Source: the human T2T-CHM13v2.0 reference genome, Homo sapiens
Assembly: GCF_009914755.1 (NCBI RefSeq)
Contig: NC_060932.1
Length of the DNA: 64,000 nt
Strand: one strand, 5' to 3'
Shown: positions 1 to 64,000 of the stretch, in pieces
Layout of the letters: every line of letters begins with the position of its first letter
Position numbering within the stretch: position 1 is the first letter of the stretch
Position numbers and translations under genes: made by a program
The notes under the pieces: generated by a model
Database searches by the model: none
Seen by the model: only the letters and a program-made list of their open reading frames with translations
Told to the model about the DNA's origin: nothing

Positions 1-159
1 TTCATAACCAAGTACTGGGACTACTTTCAACTGAAACGTATAATCCTCCCAAAATTAAGATTTAAGATCATCCCCAGTGGTTCTCTTTTTATAGGCCTGA
101 ACCTAGCGGCTTACTGGATTTCTAGAGGAGGGAAAAGAGAAATCTCTTCTAAGCTGAAA

Positions 160-712
160 GCCACAGCTCCCTAAGTGTCTTCCCATCTCAGGTCTCACAA
201 TTTTCCACGCATACTACATACTGCTGCCAGACTGATCTTCCTAAAACGCAAATCGGGTCCGCCCTATCACTCTCATACTTAAATCCTCCAACCACTCTCC
301 AAGGCTTTCAGGACAAATAGATGCACAAGACCCTTCAGGATCTGGATTGCCTCTGCCTATCTGGACCATTTTCTTAACAGTCCATACACATCTGAACCAT
401 CCTGAACTACCTGTAGGTCTGCCAGTTCCCACCTGAAATGCCCAGCCATTCTTTTCTGCCTACCTATCTTTCATGACTCAGCCCAAGTTCATCAACTTGA
501 GAATGTTTTTCCCCAGGACAGTCTTCTATTCCCTCTGTCATATATGGAAGCCCTTTTCATAGATGTCCACAACACCGCAATAAAACACTGACTTATTAGG
601 CCTACTGTGACCACTGCACAGACATACGTCTATATACACATAAAGATATATACAAATCCTGGCATATATTATAGTAGGCACTCAAATACACGTGGAGTGA
701 ATGAATGAACTA
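160..712 (+). mobile_element. L2 3' fragment
   Basis: CTGCCAGACTGATCTTCCTAAAAC... ending TAGTAGGCACTCAAATA...TGAATGAATGAA, the L2 terminus. Confidence 0.6.
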
Positions 713-782
713 ACTAAATGAAAAAAGTGCCTACCACATTAGAATACAATAAAAAATCAGAGACCTAAAAATTCATGAAACA

Positions 783-1122
<340 letters not shown>

Positions 1123-1137
1123 CTAAAACTTATCTCT

Positions 1138-1430
1138 GGCTGGGCATGGTGGCTCACGTCTGTAATCCCAGCACTTTGGCAGGCCGAGGCGGGACACTTG
1201 AGGTTAGGTGTTCGAGACCAGCCTGGCCAATATGGCGAAACCAGGTCTCTACTAAAAATAAAAAAATTAGCCGGGTGCGGTGGCAACGCGCCTGTAGTCC
1301 CAGTTACTCAGGAGGTTGAGGCAGGAGAATCGCTTGAGCCCAGGAGGCAGAGGCTGCAGTGAGCCGAGGTCACGCCACTGTACTCAAGCCTGGGTGACAG
1401 AGTGAGACTGTCTCAAAAAAATAAATAAAT
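1138..1430 (+). mobile_element. Alu (S-type)
   Basis: Dimeric Alu consensus. Confidence 0.9.
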
Positions 1431-1714
1431 CAAACATCTCCAAGTTCAGTATGGAAACAATTTGCTGATGCATTTTACAGACGAAATCTTTCGATTCACC
1501 ACTACAACTCCTTAAGAGGAAAGGCTGAGGAAAATGTTACCAGATATAAAATTTGCTGTTTTTTTTTTTTTAATTATTACAACATGAAAGATCTTTACCA
1601 AGCAAGGTATTAAATTGTTCACAACAGTAATAATTTTTTTAAATTATGTATAAAATAAATCCCTAATTTCAAGAACTCTTTCAAACTCTAGAAAGAAGAA
1701 CTTAGAATTATAAC

Positions 1715-1798
1715 CTGAGTAATTCCAGTTAGACTGATGCAGAAATCAGACAGCTGTGTGTTAATCTCTGGTCTTACATACTGCTGAAACGTGTCTTC
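1715..1798 (-). CDS. ERI1: ERI1 coding exon 4 (EDTFQQYVRPEINTQLSDFCISLTGITQ)
   Basis: Not in the ORF track; translated by hand. CCCTTGCAG acceptor, CAG|GTTATA donor; 84 nt, phase 0/0; contains the LTGIT motif typical of DEDDh exonucleases. Confidence 0.95.
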
Positions 1799-2323
1799 CT
1801 GCAAGGGAAGGATAGCAAGTTAAAGTAATTTATATGAGTTAAGATACACGATACATGATACACGACGAATTCATCACAGCAGGTTGCAATTTCATAGGAT
1901 CTCACGGCATAAACCCTTCCAGTTTTTAAGAATAATTCCCCACATCGAAAGCACTCTTAATTTTTAAATTAAAAAATGAATTGGTTCATAATTTAAAATA
2001 TTTTACGATAAAGTGAGTGTGTGAAAGATTTCAACCCAAAATTTAATTATTTTCCTGAGGAACAAAATATTAATAATTTTGTTCATAATATTTTAAAACT
2101 ATAAAGCGCATTAATGCATCCTCTACTTCAAGATACTAAGTTTTAAAAATAATAAATTCTTTTGAAGAAATGCCAGCCTGCAGTTATAATAAATTAGCTT
2201 TAAACTATTTTTCTCTCATTTACTCCTGAATAGTCTTTATTTTCATATAAAAATCCAATTGAACTAAATTCTAAATAGTCAAAATTTAACTGTATGATAT
2301 ATAGGTAGTTTAAGAGTTGCTAA

Positions 2324-2620
<297 letters not shown>

Positions 2621-2933
2621 ACGATGGTCTTATTTTATGCTCACAACTCTGTAAACTAAGTGAGGCCAGTATTGTTATCAGGCTCCGATCTCTAAGTGCT
2701 TTTTCCTCTAGCCAGTAATGCCTCCCTAACCAGAACACACTGAGTCAATTTTGAGATTAAGGACAATTTTAAACCCTAAAGATTTAAAGGCAGCAACTGT
2801 TAATCCTAGGTGGTAGATATAGAGAAAATGACAAAAAATATTCTTCATGGCAGAAGATTTAAAAATTAAGAAAAGTTTGTATTTCCTAAGAATAAATTCT
2901 TTCTACCTACTAATCTATTAAGTGGATGAGCTA

Positions 2934-3320
<387 letters not shown>

Positions 3321-3699
3321 TTAGACACTCTTACCGGATACACTGCAACATTCCACTTAACTGCATATCACAGATAAATTAAGTCTATATCCTTTTAAGT
3401 ATCACTATTTTATCATTCTAAATGACATTCTTTCAAAAATATATTGCAACTTCCCTTATAATTATAATTCGGTAGTACTAAATAACAGATATTACTAAAA
3501 TGTTATTCGCTACTAAATACTTTTAACAGAAGAATGCTAGAGAGAACTATACATTCATTGGCCAAATCTTTAATCATCACTTAAATAAATTAGGTAAGTT
3601 AAAAGGTAGTAAGGGTTATTAAAACTAAAGGAACCTGGGTGCCTGTAATCCCAGCTACTCAGGAAGATAAAGTAGGAGACTCCCTTGAGCAAGCAAAGG

Positions 3700-5460
3700 A
3701 AAGTAGAGCAGTAAGGGGGGTCAGAAACATGGGCACAGGCCACACTCTTAAATAGGATAATCAAGTAGGCTTTATTTAGAGGTAAGATTTAAGGAAGGAC
3801 TGGAAGGAAAAACGGGAGGGAGGGAGAGAAGGAGAAAAACATCAGCCAGCAAGACTTCTGGCTAAGAAAACTGGAGCTAAAGTCCTGGCAAGTAATGGGA
3901 TAAAGCATGCCTGGCATTTTTGAGAATGAGCAAGCAGGTCAGTATGCCTGGAGTGGAATGAGTTAAGGAAAAGAGTAGTAAGACAGGAAACAATCAGAGG
4001 AAACAATAGGCCAGGTCATGTAAGGAATATTGGTTGTACTCTGAGTTAAATGAGGAGCCATTGCAGGGTTTTGAGCAGAGGGGTGAAATGACTTGTATTT
4101 TAAAAGGATTACTCTGGCCAGTTTTTTGAGAACTGGTTGTAGGCGGACACAGACAGAAACACAAAGACCAGTTAGGTGGCGAATGCAGTAAGTCACATAA
4201 ATGATAGAGGATCAGAATGAAGTCACAGCAGTTCAGTTAAGTGACTGGGTTCTGGATATATTTTGAAGGCAGAGCCAAACAGGAATCATTGATGACCTGG
4301 ATGTGAGAGAAACAAGAGTCAAAGATGACTCCAAAGTTTTTGAACTGAGCAATTAGAAGGATTCTAATTAGAAAAAGCTGCCATCCCCCAGGCTACAGGA
4401 GGCTAAAGATAGAATGGGCTGGGGTAAGTTCAAAAGGTTGAGACACTTAAGCAGAGATTTCAAATAAGCAATCTGGATTTGGAACGGGTTGGAAATATGT
4501 ATTTGAAAGTCACCAGCAAAGAGATAGCTTCTGAAAGCTATGGAACTAGATAAGATCATCAAGCGAAAGGATGTAAGCAGAGAAGAGGATGTAAGCAGAG
4601 AACGGGGGCTAGGATTGAGACCTGGGTCATCTGATATGGGGAAGCTGGGAAGGAAAGGAGGAACCAGCAAAGAAAACTGCAAGTGGGGAATCCAGTAGGG
4701 CTGGAGAAAAATCAAGCAGAACAAGTTATACCTGAAGAAAATGCTCCAAGGAAAGAGTATTCAAGCCAGCAGTGCGGTGTTAATTTTTTTTTTTTTTTTT
4801 TTAAGTGAGAATGGCCGGGCATGGTGGCTCACGCCTGTAATCCTAGCACTTGGGGAACCTGAGGCAGGTGGATTGCCTGAGCTCAGGAGTTTGAAACCAG
4901 CCTGCGCAACATGATGAAACCCTGTCTCTACTAAAATACAAAAAATTAGCCGGGCGTGGTGACACACACCTGTATTCCCAGCTACTCAGGAGGCTGAGGC
5001 AGGAGAGCTGCTCGAACCCAGGAGGTGGAGGTTGCAGTCAGCTGGGTTTGCACCACTGCACTCAAGTCTGGGTACAAGACTCTATCTTAAAAAAGAAAAA
5101 AAAAAAGTGAGAATGGTCAATTTTGCCAGGAGTTAGGGTAAAGGTCAAAGATGATGTTGATGAGTGATTTTAGTGGAATGATGGGATTGAATACACAGCT
5201 TACTTTATTGAAGGTTATGGTATAAATTTGAGAGAATGGAAGAAAAGGAAAGAGATACACATATAAGTACCTATAACTTAAGTGAAGAATTTTCCCAAAA
5301 AGAGGAACAAAGAAATGCAGTAGCTGGCAGTGAAGTGGGATGAAGTTTTTACACAGTGTGAAAAATATAACATGTTTTTGTGTAGTGGGAGCAATATAGA
5401 CAAAAGCAATAAATCATAATGTCCAAATGAGGGAGAACTGCTACAGTAACGTCCTTGAGT
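3700..5460 (-). mobile_element. L2 fragment interrupted by Alu 4813-5106
   Basis: GGAGCCATTGCAGGGTTTTGAGCAGAGG...TTTTAAAAGGATTACTCTGGC and related L2 motifs. Confidence 0.65.
4813..5106 (+). mobile_element. Alu (S-type)
   Basis: TSD AAGTGAGAAT at 4803-4812 / 5105-5114. Confidence 0.9.
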
Positions 5461-5948
5461 AAGAGAGAAGTAAAATCTAGTGACTTATGCAAGATTATTT
5501 GCCTTCATAGCTGCCATTTTTCCTTCTAATTTACTGACCTTCAATCTGCTTTGGATAAGAAAATTATAGAAATAGGCTAAGACTATAACTAAAAGAGATT
5601 TTGAATAGCACTAATAACCTATGCATTTTAATTCACAAAACCTTTTTATACTTACTCCCAAGTGGGTTGGTAGCAACTGAGGATATCACAGAAGTGACTT
5701 TTGGAAAGTTGAGATGTTAGGATATTCTTGCTCAGATTTTATAAGGTAAACAGTATTATTTTAGGGAATTCCTACTAGACTTTCTTAACTAATAAAGCAC
5801 TGACAAGTATCTAAAGCACACATATTATTTGGCTTAGAAACCAGGGTTATATGAGTCATTTCACCCTTAAACTTTCCACCAGAGAGAGAGGTTCAAAAGT
5901 CATTTTTGTAAATTATCATTCTTAGAGATCAGAGTTCACACTAGGCCA

Positions 5949-6130
5949 CAGTGGTGGTTATCAAGCCTGACTGCATATTAAAACCAACTGAAAAGCTTCA
6001 AAAAAATGCTGATGTCAGAGGCCCTATCAGAGAACTAAATTAGAATCTCTGGGACTAGGGCCAGGCATCAGTATCATTAGTGTTTTCTTTATTTTTTTAC
6101 TTACCAGGAGATTCTGATGTCCACACCCAG
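5949..6130. mobile_element. MER5-type hAT MITE
   Basis: CAGTGGT...ACTGCATATTA...AAATTAGAATCTCTGGG...CCAGGAGATTCTGATGT. Confidence 0.6.
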
Positions 6131-6373
6131 ATGTTCTAAGCAAATGGAAAACAACATTTTAACTTCCGCTACTGCAAAAAGAAAGCAGTAGTCTCTAAAA
6201 TTGCTTTGTTACAGCTTTTCTATTAATCAAGCTGATATAAAGTTCATGGCAAAGAAAAAACTTACTTTAGAAGTCTAATTCTGGCTAAAAAGCAAATGAG
6301 GTCCTCCACATAACCAGTAAACACCAGAATAGTTGCTGCTAGAAATACAATTAAAATATAAAAATTCACTTAC

Positions 6374-6584
6374 TATTTCTAAAGTATGCGTATTCAGTAA
6401 AACAACCGGAAATTCAATTATTTCATGTACAAACTCCGGTGGGTTTCCTTCTTCACAAGTGGCTTCAAAGTCAATAATACAAATGTAGTCATAATAACTG
6501 TCAGCAAAATTGCTCTCTTTCAGCATCAGCTTCTGCTTCTTATAATAGTTTTTCAGTCTCTTCTTTAGAACATCCTTTACTCCT
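6374..6584 (-). CDS. ERI1: ERI1 coding exon 3 (RGVKDVLKKRLKNYYKKQKLMLKESNFADSYYDYICIIDFEATCEEGNPPEFVHEIIEFPVVLLNTHTLEI; end of SAP domain and Exo I motif IIDFEAT of the DEDDh nuclease)
   Basis: Within ORF 6275..6649. TTCTACTTAG acceptor and ATA|GTAAGT donor; 211 nt; phase-2 join AG|A gives Arg. Confidence 0.97.
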
Positions 6585-8059
6585 CTAAGTAGAAGAAGAA
6601 GACTAGTTACACTTAGGTAAATTCTACAGTCAAGAATCAAAACTCTCACCTGCTGGCACTGGGCTGAACACTGACAATCACAGCGAAATTTAGCAAATGC
6701 TAGCTAAAATAAATGTAAGAAAAGCAAGACTCAAAGCTAAGTTAGCAAAGAACTAATTAAAATAATATGTTTATTACAACATTAACATTTTCCTTCACAA
6801 GTCTTTTTTTATTTTAGTAGTATATAACAGTATTTTCTCCAACATATACTGGTACTTCAAACCATAAACACTGTCAGCATATACTACCAACACAGTCGTC
6901 ATACTGCCTTATATACTAAGATAACATATATGATACAAACATTGAAATTAATATAAAATTATTCCACTGGCCAAAATATAAACTTAAGAATATAAAAATT
7001 TGGGTTAAGTTGAAAATATCGTATTATCTCTTTCCTTTCTTTTGGCTTTTGTAGGTTAGTCAACTCAAAAGATTCATATGAATATGAAAGCATTATGAGC
7101 CTAGCATATAAAGGTGAATGTCTGTTGGCTACTTAACAAGGAAAACTCAATTAGAATACACTCTAAGTAAACTGTCCAAAGGAGCATTATCACACTAGTA
7201 GGTTCTTAACTAGAAATAAGTTTCTTAATTTATCATGGGTAGAATATGATTTAGGGGATTTCAATATTATAGGTAGCTTTAAAATATACATTCCACAAAT
7301 GGAGTAGTGGGGAGGAGAGAAAGGTCATCCTAACAGATAACAGTGATCAGGTAACTTCATTCTTTAAACAATATGTATTTTTCCAAAAAATTAAGTTGCA
7401 ACCAGCATTCAGGCTTCCTTCAGCGTTATATAAATGAATCCTATATTGGCCTGCAAATATGAAATGGAAGTAAAAATAAAAAGATCTAAATTATAATTAA
7501 TGTGTAGTGCCAAGTAAAGTATCATGTTAACTGATTAATGACTATTTAAAAAAAACCTTTTTAGTCTTTTATTTTCCTTTCTAAAATACAATTAAGCACT
7601 GAAAAAAATCCTACCCATGAAAATAGTAATAATCAACCAGTTAGCTTTTTTAAGATGAAATGTCTTAATATTGTTTCTTTGCTTGAGATTTTCAAAATTA
7701 TCAAGACCTACGGAGAAAATCCTTAACCTCTTTCATATTAAGGCACTGTGAGTGACCTCTGTGTCATGTGACAGCTTTGGATTACTTTCTTTTTTTATCT
7801 TTTTATTGGTTGTTATTGTTGTGGGGTGGGAGGTGTGATAGGGGGAGAGACTACATTTACCAGAGTTGTCTGCAAAGCTAATGGCAGGACAAACATACAA
7901 CTAGTTGCTCTGGATAGAAACCTGCTATCTTTAACATCTCCTTTGCTCTTCCAAATATTCACCATGTTTGTCAATTCTAACTCAGAAACATATTCAGAAT
8001 ATGATTCTCTCTAATTCTTTCTGCTATGGCTCTCATTAGCTTCGTTGAGCATGGCAAAT

Positions 8060-8975
<916 letters not shown>

Positions 8976-9977
8976 GTATAAACATACATCTAGATCGCTA
9001 GCTCCCACGCAAGCCAGGAGTAAGCAACTGATCTTCACACCTGGGAAGGACAAAAATTTTGCTCGGAAAATCTTCTGTAGGCTACAAGTTGTACCTTCAT
9101 AACAGAAAGAATCGGGGAAATAGGAGTCAAAAATTTCTTCATACATTATGATGTAGACAATCTAGAAATTAATAAATTTGTGCTCTTTTGAAGAGTGGTG
9201 AAACTCTAAAGAGGAAGAATACTACTATTAAGAGAATTATGATTCAGAGATGTCTTGAAAAAGGAAGAGTTTTTACCTATTTCATACAGGCAATTTTTTT
9301 TCTTGATGCCTGGCAGTTCTACCGTTTATCAAAAATCGATGTATTTTTCTGGACTCCAAAAGCCATTTCTGCCCCATGGCCCAATGAACGTAAAGTGATT
9401 TGTTTCGCAAAAAATTACTAAAAACTTAGGTATGTGTATATCTCATTAAAATACACATACAGTTGACTAAGTTGCATTGTTTTCTCACTCAATATACAGT
9501 GAAACATAATGCAAACGATCATTGTAGATTATTTTTTAGAAATTAAAACAAAAAATATTCCTGCTAAGTGAATGTTTTTAATTTATTGTACCTGATTTCA
9601 AACAAACTCTTTTTATAAAAGATACAAATGGCAAAAAGAAAATAAAAAATACTCTATCTCACTAATATAACTATCCATCATTTAAATGAGCAACTAAAAA
9701 AATTTAAAACACACTTGTCATAATAAGACAGAGACTCCTATACATTGCCGGTAGGTCATTAAAATATTTGACTTTGATTCAGCAGTCCTATCATCTAGAA
9801 GACAGACAAAAATAATCAGAGTTGCACATAAAAAATGTTAATTAGTTTTTGTGAACTGTTAATAGGATCATGTCATTACGGTAGGATTACAGATGATTTT
9901 TAATATTTCAATGTTTTCAAGATTTTCTAAAATGAGCATGTACTACTTTTATAATTTTATAAGTTATTTTTAATTAC

Positions 9978-10156
9978 CTAGTTTCAAGCTTGAATTCTGA
10001 AAGCTTAGCTCTGAGTTCTTCCTTACTCATTCTATTAATACAGCCATTCGTAATGGCAATCTCTTTGTAAACCGGGTCACTGAAGTCACTCGCACTGGAG
10101 GTAATGAACTTGGATCCTTTTGTCTCCTGGCCATCAAATTTACACTGTTGAGTTTC
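9978..10156 (-). CDS. ERI1: ERI1 coding exon 2 (ETQQCKFDGQETKGSKFITSSASDFSDPVYKEIAITNGCINRMSKEELRAKLSEFKLET+AG; start of SAP domain)
   Basis: T26-GGTAG acceptor and AG|GTAATT donor; 179 nt; frame continuous with exon 1. Hand translation matches ERI1 (the ORF track shows only the wrong frame here). Confidence 0.96.
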
Positions 10157-10161
10157 CTACC

Positions 10162-10187
10162 AAAAAAAAAAAAAAAAAAAAAAAAAA
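10162..10187. repeat. A26 mononucleotide run (T26 polypyrimidine tract of ERI1 exon 2 acceptor)
   Basis: Counted directly. Confidence 0.95.
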
Positions 10188-10439
10188 GGATGTAGTTTAT
10201 AATTAGTACAAACATCACAGATTTAAAGATTCAAACTTTCAAACTTCTGAAGCCTCTTCATGCTACATGTTCAATGAAAAGTGTTCACTGCAGCTCCTAA
10301 ACGGAGGAAAGGATAAGAAGGAAGATGCGTCTCCAATACAATTTACCCCACTCTATTATGAGTCATGAGGTTCCTCAAAGGAAACAAAGCTAAGTAAAAA
10401 GAAGACTGGTGGTGGGAGTCAACACCACCTCAATAGAGA

Positions 10440-10640
10440 ACCCCAGCTGACTATTTACTAGAAATAGCAGCATGACTTTGGATAGCTACGTATTAGCCTC
10501 TGATCCTCAATTTCCTTATCTATAAAATGGTAATTTGGTAATGGTAAATAGTGTTTGGGCAGAATTATTACAAAGATTAAATGAGATTATGTGTATCAGA
10601 CCCCTACACCCACAGTAGCTATTAATAAATGGTAACTATT
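10440..10640 (+). mobile_element. MIR
   Basis: CCTCAATTTCCTTATCTATAAAATGG core and AGATTAAATGAGAT. Confidence 0.65.
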
Positions 10641-12329
10641 AATATCACAGGCTATACAACAAGCCCTTCACAAACAATATGCTAATATTTACAAATGAAC
10701 CCATTTTTAAATGAACTTTTACATTATACATGTGTAATAACTTCTGATAATTTTTTAACCTGACTTCATTTCACAAAGTTAACAAAAATTGCCCAACACA
10801 AAAACAAAATGGACCGCAAATCTAATTTACAGCTTCCTAGTACTCAAAGAAGGAAATGTATTTAATTTCAAAACTTACATTTTCCAAAAGTTGTACTTAG
10901 GTCCACTAACCAGAAGAACTATAGAATTATGAATTTTTTCATAAATAAAAATCTGTTAAGAAAAAACATGACTCAATTCTATTTTCTCCACAGGCAGTCT
11001 CAAATTACTAATATGTTAAGTTCCAAAGATTCATTTGTAAGTTATTTTCCACATGCAATATCACAAATATTAGCTATGTTCCATAATTTTGAAAAATATT
11101 TAGTACTAATTATCCCTATTAAAGCTTGTTACCTTAGTTATAATGTACCACATTGTCCTCACGTAAACTGTAATTATAGATCAAGGAAGGATAATCACAG
11201 AGAGGCCACAGTCCCTAACTCAGAACTGATCCTGATGGTTCAGGAACCATTTCTTACTCTAAGCTCTCAATTTAACGCAACACACATTTACTGGAAATGT
11301 AATGCTAGGTAAGGTGCCAGAGTACTCAAGAGTGACTCACCCATTTCCTTTGAGGAAGAGGTCAGCAGTTCCAATGTGTGAACTGTCCATAAATTAAAGA
11401 ACAGCCACACTGAGGTTCCTTGTTAACAATGTTAAGGAAAAAAAAAGTATTGCTAGTTGACCAATGATTCACTTTCAACAATATATTAGATTTACAATAG
11501 ATATTGCTCTGCTTGACCAGAATTTTACAAAAAATTATCTTTTGACTTTAAATTTACATTGAATTTGAAACTTCATCTTTAGTCATCATTTAGTAAATTT
11601 CAGGTTAAAATTTAGGTCAACATTAAGTAACAGTTTGTCTACCAAAACAGATGTCTCAGTTAATTTAAGCAGATTTTCTCTTTGGATAAATCCTCTTTCT
11701 GATTCACTGGTTAATTCTCATCCTAAACTGTAGCTAGAAAAATTATTCACAAGTAACACTTAGGCCTCTTCTATAGATGCTATAAATTATGACTTCCATA
11801 AAGAAAAATTTGCTTCCTTTCCTAGGTCCAGCTCTAGTTCTCTTCCTTCAGTGAAGTTCTAGAGACAGCCGAGGTCCAATCCTCAGAAAGCAGTGTCTCC
11901 TCCCAAATTTCAAATCTACACTAATGGTTCACAAAGAAGGATGCTCAAATCAATCTGCCAAGGAGCAGAAAGAAAATACTAAAAACCCTACTTGTATTGT
12001 TAATCTGCAGAAAGACAAAATTAGTTTACGAAATACATACTTACATTTGCATCAGCATCCGTACCAGTAACTACATCCACCTATCACATGTCACATATAA
12101 TACGGACCATATAATGAGAAAAGTGATAGATTCCACAATATGGAGAGAAACATTCACCATCACAGAACTGTAACATTTTGCAATATTCACGTATTCAATT
12201 AAGTGGATGTATGGTTTATATTATCTCAAATAAGAGAAGCTTTTACATTATGGGATGTGGCCATGAAAATCTTCTATACCAAACAGAGGTTTACTATCTT
12301 GTGGCAAACTACTTTAAAACTGTCGTTGA

Positions 12330-12615
12330 GGCCGGGCGCGTTGGCTCACGCCTGTAATCCCAGCACTTTGGGAGGCCGAGGCGGGCGGATAACGAGGTCA
12401 GGAGATAGAGACCACGGTGAAACCCCGTCTCTACTAAAAATACAAAAAATTAGCCGGGCGGGCGCCTGTAGTCCCAGCTACTCAGGAGGCTGAGGCAGGA
12501 GAATGGCGTGAACCCGTGAGGCGGAGCTTGCAGCGAGCCGAGACTGAGCCGCTGCACTCCAGCCTGGGCAACAGAGAGAGACTCCCTCTCAAAAAAAAAA
12601 AAAAAAAACATAAAA
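12330..12615 (+). mobile_element. Young AluY with 12-bp left-arm deletion (AluYc/Yd type)
   Basis: CpG-rich; GAGACC^ACGGTGAAACCCCG; TSD AAAACTGTYGTTGA. Confidence 0.88.
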
Positions 12616-13095
12616 AAACTGTTGTTGAACTTAAAGATGAGTTACAAATTTTCTTTTACAAAAAGACAGGTATTCTATAATTGCTGTCCTCTTCTTATTG
12701 GGAAGGGTACCGGAGCTTGATTTTTAGCATTTTTTTAAAGGAACACAATCTGTTGTTGCAAGAAAAAAGAAAACACATTTTAACAGTAAGCTACAAAGTA
12801 ACTGCTTGTCAAATAAAACTTTTTCTGTATAGAGAACATTTTGAAAACATGTTCTGGAAATGCTATTATTCTGCTGCCAAAAATCTAGGTACTACCTTTT
12901 AAAAAAAGAAAAGGAAAACCTCTGCATCTGCACACTGAAAAAAAACTTAGAATTTTTCTTGATTGACGTTCTTCCAAAAGGAGAGTTCTGATGAAATCTG
13001 AACCTACTTATTAAAAATATAAATATGCAATAGCTTCTACTAGTTTACAAAGACAACTAGCATTAGAGATAATGGAAATTTACCACCTGAATTCA

Positions 13096-13606
<511 letters not shown>

Positions 13607-14789
13607 TTGTAAAAAAAAAAAAAAAAAAAAAAGTATCACTATAAAGAGCATGCAACAGTAAGTTTTTAACAATTACTACCGTCACTAAAGCCAATTTGGA
13701 ACAGAGACCTAGGCCTTAAGTAGCTGTAAAAGTGTCAAGACTTTCAAATATAAAGAAGCATATTCAAACACACTTCTTTTACTAAAAATAAACTTCGAAA
13801 TTTATTTTAAAACCCACTTACAGGATGAGATTGACAACGTATCTCAGGCTGAAGAGGGAGGCAGGTGGAAGAGTGGTTCTTTACAAGAGAAGGGATGTGC
13901 AAGTACTCTTTGAAATAACAACCTTAGAAGGAGAAAGATAATTGCAAGGATCCAAAGGAAGTGCACACAGGGCAAAAGGAACATACAGAGATCCTTAACG
14001 AGACCTTCTTTCCAATGTCAAAGAACACAAGGCAGCGAGGGGCACTGGGAACAAAAGGGAAAAAACTGTGTGAGATGCAATTACCAAGGGAGGCAGGCAC
14101 CCGACCCCGCAGAGCAGCAAATGGAAGTGACTCAGGAGGGGAATAAGCCAAATTCATGTTATTGAAAAGCTCATTCTAGCTGCCAGATGGAAACTGATTG
14201 TGGACGGAAGGAGCAAGAGTTAGGAGGCCTCTTGCAAATACGCACTTTATGAAGCTTTACGAAGTGTTCAACATGTTTATTATTAGGAAAAGATCAATTT
14301 TAGTATTCAATCACTTACAATCCGCAGCGCTAGTCAACAATTAACATTCGTTAAATAAGTTTTAAGACTGTTCTACAAGTTTGCCACTGTAACTAAGTTC
14401 AACCGATGAGATGTCAAAATGATTCATTCAATCTTATACTATGTTTATATGAGACACCAGTTAATGAGCAAAAGCAGCTAAGACGAAGCTCCACTTAACA
14501 GGTACAGAGACAGGGATGCTGGTGAGTGCTTTTTAAATTTTTTCTTTTTTTAAAAACAGGCATGAAGTGACATACCTAGGGTATATGGTGAGATTTTAAA
14601 AACATAAAGCCTTGCAAATTACCCATAACGGCTACGTGGAGTGACAACAGCAACCGTGAACACAGAATTAAGTTTAAAGCAAAACTCCCTCTTAGAACCT
14701 GTTAACCCACTGTAGACAGAACTGGTCTTGACGATTTCCTCCCTCCCAGAGAGTGATTCGGCCCTGAGGGGGCTCCAAGACACCCACCC

Positions 14790-15430
14790 GAGGATAAAGC
14801 CAGGGAGCTGGGCACCGAGGAAGAGGCTGGGGTCCAAGGGCGCACAGCTGCACCTTCTGCGGGACACCTGAGAAGAAAGGGGTGCCGAGGGCGCTTTGGG
14901 GACGGGGCAGCTGGCGCCCACAGCCAGGCGCGGGTCGACTCCTCACCTCGGGACTGGGACGCGGCGGCTCCTCCCCGCCCTCCGGCCGCGGCGACTCCAG
15001 CAGCGCGGGAGCCACGGCCTCGCCGGCAGGCTCTTTACTCTGTGGATCCTCCATGCCGGCTGTCACGCCAGAGGAGAGTTGCTGGAGCCGGACACTTGCT
15101 AACTCTCACTCTGCAGAGCCCGAAAGCCTCGCCTTTCTCCGTTGAAAAATTACCGGGCTCGCGTTCCCGCGGCGGCGGCCACACAAACTCCAGCGGCCAC
15201 CTCCCACTTCCGGGAGCGTGTGGCGTCCACACGCCGGGCAGGCGCAGTGAGCCGGCGTGCGCGGAACGCCAGCGCCGCAGTCCACAGGGGGAGGGAGGAC
15301 GAACAAGAGGGAGGCGCGCCGGTGAGAAGACGGGGCGTGGCCGGCCGTAGGCGGAGCTAGCGCGGGTTGAAGTTGCGCAAGGATCTAGTCCAGTCACTGG
15401 AGGGTAGCACCGGCACGTGTGTTCCCGTCA
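14790..15430 (-). promoter_or_regulatory. ERI1: ERI1 CpG-island promoter / 5'UTR
   Basis: Dense CpG, GC-rich block around exon 1 with no obvious TATA box. Contains ETS motif ACTTCCGG 15206-15213, E2F-like TTCCCGC 15164-15170, C/EBP-type palindrome TTGCGCAA 15373-15380 and E-box CACGTG 15414-15419. Confidence 0.9.
14947..15054 (-). CDS. ERI1: ERI1 coding exon 1 (codons 1-36, MEDPQSKEPAGEAVAPALLESPRPEGGEEPPRPSPE)
   Basis: ATG at 15054-15052 in good Kozak context (GGCATGG). Peptide matches the recalled human ERI1 N-terminus. Ends at GAG|GTGAGG donor; 108 nt; lies inside CpG island. Confidence 0.97.
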
Positions 15431-16097
15431 GTGTTTCCTGAGAAGGAAAAAAGTAGGGTGAGTGGGAAGATATCATAGAGAAAGATGTTTTCGACCATAA
15501 AAAATAATAAAACAATTCACATTTTCCATAAGGAGTTTCCTAAAACTTCCACTCTGGGCAAGAAAAGAAAATGGGTCGGGACTTAGTGTCCCACTATAAA
15601 CAATTAGAAAACGGAACAAAATATAGGAGACACCTATTCAGACATTGGACAACGGACAGCTGTGGACTGTTTTACCTGAGAGAAAAGAAATAAAAGGAGC
15701 CGTATATCATCCTGCCCTTTTGCCCAGAGGCGATTTCCAGTCTGTGGTGCGATGAAAGGAAATCATATGGAAACCTAGGATCTCCTGCGTTGAAAAGACA
15801 GAGATTGGAGTTGACGAAATTGGGGTAGGCCAAGTCGGTTGGAATTTGTAGGGCAGAATTCTGGAGAGGAGGGAATTACACGGAAAAAGAGCTTCAGAAA
15901 TCTGCTTAGGAGTACCTTGAATCTTTAACTGAATAAAAAACGTGAAACTCCACAAGGCCAGGAAAGAACAATTACTGGGGAGCAGTACACCAAACAATGG
16001 TGAGAGGTCACACAGAACTGGGAATCATTAGAGCTCCCAGCAACCAGAGTGAAGAGATTATTGAATACCATGGAACACGCAATAGAAACCTCAGATG

Positions 16098-16830
16098 TGA
16101 AACTGCCATTGCAAAATTATCATTGAGACAGTGAAAGAGATCGGACCTAACCAACTCCATCTTGCTTTTAACCTCCAGGCTATCCTTATTCATTCCTAGG
16201 CGTAGGCCAAACTAACACTGGGAGGAACTTAGTGTATAGCTTATAGTTTAAAACAAAGGTGATAGCCCTTTCTCAAAATAAACCCTCTTCTTGAGACTAG
16301 ACTGCTTTTGTAAGACTAGTAAATTAGCCGAAAGATTAGAAATTATGATTTAGGACTCATGCAGCTGAAGGCTACAAGATTCTAACCCTCTCCAAATTGC
16401 TCCTGGGGATAATATCACTATTGTAAAATCTAAGATCAGTGCTTGAGATATTTTGCAGGCCCTGCACTTGATGGATCAGCTGGCACCTCCCAGATTGATA
16501 AACTGACTCACCTGATCTTGGATAAACTAGCTCATCTGATTTTGTGTCCCCCACGGGAGGAACTGACTCAGTGCAAGAGGACAGCATCGACTCCCTATGA
16601 TTTCATCTCCTACCCAACCAGTCACCACTCCCATCTCACTGGCTTCTCACCCACCCAATTATCCTTAAAAACTCTGATCCCCAAATGCTCAGGGAGACTG
16701 ATTTGATTAATAAAACTCAGGTCTCCTGCACTGCCAGCTGTGCATGAATTGCTCTTTATTGCAATTCCCCTGTCTTGATAAATCGACTCTGTCTAGGCAG
16801 TAGGCAAGATGAACCTTTTGGGTGGTTACG
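16098..16830 (+). mobile_element. Solo LTR8 (ERV1), ~0.9 kb upstream of and divergent from ERI1
   Basis: Starts TGAAACTGCCATTGCAAAATTAT and ends GGGTGGTTAC, matching recalled LTR8 consensus; AATAAA at ~16709. Confidence 0.8.
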
Positions 16831-17067
16831 AAAGTGTCATGCCTTAGTGAGATATAATAACCGTAGACTGCAGGACCCAGAACATAAACTACTGTAGATT
16901 CTTCAAAAGCCTTAAAACAAGCCCTGAAAGGATCAAACTGCTCTGTAAGTAACCTAATTACCTGTAAGAACAAATTCTAAAACTCTCTGAAAGACTACAG
17001 TAAAATCCAGGATTCAACAACATTAAATTCAAAATGTGAGACATCCAGTCAAAAATTGAAAGACACG

Positions 17068-17190
17068 CAGCACTTGGGGATGCTGAGGCGGGAGGATTGC
17101 TTGAGCCCAGGAGTTTGAGGCTGCAGTGACCTATGATTGCACCACCACAACCCAGCCTGGGTGACAGGGTAAGACTCTGTCTCAAAAGAG
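17068..17190 (+). mobile_element. Alu monomer (FRAM/AluJ right arm)
   Basis: GAGGATTGCTTGAGCCCAGGAGTTTGAGGCTGCAGTGA. Confidence 0.8.
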
Positions 17191-17587
17191 AGAGAGAGAG
17201 ACCAAGTGGTAAGAAAATATCTCACGAAGTTCATAGAAACAAACCCCAAAATGATAAAAATGATGGAATTAACAGACAAGGATTTTAAACACCTGTTATG
17301 AATATGCTCAAAGATTTAAAGGAAGACATGATAGGAGAGAAACTGGAAAGATTTTTGAAAAATCAAATTTCTGGATGGAGGTGAAAAATATTTGAAATAA
17401 AAATTTCTTTGGATGGGATTGCTAGCACATTAAGCAATGCAGAGAAAAAGGTAAATAAATTCAAAGATATAGCAACAGAAACAATACAAAATGACACACA
17501 CACACACAGAAAAAAGATGAATACAGCTTCAGTAACCACTTAAAGAGGCTTAATACTTCAGGACCACTTGAAGAGGCTTAATACTAT

Positions 17588-17705
17588 TGACCTAAAAGGT
17601 AGAAGCTGAGGCAAAATTAATATAACTAGAGAGTTTATTTGGTCCAAGTTTGAGGATTGCAACCCAGGAGCATAGAATTGAAGTTGTGCTGAATCCATCT
17701 ACTCA
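17588..17705 (-). mobile_element. MER4-group LTR end fragment (MER65/MER67-like), copy 1
   Basis: GAGGCAAAATTAATATAA.TAGAGAGTTTATTTGG.CCAAGTTTGAGGATTGCAA shared with the copy at 18305. Confidence 0.5.
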
Positions 17706-18159
17706 GAAGATATGCCAGTTTGGAAGTTAAGTGAACACTTAGTAACCAATCATAATTGTCTTAAGTCTTGCCCATTCTAGATTATTTGCTTTGTTAAATA
17801 GGCAATTGAGATAGGGCATAATTCCAATAACAATAATCTTTGATGGGGTTAAGTAGCCCTTTCTAACCATACATACCTCCATCTCAGCTTCTATCTCAAG
17901 AAATAACTCTTTTGACTTTGTTTCTTTGACTTCTAGAACTAGTGCAGCAGCATCAAGAAATTAGACCTGCCATAAATAAAAAGACCCAGAAGAAGATACT
18001 CTAATAAGTAGTGAGGCTTTTGTCCATGAAGCCTATGATGAGCAGCTGTGCTGGGGAAACTCCAAGAAGTTTCTCTAAGGAAATTGGATTGTGAGACACA
18101 GTTAAAGAATGTCCCTTCTGAAAAATCCTAGCTAGGTGAAAATAGTCGAAGTCAGTCAA

Positions 18160-18190
<31 letters not shown>

Positions 18191-18304
18191 ATACAAGCTA
18201 GATGAAAATAGCTACATGAAAATTACTATCGTGCAGTAACTTTTTTTGTCTTTAGACTCTGGTTTGAGCTATTAAAGGTTGAACAAAGTGAAACATGCAT
18301 GAAA

Positions 18305-18480
18305 TAACCGAAAAGGAAGATGAGGCAAAATTAATATAAGTAGAGTTTATCTGGGCCAAGTTTGAGGATTGCAATTGTAGATTCAAGTTGCCCTGGGTAT
18401 ACTCAGATCAGTAGAAGCTACAAGTGAATTTTTAAAGGAAAGAGGCAGTTGCTGGGTTGTTTATCAAGAATTTACTGTAA
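18305..18480 (-). mobile_element. MER4-group LTR end fragment, copy 2
   Basis: Same motif as 17588-17705. Confidence 0.5.
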
Positions 18481-18590
18481 GGCCAGGCGTGATGGCCCAC
18501 ACCTGTAATCCCAGCAGTTTGCCAGGCTGAGGTGCGAGGACCACTTAAGCTCAGGACCAACCTGGCCACATGGTGAAACCTCATCTCTAC
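18481..18590 (+). mobile_element. Alu left monomer followed by (GGAA/GGAG)n tract to ~18645
   Basis: Left-arm consensus only. Confidence 0.8.
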
Positions 18591-18969
18591 AGAAGGAAGG
18601 AAGGAAGGGAAGGAGGGAGGGAGGGAAGGAAAGAAAAAGAAAGACAGGCAATCAACAAAAGAAATAAGTAAAATGCTTATAGTATGGAGAAAAGTAAAAC
18701 AGGAAAAGGGAATGGGAGGGTGCCCAGGTATGGAGGGGGTTACAATTTTAAATAGAATCGTTAGGGAAGACCTCTCTAATGATGTGCCATTTGTGTAAAG
18801 ACTTGAAGAGGCAAGGGAGTAAACTGAGTATATATGGGAGAAGAGAAGTTTAGGCAGAGTAAACAAGTGAAAAGATCCTGAGCTGGGAGTGTACCCAAAA
18901 TGTTTAAGAAATATCACTGTGTTCAGTACTTTCTTATGACTGTGTGACATCAGTATGCAGGAGACCTAA

Positions 18970-19353
<384 letters not shown>

Positions 19354-20221
19354 TGACTTTAGCACCTCCTGTTTAAAATAAAATGTGTGCCATAGTTGAA
19401 CAGTTAAAGAGAAAGCTTCCCTGAGTATTTCAGCTATGCCACAGTCTAAAAGAGAAGTTCGAGAATTGGTTATTCTCTATTCACCCCAGTGGAAAAATGT
19501 ACCTACCTTTCCTCTAGCTTCAGTGTCCTGGGATTAGTCAGCTGTCAGTGAAGATCAATGTATTGTTAGACAGCAGGGTTAGTAAATTACTCTAGGCTGC
19601 ACTAAATATGTGACTTTCACATAGCAAAATGCCTTTTGTTTCTAAGCTGTCTCCCATTGCTGCCTGATGCCACGTGTTAGATAATTCCATATGTTTAGGT
19701 CTGTATTTGAGCAACCTGCTCTGTTCTCTTGGTCTCTGGTATCTGTTCTTATACCCTTCCCACACTGCTTTCTATTACTCAGCTCTGCAATATGTCTTCA
19801 TATCTTATAAAACAAGTTCCTCCTCTTTACTCTTCTTTTTCAATACTGACTTAGCTATTTGTGGATATTTAATCTTTCATGTATACTTTAGGACAAATTT
19901 TTTGCTCTTCAAAAAATCCAATCCAATCCAATCCAAAAAATTCATTAAGATTGAATTCACTCGATTGATTTGAGGAGAAATGACATATTAATTTATCCTC
20001 TTGTAATATAGAACTGCTAATTCAGATTGTCTTTTATGACGATCTTTAACATTTCACAATTTTCTCCATAGATATCTTGTACATTCGTAACCAAGAATTC
20101 CTAGATACATTATGGGTTTTTTCCCATTATGAATGGTAAATTATTTTATACCATTACATAAAATATTATTGATTTTTAAGTTAAATAAACAAAAACAAAG
20201 AAATAAAAGACAACCAGATTA

Positions 20222-20550
<329 letters not shown>

Positions 20551-20554
20551 CATA

Positions 20555-21730
<1,176 letters not shown>

Positions 21731-22229
21731 TAAACATTCTTTTTTTATTAATCCCCAGAACATTCTGGATAATTTCTAAACTTTCTTGTAAATTTTAATA
21801 GTTTTATTATTCTGTTGCTTTTTTTCTAAAATTATCAAATTCTGCAAATAATCAGTTTTAGCCCTGCCCTTCCTTATACCCCTTATATCTCTTTCTTTTC
21901 TTATTGCATTGGCCAGGAGTCTTTGTAATATATTAATAGTAATGGTGCTGTGCTGATTTCATGGGAAATGTGTATAAAGCTTTTCTATTTAGTTTAATGG
22001 TTTCTGCAAGTTACAAAGTCTTTTCCTTCAGTCATTTAAAAACATTATTTTCTTCCTGTATCCTATGTTTATTTGAAAAGTGTAATGTTGATATGATTCT
22101 TGCTCGTCTATGGATAATCTGTTCTTTCTCTCTGGAGTCTGCAAATTTTCTTTTTGTCATTGATGTTCTTAAATTTCATTGTAATAGATCTAGGTGAGGA
22201 TTCTCCTTTTTTTCTATAATAAAAAACAT

Positions 22230-22364
22230 AATTTTTTGTATTTTTAGTAGAGATGGGGTTTCACCATGTTGGCTAGGCTGGTCTTGAACTCCTGACCTCA
22301 GGTGATCCACCTGCCTTGGCATCCCAAAGTGCTGGGATTACAGGCGTGAACCACCATGCCGGCC
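22230..22364 (-). mobile_element. Alu left arm
   Basis: Left-arm consensus. Confidence 0.85.
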
Positions 22365-22406
22365 ACCTCATTTTAATTTAATCACTTCTTTAAAGACCTA
22401 ATCTCC

Positions 22407-23493
<1,087 letters not shown>

Positions 23494-23576
23494 CTCTAAA
23501 TATGGGTACATTCTGAGGTACTGGGGGTTAGGTCTTCAACACATAAATTTAGGGGGACACAACTCACCCCATTACA
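23494..23576 (-). mobile_element. MLT1B/C MaLR LTR 5' fragment (continues at 22365-22406)
   Basis: Reverse complement TGTAATGGG...TGTGTCCCCCTAAATTTATGTGTTGAAGACCTAACCCCCAGTACCTCAGAATGT matches MLT1 5' end. Confidence 0.7.
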
Positions 23577-24079
23577 TTTGGCATTTACATTCTATTGCAG
23601 AGCTATCATTTCACATTTGATTTAGTTTATTTCTCATGTTTTGGCTTATTACCTCGCTGGCTTAGTTTCAACAGCCCCTTATCATAACTTCTCATAGCTT
23701 CTGTGGTTCACTATCATAAATCCCTTGCCAACATCCCAACCTTTTTCCCTGCGAAAACCCGCCATGATCATAAATCTATTTTCCTTCTTCATGCTTTCTC
23801 TGAGTTCTGAGAGAGGCCTTAGAGATCATACAATGGCCAGATCAGTGATGTGAAGAATTAATGACCACCTGCTCCACCTGGGTGCTAATCCTCCTTGGCA
23901 GCCGTCATATTTCTCTCCTTGTCTTGTCTTCCCTCTCTCCACAACTTCTGCAGCAAACCTTCTTTGCTCTCACCTCCAACCTTCCATCTCCTTTCCCATG
24001 TACTCTCACCAGACAACCTTGCCTCCTGCTTCACAAAGAAAACAGTTTTAGCTTTTTACTGCCAAGTCTACATGCTCAC

Positions 24080-24540
<461 letters not shown>

Positions 24541-24914
24541 CCACCTGAGTCCTAGCCCCGCCCCTTTCAGCCACTCCTCCCTCCCACCTTCATTTTCTGG
24601 TTTGATACCACCACTCGCTCCCTCAATTCCCCTCCTCTCCTACCTTCCCAGCAATCTTGAATTTTGTATTATCCAATCTCTGTTCTGTATCTTCAGTGTT
24701 TTCCTCATCAGTAGACCTTTCCCTTTGGCATTTAAATGAGCTTGACTCAAAATTTTCCAACTTAAATAGCCCTCCAGCCAAACAAAACACCTCCTTCAAC
24801 CTCAGAATTCCTATGGCTGCCGCACTATCTTTTCTCCCGCCCCCTTTGGTGCTAAACTTCTTGAAAGAATTGTCGCTTTTTTCACACATCTACCCACTAT
24901 TCAACCTACCCTAA

Positions 24915-25357
<443 letters not shown>

Positions 25358-25769
25358 GACTATTCTTTATTTACTGCAACACTCTTTTCCTTTGGTCTCC
25401 ATGACAGCACACTCGCCTGCTTCCTTCCTTTTTCTCTGGCCATTTCTTCTCAATCTCCCTGATCAGTTCCCCCTCTTATATCCAATCATTTAATTCCGGA
25501 ATTCCTTCAGGACTTGGATCTTAGGCCCTGTTCATAACTTTTATATTCTTTTCAAAGTATAGATTCTTGCTCTAGGTATTCTATGCATTCATCTAGCTTT
25601 ATTTACCATCCAGTAGCCAATGACTCCAAAACCTGTTTCTACCCACGATCTTAACTCAGAGCACCAGAGCCACATAACGACTTGCCTATTCACAAACACC
25701 ACAAACTTGACATATCCAAGGTGAAATCATCATCTTCCTCCCCAAACCAGCCACTTCTCTAGTGTTTCT

Positions 25770-26066
25770 GTTTTTCTTTTTTCTTTTTGTTTTTTTTTGT
25801 TTGTTTGTTTGAGGCAGGATGTCCCTCTGTCGCCCAGGCTGGAAGTGCAGTAGCGCAATGATTGCTCAAGTGACCCTCCTACCTCAGCCTCCCGACTAGC
25901 TGGGACTACAACCGCTCACCACCACACCCGGCTGATTTTTGTATTTTTTAGTAGAGGCAGGGTTTTGCCATATTGCCCAGGCTGGTCTCCAGCTCCTGGA
26001 CTGAAGCAATCCTCCCACTTCGATCTCCCAAGGTATTGGGATTACAGGCGTGAACCACCATGCCCA
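25770..26066 (-). mobile_element. AluJ with internal deletion
   Basis: Diverged Alu. Confidence 0.82.
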
Positions 26067-26460
26067 GAATGGTGTTTCTTTTCTCAGTAAATAGCTCTAC
26101 AATCCACGCAGTTGATTGGGCCAAAAATATGGGCATCACTTTTGACTTTTTTAAATCTTTTCCTTCCTTAATGCCTTCAGGATGATCTGTGTTATATTTT
26201 TGTCTCCTGATTTAGCACAAACTACCTTTTTTCTCTTTCCATTCTTCTTTTAGTACCTCCACACACCATGCCGGTTCCCATTTCAGAACTTTTGTTAGCT
26301 AATTTCATTCATTGTTTAGGTCAGAGATTCAATTTCCCTTCCTCCAGGATTTTCCCCCCAAACTCCCAGATTTTGTTACATCTCACCCTTTGTGGAATCT
26401 GCCTCCTTTCTTGGCATGTTTTCTTTTTTTTAGGATAAAGATTTGAAAAAAAGAAGAAAA

Positions 26461-26595
26461 GACCAGTGGCAATGGTTCACACCTGTAATCCCAGCACTTT
26501 GGGAGGCTGAGGCGAGAGGATAACTTGAAGCCAAGAGTTTGAGACCAGCCCGGACATCATAGTGAGACTCCATCTCTACAAAAAATAAAGAGGAA
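26461..26595 (+). mobile_element. Alu left monomer (FLAM-like)
   Basis: Left-arm consensus with A tail. Confidence 0.8.
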
Positions 26596-26619
26596 AAAAT
26601 ACAATTAAAATTTGATTGG

Positions 26620-27058
26620 GAATAAAATAGGCCTTAAATGTATGTGGCTTCAGTGAGGTAGAAGTTAACATATTTCTCTCTGAGGTTAATAGAAAGATGT
26701 CGAGGACTTAGGGCTTTTCTGTCTTGTAGCTTTATCATTCCTAGTATGCTGTCCTCATTCCCATGTTCCAGACACCTCCCCATTTCACACACCGTTCAGC
26801 CAATGGAAAGACAGAAACAGTAAAAGGGAGGCTATGTATTTCTCTATAACTTCTTCTCACATCCTGAAGTCATGCATATTAATTCTGCTTATATCTTGCC
26901 CTTTGGTACTTAGTTATAGGACCACACATTAGTTGCAAAATTAGACTGGTGAAAATGTTGTCTTGTTTCTGTGGACAATTACTTATGAACAATTGAAAGT
27001 CTATCACTATTGAAGAAGGGAAGATCAAATATTAGGACCACTAACAGTCTCTGCCACA
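26620..27058. mobile_element. Old ERVL LTR (LTR33-like)
   Basis: Diverged motifs ...GGACCACACATTAGTTGCAA...CAGTCTCTGCCACA. Confidence 0.4.
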
Positions 27059-27251
27059 ATTCTGGTGACCCCACATATCCACACATACCGTTTTTCCTAC
27101 ACATAAAACATACTTGCCCTTTCCCTAATGGAGGCAACCCCCAAGTCTCATTCTAAGCATTACACGATTGTTTAAGAACATTTGTGTGACCTGGTACAAA
27201 TCATGCCCTATCTAATCTTGATCACAAAAACAAACAGGATCCTCTGCTCTA

Positions 27252-27773
<522 letters not shown>

Positions 27774-28007
27774 TATGTCATCCATCAAAGTTCATTTTGC
27801 ACATATTTATGTGTCTTTGTTTAAATAAACATGCTTAAGCCTGTATGTTAAAAATTTCAGATTTGTTTTGAAATTGAGTGGAAGAAACTCAATTTTTTTT
27901 GGCATAAAAAAGAAAATGGACTTTCTAGTATGAAGAATTCCAGATTTTTTTTTACCATTTGAATTATAAATGATTAATTTGAGGCTTATCATAATTTGAC
28001 TCACTCA

Positions 28008-28372
<365 letters not shown>

Positions 28373-29371
28373 TTAATTTAAAAATACGTGCAATTTCTAT
28401 TTGTATGTTTGTTCAGCTTCCTAACGTCTTCTGTTGTCTCAGAAACTCATAAAGTTGTTTTGGAAAAAATTATACAATTTTTCTGATTGCAAAAGTCATG
28501 CATGTTCAATTGAGAAAATTAAGAAAATGAGGGATGTCTTCCATCAAGCTTTTTAATAGCAACAGAACCAGATATCAGGCTGTAAAATAAGTTAGTTTCT
28601 TCAAATGCCACCAGAGGGTACTCAAACGAAACATTGCTCTATCTGGAGTGCAAGAAACAGGCTTCTATGCTGTTGAAGGAGCTCACCGGCTTTCAGTTTT
28701 AGTTTAGTTTGACAACTGATAAGGAGGAATTAAAAATTCCTAGTCAGTATAACATGTATTTGAATAAATGTCCAATTTTTGAAAAGGTTCAGCAGTATCC
28801 TTTTTGGAACCTAATTACACATTCCTGTAGATAGCAAACATTTATCAAATACATATTGGTATTATGATGGGTGCCATGGATAAAATTAGAGTAAAACTTG
28901 ATTCTGACATTTCAGGATTCATATTTTCTCTGGGGGAAGAGGCATATGTAAACAAATGGATTAGAATCCAATGTGTTGTGCACCACACTAAAAATCTTTT
29001 GAAGGACAGGATTAATTCTGCTAAAGGCAGATGAATCAAAAGAATGCTTCCCAGAGGAACTGGACCTTACAGAAGTAGGCAGTTTTGGACTTCCAGGCTA
29101 ATGTAGTGAATTGAACATATCCCTTTAATTTTTCTCTCTCTTGAACCCCATAAAAATAGGAGTTGTTTTGTTTTGAGACCTAAACCCACAAGGACTAGAA
29201 GAATAGGAGAGGAGACAACAGCTATGACATTTTAGAAGCTGCAAAACCAGTGGATCAGTGCAAAGTGATTTAACAAACTTGTTTCTCATAACAATATGAG
29301 AAAACAAAATCCCAAGCTGCCAGGGGGAAAGCTGAGAACAAACCACACTTATACCGCAAAATCTTCAAAGG

Positions 29372-29568
29372 TTGTTAACAACAATTTACTGTATATTTCG
29401 AAATATCTAACAGTGAAATTGAAATGTTCCTAACACAAAGAAATGACAGATCCTTCAGGTGATGGGTATCCCAGTTATCCTGATTGGATCATTACACATT
29501 GTATCCTTGTAACAAAATATGACATATACCCAATAAATGTGTACAACTCTTATATGTCCATAATAAAA
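29372..29568 (+). mobile_element. L1MA 3' end
   Basis: TTAACAACAATTTACTGTATATTTC...AACACAAAGAAATGA...GATCATTACACATTGTAT. Confidence 0.7.
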
Positions 29569-29804
29569 CAGGAGATCTAACACAGGACAGAGGCAGAGAG
29601 AATCCCCAAGATGATGGAGGAAGATCGCAGCATGACAGCTGTGCTCCAGGGGACAGTTGTGAGGATCGGAGCAGCGCAATTCAAGAGACAGGCACGTTGA
29701 ATGCTGTTACCACCAAGATGTTGAATGCTATTGCATACTCTATTTAACAGGTGAACAGAAAGTCCAGTGAATCTAGTCAGATTTTGATGTGTGATTACTT
29801 TGCC

Positions 29805-30098
<294 letters not shown>

Positions 30099-30287
30099 GC
30101 TTACTTTCTCTTGATCAAAACTTGAGGAAGTTCCACTTTCCCCTCCAAGTCCTGCTGCTATATCAGTTGAAGATACTCATTCACCCCACAGAAGTATTGT
30201 GCTTTGAATTATGCAAGAGCTGGAGATAAAACGTGGTAAGCTAAGAAAGAGAAAACACACTGTAACTCACTGTGTCTAACCATATAT

Positions 30288-30589
30288 CTTTCTTTTTTTT
30301 TTTTTTTTTGAGACGGAGTCTCACTCTGTCACCCAGGCTGGAGTGCAGTGACATGATCTCGGCTCACTGCAACCTCCAACTCCCGGGTTCAAGCGATTCT
30401 CCTGACTCAGCCTCCTGAGTAGCTGGGATTACAGGTGCACACCACCACGCCCAGCTAATTTTTGTGTTTTTAGTAGAGATGGGGTTTCACCATGTTGGCC
30501 AGGCTGGTCTCGATCTCCTGACCTTGTGATCCACCTGCCTCGGACTCACAAAGTGCTGGGATTACAGGCGTAAGCCATTGTGCCGGGCC
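30288..30589 (-). mobile_element. Alu (Sc/Sg-type)
   Basis: Dimeric Alu. Confidence 0.9.
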
Positions 30590-31364
30590 TATATGTCTTC
30601 TTGATATTTGGTAATCCACGCCATAGTTCTGTCTGATGCCCTTACATGCCTACATTTCCTAGGACACACATACAGCTTTGCCCACCAATTTCCAAAGGTT
30701 TCCCATCAGCAATCAAGCAAGATGGAGCCAGGCTGTGACTTAGAGACTGTTCAGATTACCTGGGAGACTTCATCAAATAGAGACGATTTTGTCCCTCCTC
30801 ATACAGCTAAGTTTGTGTTTGCATCTTAATTTTCAAAACTAAACAATATGATAGCTAGGCGCATATCCCTACATGAAAAATAGATTTTGAAAAGGCAATA
30901 AAAAAGAGACAAGTGGGGGCTCCTAATGCACTAAGTTCTATTTCTCAGTGGGGATGATAGATGCAAAAAGCATTTCATTAATAGTAGTATGTTACTTATA
31001 TGTTGTTAAAAGTTCATTTGTGTATATAATACATTTTACCATTTGTAAAAGTACAGAAGAGAAAAACATTATTTGCAAAAAATTATAAGCCTCTATTTTG
31101 CTCTAAATAATATAATTATAAACTTGAATGTTTTATTAAACTATGGCAAAATATAATAATGAGGAGGAAGTTTCCAGGCAGAGGAGGCGGGGGTATACTT
31201 CAGGAAATTCGCAGAAAGGGGAGGAGGCTTGAAGGTACCTGCCATGGTACTCGTGGGACCAATAATCAAAGATGCAATGGAAGGCAATAGCCTGTTCCCA
31301 GAAAACATTCCTAGTGCGAGAGCAAGCAAGATTAATGGCACGTCTTGGCAAATTTTTGAATTAA

Positions 31365-31723
<359 letters not shown>

Positions 31724-32069
31724 AAAAACTAGAACTCTTAAAACAGCAAAAATTAGATAGGCCTCAAATTTATCTGAAATACTAAATTCCAGAAGCCAAT
31801 AAACAACATTTACAACATTTTGAGGGAAAAAGTTTACACTCTAAGAATTTTATTGTCAACCAAGGTATCTGTCGTTTGTGAGGTAAACAAAAATTCTTAG
31901 CTATGCAAGGGCCCATTAAAAAATGTTTGAATAAGTACTCTAGGCAATTGAAAATTATTACATTTAAAATGGAGATTTCATGATGGAATTTTGTAGGGTT
32001 TTATTGAAGGCATTTCTTTGGTCATTGTCAAAATCACAAAGCTCAATATTATAGAAACCATATGACAAT

Positions 32070-32232
32070 AGCCCTTAAATTTTAGTGTGTGTGAGAATCC
32101 CGAGGAACTCCATAATAATGTAGATTCCTGGGGTCCTTATTTCAGGATTTGACTTTATAGATCTGGGTAGCCTCAGAATCTTCATTTGTACCTCACATTG
32201 CAGGGATTCTGAGTAGGTATTAAGAATAACCA
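32070..32232. mobile_element. MER5-type hAT MITE
   Basis: AATGTAGATTCCTGGG...TAGATCTGGG...GGGATTCTGA...TTAAGAATAACC. Confidence 0.55.
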
Positions 32233-32533
32233 TATTTTAATGGAAATAGGACAAGATTAAACTGCTAAGTTTCAGTCTTAGTGACAAAACCACTGATATT
32301 AAGAAAAGAAAGGGAAATTTCAAGAATATTTAAATTCTGTAATCAGAAGAAGCACTGTGCATCTAAAACATGATGATATTTTCAACTTACGATGGATGTG
32401 TGAGGTCATAACCCCACAGTAAGTTGAGGAGTATCTGTACCTTATCAAATGCCAGCACACAGGCTGGAGCATTCATTACCCATTCCTGTCTGAATCAACT
32501 ATCATTATGGTACTCCTTAAACAATGACTTTAA

Positions 32534-32837
<304 letters not shown>

Positions 32838-33194
32838 TTAAATGATGATTTTTTCTATTTCCATAATTCCTTCTGTAGTTGACATTCTACTACAAAGAGA
32901 TGCTTTCCTATTTAATTTACATATATATATATATATATGTCAGTATGGACTCATGGCTTCCTATTTTATTTGAGGAAATGTAATCCATTTCTATCATTTT
33001 TTTAGGGGAGGGGGATGACACAGATTAACCTAGATTTGGCCAAGGGAGTTTCTTCAAGCTGCTTCCTATGTCCTTTTGACATGTTCCCATTATTTTTTTT
33101 TTTTTAGCATTTTCTTACATTCTTGTGCAACAAACTGTTTCAAGCTCATTCTGTCTTTCCCTTGTCCTGGCCCAGGAATTTGCCAGTTCTCTAA

Positions 33195-33524
<330 letters not shown>

Positions 33525-33901
33525 TAGTGAAGAATATACTCATTGCTACAGTAGGGTCATTGCTTCTGAGACCTCTCATTAACGGAGATGGAAGACACAC
33601 ACATACACATACTCTATATAAATATTTCCATCTTTATGTATCTTTGCCTATATAAATATGAGTTCACACTGATATCATCAGTTTCAACCCCACACCTCAA
33701 GGTTTTTCTCAGCCTTTTATATTTGTAATCTCTTCCTCCACAGTAAAATATCTGCCTTTAATTTTTCCCAATGTAGTTATTTACTTGCATATTTCAATAT
33801 TCCTATCATTTTATCTCAGTCTCCACGGTCTCTGCTGTCTCCTTGCACAGCCATCTTATTTCCGTTTAAATCTCTGCAGGATCTATGACTTGTTATGTTT
33901 A

Positions 33902-34309
<408 letters not shown>

Positions 34310-34729
34310 CTTAGCTCTCATTTAACCTCCTAGAGATGTGACTTTCAGCTACAAAATGTGTGATCACACTATTATAAAACATTGAATTAATTTTTCATTC
34401 TACAAAATATGTTCATTGAAAAAAATTGGAATTTGTTTACTGACATAAATGAACTCACCAGACTTGTGTTCAGCAATTGTTCATTATATGATTATGTAGA
34501 ATATTTTATTAGTCAGAAAACACCGGGCTCTCTGGTGTTTTGCTTTCTCTTTCAGCCTGCTCAGTGTAAAATGTATTTTTAGCAGATCCAAACACAAACA
34601 CAATAGGAAAACTGGTTATATGATACACTTATTAAGTGCTTTCATGATAAAGAAATAATATTATTGCAATTTTAACACCCGTTTGCTGATCAGATCCTTA
34701 AAACAGTTCTGTGAGGGTGTGAACGGTGA

Positions 34730-35033
<304 letters not shown>

Positions 35034-35297
35034 TCACGGCAGTTAGGTACTGTGGATCCCACTTTGTGGAATAAGAAAGTGAGGCTGCAAGGAATCCGTG
35101 ACTATCAGTCCAGGCTTTTAAGAGCTGGGAATTGACTGGTCCAATTAGAACTACATTCCCTATTCCAATTCCATCAAACTTTTCAACTTTCAATAGAAAA
35201 GACAGTGCAAAGAAAGAGGCTGAATTTATACAACAACAACAAAAATTATGTCTCTCCCAGTCCATGAAAATATTTCAGGTTTAAAAAGCAATAAGCT

Positions 35298-35601
35298 GGC
35301 CAGGTGCCATGGCTCACACCTGTAATCCCAACACTTTGGGAAACCGAGACAGCTGGATCATTTGAGGTTAGGAGTTCCAGACTAGTCTGGCCAATATGGC
35401 AAAACCACATCTCTACTAAAAATACAAAAGTTAGCCAGGCATGGTGGTGCGTGCCTGTAGTCTCAGCTACTCAGGAGGCTGAGGCAGAAGGATTGATTGA
35501 GCCTGGGAGGTGGAGGTTGCAGTTAGCGGAGATCGTGCCACTGCATTCCAGCCTGGGTGACAGAGTGAAACTGTCTTGAAAAATAAAGTAAAATAAAATA
35601 A
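35298..35601 (+). mobile_element. Alu
   Basis: Dimeric Alu. Confidence 0.88.
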
Positions 35602-35722
35602 GCCTTTTTCTGTAAAAAGTCAGCCCTGGAGGAATGGTTCCAAGCGTGTGGACAGCACCACTCAGTTTCCCTACTATACCTGTGGAAGGAAATGATAGTT
35701 GCTGTATTTCTAAATAGGTTGA

Positions 35723-36124
<402 letters not shown>

Positions 36125-36631
36125 TTGCCACCCATATCTTTGCTTCCTGTGGCTGAGTTTCAAAGCATCATGAACCTGAAATAAGAGGTCACAAGTTCAC
36201 TGCTCGGCTTAAGCTGAATGGCAGCTAATCCATTCCAAATAGATGAAAATCTCTTCTACTCTGAAAGTAAGCTAGAAAAGATATCCCACAATATCAAATT
36301 CATTAAAGCTCTCTGTGAAAGAAGGATAATGGGTGATCCTTTTGTTTTGGTTCCACTTGCTTATTTCAAACTACCCACATGTTGTGTTTTCTGTTCACAA
36401 TAGTTAACAATGGCTAACATTTATTGAGCACTGTTCTAAGTGCTCTTCACATATAAAAGATGTAAAAATGAGGCTCCTTCTTTCCCAGTTTGGCTGAGGC
36501 ATGAGGATAATAGATACTAAATACCAAAGTGAGTTTTCACACAGACCACCCCAGAGGGCTTATAAAGTAGGATTTAGTCAAAAACTAGTTACACAATTTT
36601 GGACTACTTCCACTAAGTCAAATACAGTCCT

Positions 36632-37281
<650 letters not shown>

Positions 37282-37728
37282 ATATATTAAAAAGTTGAAA
37301 CTGAGGGAAAAAAATTGAAGAAACTGTGTCTAGAAAGAGGTGCTGTATGGGTCCTTTATCACATGCAGCAATGGGGACTGGTAGGGATGCCTCCTCTTCA
37401 TGTCAGGTCAAGAGAGACTTTACTAGGACCGAGTAGAGCTTGGTTTGTGTCCCCTGGGAGGTGGAAGCACAGTAGACTACAGTCTGACTTGCATCCAGAG
37501 AATCTAGAGGTCAAGAGAGAAGGGCCGTCTGGAAAAGACATTAACAGGGTGAAGGAGAGTTCCTTCTGCACTGAGGTCAGCTTGCACTCCCAAAGTATGT
37601 CAGGACAAAAAATTCAAGTGTGGACCATGAGGGAGAGGAGGATGGCTTGGAGCTTGTTTAAACTCTGGTCAAGGGACGCCTGGAAGAACAGGGGTCTTCA
37701 ACAGAGATTCTGTGCACGGTGGATAGCT

Positions 37729-37749
37729 ACACACACACATGCATGCACG

Positions 37750-37786
<37 letters not shown>
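37729..37786. repeat. Interrupted (CA)n microsatellite
   Basis: Seen directly. Confidence 0.95.
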
Positions 37787-37788
<2 letters not shown>

Positions 37789-38389
37789 GGCTGAGAGAAA
37801 AGCAACCAGGAGCAAATACATTGCCCTCAACATGGGAAGCACAGTTGAAAGTCACGGTGAAATCTGAAGCACCAGGAAGAAAAGGTCACCTTTAACCATT
37901 TGCCAAACCCAGAAAGTGAGAACATAGCCTACAAGAGTGTCACTTAAGGTGAAGGTTTCTGGCCACACCCTAACCTTTTCTGTCCTAACCCAACCTAACC
38001 CACTTCAATTGATGAGAAACTATGGTTATCAAATTGGGACTGCGGGGGTAAGGTGACCATCTAGAAGAGAATCATACCCCCTAAACCTGGCTCCGTAGCA
38101 AAAGACCCCAGCTAGGGGGAACTTTCCCTAAAACTGGAAGCTTTTATTATTACATGGGATGTGACATTCTAAATCTAGAAATGAGAGTGTGTTTTGCAAC
38201 TTAATGTGGTTGTAGAACTTTTTATTACCTAAGGATGGTCAGAAGCATTAGAGAACCACCTGATTTCACATTTAGGAGCAGGAAAAGAGTTTCTCCTGCT
38301 GAAGAAATTTTAAATAAACAATGAGAAACAAAATAAAGGTGGTTTCTTATCATGGCCCATGAATATTGCTTATACAACCTTTTGGTCAT

Positions 38390-38560
38390 GTATGAATTAT
38401 TGTATTTAATCCCCACAGAAACCCAGTGAGGTAGGTCCATTGTTATCTTCATTTCACAGATGAGGAAATAAAACACAGAGAACTTCAGCAACTTGCCTAA
38501 GGCCACACAGACAATAAATGGTAAAGCTGGGATTTGACTACAAGGCTTAAATGCATCATA
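38390..38560 (-). mobile_element. MIR
   Basis: CATTTCACAGATGAGGAAATAAAACACAGAG...AACTTGCCTAAGGCCACACAG. Confidence 0.7.
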
Positions 38561-39289
38561 ATACAGTAAGAATATTTTAAAATATATTTCCTGTCTTTGT
38601 TCTAGGTTCCAGAGAATCTCCTCCCTACTCGATACTTGTTTTGTGATGCAAACGCCCCTATTTGCATGATCATAATAGTGTGAAATTAGGTGATTCTTTA
38701 TTAACCTTAAAGCAACCAATCAACCATTAGCAGTGGATGCTCACAACAGCTCTGAGTGATACAGAGAACAGATACAATTATTATTATTCCCCTTATACAG
38801 AAAAGGGGGATTTCCCCTTTCAGGAAAACTGAACGCAGAGAGAGAATTAATTCAGGGGATGTTGACAAAGGTGTGGGGTATGCTAGAAGAGCAAAAGAGA
38901 GAAGAGGGGTGTTACCCAGAGGGTAGAAGCTGCAGCAGTCCCCGGGCTGGAGCTGCTGAATGTCTGGAGACGTCCCCACTGCTGGGGAGCGGAAGCCAAT
39001 CCTGTGTCTCCGCTGGAGCCTCAGATGCTTCTCGGGCCCCCTGTTGTATACAGCCACTGGTACCGCTGCCGCTGGAGCCAGAAGTAGGATGGCTTCTCCC
39101 TGTCTCGCACCTGCTCATCTTCCCCTGGAGTTAGGGAACATAGGCAATGACACAAAGGAAGGCAGAGAAGGGTGGGAGTTTGGCAGAGAACCAGCAGACA
39201 CTGTGGCTTGGAGGCAAATGGAGATTTGTTGATAACTAGAGTTAGGGGCAGTCAGGACTAGAAGCCAGGCGTGAAGTTCAGGAGGCCCC

Positions 39290-40160
<871 letters not shown>

Positions 40161-40445
40161 ATGAGGTCTTCCCCCTCTCAACTTGGTGGTACTTTCAATG
40201 CTCTCAAGCTCCTTATTTGATCCTCAAAGCCGCATTATAGCATAGCCAAGGGATGCAAAAAGACAACTAAAAAAAATTCTATCAACTTTGCAGGGCATAC
40301 AATATTAAGTAATTTCAAGTATAAAGTGTATTTTCAATTAGCATATGAGTTCACTTTTATATAATGTGTAGTAATATTTAAAATATATAGAAACATTTAG
40401 TTTTTTTCCCACTTAACAATTGATACATACTATTCATTTAAATCA

Positions 40446-40700
40446 GGTTGGGCACAGTGGCTTATGCCTGTAATCCCAGCACTTTGGGAGGCTGAGGCAG
40501 GTGGATCATTTGAGGTCGGGAGTTCAATACCAGCCTGGCCAACATGGCAAAACCCCATCTCTACTAAAAATACAAAAATTAGCCAAGCATGGTGGCACAT
40601 GCCTGTAATCCCAGCTACTCAGGAGGCTGAGGCATGATCACTTGAACCCGGGAGGTGGAAGTTGCGGTGAGCCGAGATGGCGCCACTGCACTCCAGCTAA
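40446..40700 (+). mobile_element. Alu, 3' end altered, followed by (TAAT)n
   Basis: Dimeric Alu lacking the normal terminus. Confidence 0.85.
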
Positions 40701-41499
40701 CAGTGACAGTCCATCCAGAATAATTAATTAATTAATTAAGTAGCAAAAACATGCTTTATAAACAAATTAATTCAAGAAGAATATATATGATATTTAGCCT
40801 TAGGATCAAACATATATTAAAAACTGGTTTAAAATTTAAAATTGCATACTACTGTATAAACAGATTGCCTTTAGCACATTAAATAGGAAATTCACTTACT
40901 ATAATTTCCATGTTTTGTTTCTAAGTTATCAATTCAGAGGAAATATTTCAAGCTTCTAAATACAGGTATTTCTGTGCAAACAACGTATTTCAGGTGCTAA
41001 TGTTTACTTTTGATAAATAAGAAGTCAAATTAAATTTAATAGGCACCATATTTTCTCTCTTAATATATTTTGAAGTACAAGAAGTATTTTGTTGTGCTAA
41101 ATAACACTTTTGTTGAGATGAATACAACATACAAACTGCAAATATCTCCTTGAAATAAATTTGCATAATTATTATCATTTTAATAATCCTCAGCAAGTTG
41201 TTGGATTTTGACATCTGTATGCTTCTTACCTTTAACGAATGATGTTGATATGAATTTTAAAACAAGAAAGTGAGAATAAAATAACTTTATATGTATGGTT
41301 GGAGTATTTTTTAAGCTTCTATAACAAAAATACCATAAAATGCATGGCTTAAAGATCATAAGGTTTATTTATCTCTTATTTAATGTCTGTCGGTGAGTGG
41401 TTTCATTGAGGGTGAGATCTGTTCCGCATGTATTCTGAGAGCCAGTTGTTCTGCCATCCCATGAGACAGAATGACTAGAAAAAAGAAACCATGTTGCTT

Positions 41500-42148
41500 C
41501 TTAAGTTTTTTGTGACAAGGTCCCCTTTGACAGTCTGGTGAAGCTTATGGACTATCTCAGAATAATTTTTTTCTTTTTATCATTATTATTATTATTTAAT
41601 ACAGATAAGGTCTTGCTATGTTGACCAGGCTGGTCTCAAACTCCTGGCCTCAAGTCATCCTCCCATGTCGGCCTCCCATAGTGCTTGGATTACAGGTGAG
41701 AGCCACCATGCCTAGCCTCAGAATAATTTTTTCAAAGATACAAAAGAAAATGTATAGGATTATAAAAGATAGCAATTATATTGAAATATATTCATCACAA
41801 TGCTTATAAAGCAAATGTGTGAATTACTAATATATTTGCTTCTTTATTAATACATTAAATAGAAAGATCTAGTAGGGTCAAATTGTCTCGTATCACAATT
41901 TCAAACTGGTGAAGAGCACAAATAATATTTTGAGATATCTTCAGCTGAAATGTGAAATAAAAATACCTTTCTATTGGTCACAAAGTTACCTGTACTCTTA
42001 ATACTGTGGTTACTTTCCTGTATTCATAATTGAAAAACACAATTTCAGTTAGAGTTAAATTGAAATGAAGACTTTTTTTCCCTGATTTAACTTCATTAAC
42101 CCACATGGTTTATATCCCCAAATTCCTTGAGTATTCATAAAACCCTGA
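41500..42148. mobile_element. Charlie-type hAT DNA transposon remnant interrupted by an Alu monomer
   Basis: CCCCTTTGACAGTCTGGTGAAGCTTATGGAC..TCTCAGAATAATTTT motif. Confidence 0.45.
41585..41717 (-). mobile_element. Alu left monomer (FLAM-like)
   Basis: TSD CTCAGAATAATTTTTT. Confidence 0.8.
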
Positions 42149-42151
42149 TTA

Positions 42152-42511
<360 letters not shown>

Positions 42512-42620
42512 TCAAAGTCAAGCAGCAAACATAGCCATTTTCTGATTCAAGAAAGGGAAAAAATGAAAATCTGTAACAATTTGGGGGGAAGTAAAGGCCA
42601 AGTTTTGGGGAGTGTTTTAA

Positions 42621-42992
<372 letters not shown>

Positions 42993-43029
42993 TAGCTGCA
43001 TGGCCACACCTAGCTGTAAAAAAGGCTGG

Positions 43030-43306
43030 GGTAGGCAGGGTGTGATGGCTCATACCTATATTCACAGCACTTTGGATGCCTGAGGTGGGACGATCACTTG
43101 AGAACAGGAGTTCAAGACCAGCTAGGGCAAAAACCACATATCTGCAAAAAAATCTAACAACCAGCCAGGCGTGGTGGTGTGTGCCTGTAGTCCCAGCTGC
43201 TTGGGAGGCTGATGTGGAGGGATCGTTTAAGCCAGTAGGTTGAGGCTTCAGTGAGCCATGATTGCACCACTGCACTCTAGCTTGGGTGAAAAAGCAAGAC
43301 CCTGTC
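43030..43306 (+). mobile_element. AluJ
   Basis: Diverged Alu whose tail has become a GA-rich tract. Confidence 0.82.
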
Positions 43307-43450
43307 AGAAGAAGGAGAAGGAGAAGGAGGGGGAGAAGGAGAACAAGGGGGAAGAGAAGGGGTTGGGGAGGGTGAAGGGGGAGGGGAGGTGAAGGGGAAA
43401 GGGAGGAGGGAGGAGGGAGGAAAAGAAGGAGGAGGAGGAGAAGAAGAAGA
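43307..43450. repeat. GA-rich polypurine tract
   Basis: Almost pure purine on the + strand. Confidence 0.9.
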
Positions 43451-45249
43451 CTGGGAAATACAATTTTTAGCTGGCTCACCATTCTCTAATGAAGAAGGGG
43501 AAAATGGATGTGGGGTGACAACAAGCAGCCTGCCATGCTCCATGGTAGTCAGAGACAACATGGTGGGCTGTTGTGCTCAGCTGGTGCTAACTCAATAGAG
43601 TGACCGTGTCATCAGCCTTTTTATCTGATCCCCCAATTGCCCCATATGGTTAGTTGGTACATACTCAAAGGCTCTCAGGTGAGAGACATTTGTCAAGATC
43701 ACCTCTAAAACTAGAGAGTGAAAGAGTTGCCATGATACCCTCTTAAAATCCCAGGTATCCACATACTTCTGAGAAATGTTGCCCTCAACCAAACAGAAAG
43801 GCACGAGACCCTGGAGACAATATGTCCTAGCACTGACCCCTAGGGGACACACCACGTTCTTCTCTCCACCTGTTCTGCAGCCCAGCTCTCCCCTCACTGC
43901 ACCGTTTAGGGGCAGGAACGCGGATCTGTAGGGGTCAGAGGCCAGGGCATTTGTTTCCACTGTCACGAGGGTGAGGTCTCTGTGTTTGTGATTCAGACAT
44001 TTGGGGGATTTGCTTTCTCTTCCATAACGCTGGCCCAAAACTGCATCTGTTTGGGGGTTGCTGCATCCCAGGAAGCAGGGTGGTGGAGAAACCACGGATA
44101 GGTGGGTGGTGGCGAAACCACGGATAGGTGGTTGGTGGCAGATGGGGGAGTACTGGCAAGTTCCCAAGTGCAGAGGTAGCGATGCCTGCATCAGCAACCA
44201 CTATCTCGTGCCAGCATCAGCCATGGTGAGCATTGTGGTCTTGTGTCCAATGCCCACTGCACTGGTGTCCTCACTGACTGACTTCTGCTCCTGCCTGCCA
44301 CCAAAGCTTTGACTTTAAGCCTGCTTCTCCCATCTGCTCAGCACGAGCCGGAGCTCCTGAATAGCCTTCTGCTAAATTTCTTCCTTCCAAAGTTATTGGA
44401 GTTGGATTCTGTTGCTCACAAATAAGATTCCTGACAGATAACAGTTTGAGGGGATTAGAGACACTCCAATCTAGCTCTCAGGAGGAAGCGTATTCCTTCT
44501 TTTTCCTTGGATTTGTCTTATTACATTGAGCTGTTCACGAGGCTGTGGCTTGCGCTGGGCTTAGAGGAAAGGGAGTCTAAGACGCCGTTCATCCCACTTT
44601 TACTGGTGCAGCTCCTTGAGCCTATCTCTATCCAGGCGAAATGAATCCTTCACATCATTTACCCCAGCTCACAACTCTCTGGAGGCTTAGAGCGAAAGCC
44701 TAATCATAGCAATGACAGCCAGCTTTGTCTGCTCTCATTCTCCCTCGCACCACCCCCCTCCCCACGTTTGGAAAGGATTTAAGTGATTAGGAGCCTGGCT
44801 CTCCCAGACGCTTCTTTCCATCTGAGCTCCACAGATCACTTTATCACCTTTCACCAAACTGGTAGACTGTGCGTTATACAAGAAGACAATCTGAGTCCAT
44901 TTTGTGGAGCGCTTGGGGCCAGAAAGTGCTGGCTACACAAGTCTGGAATTAGTATTTATAGAGCATAAATCAACAGAAGTTATAGACATGGAATATTCTG
45001 AGAGAAAATAAATAAAAGCTAGTATGGGCTTTTGTGGAGGAGGATTAACAAGACGCGGTTCAAGGCTGGGAATGCCAGAAAAAGACTGGGGACAGATCCA
45101 GTTATGAACATGGAAATCCATGAAACTGCCTCCCCCAATCTATGTTCAAAGGAAAAGCTCTCAGCAAATATAAAATGATTTTTAAAAAATTTTTTGCTTT
45201 GAATTTCAGAATTTGCACTTATTTATGGAGGCAAATATGTTGTATATAA

Positions 45250-45959
<710 letters not shown>

Positions 45960-47199
45960 TAAGTGATTTACACATACTAGCTCATTTAATCTTCACACCT
46001 GTATATGGCTGGTGCTATAGTTTCCCTCCTTTTAAAGATGACACTGAGTCTTAGATAAGATAGCCAGCTCAACATCATATAACTAGTTAATATCTCAGGA
46101 CTTAGCCTCCTTTTTTCCCAGCACTTATATGTATTTAATTACTTTCTGGAAGCGCCCAGTGGGAAAATGTTCACTCTTCTTTTGTTTCCAGCTGCCAGAT
46201 TGGTATTCTCCACCCCAAATGCACATTAGAATCACCTTATCAGCCTTTAAAAATTTTTGATGCCAGGGTCATGCACTCGGTCAATTAAGTCAGAATACCA
46301 TGCGTGTATTTCACTGTAGAGCAAGTTAAGCTAACTACTGGATTAGGATGGAAAAAGAAAATGAAACGGCCATTGCATTGAAACTACAATGGTAAATTCC
46401 TGGTTAGGAGAGTGGGGATTAGAGCCACTAGGGGATAAGGACTACAGAATCTGCTTTTAGCTCCAATAAGCAAGAGGTTAAGTGGAGGAAGCAATGCATT
46501 AAACAAACGCGGAGTCGCTTCTCTTTTTCATAATGTGTCTCACAAGCACTGAATTTGAAGGGAGAAAACAATGAAAATTTAGGGGTAATTCTCAAAAATA
46601 ATCTCCCTGGGGACAGATAGTACACAAAAGCAAGGACATAAGACTAATAAAACCATTGCTAACATTTATCAAGAAAAAAAGAACACCATAGGAATGGGCC
46701 CTGGCATTCATATTTTATAAAGTCTTCCCGAGAGATTCTGTCGTGCAGCCAAGGTTGAGAATGATTGCCTCATCTCCTTCCTCGCAATCCAGTTTTCCTA
46801 CCCTGCACATCTCCACTTTGCTATTTGGTATATGGCATACAGCATCTGCCTATGAGTTATGGGATTGCCAGACAAGCAAACGGCATGCAGCCCTGCAGAA
46901 GGGATACTGTCCTCAAGCTAGCTTGCAACGGTTTCTACAGGCGGGCAGCTGTTCGAAGTTGAAGAGATGGGATACTGGATCCCATCCCACCCATTTCATT
47001 CAGCTCATCCCTGGACATGTATTTCCTGCAGTGTTATTCCCCGTGGCTGAGCTTCTAAGAGCTCCTGCACCTGCACTTGGGGCCAGCTCAGTTATAAAAT
47101 GCCTAGAAAACTTTTGGAGACTTTGCTCTTTTTCTCTGTGAATAAACTCATCATTTCAATGCCAAGCTTCTCATTGGGATTAGTTTACCAGCTTTAGAC

Positions 47200-47509
47200 T
47201 TTTTTGTTTCTTTTTTCTTTTTTTTTTTTAGACGGAGTTTCATTCTTGTCACCCAGGCTGGAGTGAAATGGTGTGATCTCAGCTCACTGCAACCTCCACC
47301 TCTCGGGTTCAAGCAATTCTCAGACTTCCAAGTAGTTGGGATTACAGGCACCTGTCACCATGACAGGCTAATTTTTGTATTTTTAGTAGAGACGCGTTTT
47401 CACCATGTTGGCCAGGCTGGTCTTGAACTCCTGACCTCAGGTGATCCAACTACTTTGGCCTCCCACAATGCTGGGATTACAGGTGTGAGCCACTATGCCT
47501 GGCTCGGCT
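47200..47509 (-). mobile_element. Alu (S-type)
   Basis: Dimeric Alu. Confidence 0.88.
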
Positions 47510-47619
47510 TTTGACTTTTAAGTGAGTCTGGTTTTTCAGCAACTTCACCTTCCTTCTTGGACTCAAATCTCAAGTCAGTGAATAAAATTCATAATGTTCC
47601 TGTTGGAGAAAGAGTTATA

Positions 47620-48572
47620 TCTTTTTCTTTTTCTTTTTTTTTGCTAGGCAGGGTCTTGCTTTGTCACCCAGGCTTGAGTGCAGTGGCGTGATCATGGCTC
47701 AAAGCAGCCTCGCTCTTTAGCTCAATCAGTCTTCCTGAGGTAGAACAATAGGCCCTGGAAGGAAAACCCTAACTTTCCACACCTAAGTGACAAGGACCAG
47801 AGGCTACTCCCTTTGCAAACCCGTCTTTTCTGCTCGGGCAGATGGGAAATTGAAAGTACCTCTGATTGCAACCAATCAGACGTTTGCATAGGAGTGTAAC
47901 TTTGAAACTTTACTTTAGCCTCTGACTGTTAGCTTTCCAAGACCAATCTCTGATTGCCAGCCAAGTCTTGGTTTGCATAGAAGAGCAACTTTGTAACTTC
48001 GCTTTACCCTCTGATTGTTAGCTTTGCGAGACCAATCAGATGTGTGCATAGGAGTGTGACCTTTGTAACTTCACTTCAGCCTCTGATCGGTTACTGTCCG
48101 TAACCAATCACACTGATTGTGAGCCACCGCTCCATTTACATGAGGTGAACACCAAGTGGCCAATGGGAAACCTCTAGGGGGTATTTGAACCCAAGAAGAT
48201 TCTGCATCTGGGCCCTTGAGCTGCTGCTCCAACTGCTCCCACACTGCGAAGTGTACTTTTACTTTCAATAAATCTCTGCTTTCTTTGTTTCATTCTTTCC
48301 TTGCTTTGCTGTGCATTTTGTCCAATTCTTTGTTCAAAAATGCCATTAACCTGGACAACTTGCAGGCAAGACCCTCTATGAATAAGTACAGCTCAGCCTC
48401 CTGGGAGTACAGTCACATGCCCTATGCCCAGCTAATTTACAAAATTTTTGGTAGAGACTGGGTGTTGTTATGTTGCTCAGGCTGCTCTTGAACTCCTGGG
48501 CTCAATCAAGCAATCCTCCCATCTCAGCATACCAAAGTGTTGAGATTACAAGCATGAGCCACCACACCCAAC
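47620..48572 (-). mobile_element. AluJ split by MER51 (47620-47735 and 48391-48572)
   Basis: Alu text ...CTTCC | GCTCAGCCTCC resumes after the LTR. Confidence 0.75.
47736..48388 (+). mobile_element. Solo MER51(A)-type ERV1 LTR inserted into an AluJ
   Basis: TGAGG start; GGAAAACCCTAACTTTCCACACCTAAG; repeated CCAAT units; AATAAA ~48267; flanked on both sides by the two halves of one Alu. Confidence 0.8.
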
Positions 48573-49154
48573 CAAGTTCCATCTTTTAGAACAGTGGTTT
48601 TTAAAGTAGGATTTTTTTTTTCACAATATTGGGGTAGCACTGTTGGCATGGGACAGTTCTGTCAAATTCTGAATATCCCAACAGATGTTTGTGTAAGAAA
48701 AACAAACTAAGCACCCTATGTATAATTATCTGCATCTAGACCTCAACTCTATTTTACATATAAACACGAAATGTGTTTTGTGTAATTTTAATATACAACA
48801 AATTTCCACACATGCAACTACAATGTGAAAAGAAGGAAGATTATACTTTGTTTTGCTTGCTTTACTGACAGCTGTTTGCCATTTTAGAGAATATCATTGC
48901 TGATTTGGGATATTTTACTTGCCAATATGAGGCACTTCCATGGTGATTCTATGACATTTAAGGGCAATCATCTGTCTAATTCTTCATGTCTTCTCTCGTG
49001 GGGTCCCTGTACTATGTCATTATTCATCACTTTCCTTTTAGTCCTTTATTTCTTAGAGCATTGTATTGATTATTTTAACAATTATGTTGTAGGTAAATGA
49101 TATTAACTAAGAATTGCATTTCAGAATTGTTAAGGAGGTGTTAAGGATATTTGT

Positions 49155-50110
49155 TACATGGCAAACACATGAAAAGATGCTCCACCTCATATATCATCAG
49201 GGAAATGCAAATGAAAACAACGAGATATTACAACACACGTATTAGAATAGCCAAAATCTTGAACACTGACAACACCAAATGTTGGTGAGGATGTGGAGCA
49301 ACTGGAATTCTTCCACAGTGTTGGTGGAAATGCAAAATGATACAGACAATTTGGAAGACAGTTTGGAGGCTTCTTACTAATGTAAACCTAATCGTACTCT
49401 TGTCATATGATCCAGCAATCATAGTTCTTGTATTTACCCAAATGAGTTGAAAACTTATGTCCACACAAAAACCTGCACGCGAATGCTTATAGCAGCTTTA
49501 TTCATAAATGCCCAAACTCGGATATGACCAAGATGTCCTTCAGTAAGTGAATGTGTGAAAAAACTGTGGTACATCCAGACAATGGAAAATTTTTAGCGCT
49601 AGAAAGATATGAGCCCTCAAGCCATGAAAGGGCAGAAAGGAAACCTACAATGTATATTATTAAGTGAAAGACGCCAATCTGCAAAGGCTCTATACTGTAT
49701 GATTCCAACTATATGACAGTCTGGAAAAGGCATAACTATGGAGACAGTGAAAAGATCAGTGTTTGCCAGGGGTTGGTGGGGAGGGAGGAATGAATAGATG
49801 GATCTCAGAGGATTTTTAGGGCAGTGGAACTACTCGGTATGATACTATAATGGTGGATACATGTCAGTAGACATTGGTCATACCCATAGTATGTACAGGA
49901 GTGAACCATAAGTAAATCACAGATTTTGGGTGATAATGATGTGTCAGTGCAGCATCACCAATTGCAACAACGTACCACTCTGACTGGGGATGTTGATAAT
50001 AGGGGAAGCTATGTGTAGGGGAAGCTATGTGTATGGGAAATCTCTGTACCTACATTCTACTCAGTTTTGCTGTGAACTTAAAACTGCTCTTAAAAATAAA
50101 GACTATTTTT
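49155..50110 (+). mobile_element. L1MB 3' end (ORF2 terminus and 3'UTR)
   Basis: CACATGAAAAGATGCTC...GGAAATGCAAAT...; AAAACTGCTCTTAAAAATAAAG terminus. Confidence 0.8.
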
Positions 50111-50166
50111 TAAAAATTAACCATAGTAGGTATTACTGAAAAATTTGCTTATAAAAAGTGAGCATG

Positions 50167-50539
<373 letters not shown>

Positions 50540-50771
50540 TCAGGAGTTCAAGGCCACAGTGCAGTCTGATGGTGCCAGTATTGAATAGTCACTGCAGTCT
50601 AGCCTGGGCAACATAGCAAGACTCTGTCTCCAAAAAAAAAGGAAGAAAAATGGTGAGCATTGGGTCTGATAGTGTTACAAGTCTTTAGAAGGAAATAAAG
50701 CCTTGCTTTTTAGGCTGGATCCAGAGGAATCCTAAACGTCAACTCTATATTTAATATAAGAACTTCAGATA

Positions 50772-53171
<2,400 letters not shown>

Positions 53172-53225
53172 CCTAGAAAGGAACCATGAGGCACCACTTG
53201 AAGCTTAAATGAGGTGGTTTTATGA

Positions 53226-53622
53226 TGTTGAGGGGTATAGAAAATCATTCCTCAAAATATGGCACCTGAGCACGCTGGGCGCTTTTGAAAGCTGAGCGGC
53301 CTCAGAAATAAGCCTCAGAATGAAGGTCCCTCTAACCTTGTCTTGTGCCTCCCCAAACCACAAGGGCAGGGACTATTCCTGGAACATCCTTATCTGACCA
53401 AGAGAGCTTACCAAAAGAAACATAAATGCTTTCTATGCCCTCCCTGGAATCTCATTATCTCAGAAAAAAAGCCTGACGAATGTGACCACACCTGACAGAC
53501 ATTTTCCCGAGATAATGTCTGCCTCTCAGGCCCATTCAGATTCCAAAGAGAATCACTTACAATTTCATTTCGGTCTCTGTGGTCCATTCATTCTCCCTAA
53601 TCATGACTTACTGCCTCTCAAA
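53226..53622 (+). mobile_element. MER39/MER34-group LTR, 3'-truncated
   Basis: TGTTGAGGGG...AGAAAATCATTCCTCAAAATATGGCAC start and CCATTCATTCTCCCTAATCA motif. Confidence 0.6.
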
Positions 53623-53636
53623 AGAGAGAACTTAAA

Positions 53637-53678
53637 ACTGGGCAACTGAGTGATACTCTGTCTCAAAAAAACAAAAAA
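53637..53678 (+). mobile_element. Alu 3' terminal fragment
   Basis: CTGGGCAACTGAGTGATACTCTGTCTC-A tail followed by AAGAACTTAAGATA. Confidence 0.7.
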
Positions 53679-54349
53679 GAACTTAAGATAAACTTCAGTG
53701 TATAAAATGTCCATGTGTTTCCCAAACAGTGCCTTCTCTGAAGTACAAAGTTTCAAAAGTTATATAATTATATTCTATACTATACATACGATATATAATT
53801 ACATATACATCCTACAGTATATTCATTGGACACATACATAGATATAAACAAAGATCAAGAATAATGCAATTGTTTGCAAATGAGCTAAGATGGAATGCTT
53901 TCCTTTCCACGTAACTGTTTTTAAGAAGCATTAACTCTGAATGCCAATATTTCCTTCTAACTCAAAAAAGAAGAGCATACTTTAAAAAATGTTCAGTAGA
54001 AGATGCACAAAACTTCACCATGAAAGCATCGTCGTCATACTGGCTTTTCTTCAATGCCTCCTCATCAGACCCTACTTTCCTAGGCCCTAAAAGGACATCC
54101 ACACCCATGACTCTAGCGCCTGGCTTTCTTGGGAGGTTTCTTCTCCCGACCCTGGTGAAGCCTGATCTTGTTTTGTAGCAGTTGCCATAGGAGCAGCCCG
54201 TGTTGCAGGGCGACTCCATCCCTAAACAAATACATGCAAATAGCTGGGAAAGCAGACTTCAGCCTTAATACTTCAGACACCAAGGAATGGAAACGATCTA
54301 TGTAATTTAAATAGAATAAATGCCACTGGCCCCAAGGGAAGTGTGTGTT

Positions 54350-54880
54350 TATTTTTAAACACGATGCACCGCGACCCAGGCTTCCTGCACCACTGACTGA
54401 GCTTTCTGAGCCGGTACCTGCGTCTGTTGCACGGCGGGTTTAAGAACCTGAGCTGGCCAGAGGAGTTGGGGAAACAAACTAGCCCTGGTCCGGGCTTCTC
54501 TTCCTAGTGTCCTGGTCGCCTGCTCCTGAAGCGGTGAGCCACGGCCGCCGTTCGCACCCCGGGGCCGGGAGCTGCCAAAGGTGCTGGAGCTCAGACCCGC
54601 TTGCTCTGCGCCCGGCGCTCTGGCAGAACCCCAAGGCTGGGCGGACGGGTGGAGCCAGGCTCCGTGTCCGCGCTGATCGCCACCGCAGCACGCGGGATGT
54701 ACCTGTCCTGCCCTTGCGCCCTGGAAGGGCGCTGGAGAGCGCACGAGGCCTGCGCTTTCCAAGGACTTGTGGGCGGACGAGGGCGCGCCAGTTCCTCAGC
54801 CCGCCTGGTTCCTTTCCAAGAGCCAGGACGACAGAGGGAGGACCCGCGCCAGCTCCAAGACGGCTCTGCAAACTGGACAG
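54350..54880. promoter_or_regulatory. Orphan CpG-island-like element
   Basis: Abrupt GC/CpG-rich ~500 bp block in AT-rich surroundings; not recognisable as Alu, SVA or LTR; no coherent ORF. Confidence 0.65.
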
Positions 54881-55029
54881 TGAAGGAAAGCATCGCCTAA
54901 CCTTGAAAACAACAAACAAACAAATATGGATAAGAGCATCATAGTCCTGACTTGGTTTTGAAATACTAGTTTTCTATATTAGTATGTTATTAGTAGCCTT
55001 TTATTATTATTATGTTTAAACAGCATTAA

Positions 55030-55640
55030 CTTTGTTCTTAATTTGGGTTTTAGTTTTTGGGGGGCAGCTTTAGGTTCGCAGAAAAACTGAGCAGAAAGTC
55101 CAGAGAGCTCCCATGCATCCTCTCTTTGCCCAGCAGTTAGGCTGTTACCATCTTGCATTAATGTAGTACGTTTGTTACAATTGACAAACCAATATGGATC
55201 CATTATTATTAATTGAATCCATGGTATACATTAAAATTCACTGTTTGTATCGTACACTTCTATGGATTTTGACAAATGCCTAAAGTCCTCTCTCCATCAT
55301 TACAGTTTCATACAGAACTAGCTCCACTGAGCTAAAATTCTCCGGTTCTCCACCTATTCATCCTACTCTTTCACTCCTTCCCCAGCCTCTGGCAAACACT
55401 GATCTTTTTACTGTCTCCGTGGTTTTGCCTTTTCCAGAATGTCATACAGTTGGATTGTATGTCTGTAGCCATTTTTGACTGGCTTCTTTCATTGAGTAAT
55501 ATGGCCGTAATACCCCCCACATCTTTTCATGGCTGATAGCTCATTTCTTTTTAGCGCTGAGTAATATTCTGTTACCTGAATGCACCATAGTTTGCTTATC
55601 CATTCACACGCTGAAGGACATCTTGGTTGCTTCCAATTTG
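55030..55640 (-). mobile_element. L1MB/MC 3' end
   Basis: TTTAGGTTCGCAGAAAAACTGAGCAGAAAG...TTTTGCCTTTTCCAGAATGTCATA...GAAGGACATCTTGGTTGCTTCCA. Confidence 0.75.
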
Positions 55641-55986
55641 GCGTGATTCATGACTGGCCTTTTTTGTGTATCTGTAATTAAGAGATTACACATCAGAAGT
55701 AATCTTCACACAGTATTTATTAGCCAAACATGATAAGTAATGGCTTTCTGCAGTCAAACACACTGGACTCCAGAGTTCCTCACGTGTGGTTCTAATGCCT
55801 CCCTCCTCTGCATTCTCCCCTTGCACAGACTAGGCACACAGTGAAATATTTTTTGAAATTTAAATGTTATAAAAATGATACCCACTTCAGAACAGTTTTC
55901 CAACATGGAATATGTCCAGTGAGAAGTAAAAACTCACTTCCACACCAGCCCTATTCTTACTCTCAAGAGGTGACTACACTTTGTCA

Positions 55987-56370
55987 TTTTTTTAAGGTGG
56001 ACAGGAAGTAGGATTTATTGGTGGGCATTAGGAGGGGGCAGCACAGTAGAAGCCCTCATGAGTGCAGGGCCCACCGCTTGTCCGGAGGGTCACGATTGGG
56101 GGTATACTTGACCCCACAGTTATTGGGATAAGCTGCTTCTCAGCCATCATGTCTTCAAATTCATCCACACTGAACTTGGTAAAGTCCCACTTCTCTGAGA
56201 AGTGGATATTCTGGCGGCCAGGGAACTTAAAGTTGGCCTTGCATAGGGCCTCAATCACATGCTCCTTGTTCTGCAGCTTGGTGCAGATGGACATGATGAC
56301 TTGGCCAATGTGAACCCTGGCCACAGCACCCTGGGGCTTTTCAAAGGCACCTCGAATACCTATTCAGAGC
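55987..56370 (-). pseudogene. RPL10: RPL10 (uL16) partial processed pseudogene: last two exons spliced, 3'UTR and poly(A) (probably the locus catalogued as RPL10P19, from memory)
   Basis: ORF 56028..56324 ([26 protein letters not shown]...[13 protein letters not shown]) is RPL10-like. Exon junction at 56208/56207 with no intron; early in-frame TGA; 1-bp frameshift after LIP; parental stop 56058-56056; AATAAA 56019-56014; short A tail; 13-bp TSD. Confidence 0.93.
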
Positions 56371-56410
56371 ACTGAGGGTAGTGCAAGGTCAGAGACATGA
56401 ACAACCATAT

Positions 56411-56544
56411 GACTGTCTCCAAGGTCCCTTAGAGCAACCCATATAAGAAACAGGCTGCGTACACTACCAAGGAAGCTGCTGTTTGCAGCTTTTGCACACT
56501 GGGCCCCAGGAGGAAAGGAACTCCATCAGCTCAATTGGCTGCAG
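56411..56544 (-). ncRNA. SNORA70: SNORA70 (U70) H/ACA snoRNA retrocopy, full length (134 nt)
   Basis: Minus strand reads CTGCAGCCAATTGAGCTGATGGAGTTCCTTTCCTCCTGGGGCCCAGTGTGC...CAGCAGCTTCCTTGGTAGTGTACGCAGCCTG...TGGGTTGCTCTAAGGGACCTTGGAGACAGTC, matching recalled U70. H box ACAGCA at 56482-56477; ACA box at 56416-56414, 3 nt from the end. Expression unknown. Confidence 0.9.
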
Positions 56545-56715
56545 CCCTTTATCATTTTTACATGTAGCCTACTATCTGTTTCTTCTTCATATACAACCAT
56601 ATGTGTATATTACCTTTTTATGGTAACAAAATATATATGCCAATTGGAATATGTATAAATAATTTCTTTAAAAAGCACCTTGTATTATTAAGAAAATGCG
56701 TTTGAAAATAAAATC

Positions 56716-58988
56716 TGATATGGTTTGGCCCTGTATCCCCACGCAAATCTCATCTTGTAGCTTCCACAATTCCCATGCATTGTGGGAGGAACCCAGTGGG
56801 AGGTAATTGAATCTTGGGGGCGGGTCTTTCCCATGCTATTCTCATGATAGTTAATAAAGTTTACCTGCACAAGCTCTCTGGACATCCACGTAAGATGTGA
56901 CTTGCTCCTCCTTGCCTTCCACCATGATTGTGAGGCATCCCCAGCCACGCAGAACTGTGAGCTCTCCATTAAACCTCTTTCCTTTGTAAATTGCCCATTC
57001 TCGAGTACGTCTTTATCAGCAGTGTGAAAACAGACTAATACAGTAGATTGGTACCAGTAGAGTGGGGTGATGCTGGAAAGATACTCGAAAATGTGAAAAT
57101 GACTTTAGACCTGGGTAACAGGCAGAGGATGGAACAGTTTGGAGGGCTCAGAAGAAGAAAGGAAAATGTGGGAAAGTATGGAACTTCCTAGAGACTTGTT
57201 GAATGGTTTGGACAAAAATGCTGATAGTGATATGAACAATAAGATCCAGGCTGAGGTGGCCTCAGATGGAGGTGAGGAACTTGTTGGGAACTGGACCAAA
57301 GGTGACTTTTGTTATGTTTTAGCAAAGAGACTCGGTGGCATTTTGTCCCTGCCCTAGAGACTGTGGAACCTTGAGCTTGCGAGAGATGATTTAGAGTATC
57401 CGGGGGAAGAAATTTCTAAGCAGCAAAGCATTCCAGAGGAGACTTTCGTGTTGTTAAAGGCATTCAGATTTAAAAGGGAAACAGGGCATAAAAGTTTGGA
57501 AAATTTGCAGCCTGACAATGCGATAGAAAAGAAAATCTTATTGTCTGAGGGGAAACTCAAGCCAGCTGCAGAAATTTGCATAAGTAACGAGGAGCCGAAT
57601 GTTAATCTCCAAGACAATGGGGAAAATATATCCAGAGCACGTCAGAGGTTTTCACGGCAGCCCATCCCATCACAGCCCCAGAGGCCTAGCAGAAAAAGTG
57701 GTTTCATGTGCCAGGCCCAGGGTCCCTACGCTGTGTGCAGCATAGGGACTTAGTGCCTTGCGTCCCAGCCACTTCAACCATGGCTGAAAGGAGCAACAGT
57801 AGAGCTCAGGCTGTGGCTTCAGAGGGTGCAAGCGTCAAGCCTTGGCAGCTTCCATGTGGTGTTGAGCCTGCCAGTACACAGAAGTCAAGAATTGAGGTTT
57901 GGGAACCTCCTCCTAGATTTCAGAGGACGTAAGGAAACGCCTGGATGCCCAGGCAGAAGTTCGCTGCAGGTGTGGGGCTGTCATGGAGAACCTCTGCTAG
58001 GGCAGTGCAGAAGGGAGATGGGGGGTCAGAGACCCGACACACAGTCCCTACTGGGGCACTGCCTAGTGGAGCTGTGCCCAGAAGAGGGCCACCGTCCTCC
58101 AGACCCCAGGATGGTAGATCCACCAATAGCTTGCGCCATGTACCTCAAAAAGCTGCAAACACTCAATGCCAGCCTGTGAAAACAGCCGGGAGGGAGGCTG
58201 TACTCTGCTAAGCCATAGAGGCAGAGCTGCCCAAGACCATGAGAACCCACCTCTTGCATCAGCATGACCTGGATGTGAGACATGGAGTCAAAGGAGATCA
58301 TTTTGGAGCTTTAAGATTTGACTCCCCTGCTGGATTTCGGACTCGCATGGGGCCTGTAGCCACTTTGTTTTGGCCAATTTCCCCCATTTGGAATGGTTGT
58401 ATTTACCCAATTCCTGTACCTCCATTATGTCTAGGAAGTAACTAGCTTGCTTTTGATTTTACAGGCTCATAGGCAGAAGGGACTTGCCTTATCTGGATAA
58501 GAATTTGGACTGTGGACTTTTGAGTTAATACTGAAATGAGTTAAGACTTCGTGGGACTGTTGGGAAGGCATGATTGGTTTTGAAATGTGAAGACATGAGT
58601 TTTGGGAGGGGATAAGGGCAGAATGATATTGTTCAGCTCTGTGTCCCCACCCAAATCTCACCTTGTAGCTCCCACAATTCCCATGTGTTGTGAGAGGAAC
58701 CTGATGGGAAGTAATTGAATCATGGGGTGGGTTTTTCTCCAAGCTGTTCTTGTGATACTGAGTAAGTCTCATGAGATCTGATGGCTTTAAAAACAGGAGT
58801 TCGCCTGCATAAGCTCTCTTTGCATGCTGCCATCCATGTAAGATGTGACTTGCTCCTGCATGCATTCTGCCATGATCATCAGGCATCCCCAGCCACCTGG
58901 AACTGGAGCTCTCCATTAAACCTCTTTCCTTTGTAAATTGCCCAGGACAAGTACGTCTTTATCAGCACCATGAAAATGGATTAATACA
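56716..58988 (+). mobile_element. Full-length THE1B-type MaLR provirus (5'LTR 56716-57042, internal 57043-58623, 3'LTR 58624-58988)
   Basis: Both LTRs begin TGATAT and end TAATACA; polypurine tract before the 3'LTR; THE1-int sequence between; 5-bp TSD AAATC/AAGTC. Confidence 0.92.
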
Positions 58989-59754
58989 AAGTCAAATAGA
59001 ATATGTGTTTTAAATTATCTTTTTGGTATCTTCAATGAGAGAGAGAGACTTTTGATTCCTTTTCTCCAAAGTACAACTCAGTTTCATGATTCCTAGGGCT
59101 TCATTAAATTAATAAGACATTGATATCACTCCTGAGAAGTGGGAGAGTTGGGAAGGTGGCTTAGGTTGTCTCAACTTCAATTGCAAATTATTAGATCAAC
59201 CATTATTTGTATTCTCTCATTCTATCTTCTTCATAAAATCCCCCTATCTCAGGAAGCAGCTTGTCTCTTCTGTAACCAAAGTTCCACTCAGAATTGCTCA
59301 CTTCATTTTTGTGGAATAAAACGAATATTCCCAATTTTATTTTATTTTTCTACTTATGCTTTTTTTTTGTCAGGAGAGAAAATGAGTTAAAAAAAGTTTG
59401 GTTTTGATAGCTGAACTCAAAGCTAACTAAAAAAAATTAGAAAGGGAAAAAAGATTTTTAAAAAGTTTGATTTGATTTGTGGTTTTTCCTCTTACTGTTT
59501 ATGTGTCAAGGAGACTTTACATATCTAGTTATGGCAATATACTATTATTTGTATAAAGTTATATTGTATTTTCTATGTGGCTATTTATTTATTAATTTGT
59601 TATCAATATTCCGTTGAGCCTCAAAGAGGTGACACATACTGTTCTAATTGAATTCAGGTAACTTTTCTGATGATCTTATTTCAACCATGTAATTGTTTTA
59701 TTAAGCTATATATATATGTGTGTGTATATAGCTTAACCAATATATATGGATGTA

Positions 59755-60371
<617 letters not shown>

Positions 60372-60907
60372 CCTTAACAATCTATACAATAATCTGGTAA
60401 TTTCCCTTTGGAGTTGGCAATACAATTGCAGAAAGGGGTTGGATATTAACAGAAACTATTTCAAGTAATTGGGAACAATTGGCACTTGCACATCTTCACA
60501 TTTTTCATTTGCAAGGAGAGTAATAAAACCCCAAGTAATTACACTCAAATGGCCCTCCAGCTGTGTTCTTCTGCACACATCAATCACACCCTCTCAGTGT
60601 TCTAACAGTCAGATGGGCCAAATTGCCCATCTGACAATATGGCAATTTGGGAATATATCTACCAATTCTATATAACTCTTGAGAGAACATGAACAAGTAA
60701 ATCTGATAAAGTTCTTTTTATGTAAATAGGATTTATTTTCACAAAGATAAATTAAGAATTCCAATAACGATAGAGAGAGCTTGTTTCTTGTGACCCATTC
60801 TGTTGGCAGTCAGAGAGAAGAGAGGTCACTTCAGTTTTCTTATGACTGGGCTGGACGGCCCCCTGATTCTACTTGCAAGGCTTAAGGGAGAGAAGCCAAT
60901 TATTCAT

Positions 60908-61212
60908 TGTTTTTTGTTTTGTTTGTTTTTTAAGACAGAGTCTTGCTCTGTCGCCCAGGCTCGAGTGCAGTGGCACGATCTCTGCTCACTGCAACCTCCG
61001 CGTCTCGGGTTCAAGTGATTCTTACACCTCAGCCTCCTGAGTAGCTGGAATTACAAGTGTGCATCACCACGTCTGGCTAATTTTTGTATTTTTAGTAGAG
61101 ATGGGTTTCACCATGCTGGCCAGGCTGGTCTCGAACCCCTGACCTCAAGAGTTCCATCCACCTTGGCATCCCAAAGTGCTGGGATTACAGGCGTGAGCCA
61201 CCACACCTGGCC
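60908..61212 (-). mobile_element. Alu (S-type)
   Basis: TSD AATYATTCATT. Confidence 0.88.
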
Positions 61213-61504
61213 AATCATTCATTCTTGGCAGAGCCAAAGCCCAAGTCCAGTCATCAGGGGACAAGCATGGGCAGAGGGGACAGCACATACGAGGACTTTA
61301 GCAAGCTGGGGGTTCATTTCCTCAGCTGTAAAAAAAGACATTTGCCAGATGAAAAGAATCACACAATTCAGTAACCTGGGTGTCCAAAAGTATGACAAAT
61401 CTATGGTGCAACTGAGTTCTTGCTAGTGTTGGCATCTGAACTCTGTCACCTTGTTAGTTCCCATCAACACAGCTGCAGGACCTCAGTCCCCACATTAGAG
61501 TTCT

Positions 61505-62005
61505 CCTGGCTGTCAACAGGTGACTGGATAAACAAAATATAGTGCATACATATAAGGGAATATTATTTAGGCATGAAAAGGAAGGAAATTCTGATGCATG
61601 GTACAATGTGGATGGACATTAAGGACATTATGCCAAGTGAAATAAGCCAAACAAAGACAGACAAACATTGTACGATACTTTATAATTGTACAATATTTAC
61701 AAATTACAATTGTACAAATGTTGTCTAATAATTGTACAATATTGTACAAATATTGTCTAAGGTAGTCAGATTCCTAGAGACAAAATGTAAAATCAAAGTT
61801 GTCGGGGCTGGGGTAAGGGGAGAATTGAAAATTATTGTTTAATGAGTGCAGAGTTTCAGTTTGGGATGATGAAAAAGCTCTGGACATAGATGGTGGTGAT
61901 GACTGCACAACAATGTAAATGTACTTAATGCTGCTGAATTGTACATTGTAAAATTATTAAAATGGCGTATTTTATGTTATGTATATTTTACCACAATAAA
62001 AATAA
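61505..62005 (+). mobile_element. L1MB 3' end with internal TTGTACAA expansion
   Basis: TGGATAAACAAAATATAGT...GAGTTTCAGTTTGGGATGATGAAAAAGCTCTGGA...ATATTTTACCACAATAAAA. Confidence 0.75.
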
Positions 62006-62436
<431 letters not shown>

Positions 62437-62770
62437 CAACTTTCTTATATGAGTAAGTCCTCTACTTAGAAGTGTTTGAGAGAGGAGTCACTTATTCACT
62501 GCCATAGCTACCAGTGTCTCTTCTCTAACACACAGAAGGCTACTTCCTTACTTGCTACATTCTCCATGCTGCAAACGTTCTCATACACAGAATGGCACAG
62601 GTTTCCGTTTGGTCCTCCTCCCCGCTGCATGGTCAAGCTGTGTGTCCACAGAAAAATGACAAAGCCTCCCTCTCCCTGGGCTCTATGCCCCAATATGAAC
62701 CCTAAAGCAGTATGCTTATGTCTTGAGGCTCCTCAATTAACATTTAGAGCAGCTTCTGTGTCTAACTCAT

Positions 62771-63116
62771 TGTCTTGGTCTGCTTTCTGTTGCTATCACA
62801 GAATACCACAGACTGGATAATTTATAAACAATAGAAGCTTATTTAGCTCACAGTTCTGCAGACTTGGAAGTCCAGGAGCAAGGCACTAGTGTCTAGTGAG
62901 GCTTCTTGCTGTGTCATAACATGGCAAAAGGCAAGAGCCTGCCACCTCAAGTCTCTTTTCTTCTTATAAAGCCACTAGTCTCATCATGGGGTCCCTGTCT
63001 TAATGACTTTGTCTAATTCTAATTACCTCCCAAAGGCCCCACCTCCAATCAACATATGAAGCTGGAGATTAGGTTTCCAGTACACGGAATCTGGGGGGCA
63101 CATGCAAACCATAGCA
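62771..63116 (-). mobile_element. MaLR solo LTR (MST/MLT1A type)
   Basis: TTGCTATCACAGAATACCACAGACTGGATAATTTATAAAC...CAAACCATAGCA. Confidence 0.75.
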
Positions 63117-63643
63117 CCCATTTAACCACAGAGGCTCAAAACTCTTCCCAGAACCTCCATTGTCTTAACTTCTCTGGACTTTGGCACAGAAAACTCTGCC
63201 CAATGCATACTTTAGCTAAAACATAGCAGCAAACATGGCAGTTTATTCAAATAGAAATTTGGAGTAAGGATAAAGATGGCTAGATCCTCATTCCAAAACC
63301 TTAATTAGACTCAGCCAAGATAAACTAATCACGATTCTAAAATCTCGTATTCTTCCAGGAAGCTTCAGTTCACAGTAAGTACTGACAGTGCTTTTTCTAT
63401 TTCTTGTACAAATAACTAGCTGATATAGCTAATACAGCTATTGTTATTTATTAATGCCCCTCTGGGCAGTTCAGAACAATCTGTTAGAATATGCCGGACA
63501 TCCAGGTGGTCAAGGAGTCATCTTTGGGGTGATGAGATACAAGAGGGTGGAGCACAGGAGGCGCTGGATACTCTGGGAGCAGGGCAGCTGGAGGAGGTGT
63601 AAATGTTTCCGCTACACGCTTCAGGCTTTCTTTTGTAAAGACC

Positions 63644-63911
63644 TGTGAATTTTGTCCCCCAAAAATACATATTCAAGACCTAACCACTCGTACATGTGAA
63701 TGTGGTTTTATTTGGAAACAGGGTCTTTGCAGATATAATCAAGTTGAGATGGGGTCCTACTGGATTTAGGTGGGCTCTAAATCCATTGGTGTCTTAATAA
63801 GAGAAAGGAGAGTGAAATTTGGATACAGAGACAACAGGCACACAGAGGGGAAGGTCATGAGATGCCAGGTAGAATTTGGAGTGATACAAATATAAGCTAA
63901 AGAATGCCAAG
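63644..63911 (+). mobile_element. MLT1C-type MaLR LTR (partial)
   Basis: TGAATTTTGTCCCCCAAAA...TTATTTGGAAACAGGGTCTTTGCAGATATAATCAAG. Confidence 0.7.
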
Positions 63912-64000
63912 GGCTAGGCGTGGTGACACACGCCTGCAGTCCCAGCTACTCAAGAGGCTGAGATGGGCAGATGGCTTGAGTGCAGGAGTTTGAGATCAGC
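63912..64000 (+). mobile_element. Alu fragment running off window
   Basis: GGCTAGGCGTGGTGACACACGCCTGCAGTCCCAGCTACTC. Confidence 0.8.

What the first reader, a model, noticed from the sequence alone, without database searches (positions are those of the whole stretch)
55979..56559. Retrotransposed fossil of a snoRNA-headed, spliced, polyadenylated RNA: SNORA70 + residual intron + RPL10 terminal exons
Seen in sequence, minus strand: TSD (AAAAATGATAAAG, 56559-56547), GG, complete SNORA70 (56544-56411), ~40 nt of downstream intron with pyrimidine tract (56410-56371), RPL10 penultimate exon joined without intron to the last exon (junction 56208/56207), 3'UTR, AATAAA, A tail, TSD (55991-55979, one mismatch). 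Established: SNORA70/U70 sits in an RPL10 intron, and snoRNA retroposons that carry downstream host exons are a described class. Inference: the 5' boundary coincides with the snoRNA 5' end rather than a random L1 truncation point. The template was therefore probably an RNA whose 5' end was trimmed back to and protected by the H/ACA snoRNP while its 3' part was spliced and polyadenylated (SPA-like RNA or stabilised decay intermediate of intron-retaining RPL10). That implies such an RNA was present in the germ line. An annotation as plain RPL10 pseudogene would miss this.
Basis: partly seen in the sequence, partly recalled or inferred. Interest (0 to 1): 0.8.

Follow-up and report, generated by a model that had tools for sequence, protein, structure and literature searches.

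The report
Known SNORA70–RPL10 snoRNA retroposon fossil
This is an old, dead retrocopy of an RNA that began at the SNORA70 snoRNA and ran through the spliced last two RPL10 exons; the kind of element, and the way it arises, were described in 2006, so it is real but ordinary.

Summary
On the minus strand of 55979-56559 lie a full SNORA70 copy (Rfam 142.4 bits), the 40-nt rest of its RPL10 host intron, RPL10 exons 6 and 7 joined without an intron at 56208|56207, the 3'UTR with AATAAA, a very short A run and a 13-bp target-site duplication with one mismatch.

Eighteen of 30 independent snoRNA-bearing RPL10 retrocopies in this genome start within a few nt of the snoRNA 5' end. The 338 nt of intron upstream of the snoRNA occur only at the parent gene.

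None of this is new. Weber 2006 (PMC1687206) defined "Type-3 snoRTs", counted 30 human U70/RPL10 examples and proposed the same template: a pre-mRNA trimmed back to the snoRNA 5' end, spliced downstream and polyadenylated. This copy is probably "U70h" of Luo & Li 2007 (PMC1802619). The predicted RNA, the RPL10-SNORA70 "3'-snoRT", was reported from nanopore reads and ddPCR in 2025 (PMC12152556).

The copy differs from the parent at about 11% of aligned bases, its reading frame is broken, and its snoRNA is no better kept than its exons. The one modest addition is that 5'-truncated sister copies cluster at snoRNA nt 39-58.

The parts
56547..56559 (-). 5' target-site duplication AAAAATGATAAAG (possibly 15 bp, to 56545)
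   Evidence: it pairs with 55991-55979 with one mismatch. It is preceded by T, which gives a T|AAAAA L1-endonuclease-like site.
56545..56546 (-). GG: either the end of a 15-bp duplication with 2 mismatches, or 2 untemplated bases
   Evidence: the parent has CT here, so these bases were not copied from the intron. The 3' side reads TG.
56411..56544 (-). complete SNORA70 (U70) H/ACA snoRNA copy
   Evidence: RF00156, 142.4 bits, model positions 1-135; 120 of 134 aligned bases (89.6%) match the parental snoRNA; ninth best of 40 genome-wide hits.
56371..56410 (-). whole remainder of RPL10 intron 5 downstream of the snoRNA, up to the 3' splice site
   Evidence: aligns to parent 1634-1680 (36 matches, 3 mismatches, 9 gap columns).
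56208..56370 (-). RPL10 exon 6 (penultimate exon) copy, with an in-frame TGA at 56366-56364
   Evidence: 89.6% identical to parent 1681-1844. The translation matches uL16.
56056..56207 (-). RPL10 exon 7 coding part, joined directly to exon 6 (intron 6 absent); a 1-nt deletion between 56124 and 56123 shifts the frame; stop codon at 56058-56056
55994..56055 (-). RPL10 3'UTR, with AATAAA at 56019-56014 and an end at the parental poly(A) site
   Evidence: aligns as far as parent 2134. Sister copies end at 2129-2135.
55987..55993 (-). run of 7 A: remnant of the poly(A) tail, overlapping the first 5 bases of the 3' duplication
55979..55991 (-). 3' target-site duplication AAAAATGACAAAG

Best explanation
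The element is a Type-3 U70/SNORA70 snoRNA retroposon in Weber's sense. It is a single L1-mediated insertion of one RNA made from the X-linked RPL10 gene.

That RNA began at the mature 5' end of the intronic H/ACA snoRNA SNORA70, most likely because a 5'-to-3' exonuclease was stopped by the assembled snoRNP. It kept the 40-odd nt of intron 5 that follow the snoRNA. It had intron 6 spliced out, and it was cleaved and polyadenylated at the normal RPL10 site. L1 endonuclease nicked a T|AAAAA site, and target-primed reverse transcription copied the RNA to its 5' end. This left a 13-15 bp target-site duplication.

The insert has decayed neutrally since then and has no function.

Shown here: the anatomy, the parentage, the absence of intron 6, the precise and recurrent 5' end, and the neutral decay. 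Inferred: the L1 machinery, the protection by the snoRNP, and the presence of the RNA in germ-line or early-embryo cells.
For: - Anatomy and parentage.
- Recurrent 5' end: of 30 independent snoRNA-bearing RPL10 retrocopies, 18 start at the snoRNA 5' end, 1 starts near nt 8 and 11 start inside the snoRNA. Six sisters have clean duplications. In L002, L003, L004 and L005 the duplication abuts parent 1498. In L006 and L007 it abuts 1499. None of the six has extra bases.
- No copy carries upstream intron.
- Independent insertion: the flanks of the window copy are not shared with any sister. The tree is comb-like with the parent at the tip, and the window copy leaves the backbone alone with a terminal branch of 0.088.
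- Neutral decay: snoRNA 89.6%, exon 6 89.6%, exon 7 coding part 86.8% identity to the parent.
- Literature: the class, the counts (30 of 42 human RPL10 processed pseudogenes, 18 entire and 12 partial) and the template model are in Weber 2006 (PMC1687206, sections 8 and 14). Poly(A)+ RPL10-SNORA70 '3'-snoRT' RNAs are in PMC12152556, which puts the median 5' end 2 nt upstream of H/ACA snoRNAs (passages and section 3.1). 5'-snoRNA-ended polyadenylated cytoplasmic 'cSPA' RNAs are mentioned in PMC9394076 (passages).
Against: - Almost no poly(A) tail survives: 7 A, of which 5 lie inside the duplication.
- The 13-mer of the duplication is not rare by itself: 3 matches against 0.52 expected.
- The GG at the 5' junction is unexplained if the duplication is only 13 bp.
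- Nothing in DNA can show which nuclease made the 5' end, or that a snoRNP protected it.
- Germ-line presence of the RNA is inferred only from the fact that the insertions are inherited.
- The published RNA evidence comes from cancer lines, somatic tissues and plasma, not germ cells.
- The genome search scores only the best candidates (40 of 52; 42 scored), so copy counts are lower bounds.
Confidence: 0.93

Rival explanations
1. The element is an ordinary processed pseudogene of a full-length RPL10 mRNA that retained intron 5. L1 reverse transcription happened to stop at the snoRNA's first base, so the 5' truncation fell there by chance.
For: 5' truncation is common in L1-mediated copies. Full-length intron-retaining RPL10-SNORA70 transcripts ('FL-snoRT') do exist (PMC12152556).
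Against: Eighteen of 30 independent copies share the same 5' end to within a few nt (P 5e-27 for a 6-nt window). None of the 39 loci compared with the parent has upstream intron joined to the snoRNA. That intron segment is single-copy in the genome.
Confidence: 0.02
2. The template was a separately transcribed, capped RNA that started at the snoRNA from an internal start site. The GG would then be cap-derived extra G.
For: Two G that are not in the parent precede the snoRNA in the window copy. From recall, extra G at the 5' end of full-length L1-type inserts is ascribed to copying of the cap.
Against: The six sisters with clean duplications have no extra base. L011 has at most one, and it is a C. 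The GG can be read as the end of a 15-bp duplication. According to Weber 2006 and the reviews read here, SNORA70 is intronic and is processed by exonucleases.
Confidence: 0.02
3. The window copy is a copy of a copy. It would be a segmental duplicate or a secondary retroposition of another U70 snoRT, not a direct product of RPL10.
For: Such cases exist. L013 shares about 100 bp of 3' flank with L006. Several pericentromeric and Y-linked copies share flanks. L015, also on this chromosome, has a similar A-rich 5' flank.
Against: Comparison of L001 with all other loci then held (L002-L040) gives no flank homology beyond the element. For L015 the match covers L001 1509-2083 only. In the tree the window copy has no supported sister.
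Confidence: 0.03

Closest known systems
Type-3 U70 snoRNA retroposons (snoRTs) of Weber 2006, PLoS Genet 2:e205 (PMC1687206)
   Same: Everything that defines the class is present: a start at the mature snoRNA 5' end, the entire downstream intron, the processed last two RPL10 exons, an A tail and a duplication of about 14 bp. My count in this assembly (18 entire, and 11-12 partial depending on whether the nt-8 copy is counted) matches Weber's 18 and 12.
   Different: Nothing of substance differs. The A tail is nearly gone.
H/ACA retrogenes of Luo & Li 2007, NAR 35:559 (PMC1802619): Figure 1D class (example U70m) and Table 1 entry U70h
   Same: U70h is listed as intergenic, on chr8, 89.9% identical, a retrogene with a poly(A) tail. 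The window snoRNA is 89.6-90.1% identical to the parent. The three chr8 copies in this assembly (window, L015, L017) pair one-to-one with U70h, U70i and U70j by order and by truncation state.
   Different: The coordinate differs: hg18 8.86 Mb against 10.78 Mb here. I could not lift coordinates over, so the identity is probable, not proven.
5'-snoRNA-ended, 3'-polyadenylated RNAs: SPA lncRNAs, cSPA of NOP56-SNORD86, and '3'-snoRTs' including RPL10-SNORA70 (PMC12084880 abstract; PMC9394076 passages; PMC12152556 passages and section 3.1)
   Same: The architecture is that of the inferred template: a snoRNA at the 5' end, host sequence downstream and a poly(A) tail. RPL10-SNORA70 is a named, ddPCR-validated example.
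   Different: Those are RNAs seen in somatic and cancer cells. This is a DNA fossil, so it only implies such an RNA in cells that contribute to the germ line. PMC12152556 does not contain the word-starts 'retropos' or 'pseudogene', so it draws no link to the retroposons.
Ordinary RPL10 processed pseudogenes (exon-only)
   Same: They share the parent gene, the 3' end and the L1-type insertion. Ten such copies were found with exons 2-7 spliced.
   Different: They lack the snoRNA and the intron tail. Their 5' part is exon 5 joined to exon 6.

Membership tests
Type-3 snoRT (Weber 2006) | The 5' end coincides with the 5' end of the mature snoRNA, give or take a few untemplated nt | tested here: met
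   the element starts at parent 1499, which is Rfam model position 1. It is preceded by GG, which is not in the parent.
Type-3 snoRT (Weber 2006) | Contains the entire intron sequence downstream of the snoRNA | tested here: met
   56410-56371 aligns to parent 1634-1680, up to the 3' splice site. It has small deletions (9 gap columns).
Type-3 snoRT (Weber 2006) | Followed by the processed (spliced) 3' exons of the host gene | tested here: met
   exon 6 is joined to exon 7 at 56208|56207, and parent intron 1845-1919 is absent.
Type-3 snoRT (Weber 2006) | Poly(A) tail at the host gene's polyadenylation site | tested here: inconclusive
   homology ends at the parental poly(A) site, about 20 nt after AATAAA. 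Only 7 A follow, and 5 of them are part of the duplication.
Type-3 snoRT (Weber 2006) | Target-site duplication of about 14 bp bracketing the insert | tested here: met
   13 bp with 1 mismatch, or 15 bp with 2, exactly at both ends. The motif alone is not rare (3 matches against 0.52 expected).
SNORA70 (Rfam RF00156) | Covariance-model score above the gathering threshold over the full model | tested here: met
   142.4 bits against 40, positions 1-135. ACA lies 3 nt from the 3' end, and the hinge ACAGCA is kept.
SNORA70 (functional snoRNA gene) | Expressed, bound by dyskerin, guides pseudouridylation | not testable with these tools
   The copy is intergenic in the hub table. Its snoRNA is no better conserved than the pseudo-exons, and it has 14 substitutions. 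MFE folding does not discriminate: z is -0.29 for the copy and -1.32 for the parent.
RPL10 processed pseudogene | Homology to RPL10 exons without the intervening intron, and a disabled reading frame | tested here: met
   uL16 residues 114-192, E 2.3e-38, with a TGA and a frameshift.
SPA / cSPA / 3'-snoRT RNA (as template) | RNA with a snoRNP-protected uncapped 5' end and a poly(A) tail | not testable with these tools
   This can only be inferred from the DNA. Support: no recurrent extra G in sisters, and RNA reported in PMC12152556.

The most novel reading that the evidence does not exclude
The roughly 30 U70 retrocopies, laid down one after another along the parental lineage (comb-like tree), form a fossil series. 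That series would show that the RPL10-SNORA70 '3'-snoRT'/cSPA-type RNA has been present in germ-line or early-embryo cells for tens of millions of years. It would also show that this RNA is a better L1 substrate than the far more abundant mature RPL10 mRNA: about 30 copies against 10-12.

The second, tight cluster of 5' ends at snoRNA nt 39-58 (9 of 11 truncated copies) would then mark a second discrete template end. In that form only the 3' hairpin half of the H/ACA RNP protects the RNA. It would not be random arrest of the reverse transcriptase.
Probability: 0.2. Interest if true: 0.4.

Novelty: already known. Interest (0 to 1): 0.12.

Why it matters
It matters little for discovery. The class, its human census, this probable copy and the mechanism have been in print since 2006-2007.

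The finding is a clean textbook case. It shows that two separate RefSeq features, RPL10P19 and LOC124900259, are one insertion event, and annotation could say so.

The remaining value is as a bridge. The retroposon papers of 2006-2007 and the long-read '3'-snoRT'/cSPA papers of 2018-2025 describe the same molecule from two sides. In the papers I read the link is not drawn. Two searches that combined the two vocabularies did not turn one up: of the 15 rows listed I opened only PMC11028025, and one search found no paper.

The clustering of truncated 5' ends at the 5' hairpin is a small testable addition.

Tried and rejected
- Intron/exon boundary. I first read the intron tail as 51 nt, with the exon starting after AATAG at 56360. 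The RPL10 reading frame in the parent and the spliced pseudogenes, which join exon 5 to parent 1680/1681, show the acceptor is the upstream AG.
- Segmental duplication with L015, which is on the same chromosome and has a similar A-rich flank. Rejected: there is no flank homology.
- MFE folding of the snoRNA copy and of the parent. Neither stands out from shuffles (z -0.29 and -1.32), so this says nothing about function.
- Rarity of the duplication motif. It is weak on its own.
I could not check Weber's Table 3 and Figure S3 or Luo & Li's supplementary list for this exact copy.
- No dating by orthologous empty sites was possible, because only this genome is held.
- The old copies L044, L046 and L047 (BLAST start 1530, Rfam alignment 1-135) were left unclassified and out of the statistics. 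The L039/L045/L048/L049 duplication family was counted once.

Full report
**What is in the sequence.**

Read on the minus strand, window 56559-55979 contains these parts in order:

- AAAAATGATAAAG (56559-56547), then GG.
- A 134-nt stretch (56544-56411) that Rfam scores as a complete SNORA70: RF00156, 142.4 bits against a gathering score of 40, E 7.4e-30, model positions 1-135.
- 40 nt of other sequence (56410-56371).
- 315 nt whose translation is RPL10/uL16 residues 114-192. The phmmer E-value is 2.3e-38 against 214-aa ribosome chains. It carries an in-frame TGA and a frameshift.
- A 3'UTR with AATAAA (56019-56014), then seven A.
- AAAAATGACAAAG (55991-55979).

**Parentage.**

A DNA search of the window's own assembly gave 46 matches, with 40 of 52 candidates scored. 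One match is the intron-bearing RPL10 gene on contig 23, held as L023. Its layout, read, is:

| Feature | Parent position in L023 |
|---|---|
| Exon 5 ends | 1160 |
| Intron 5 | 1161-1680 |
| SNORA70 | 1499-1633 |
| Exon 6 | 1681-1844 |
| Intron 6 | 1845-1919 |
| Exon 7 | 1920 to the poly(A) site near 2134 |

The window aligns to parent 1501-1843 (87% identity, E 1e-119) and then directly to 1920-2134 (87%, E 3e-71). Three things follow:

- The snoRNA, the whole intron tail behind it and exon 6 are colinear with the gene.
- Intron 6 is missing, and the junction is 56208|56207.
- The copy ends at the gene's own poly(A) site.

Identity to the parent by segment:

| Segment | Identity |
|---|---|
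| snoRNA | 89.6% |
| Intron tail | 92.3% |
| Exon 6 | 89.6% |
| Exon 7 coding part | 86.8% |
| 3'UTR | 92.2% |
| Overall | p = 0.108, K2P = 0.118 |

My exon 7 and UTR cut points in that call were a few bases off. The snoRNA is no better kept than the pseudo-exons, so nothing suggests selection on it.

**The 5' end.**

The parent reads ...GCT|CCGCAGCC, and the window reads ...AAAGGG|CTGCAGCC. Homology therefore stops at snoRNA nt 1 (parent 1499). The T at nt 2 is shared by all sister copies. The GG is not parental. It is either two untemplated bases, which Weber reports as occasional, or the end of a 15-bp duplication, AAAAATGA(T/C)AAAG(G/T)G, with two mismatches. At this level of decay two mismatches in 15 bp are unremarkable.

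The 13-mer is not rare in itself. It has 3 matches with up to one mismatch in 64 kb, against 0.52 expected. Its meaning comes only from its placement at both ends of the insert.

**Sister copies.**

I compared 39 loci with the parent, and 8 more loci taken from a genome-wide Rfam search that gave 40 hits over the cut-off. The classes are:

- **Full snoRNA, 18 copies.** These are L001-L007, L009, L011, L014-L016, L018, L027, L029, L031, L032 and L043. By BLAST they start at parent 1494-1503. All carry the intron tail and spliced exons 6-7.
- **Near-full, one event.** The family L039/L045/L048/L049, amplified by segmental duplication, starts near nt 8.
- **Truncated inside the snoRNA, 11 copies.** They start at 1524, 1537, 1541, 1541, 1545, 1545, 1546, 1553, 1555, 1556 and 1584. 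One of them, L042, is Type-2-like, with its poly(A) 4 nt before the 3' splice site.
- **Ordinary spliced pseudogenes, 10 copies**, with exon 5 joined to exon 6.
- **Exon 7 only, 1 copy** (L040).
- **Left unclassified:** L044, L046 and L047, which are old and share flanks with one another.

Where the duplication is clean, it abuts parent 1498 in L002, L003, L004 and L005, and parent 1499 in L006 and L007. None of these six has extra bases.

No copy has upstream intron. The 338-nt upstream part of intron 5 has one match in the genome, the gene itself.

The null model places breakpoints uniformly over 473 nt, namely the upstream intron plus the snoRNA. Under it, 18 of 30 events in a 6-nt window has P = 5e-27.

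**Independence and age.**

The window copy shares no flank with any other copy then held, L002-L040. A maximum-likelihood tree of 28 copies plus the spliced parent is comb-like, with the parent at the tip. That is the pattern expected when copies peel off an evolving master gene one after another. The window copy leaves the backbone alone, in an unresolved fork with L017 and L027, on a terminal branch of 0.088. At recalled neutral rates this is some tens of millions of years. I could not date it by empty sites, because only this genome is held.

**Known or new.**

Weber 2006 (PMC1687206; sections 8 and 14 read in full) states the following:

- Type-3 snoRTs start at the mature snoRNA 5' end. 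[quoted passage not shown]
- U70 lies in the penultimate RPL10 intron.
- Of 42 human RPL10 processed pseudogenes, 30 are Type-3 U70 snoRTs (18 entire, 12 partial).

Luo & Li 2007 (PMC1802619; passages including Table 1) list U70h as intergenic, on chr8, 89.9% identical and a retrogene with poly(A). This fits the window copy by identity (89.6-90.1%). It also fits the one-to-one order of the three chr8 copies. The coordinates differ between assemblies, and I could not lift them over.

The RNA itself has since been reported. PMC12152556 (2025; abstract, section 3.1 and passages) describes poly(A)+ '3'-snoRTs'. Their 5' ends lie at C/D snoRNAs, or 2 nt upstream of H/ACA snoRNAs. RPL10-SNORA70 is one of three cases validated by ddPCR. 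PMC9394076 (passages) mentions cytoplasmic 5'-snoRNA-ended polyadenylated 'cSPA' RNAs made through NMD, and a dyskerin-bound EIF4A1 snoRT truncated at its 5' end.

PMC12152556 does not contain the word-starts 'retropos' or 'pseudogene'. The 2024 review PMC11028025 discusses both topics, but not together in the passages shown. Two searches that combined the two vocabularies did not turn up a linking paper. Of the 15 rows listed I opened only that review, and one search returned none. The only fresh element is thus the bridge between fossil and RNA, and Weber's model already implies it.

1. The truncated copies are not spread at random. Nine of 11 start at parent 1537-1556, which is snoRNA nt 39-58. 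That region is the 3' strand of the 5' hairpin and the start of the hinge in the Rfam structure. In simulation, 0 of 200,000 trials reached this clustering over 1500-1680, and 10 of 200,000 over 1500-1633. The window was chosen after seeing the data, and L013 may not be independent. Weber ascribes truncation to arrest of the reverse transcriptase. The passages matching 'truncat' in both 2006-2007 papers do not mention a hot spot.
2. The parental snoRNA has C2 paired with G53, while the copies have U2 (16 of 17 readable, none C) and A53 (21 of 23, two C, none G). The Rfam consensus is u2/a53. This is either a compensatory pair change in the gene after the youngest copies were made, or parallel CpG decay in the copies. 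The first is more likely, because the youngest copies keep other CpGs.
3. The absence of extra G at clean 5' junctions argues against a capped template.

**Verdict.**

The element is a catalogued member of a class described twenty years ago, with the same mechanism proposed then and the RNA found since. It is a dead fossil, so its interest is low.

Noticed in passing
sister loci L008, L010, L012, L013, L017, L026, L030, L035, L042 (parent L023 1537-1556): 5'-truncated U70 retrocopies cluster. Nine of 11 start at snoRNA nt 39-58, on the 3' strand of the 5' hairpin and the start of the hinge. Simulation: 0 of 200,000 trials (range 1500-1680) and 10 of 200,000 (range 1500-1633) reached this. The window was chosen post hoc.
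   Followed up: partly
L023 1500 and 1551 (parental SNORA70 nt 2 and nt 53), compared with all copies: The parent has C2:G53. The copies have U2 (16 of 17 readable) and A53 (21 of 23), as in the Rfam consensus. This is either a compensatory pair change in the gene after the youngest retrocopies, or parallel CpG decay.
   Followed up: partly
L013 (G000:C12:75662212-75665737) and L006 (G000:C1:201234655-201238212): L013 is truncated at parent 1541. It shares the 3' target-site copy and about 100 bp of downstream flank with the full copy L006 (89.5% over 637 bp). It is therefore a copy of a copy, not a fresh RPL10 product.
   Followed up: partly
L042 (G000:C17:30719489-30722114), about 1038-1170: This is a Type-2-like U70 retroposon. 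It begins at parent 1545 and its poly(A) starts at intron position 1676, 4 nt before the 3' splice site. It has no exons.
   Followed up: no
L039, L045, L048, L049 and further contig 9, 13, 14 and 21 hits; L044, L046, L047: Two old U70 copies were multiplied by segmental duplication, as shown by identical flanks. One family lies in contig 4, 9, 13, 14 and 21 regions. The other lies on contig 1 and twice on contig 24.
   Followed up: partly
window 62652-62664 (+): A third AAAAATGACAAAG 13-mer lies here. It is unrelated to the insert and shows the motif alone is not diagnostic.
   Followed up: yes
window 56560-56800 (-) and L001 flanks: Flank stretches of the window locus match flanks of L026, L037 and L004 at 71-90% identity. 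These are presumably interspersed repeats. I did not identify them.
   Followed up: no
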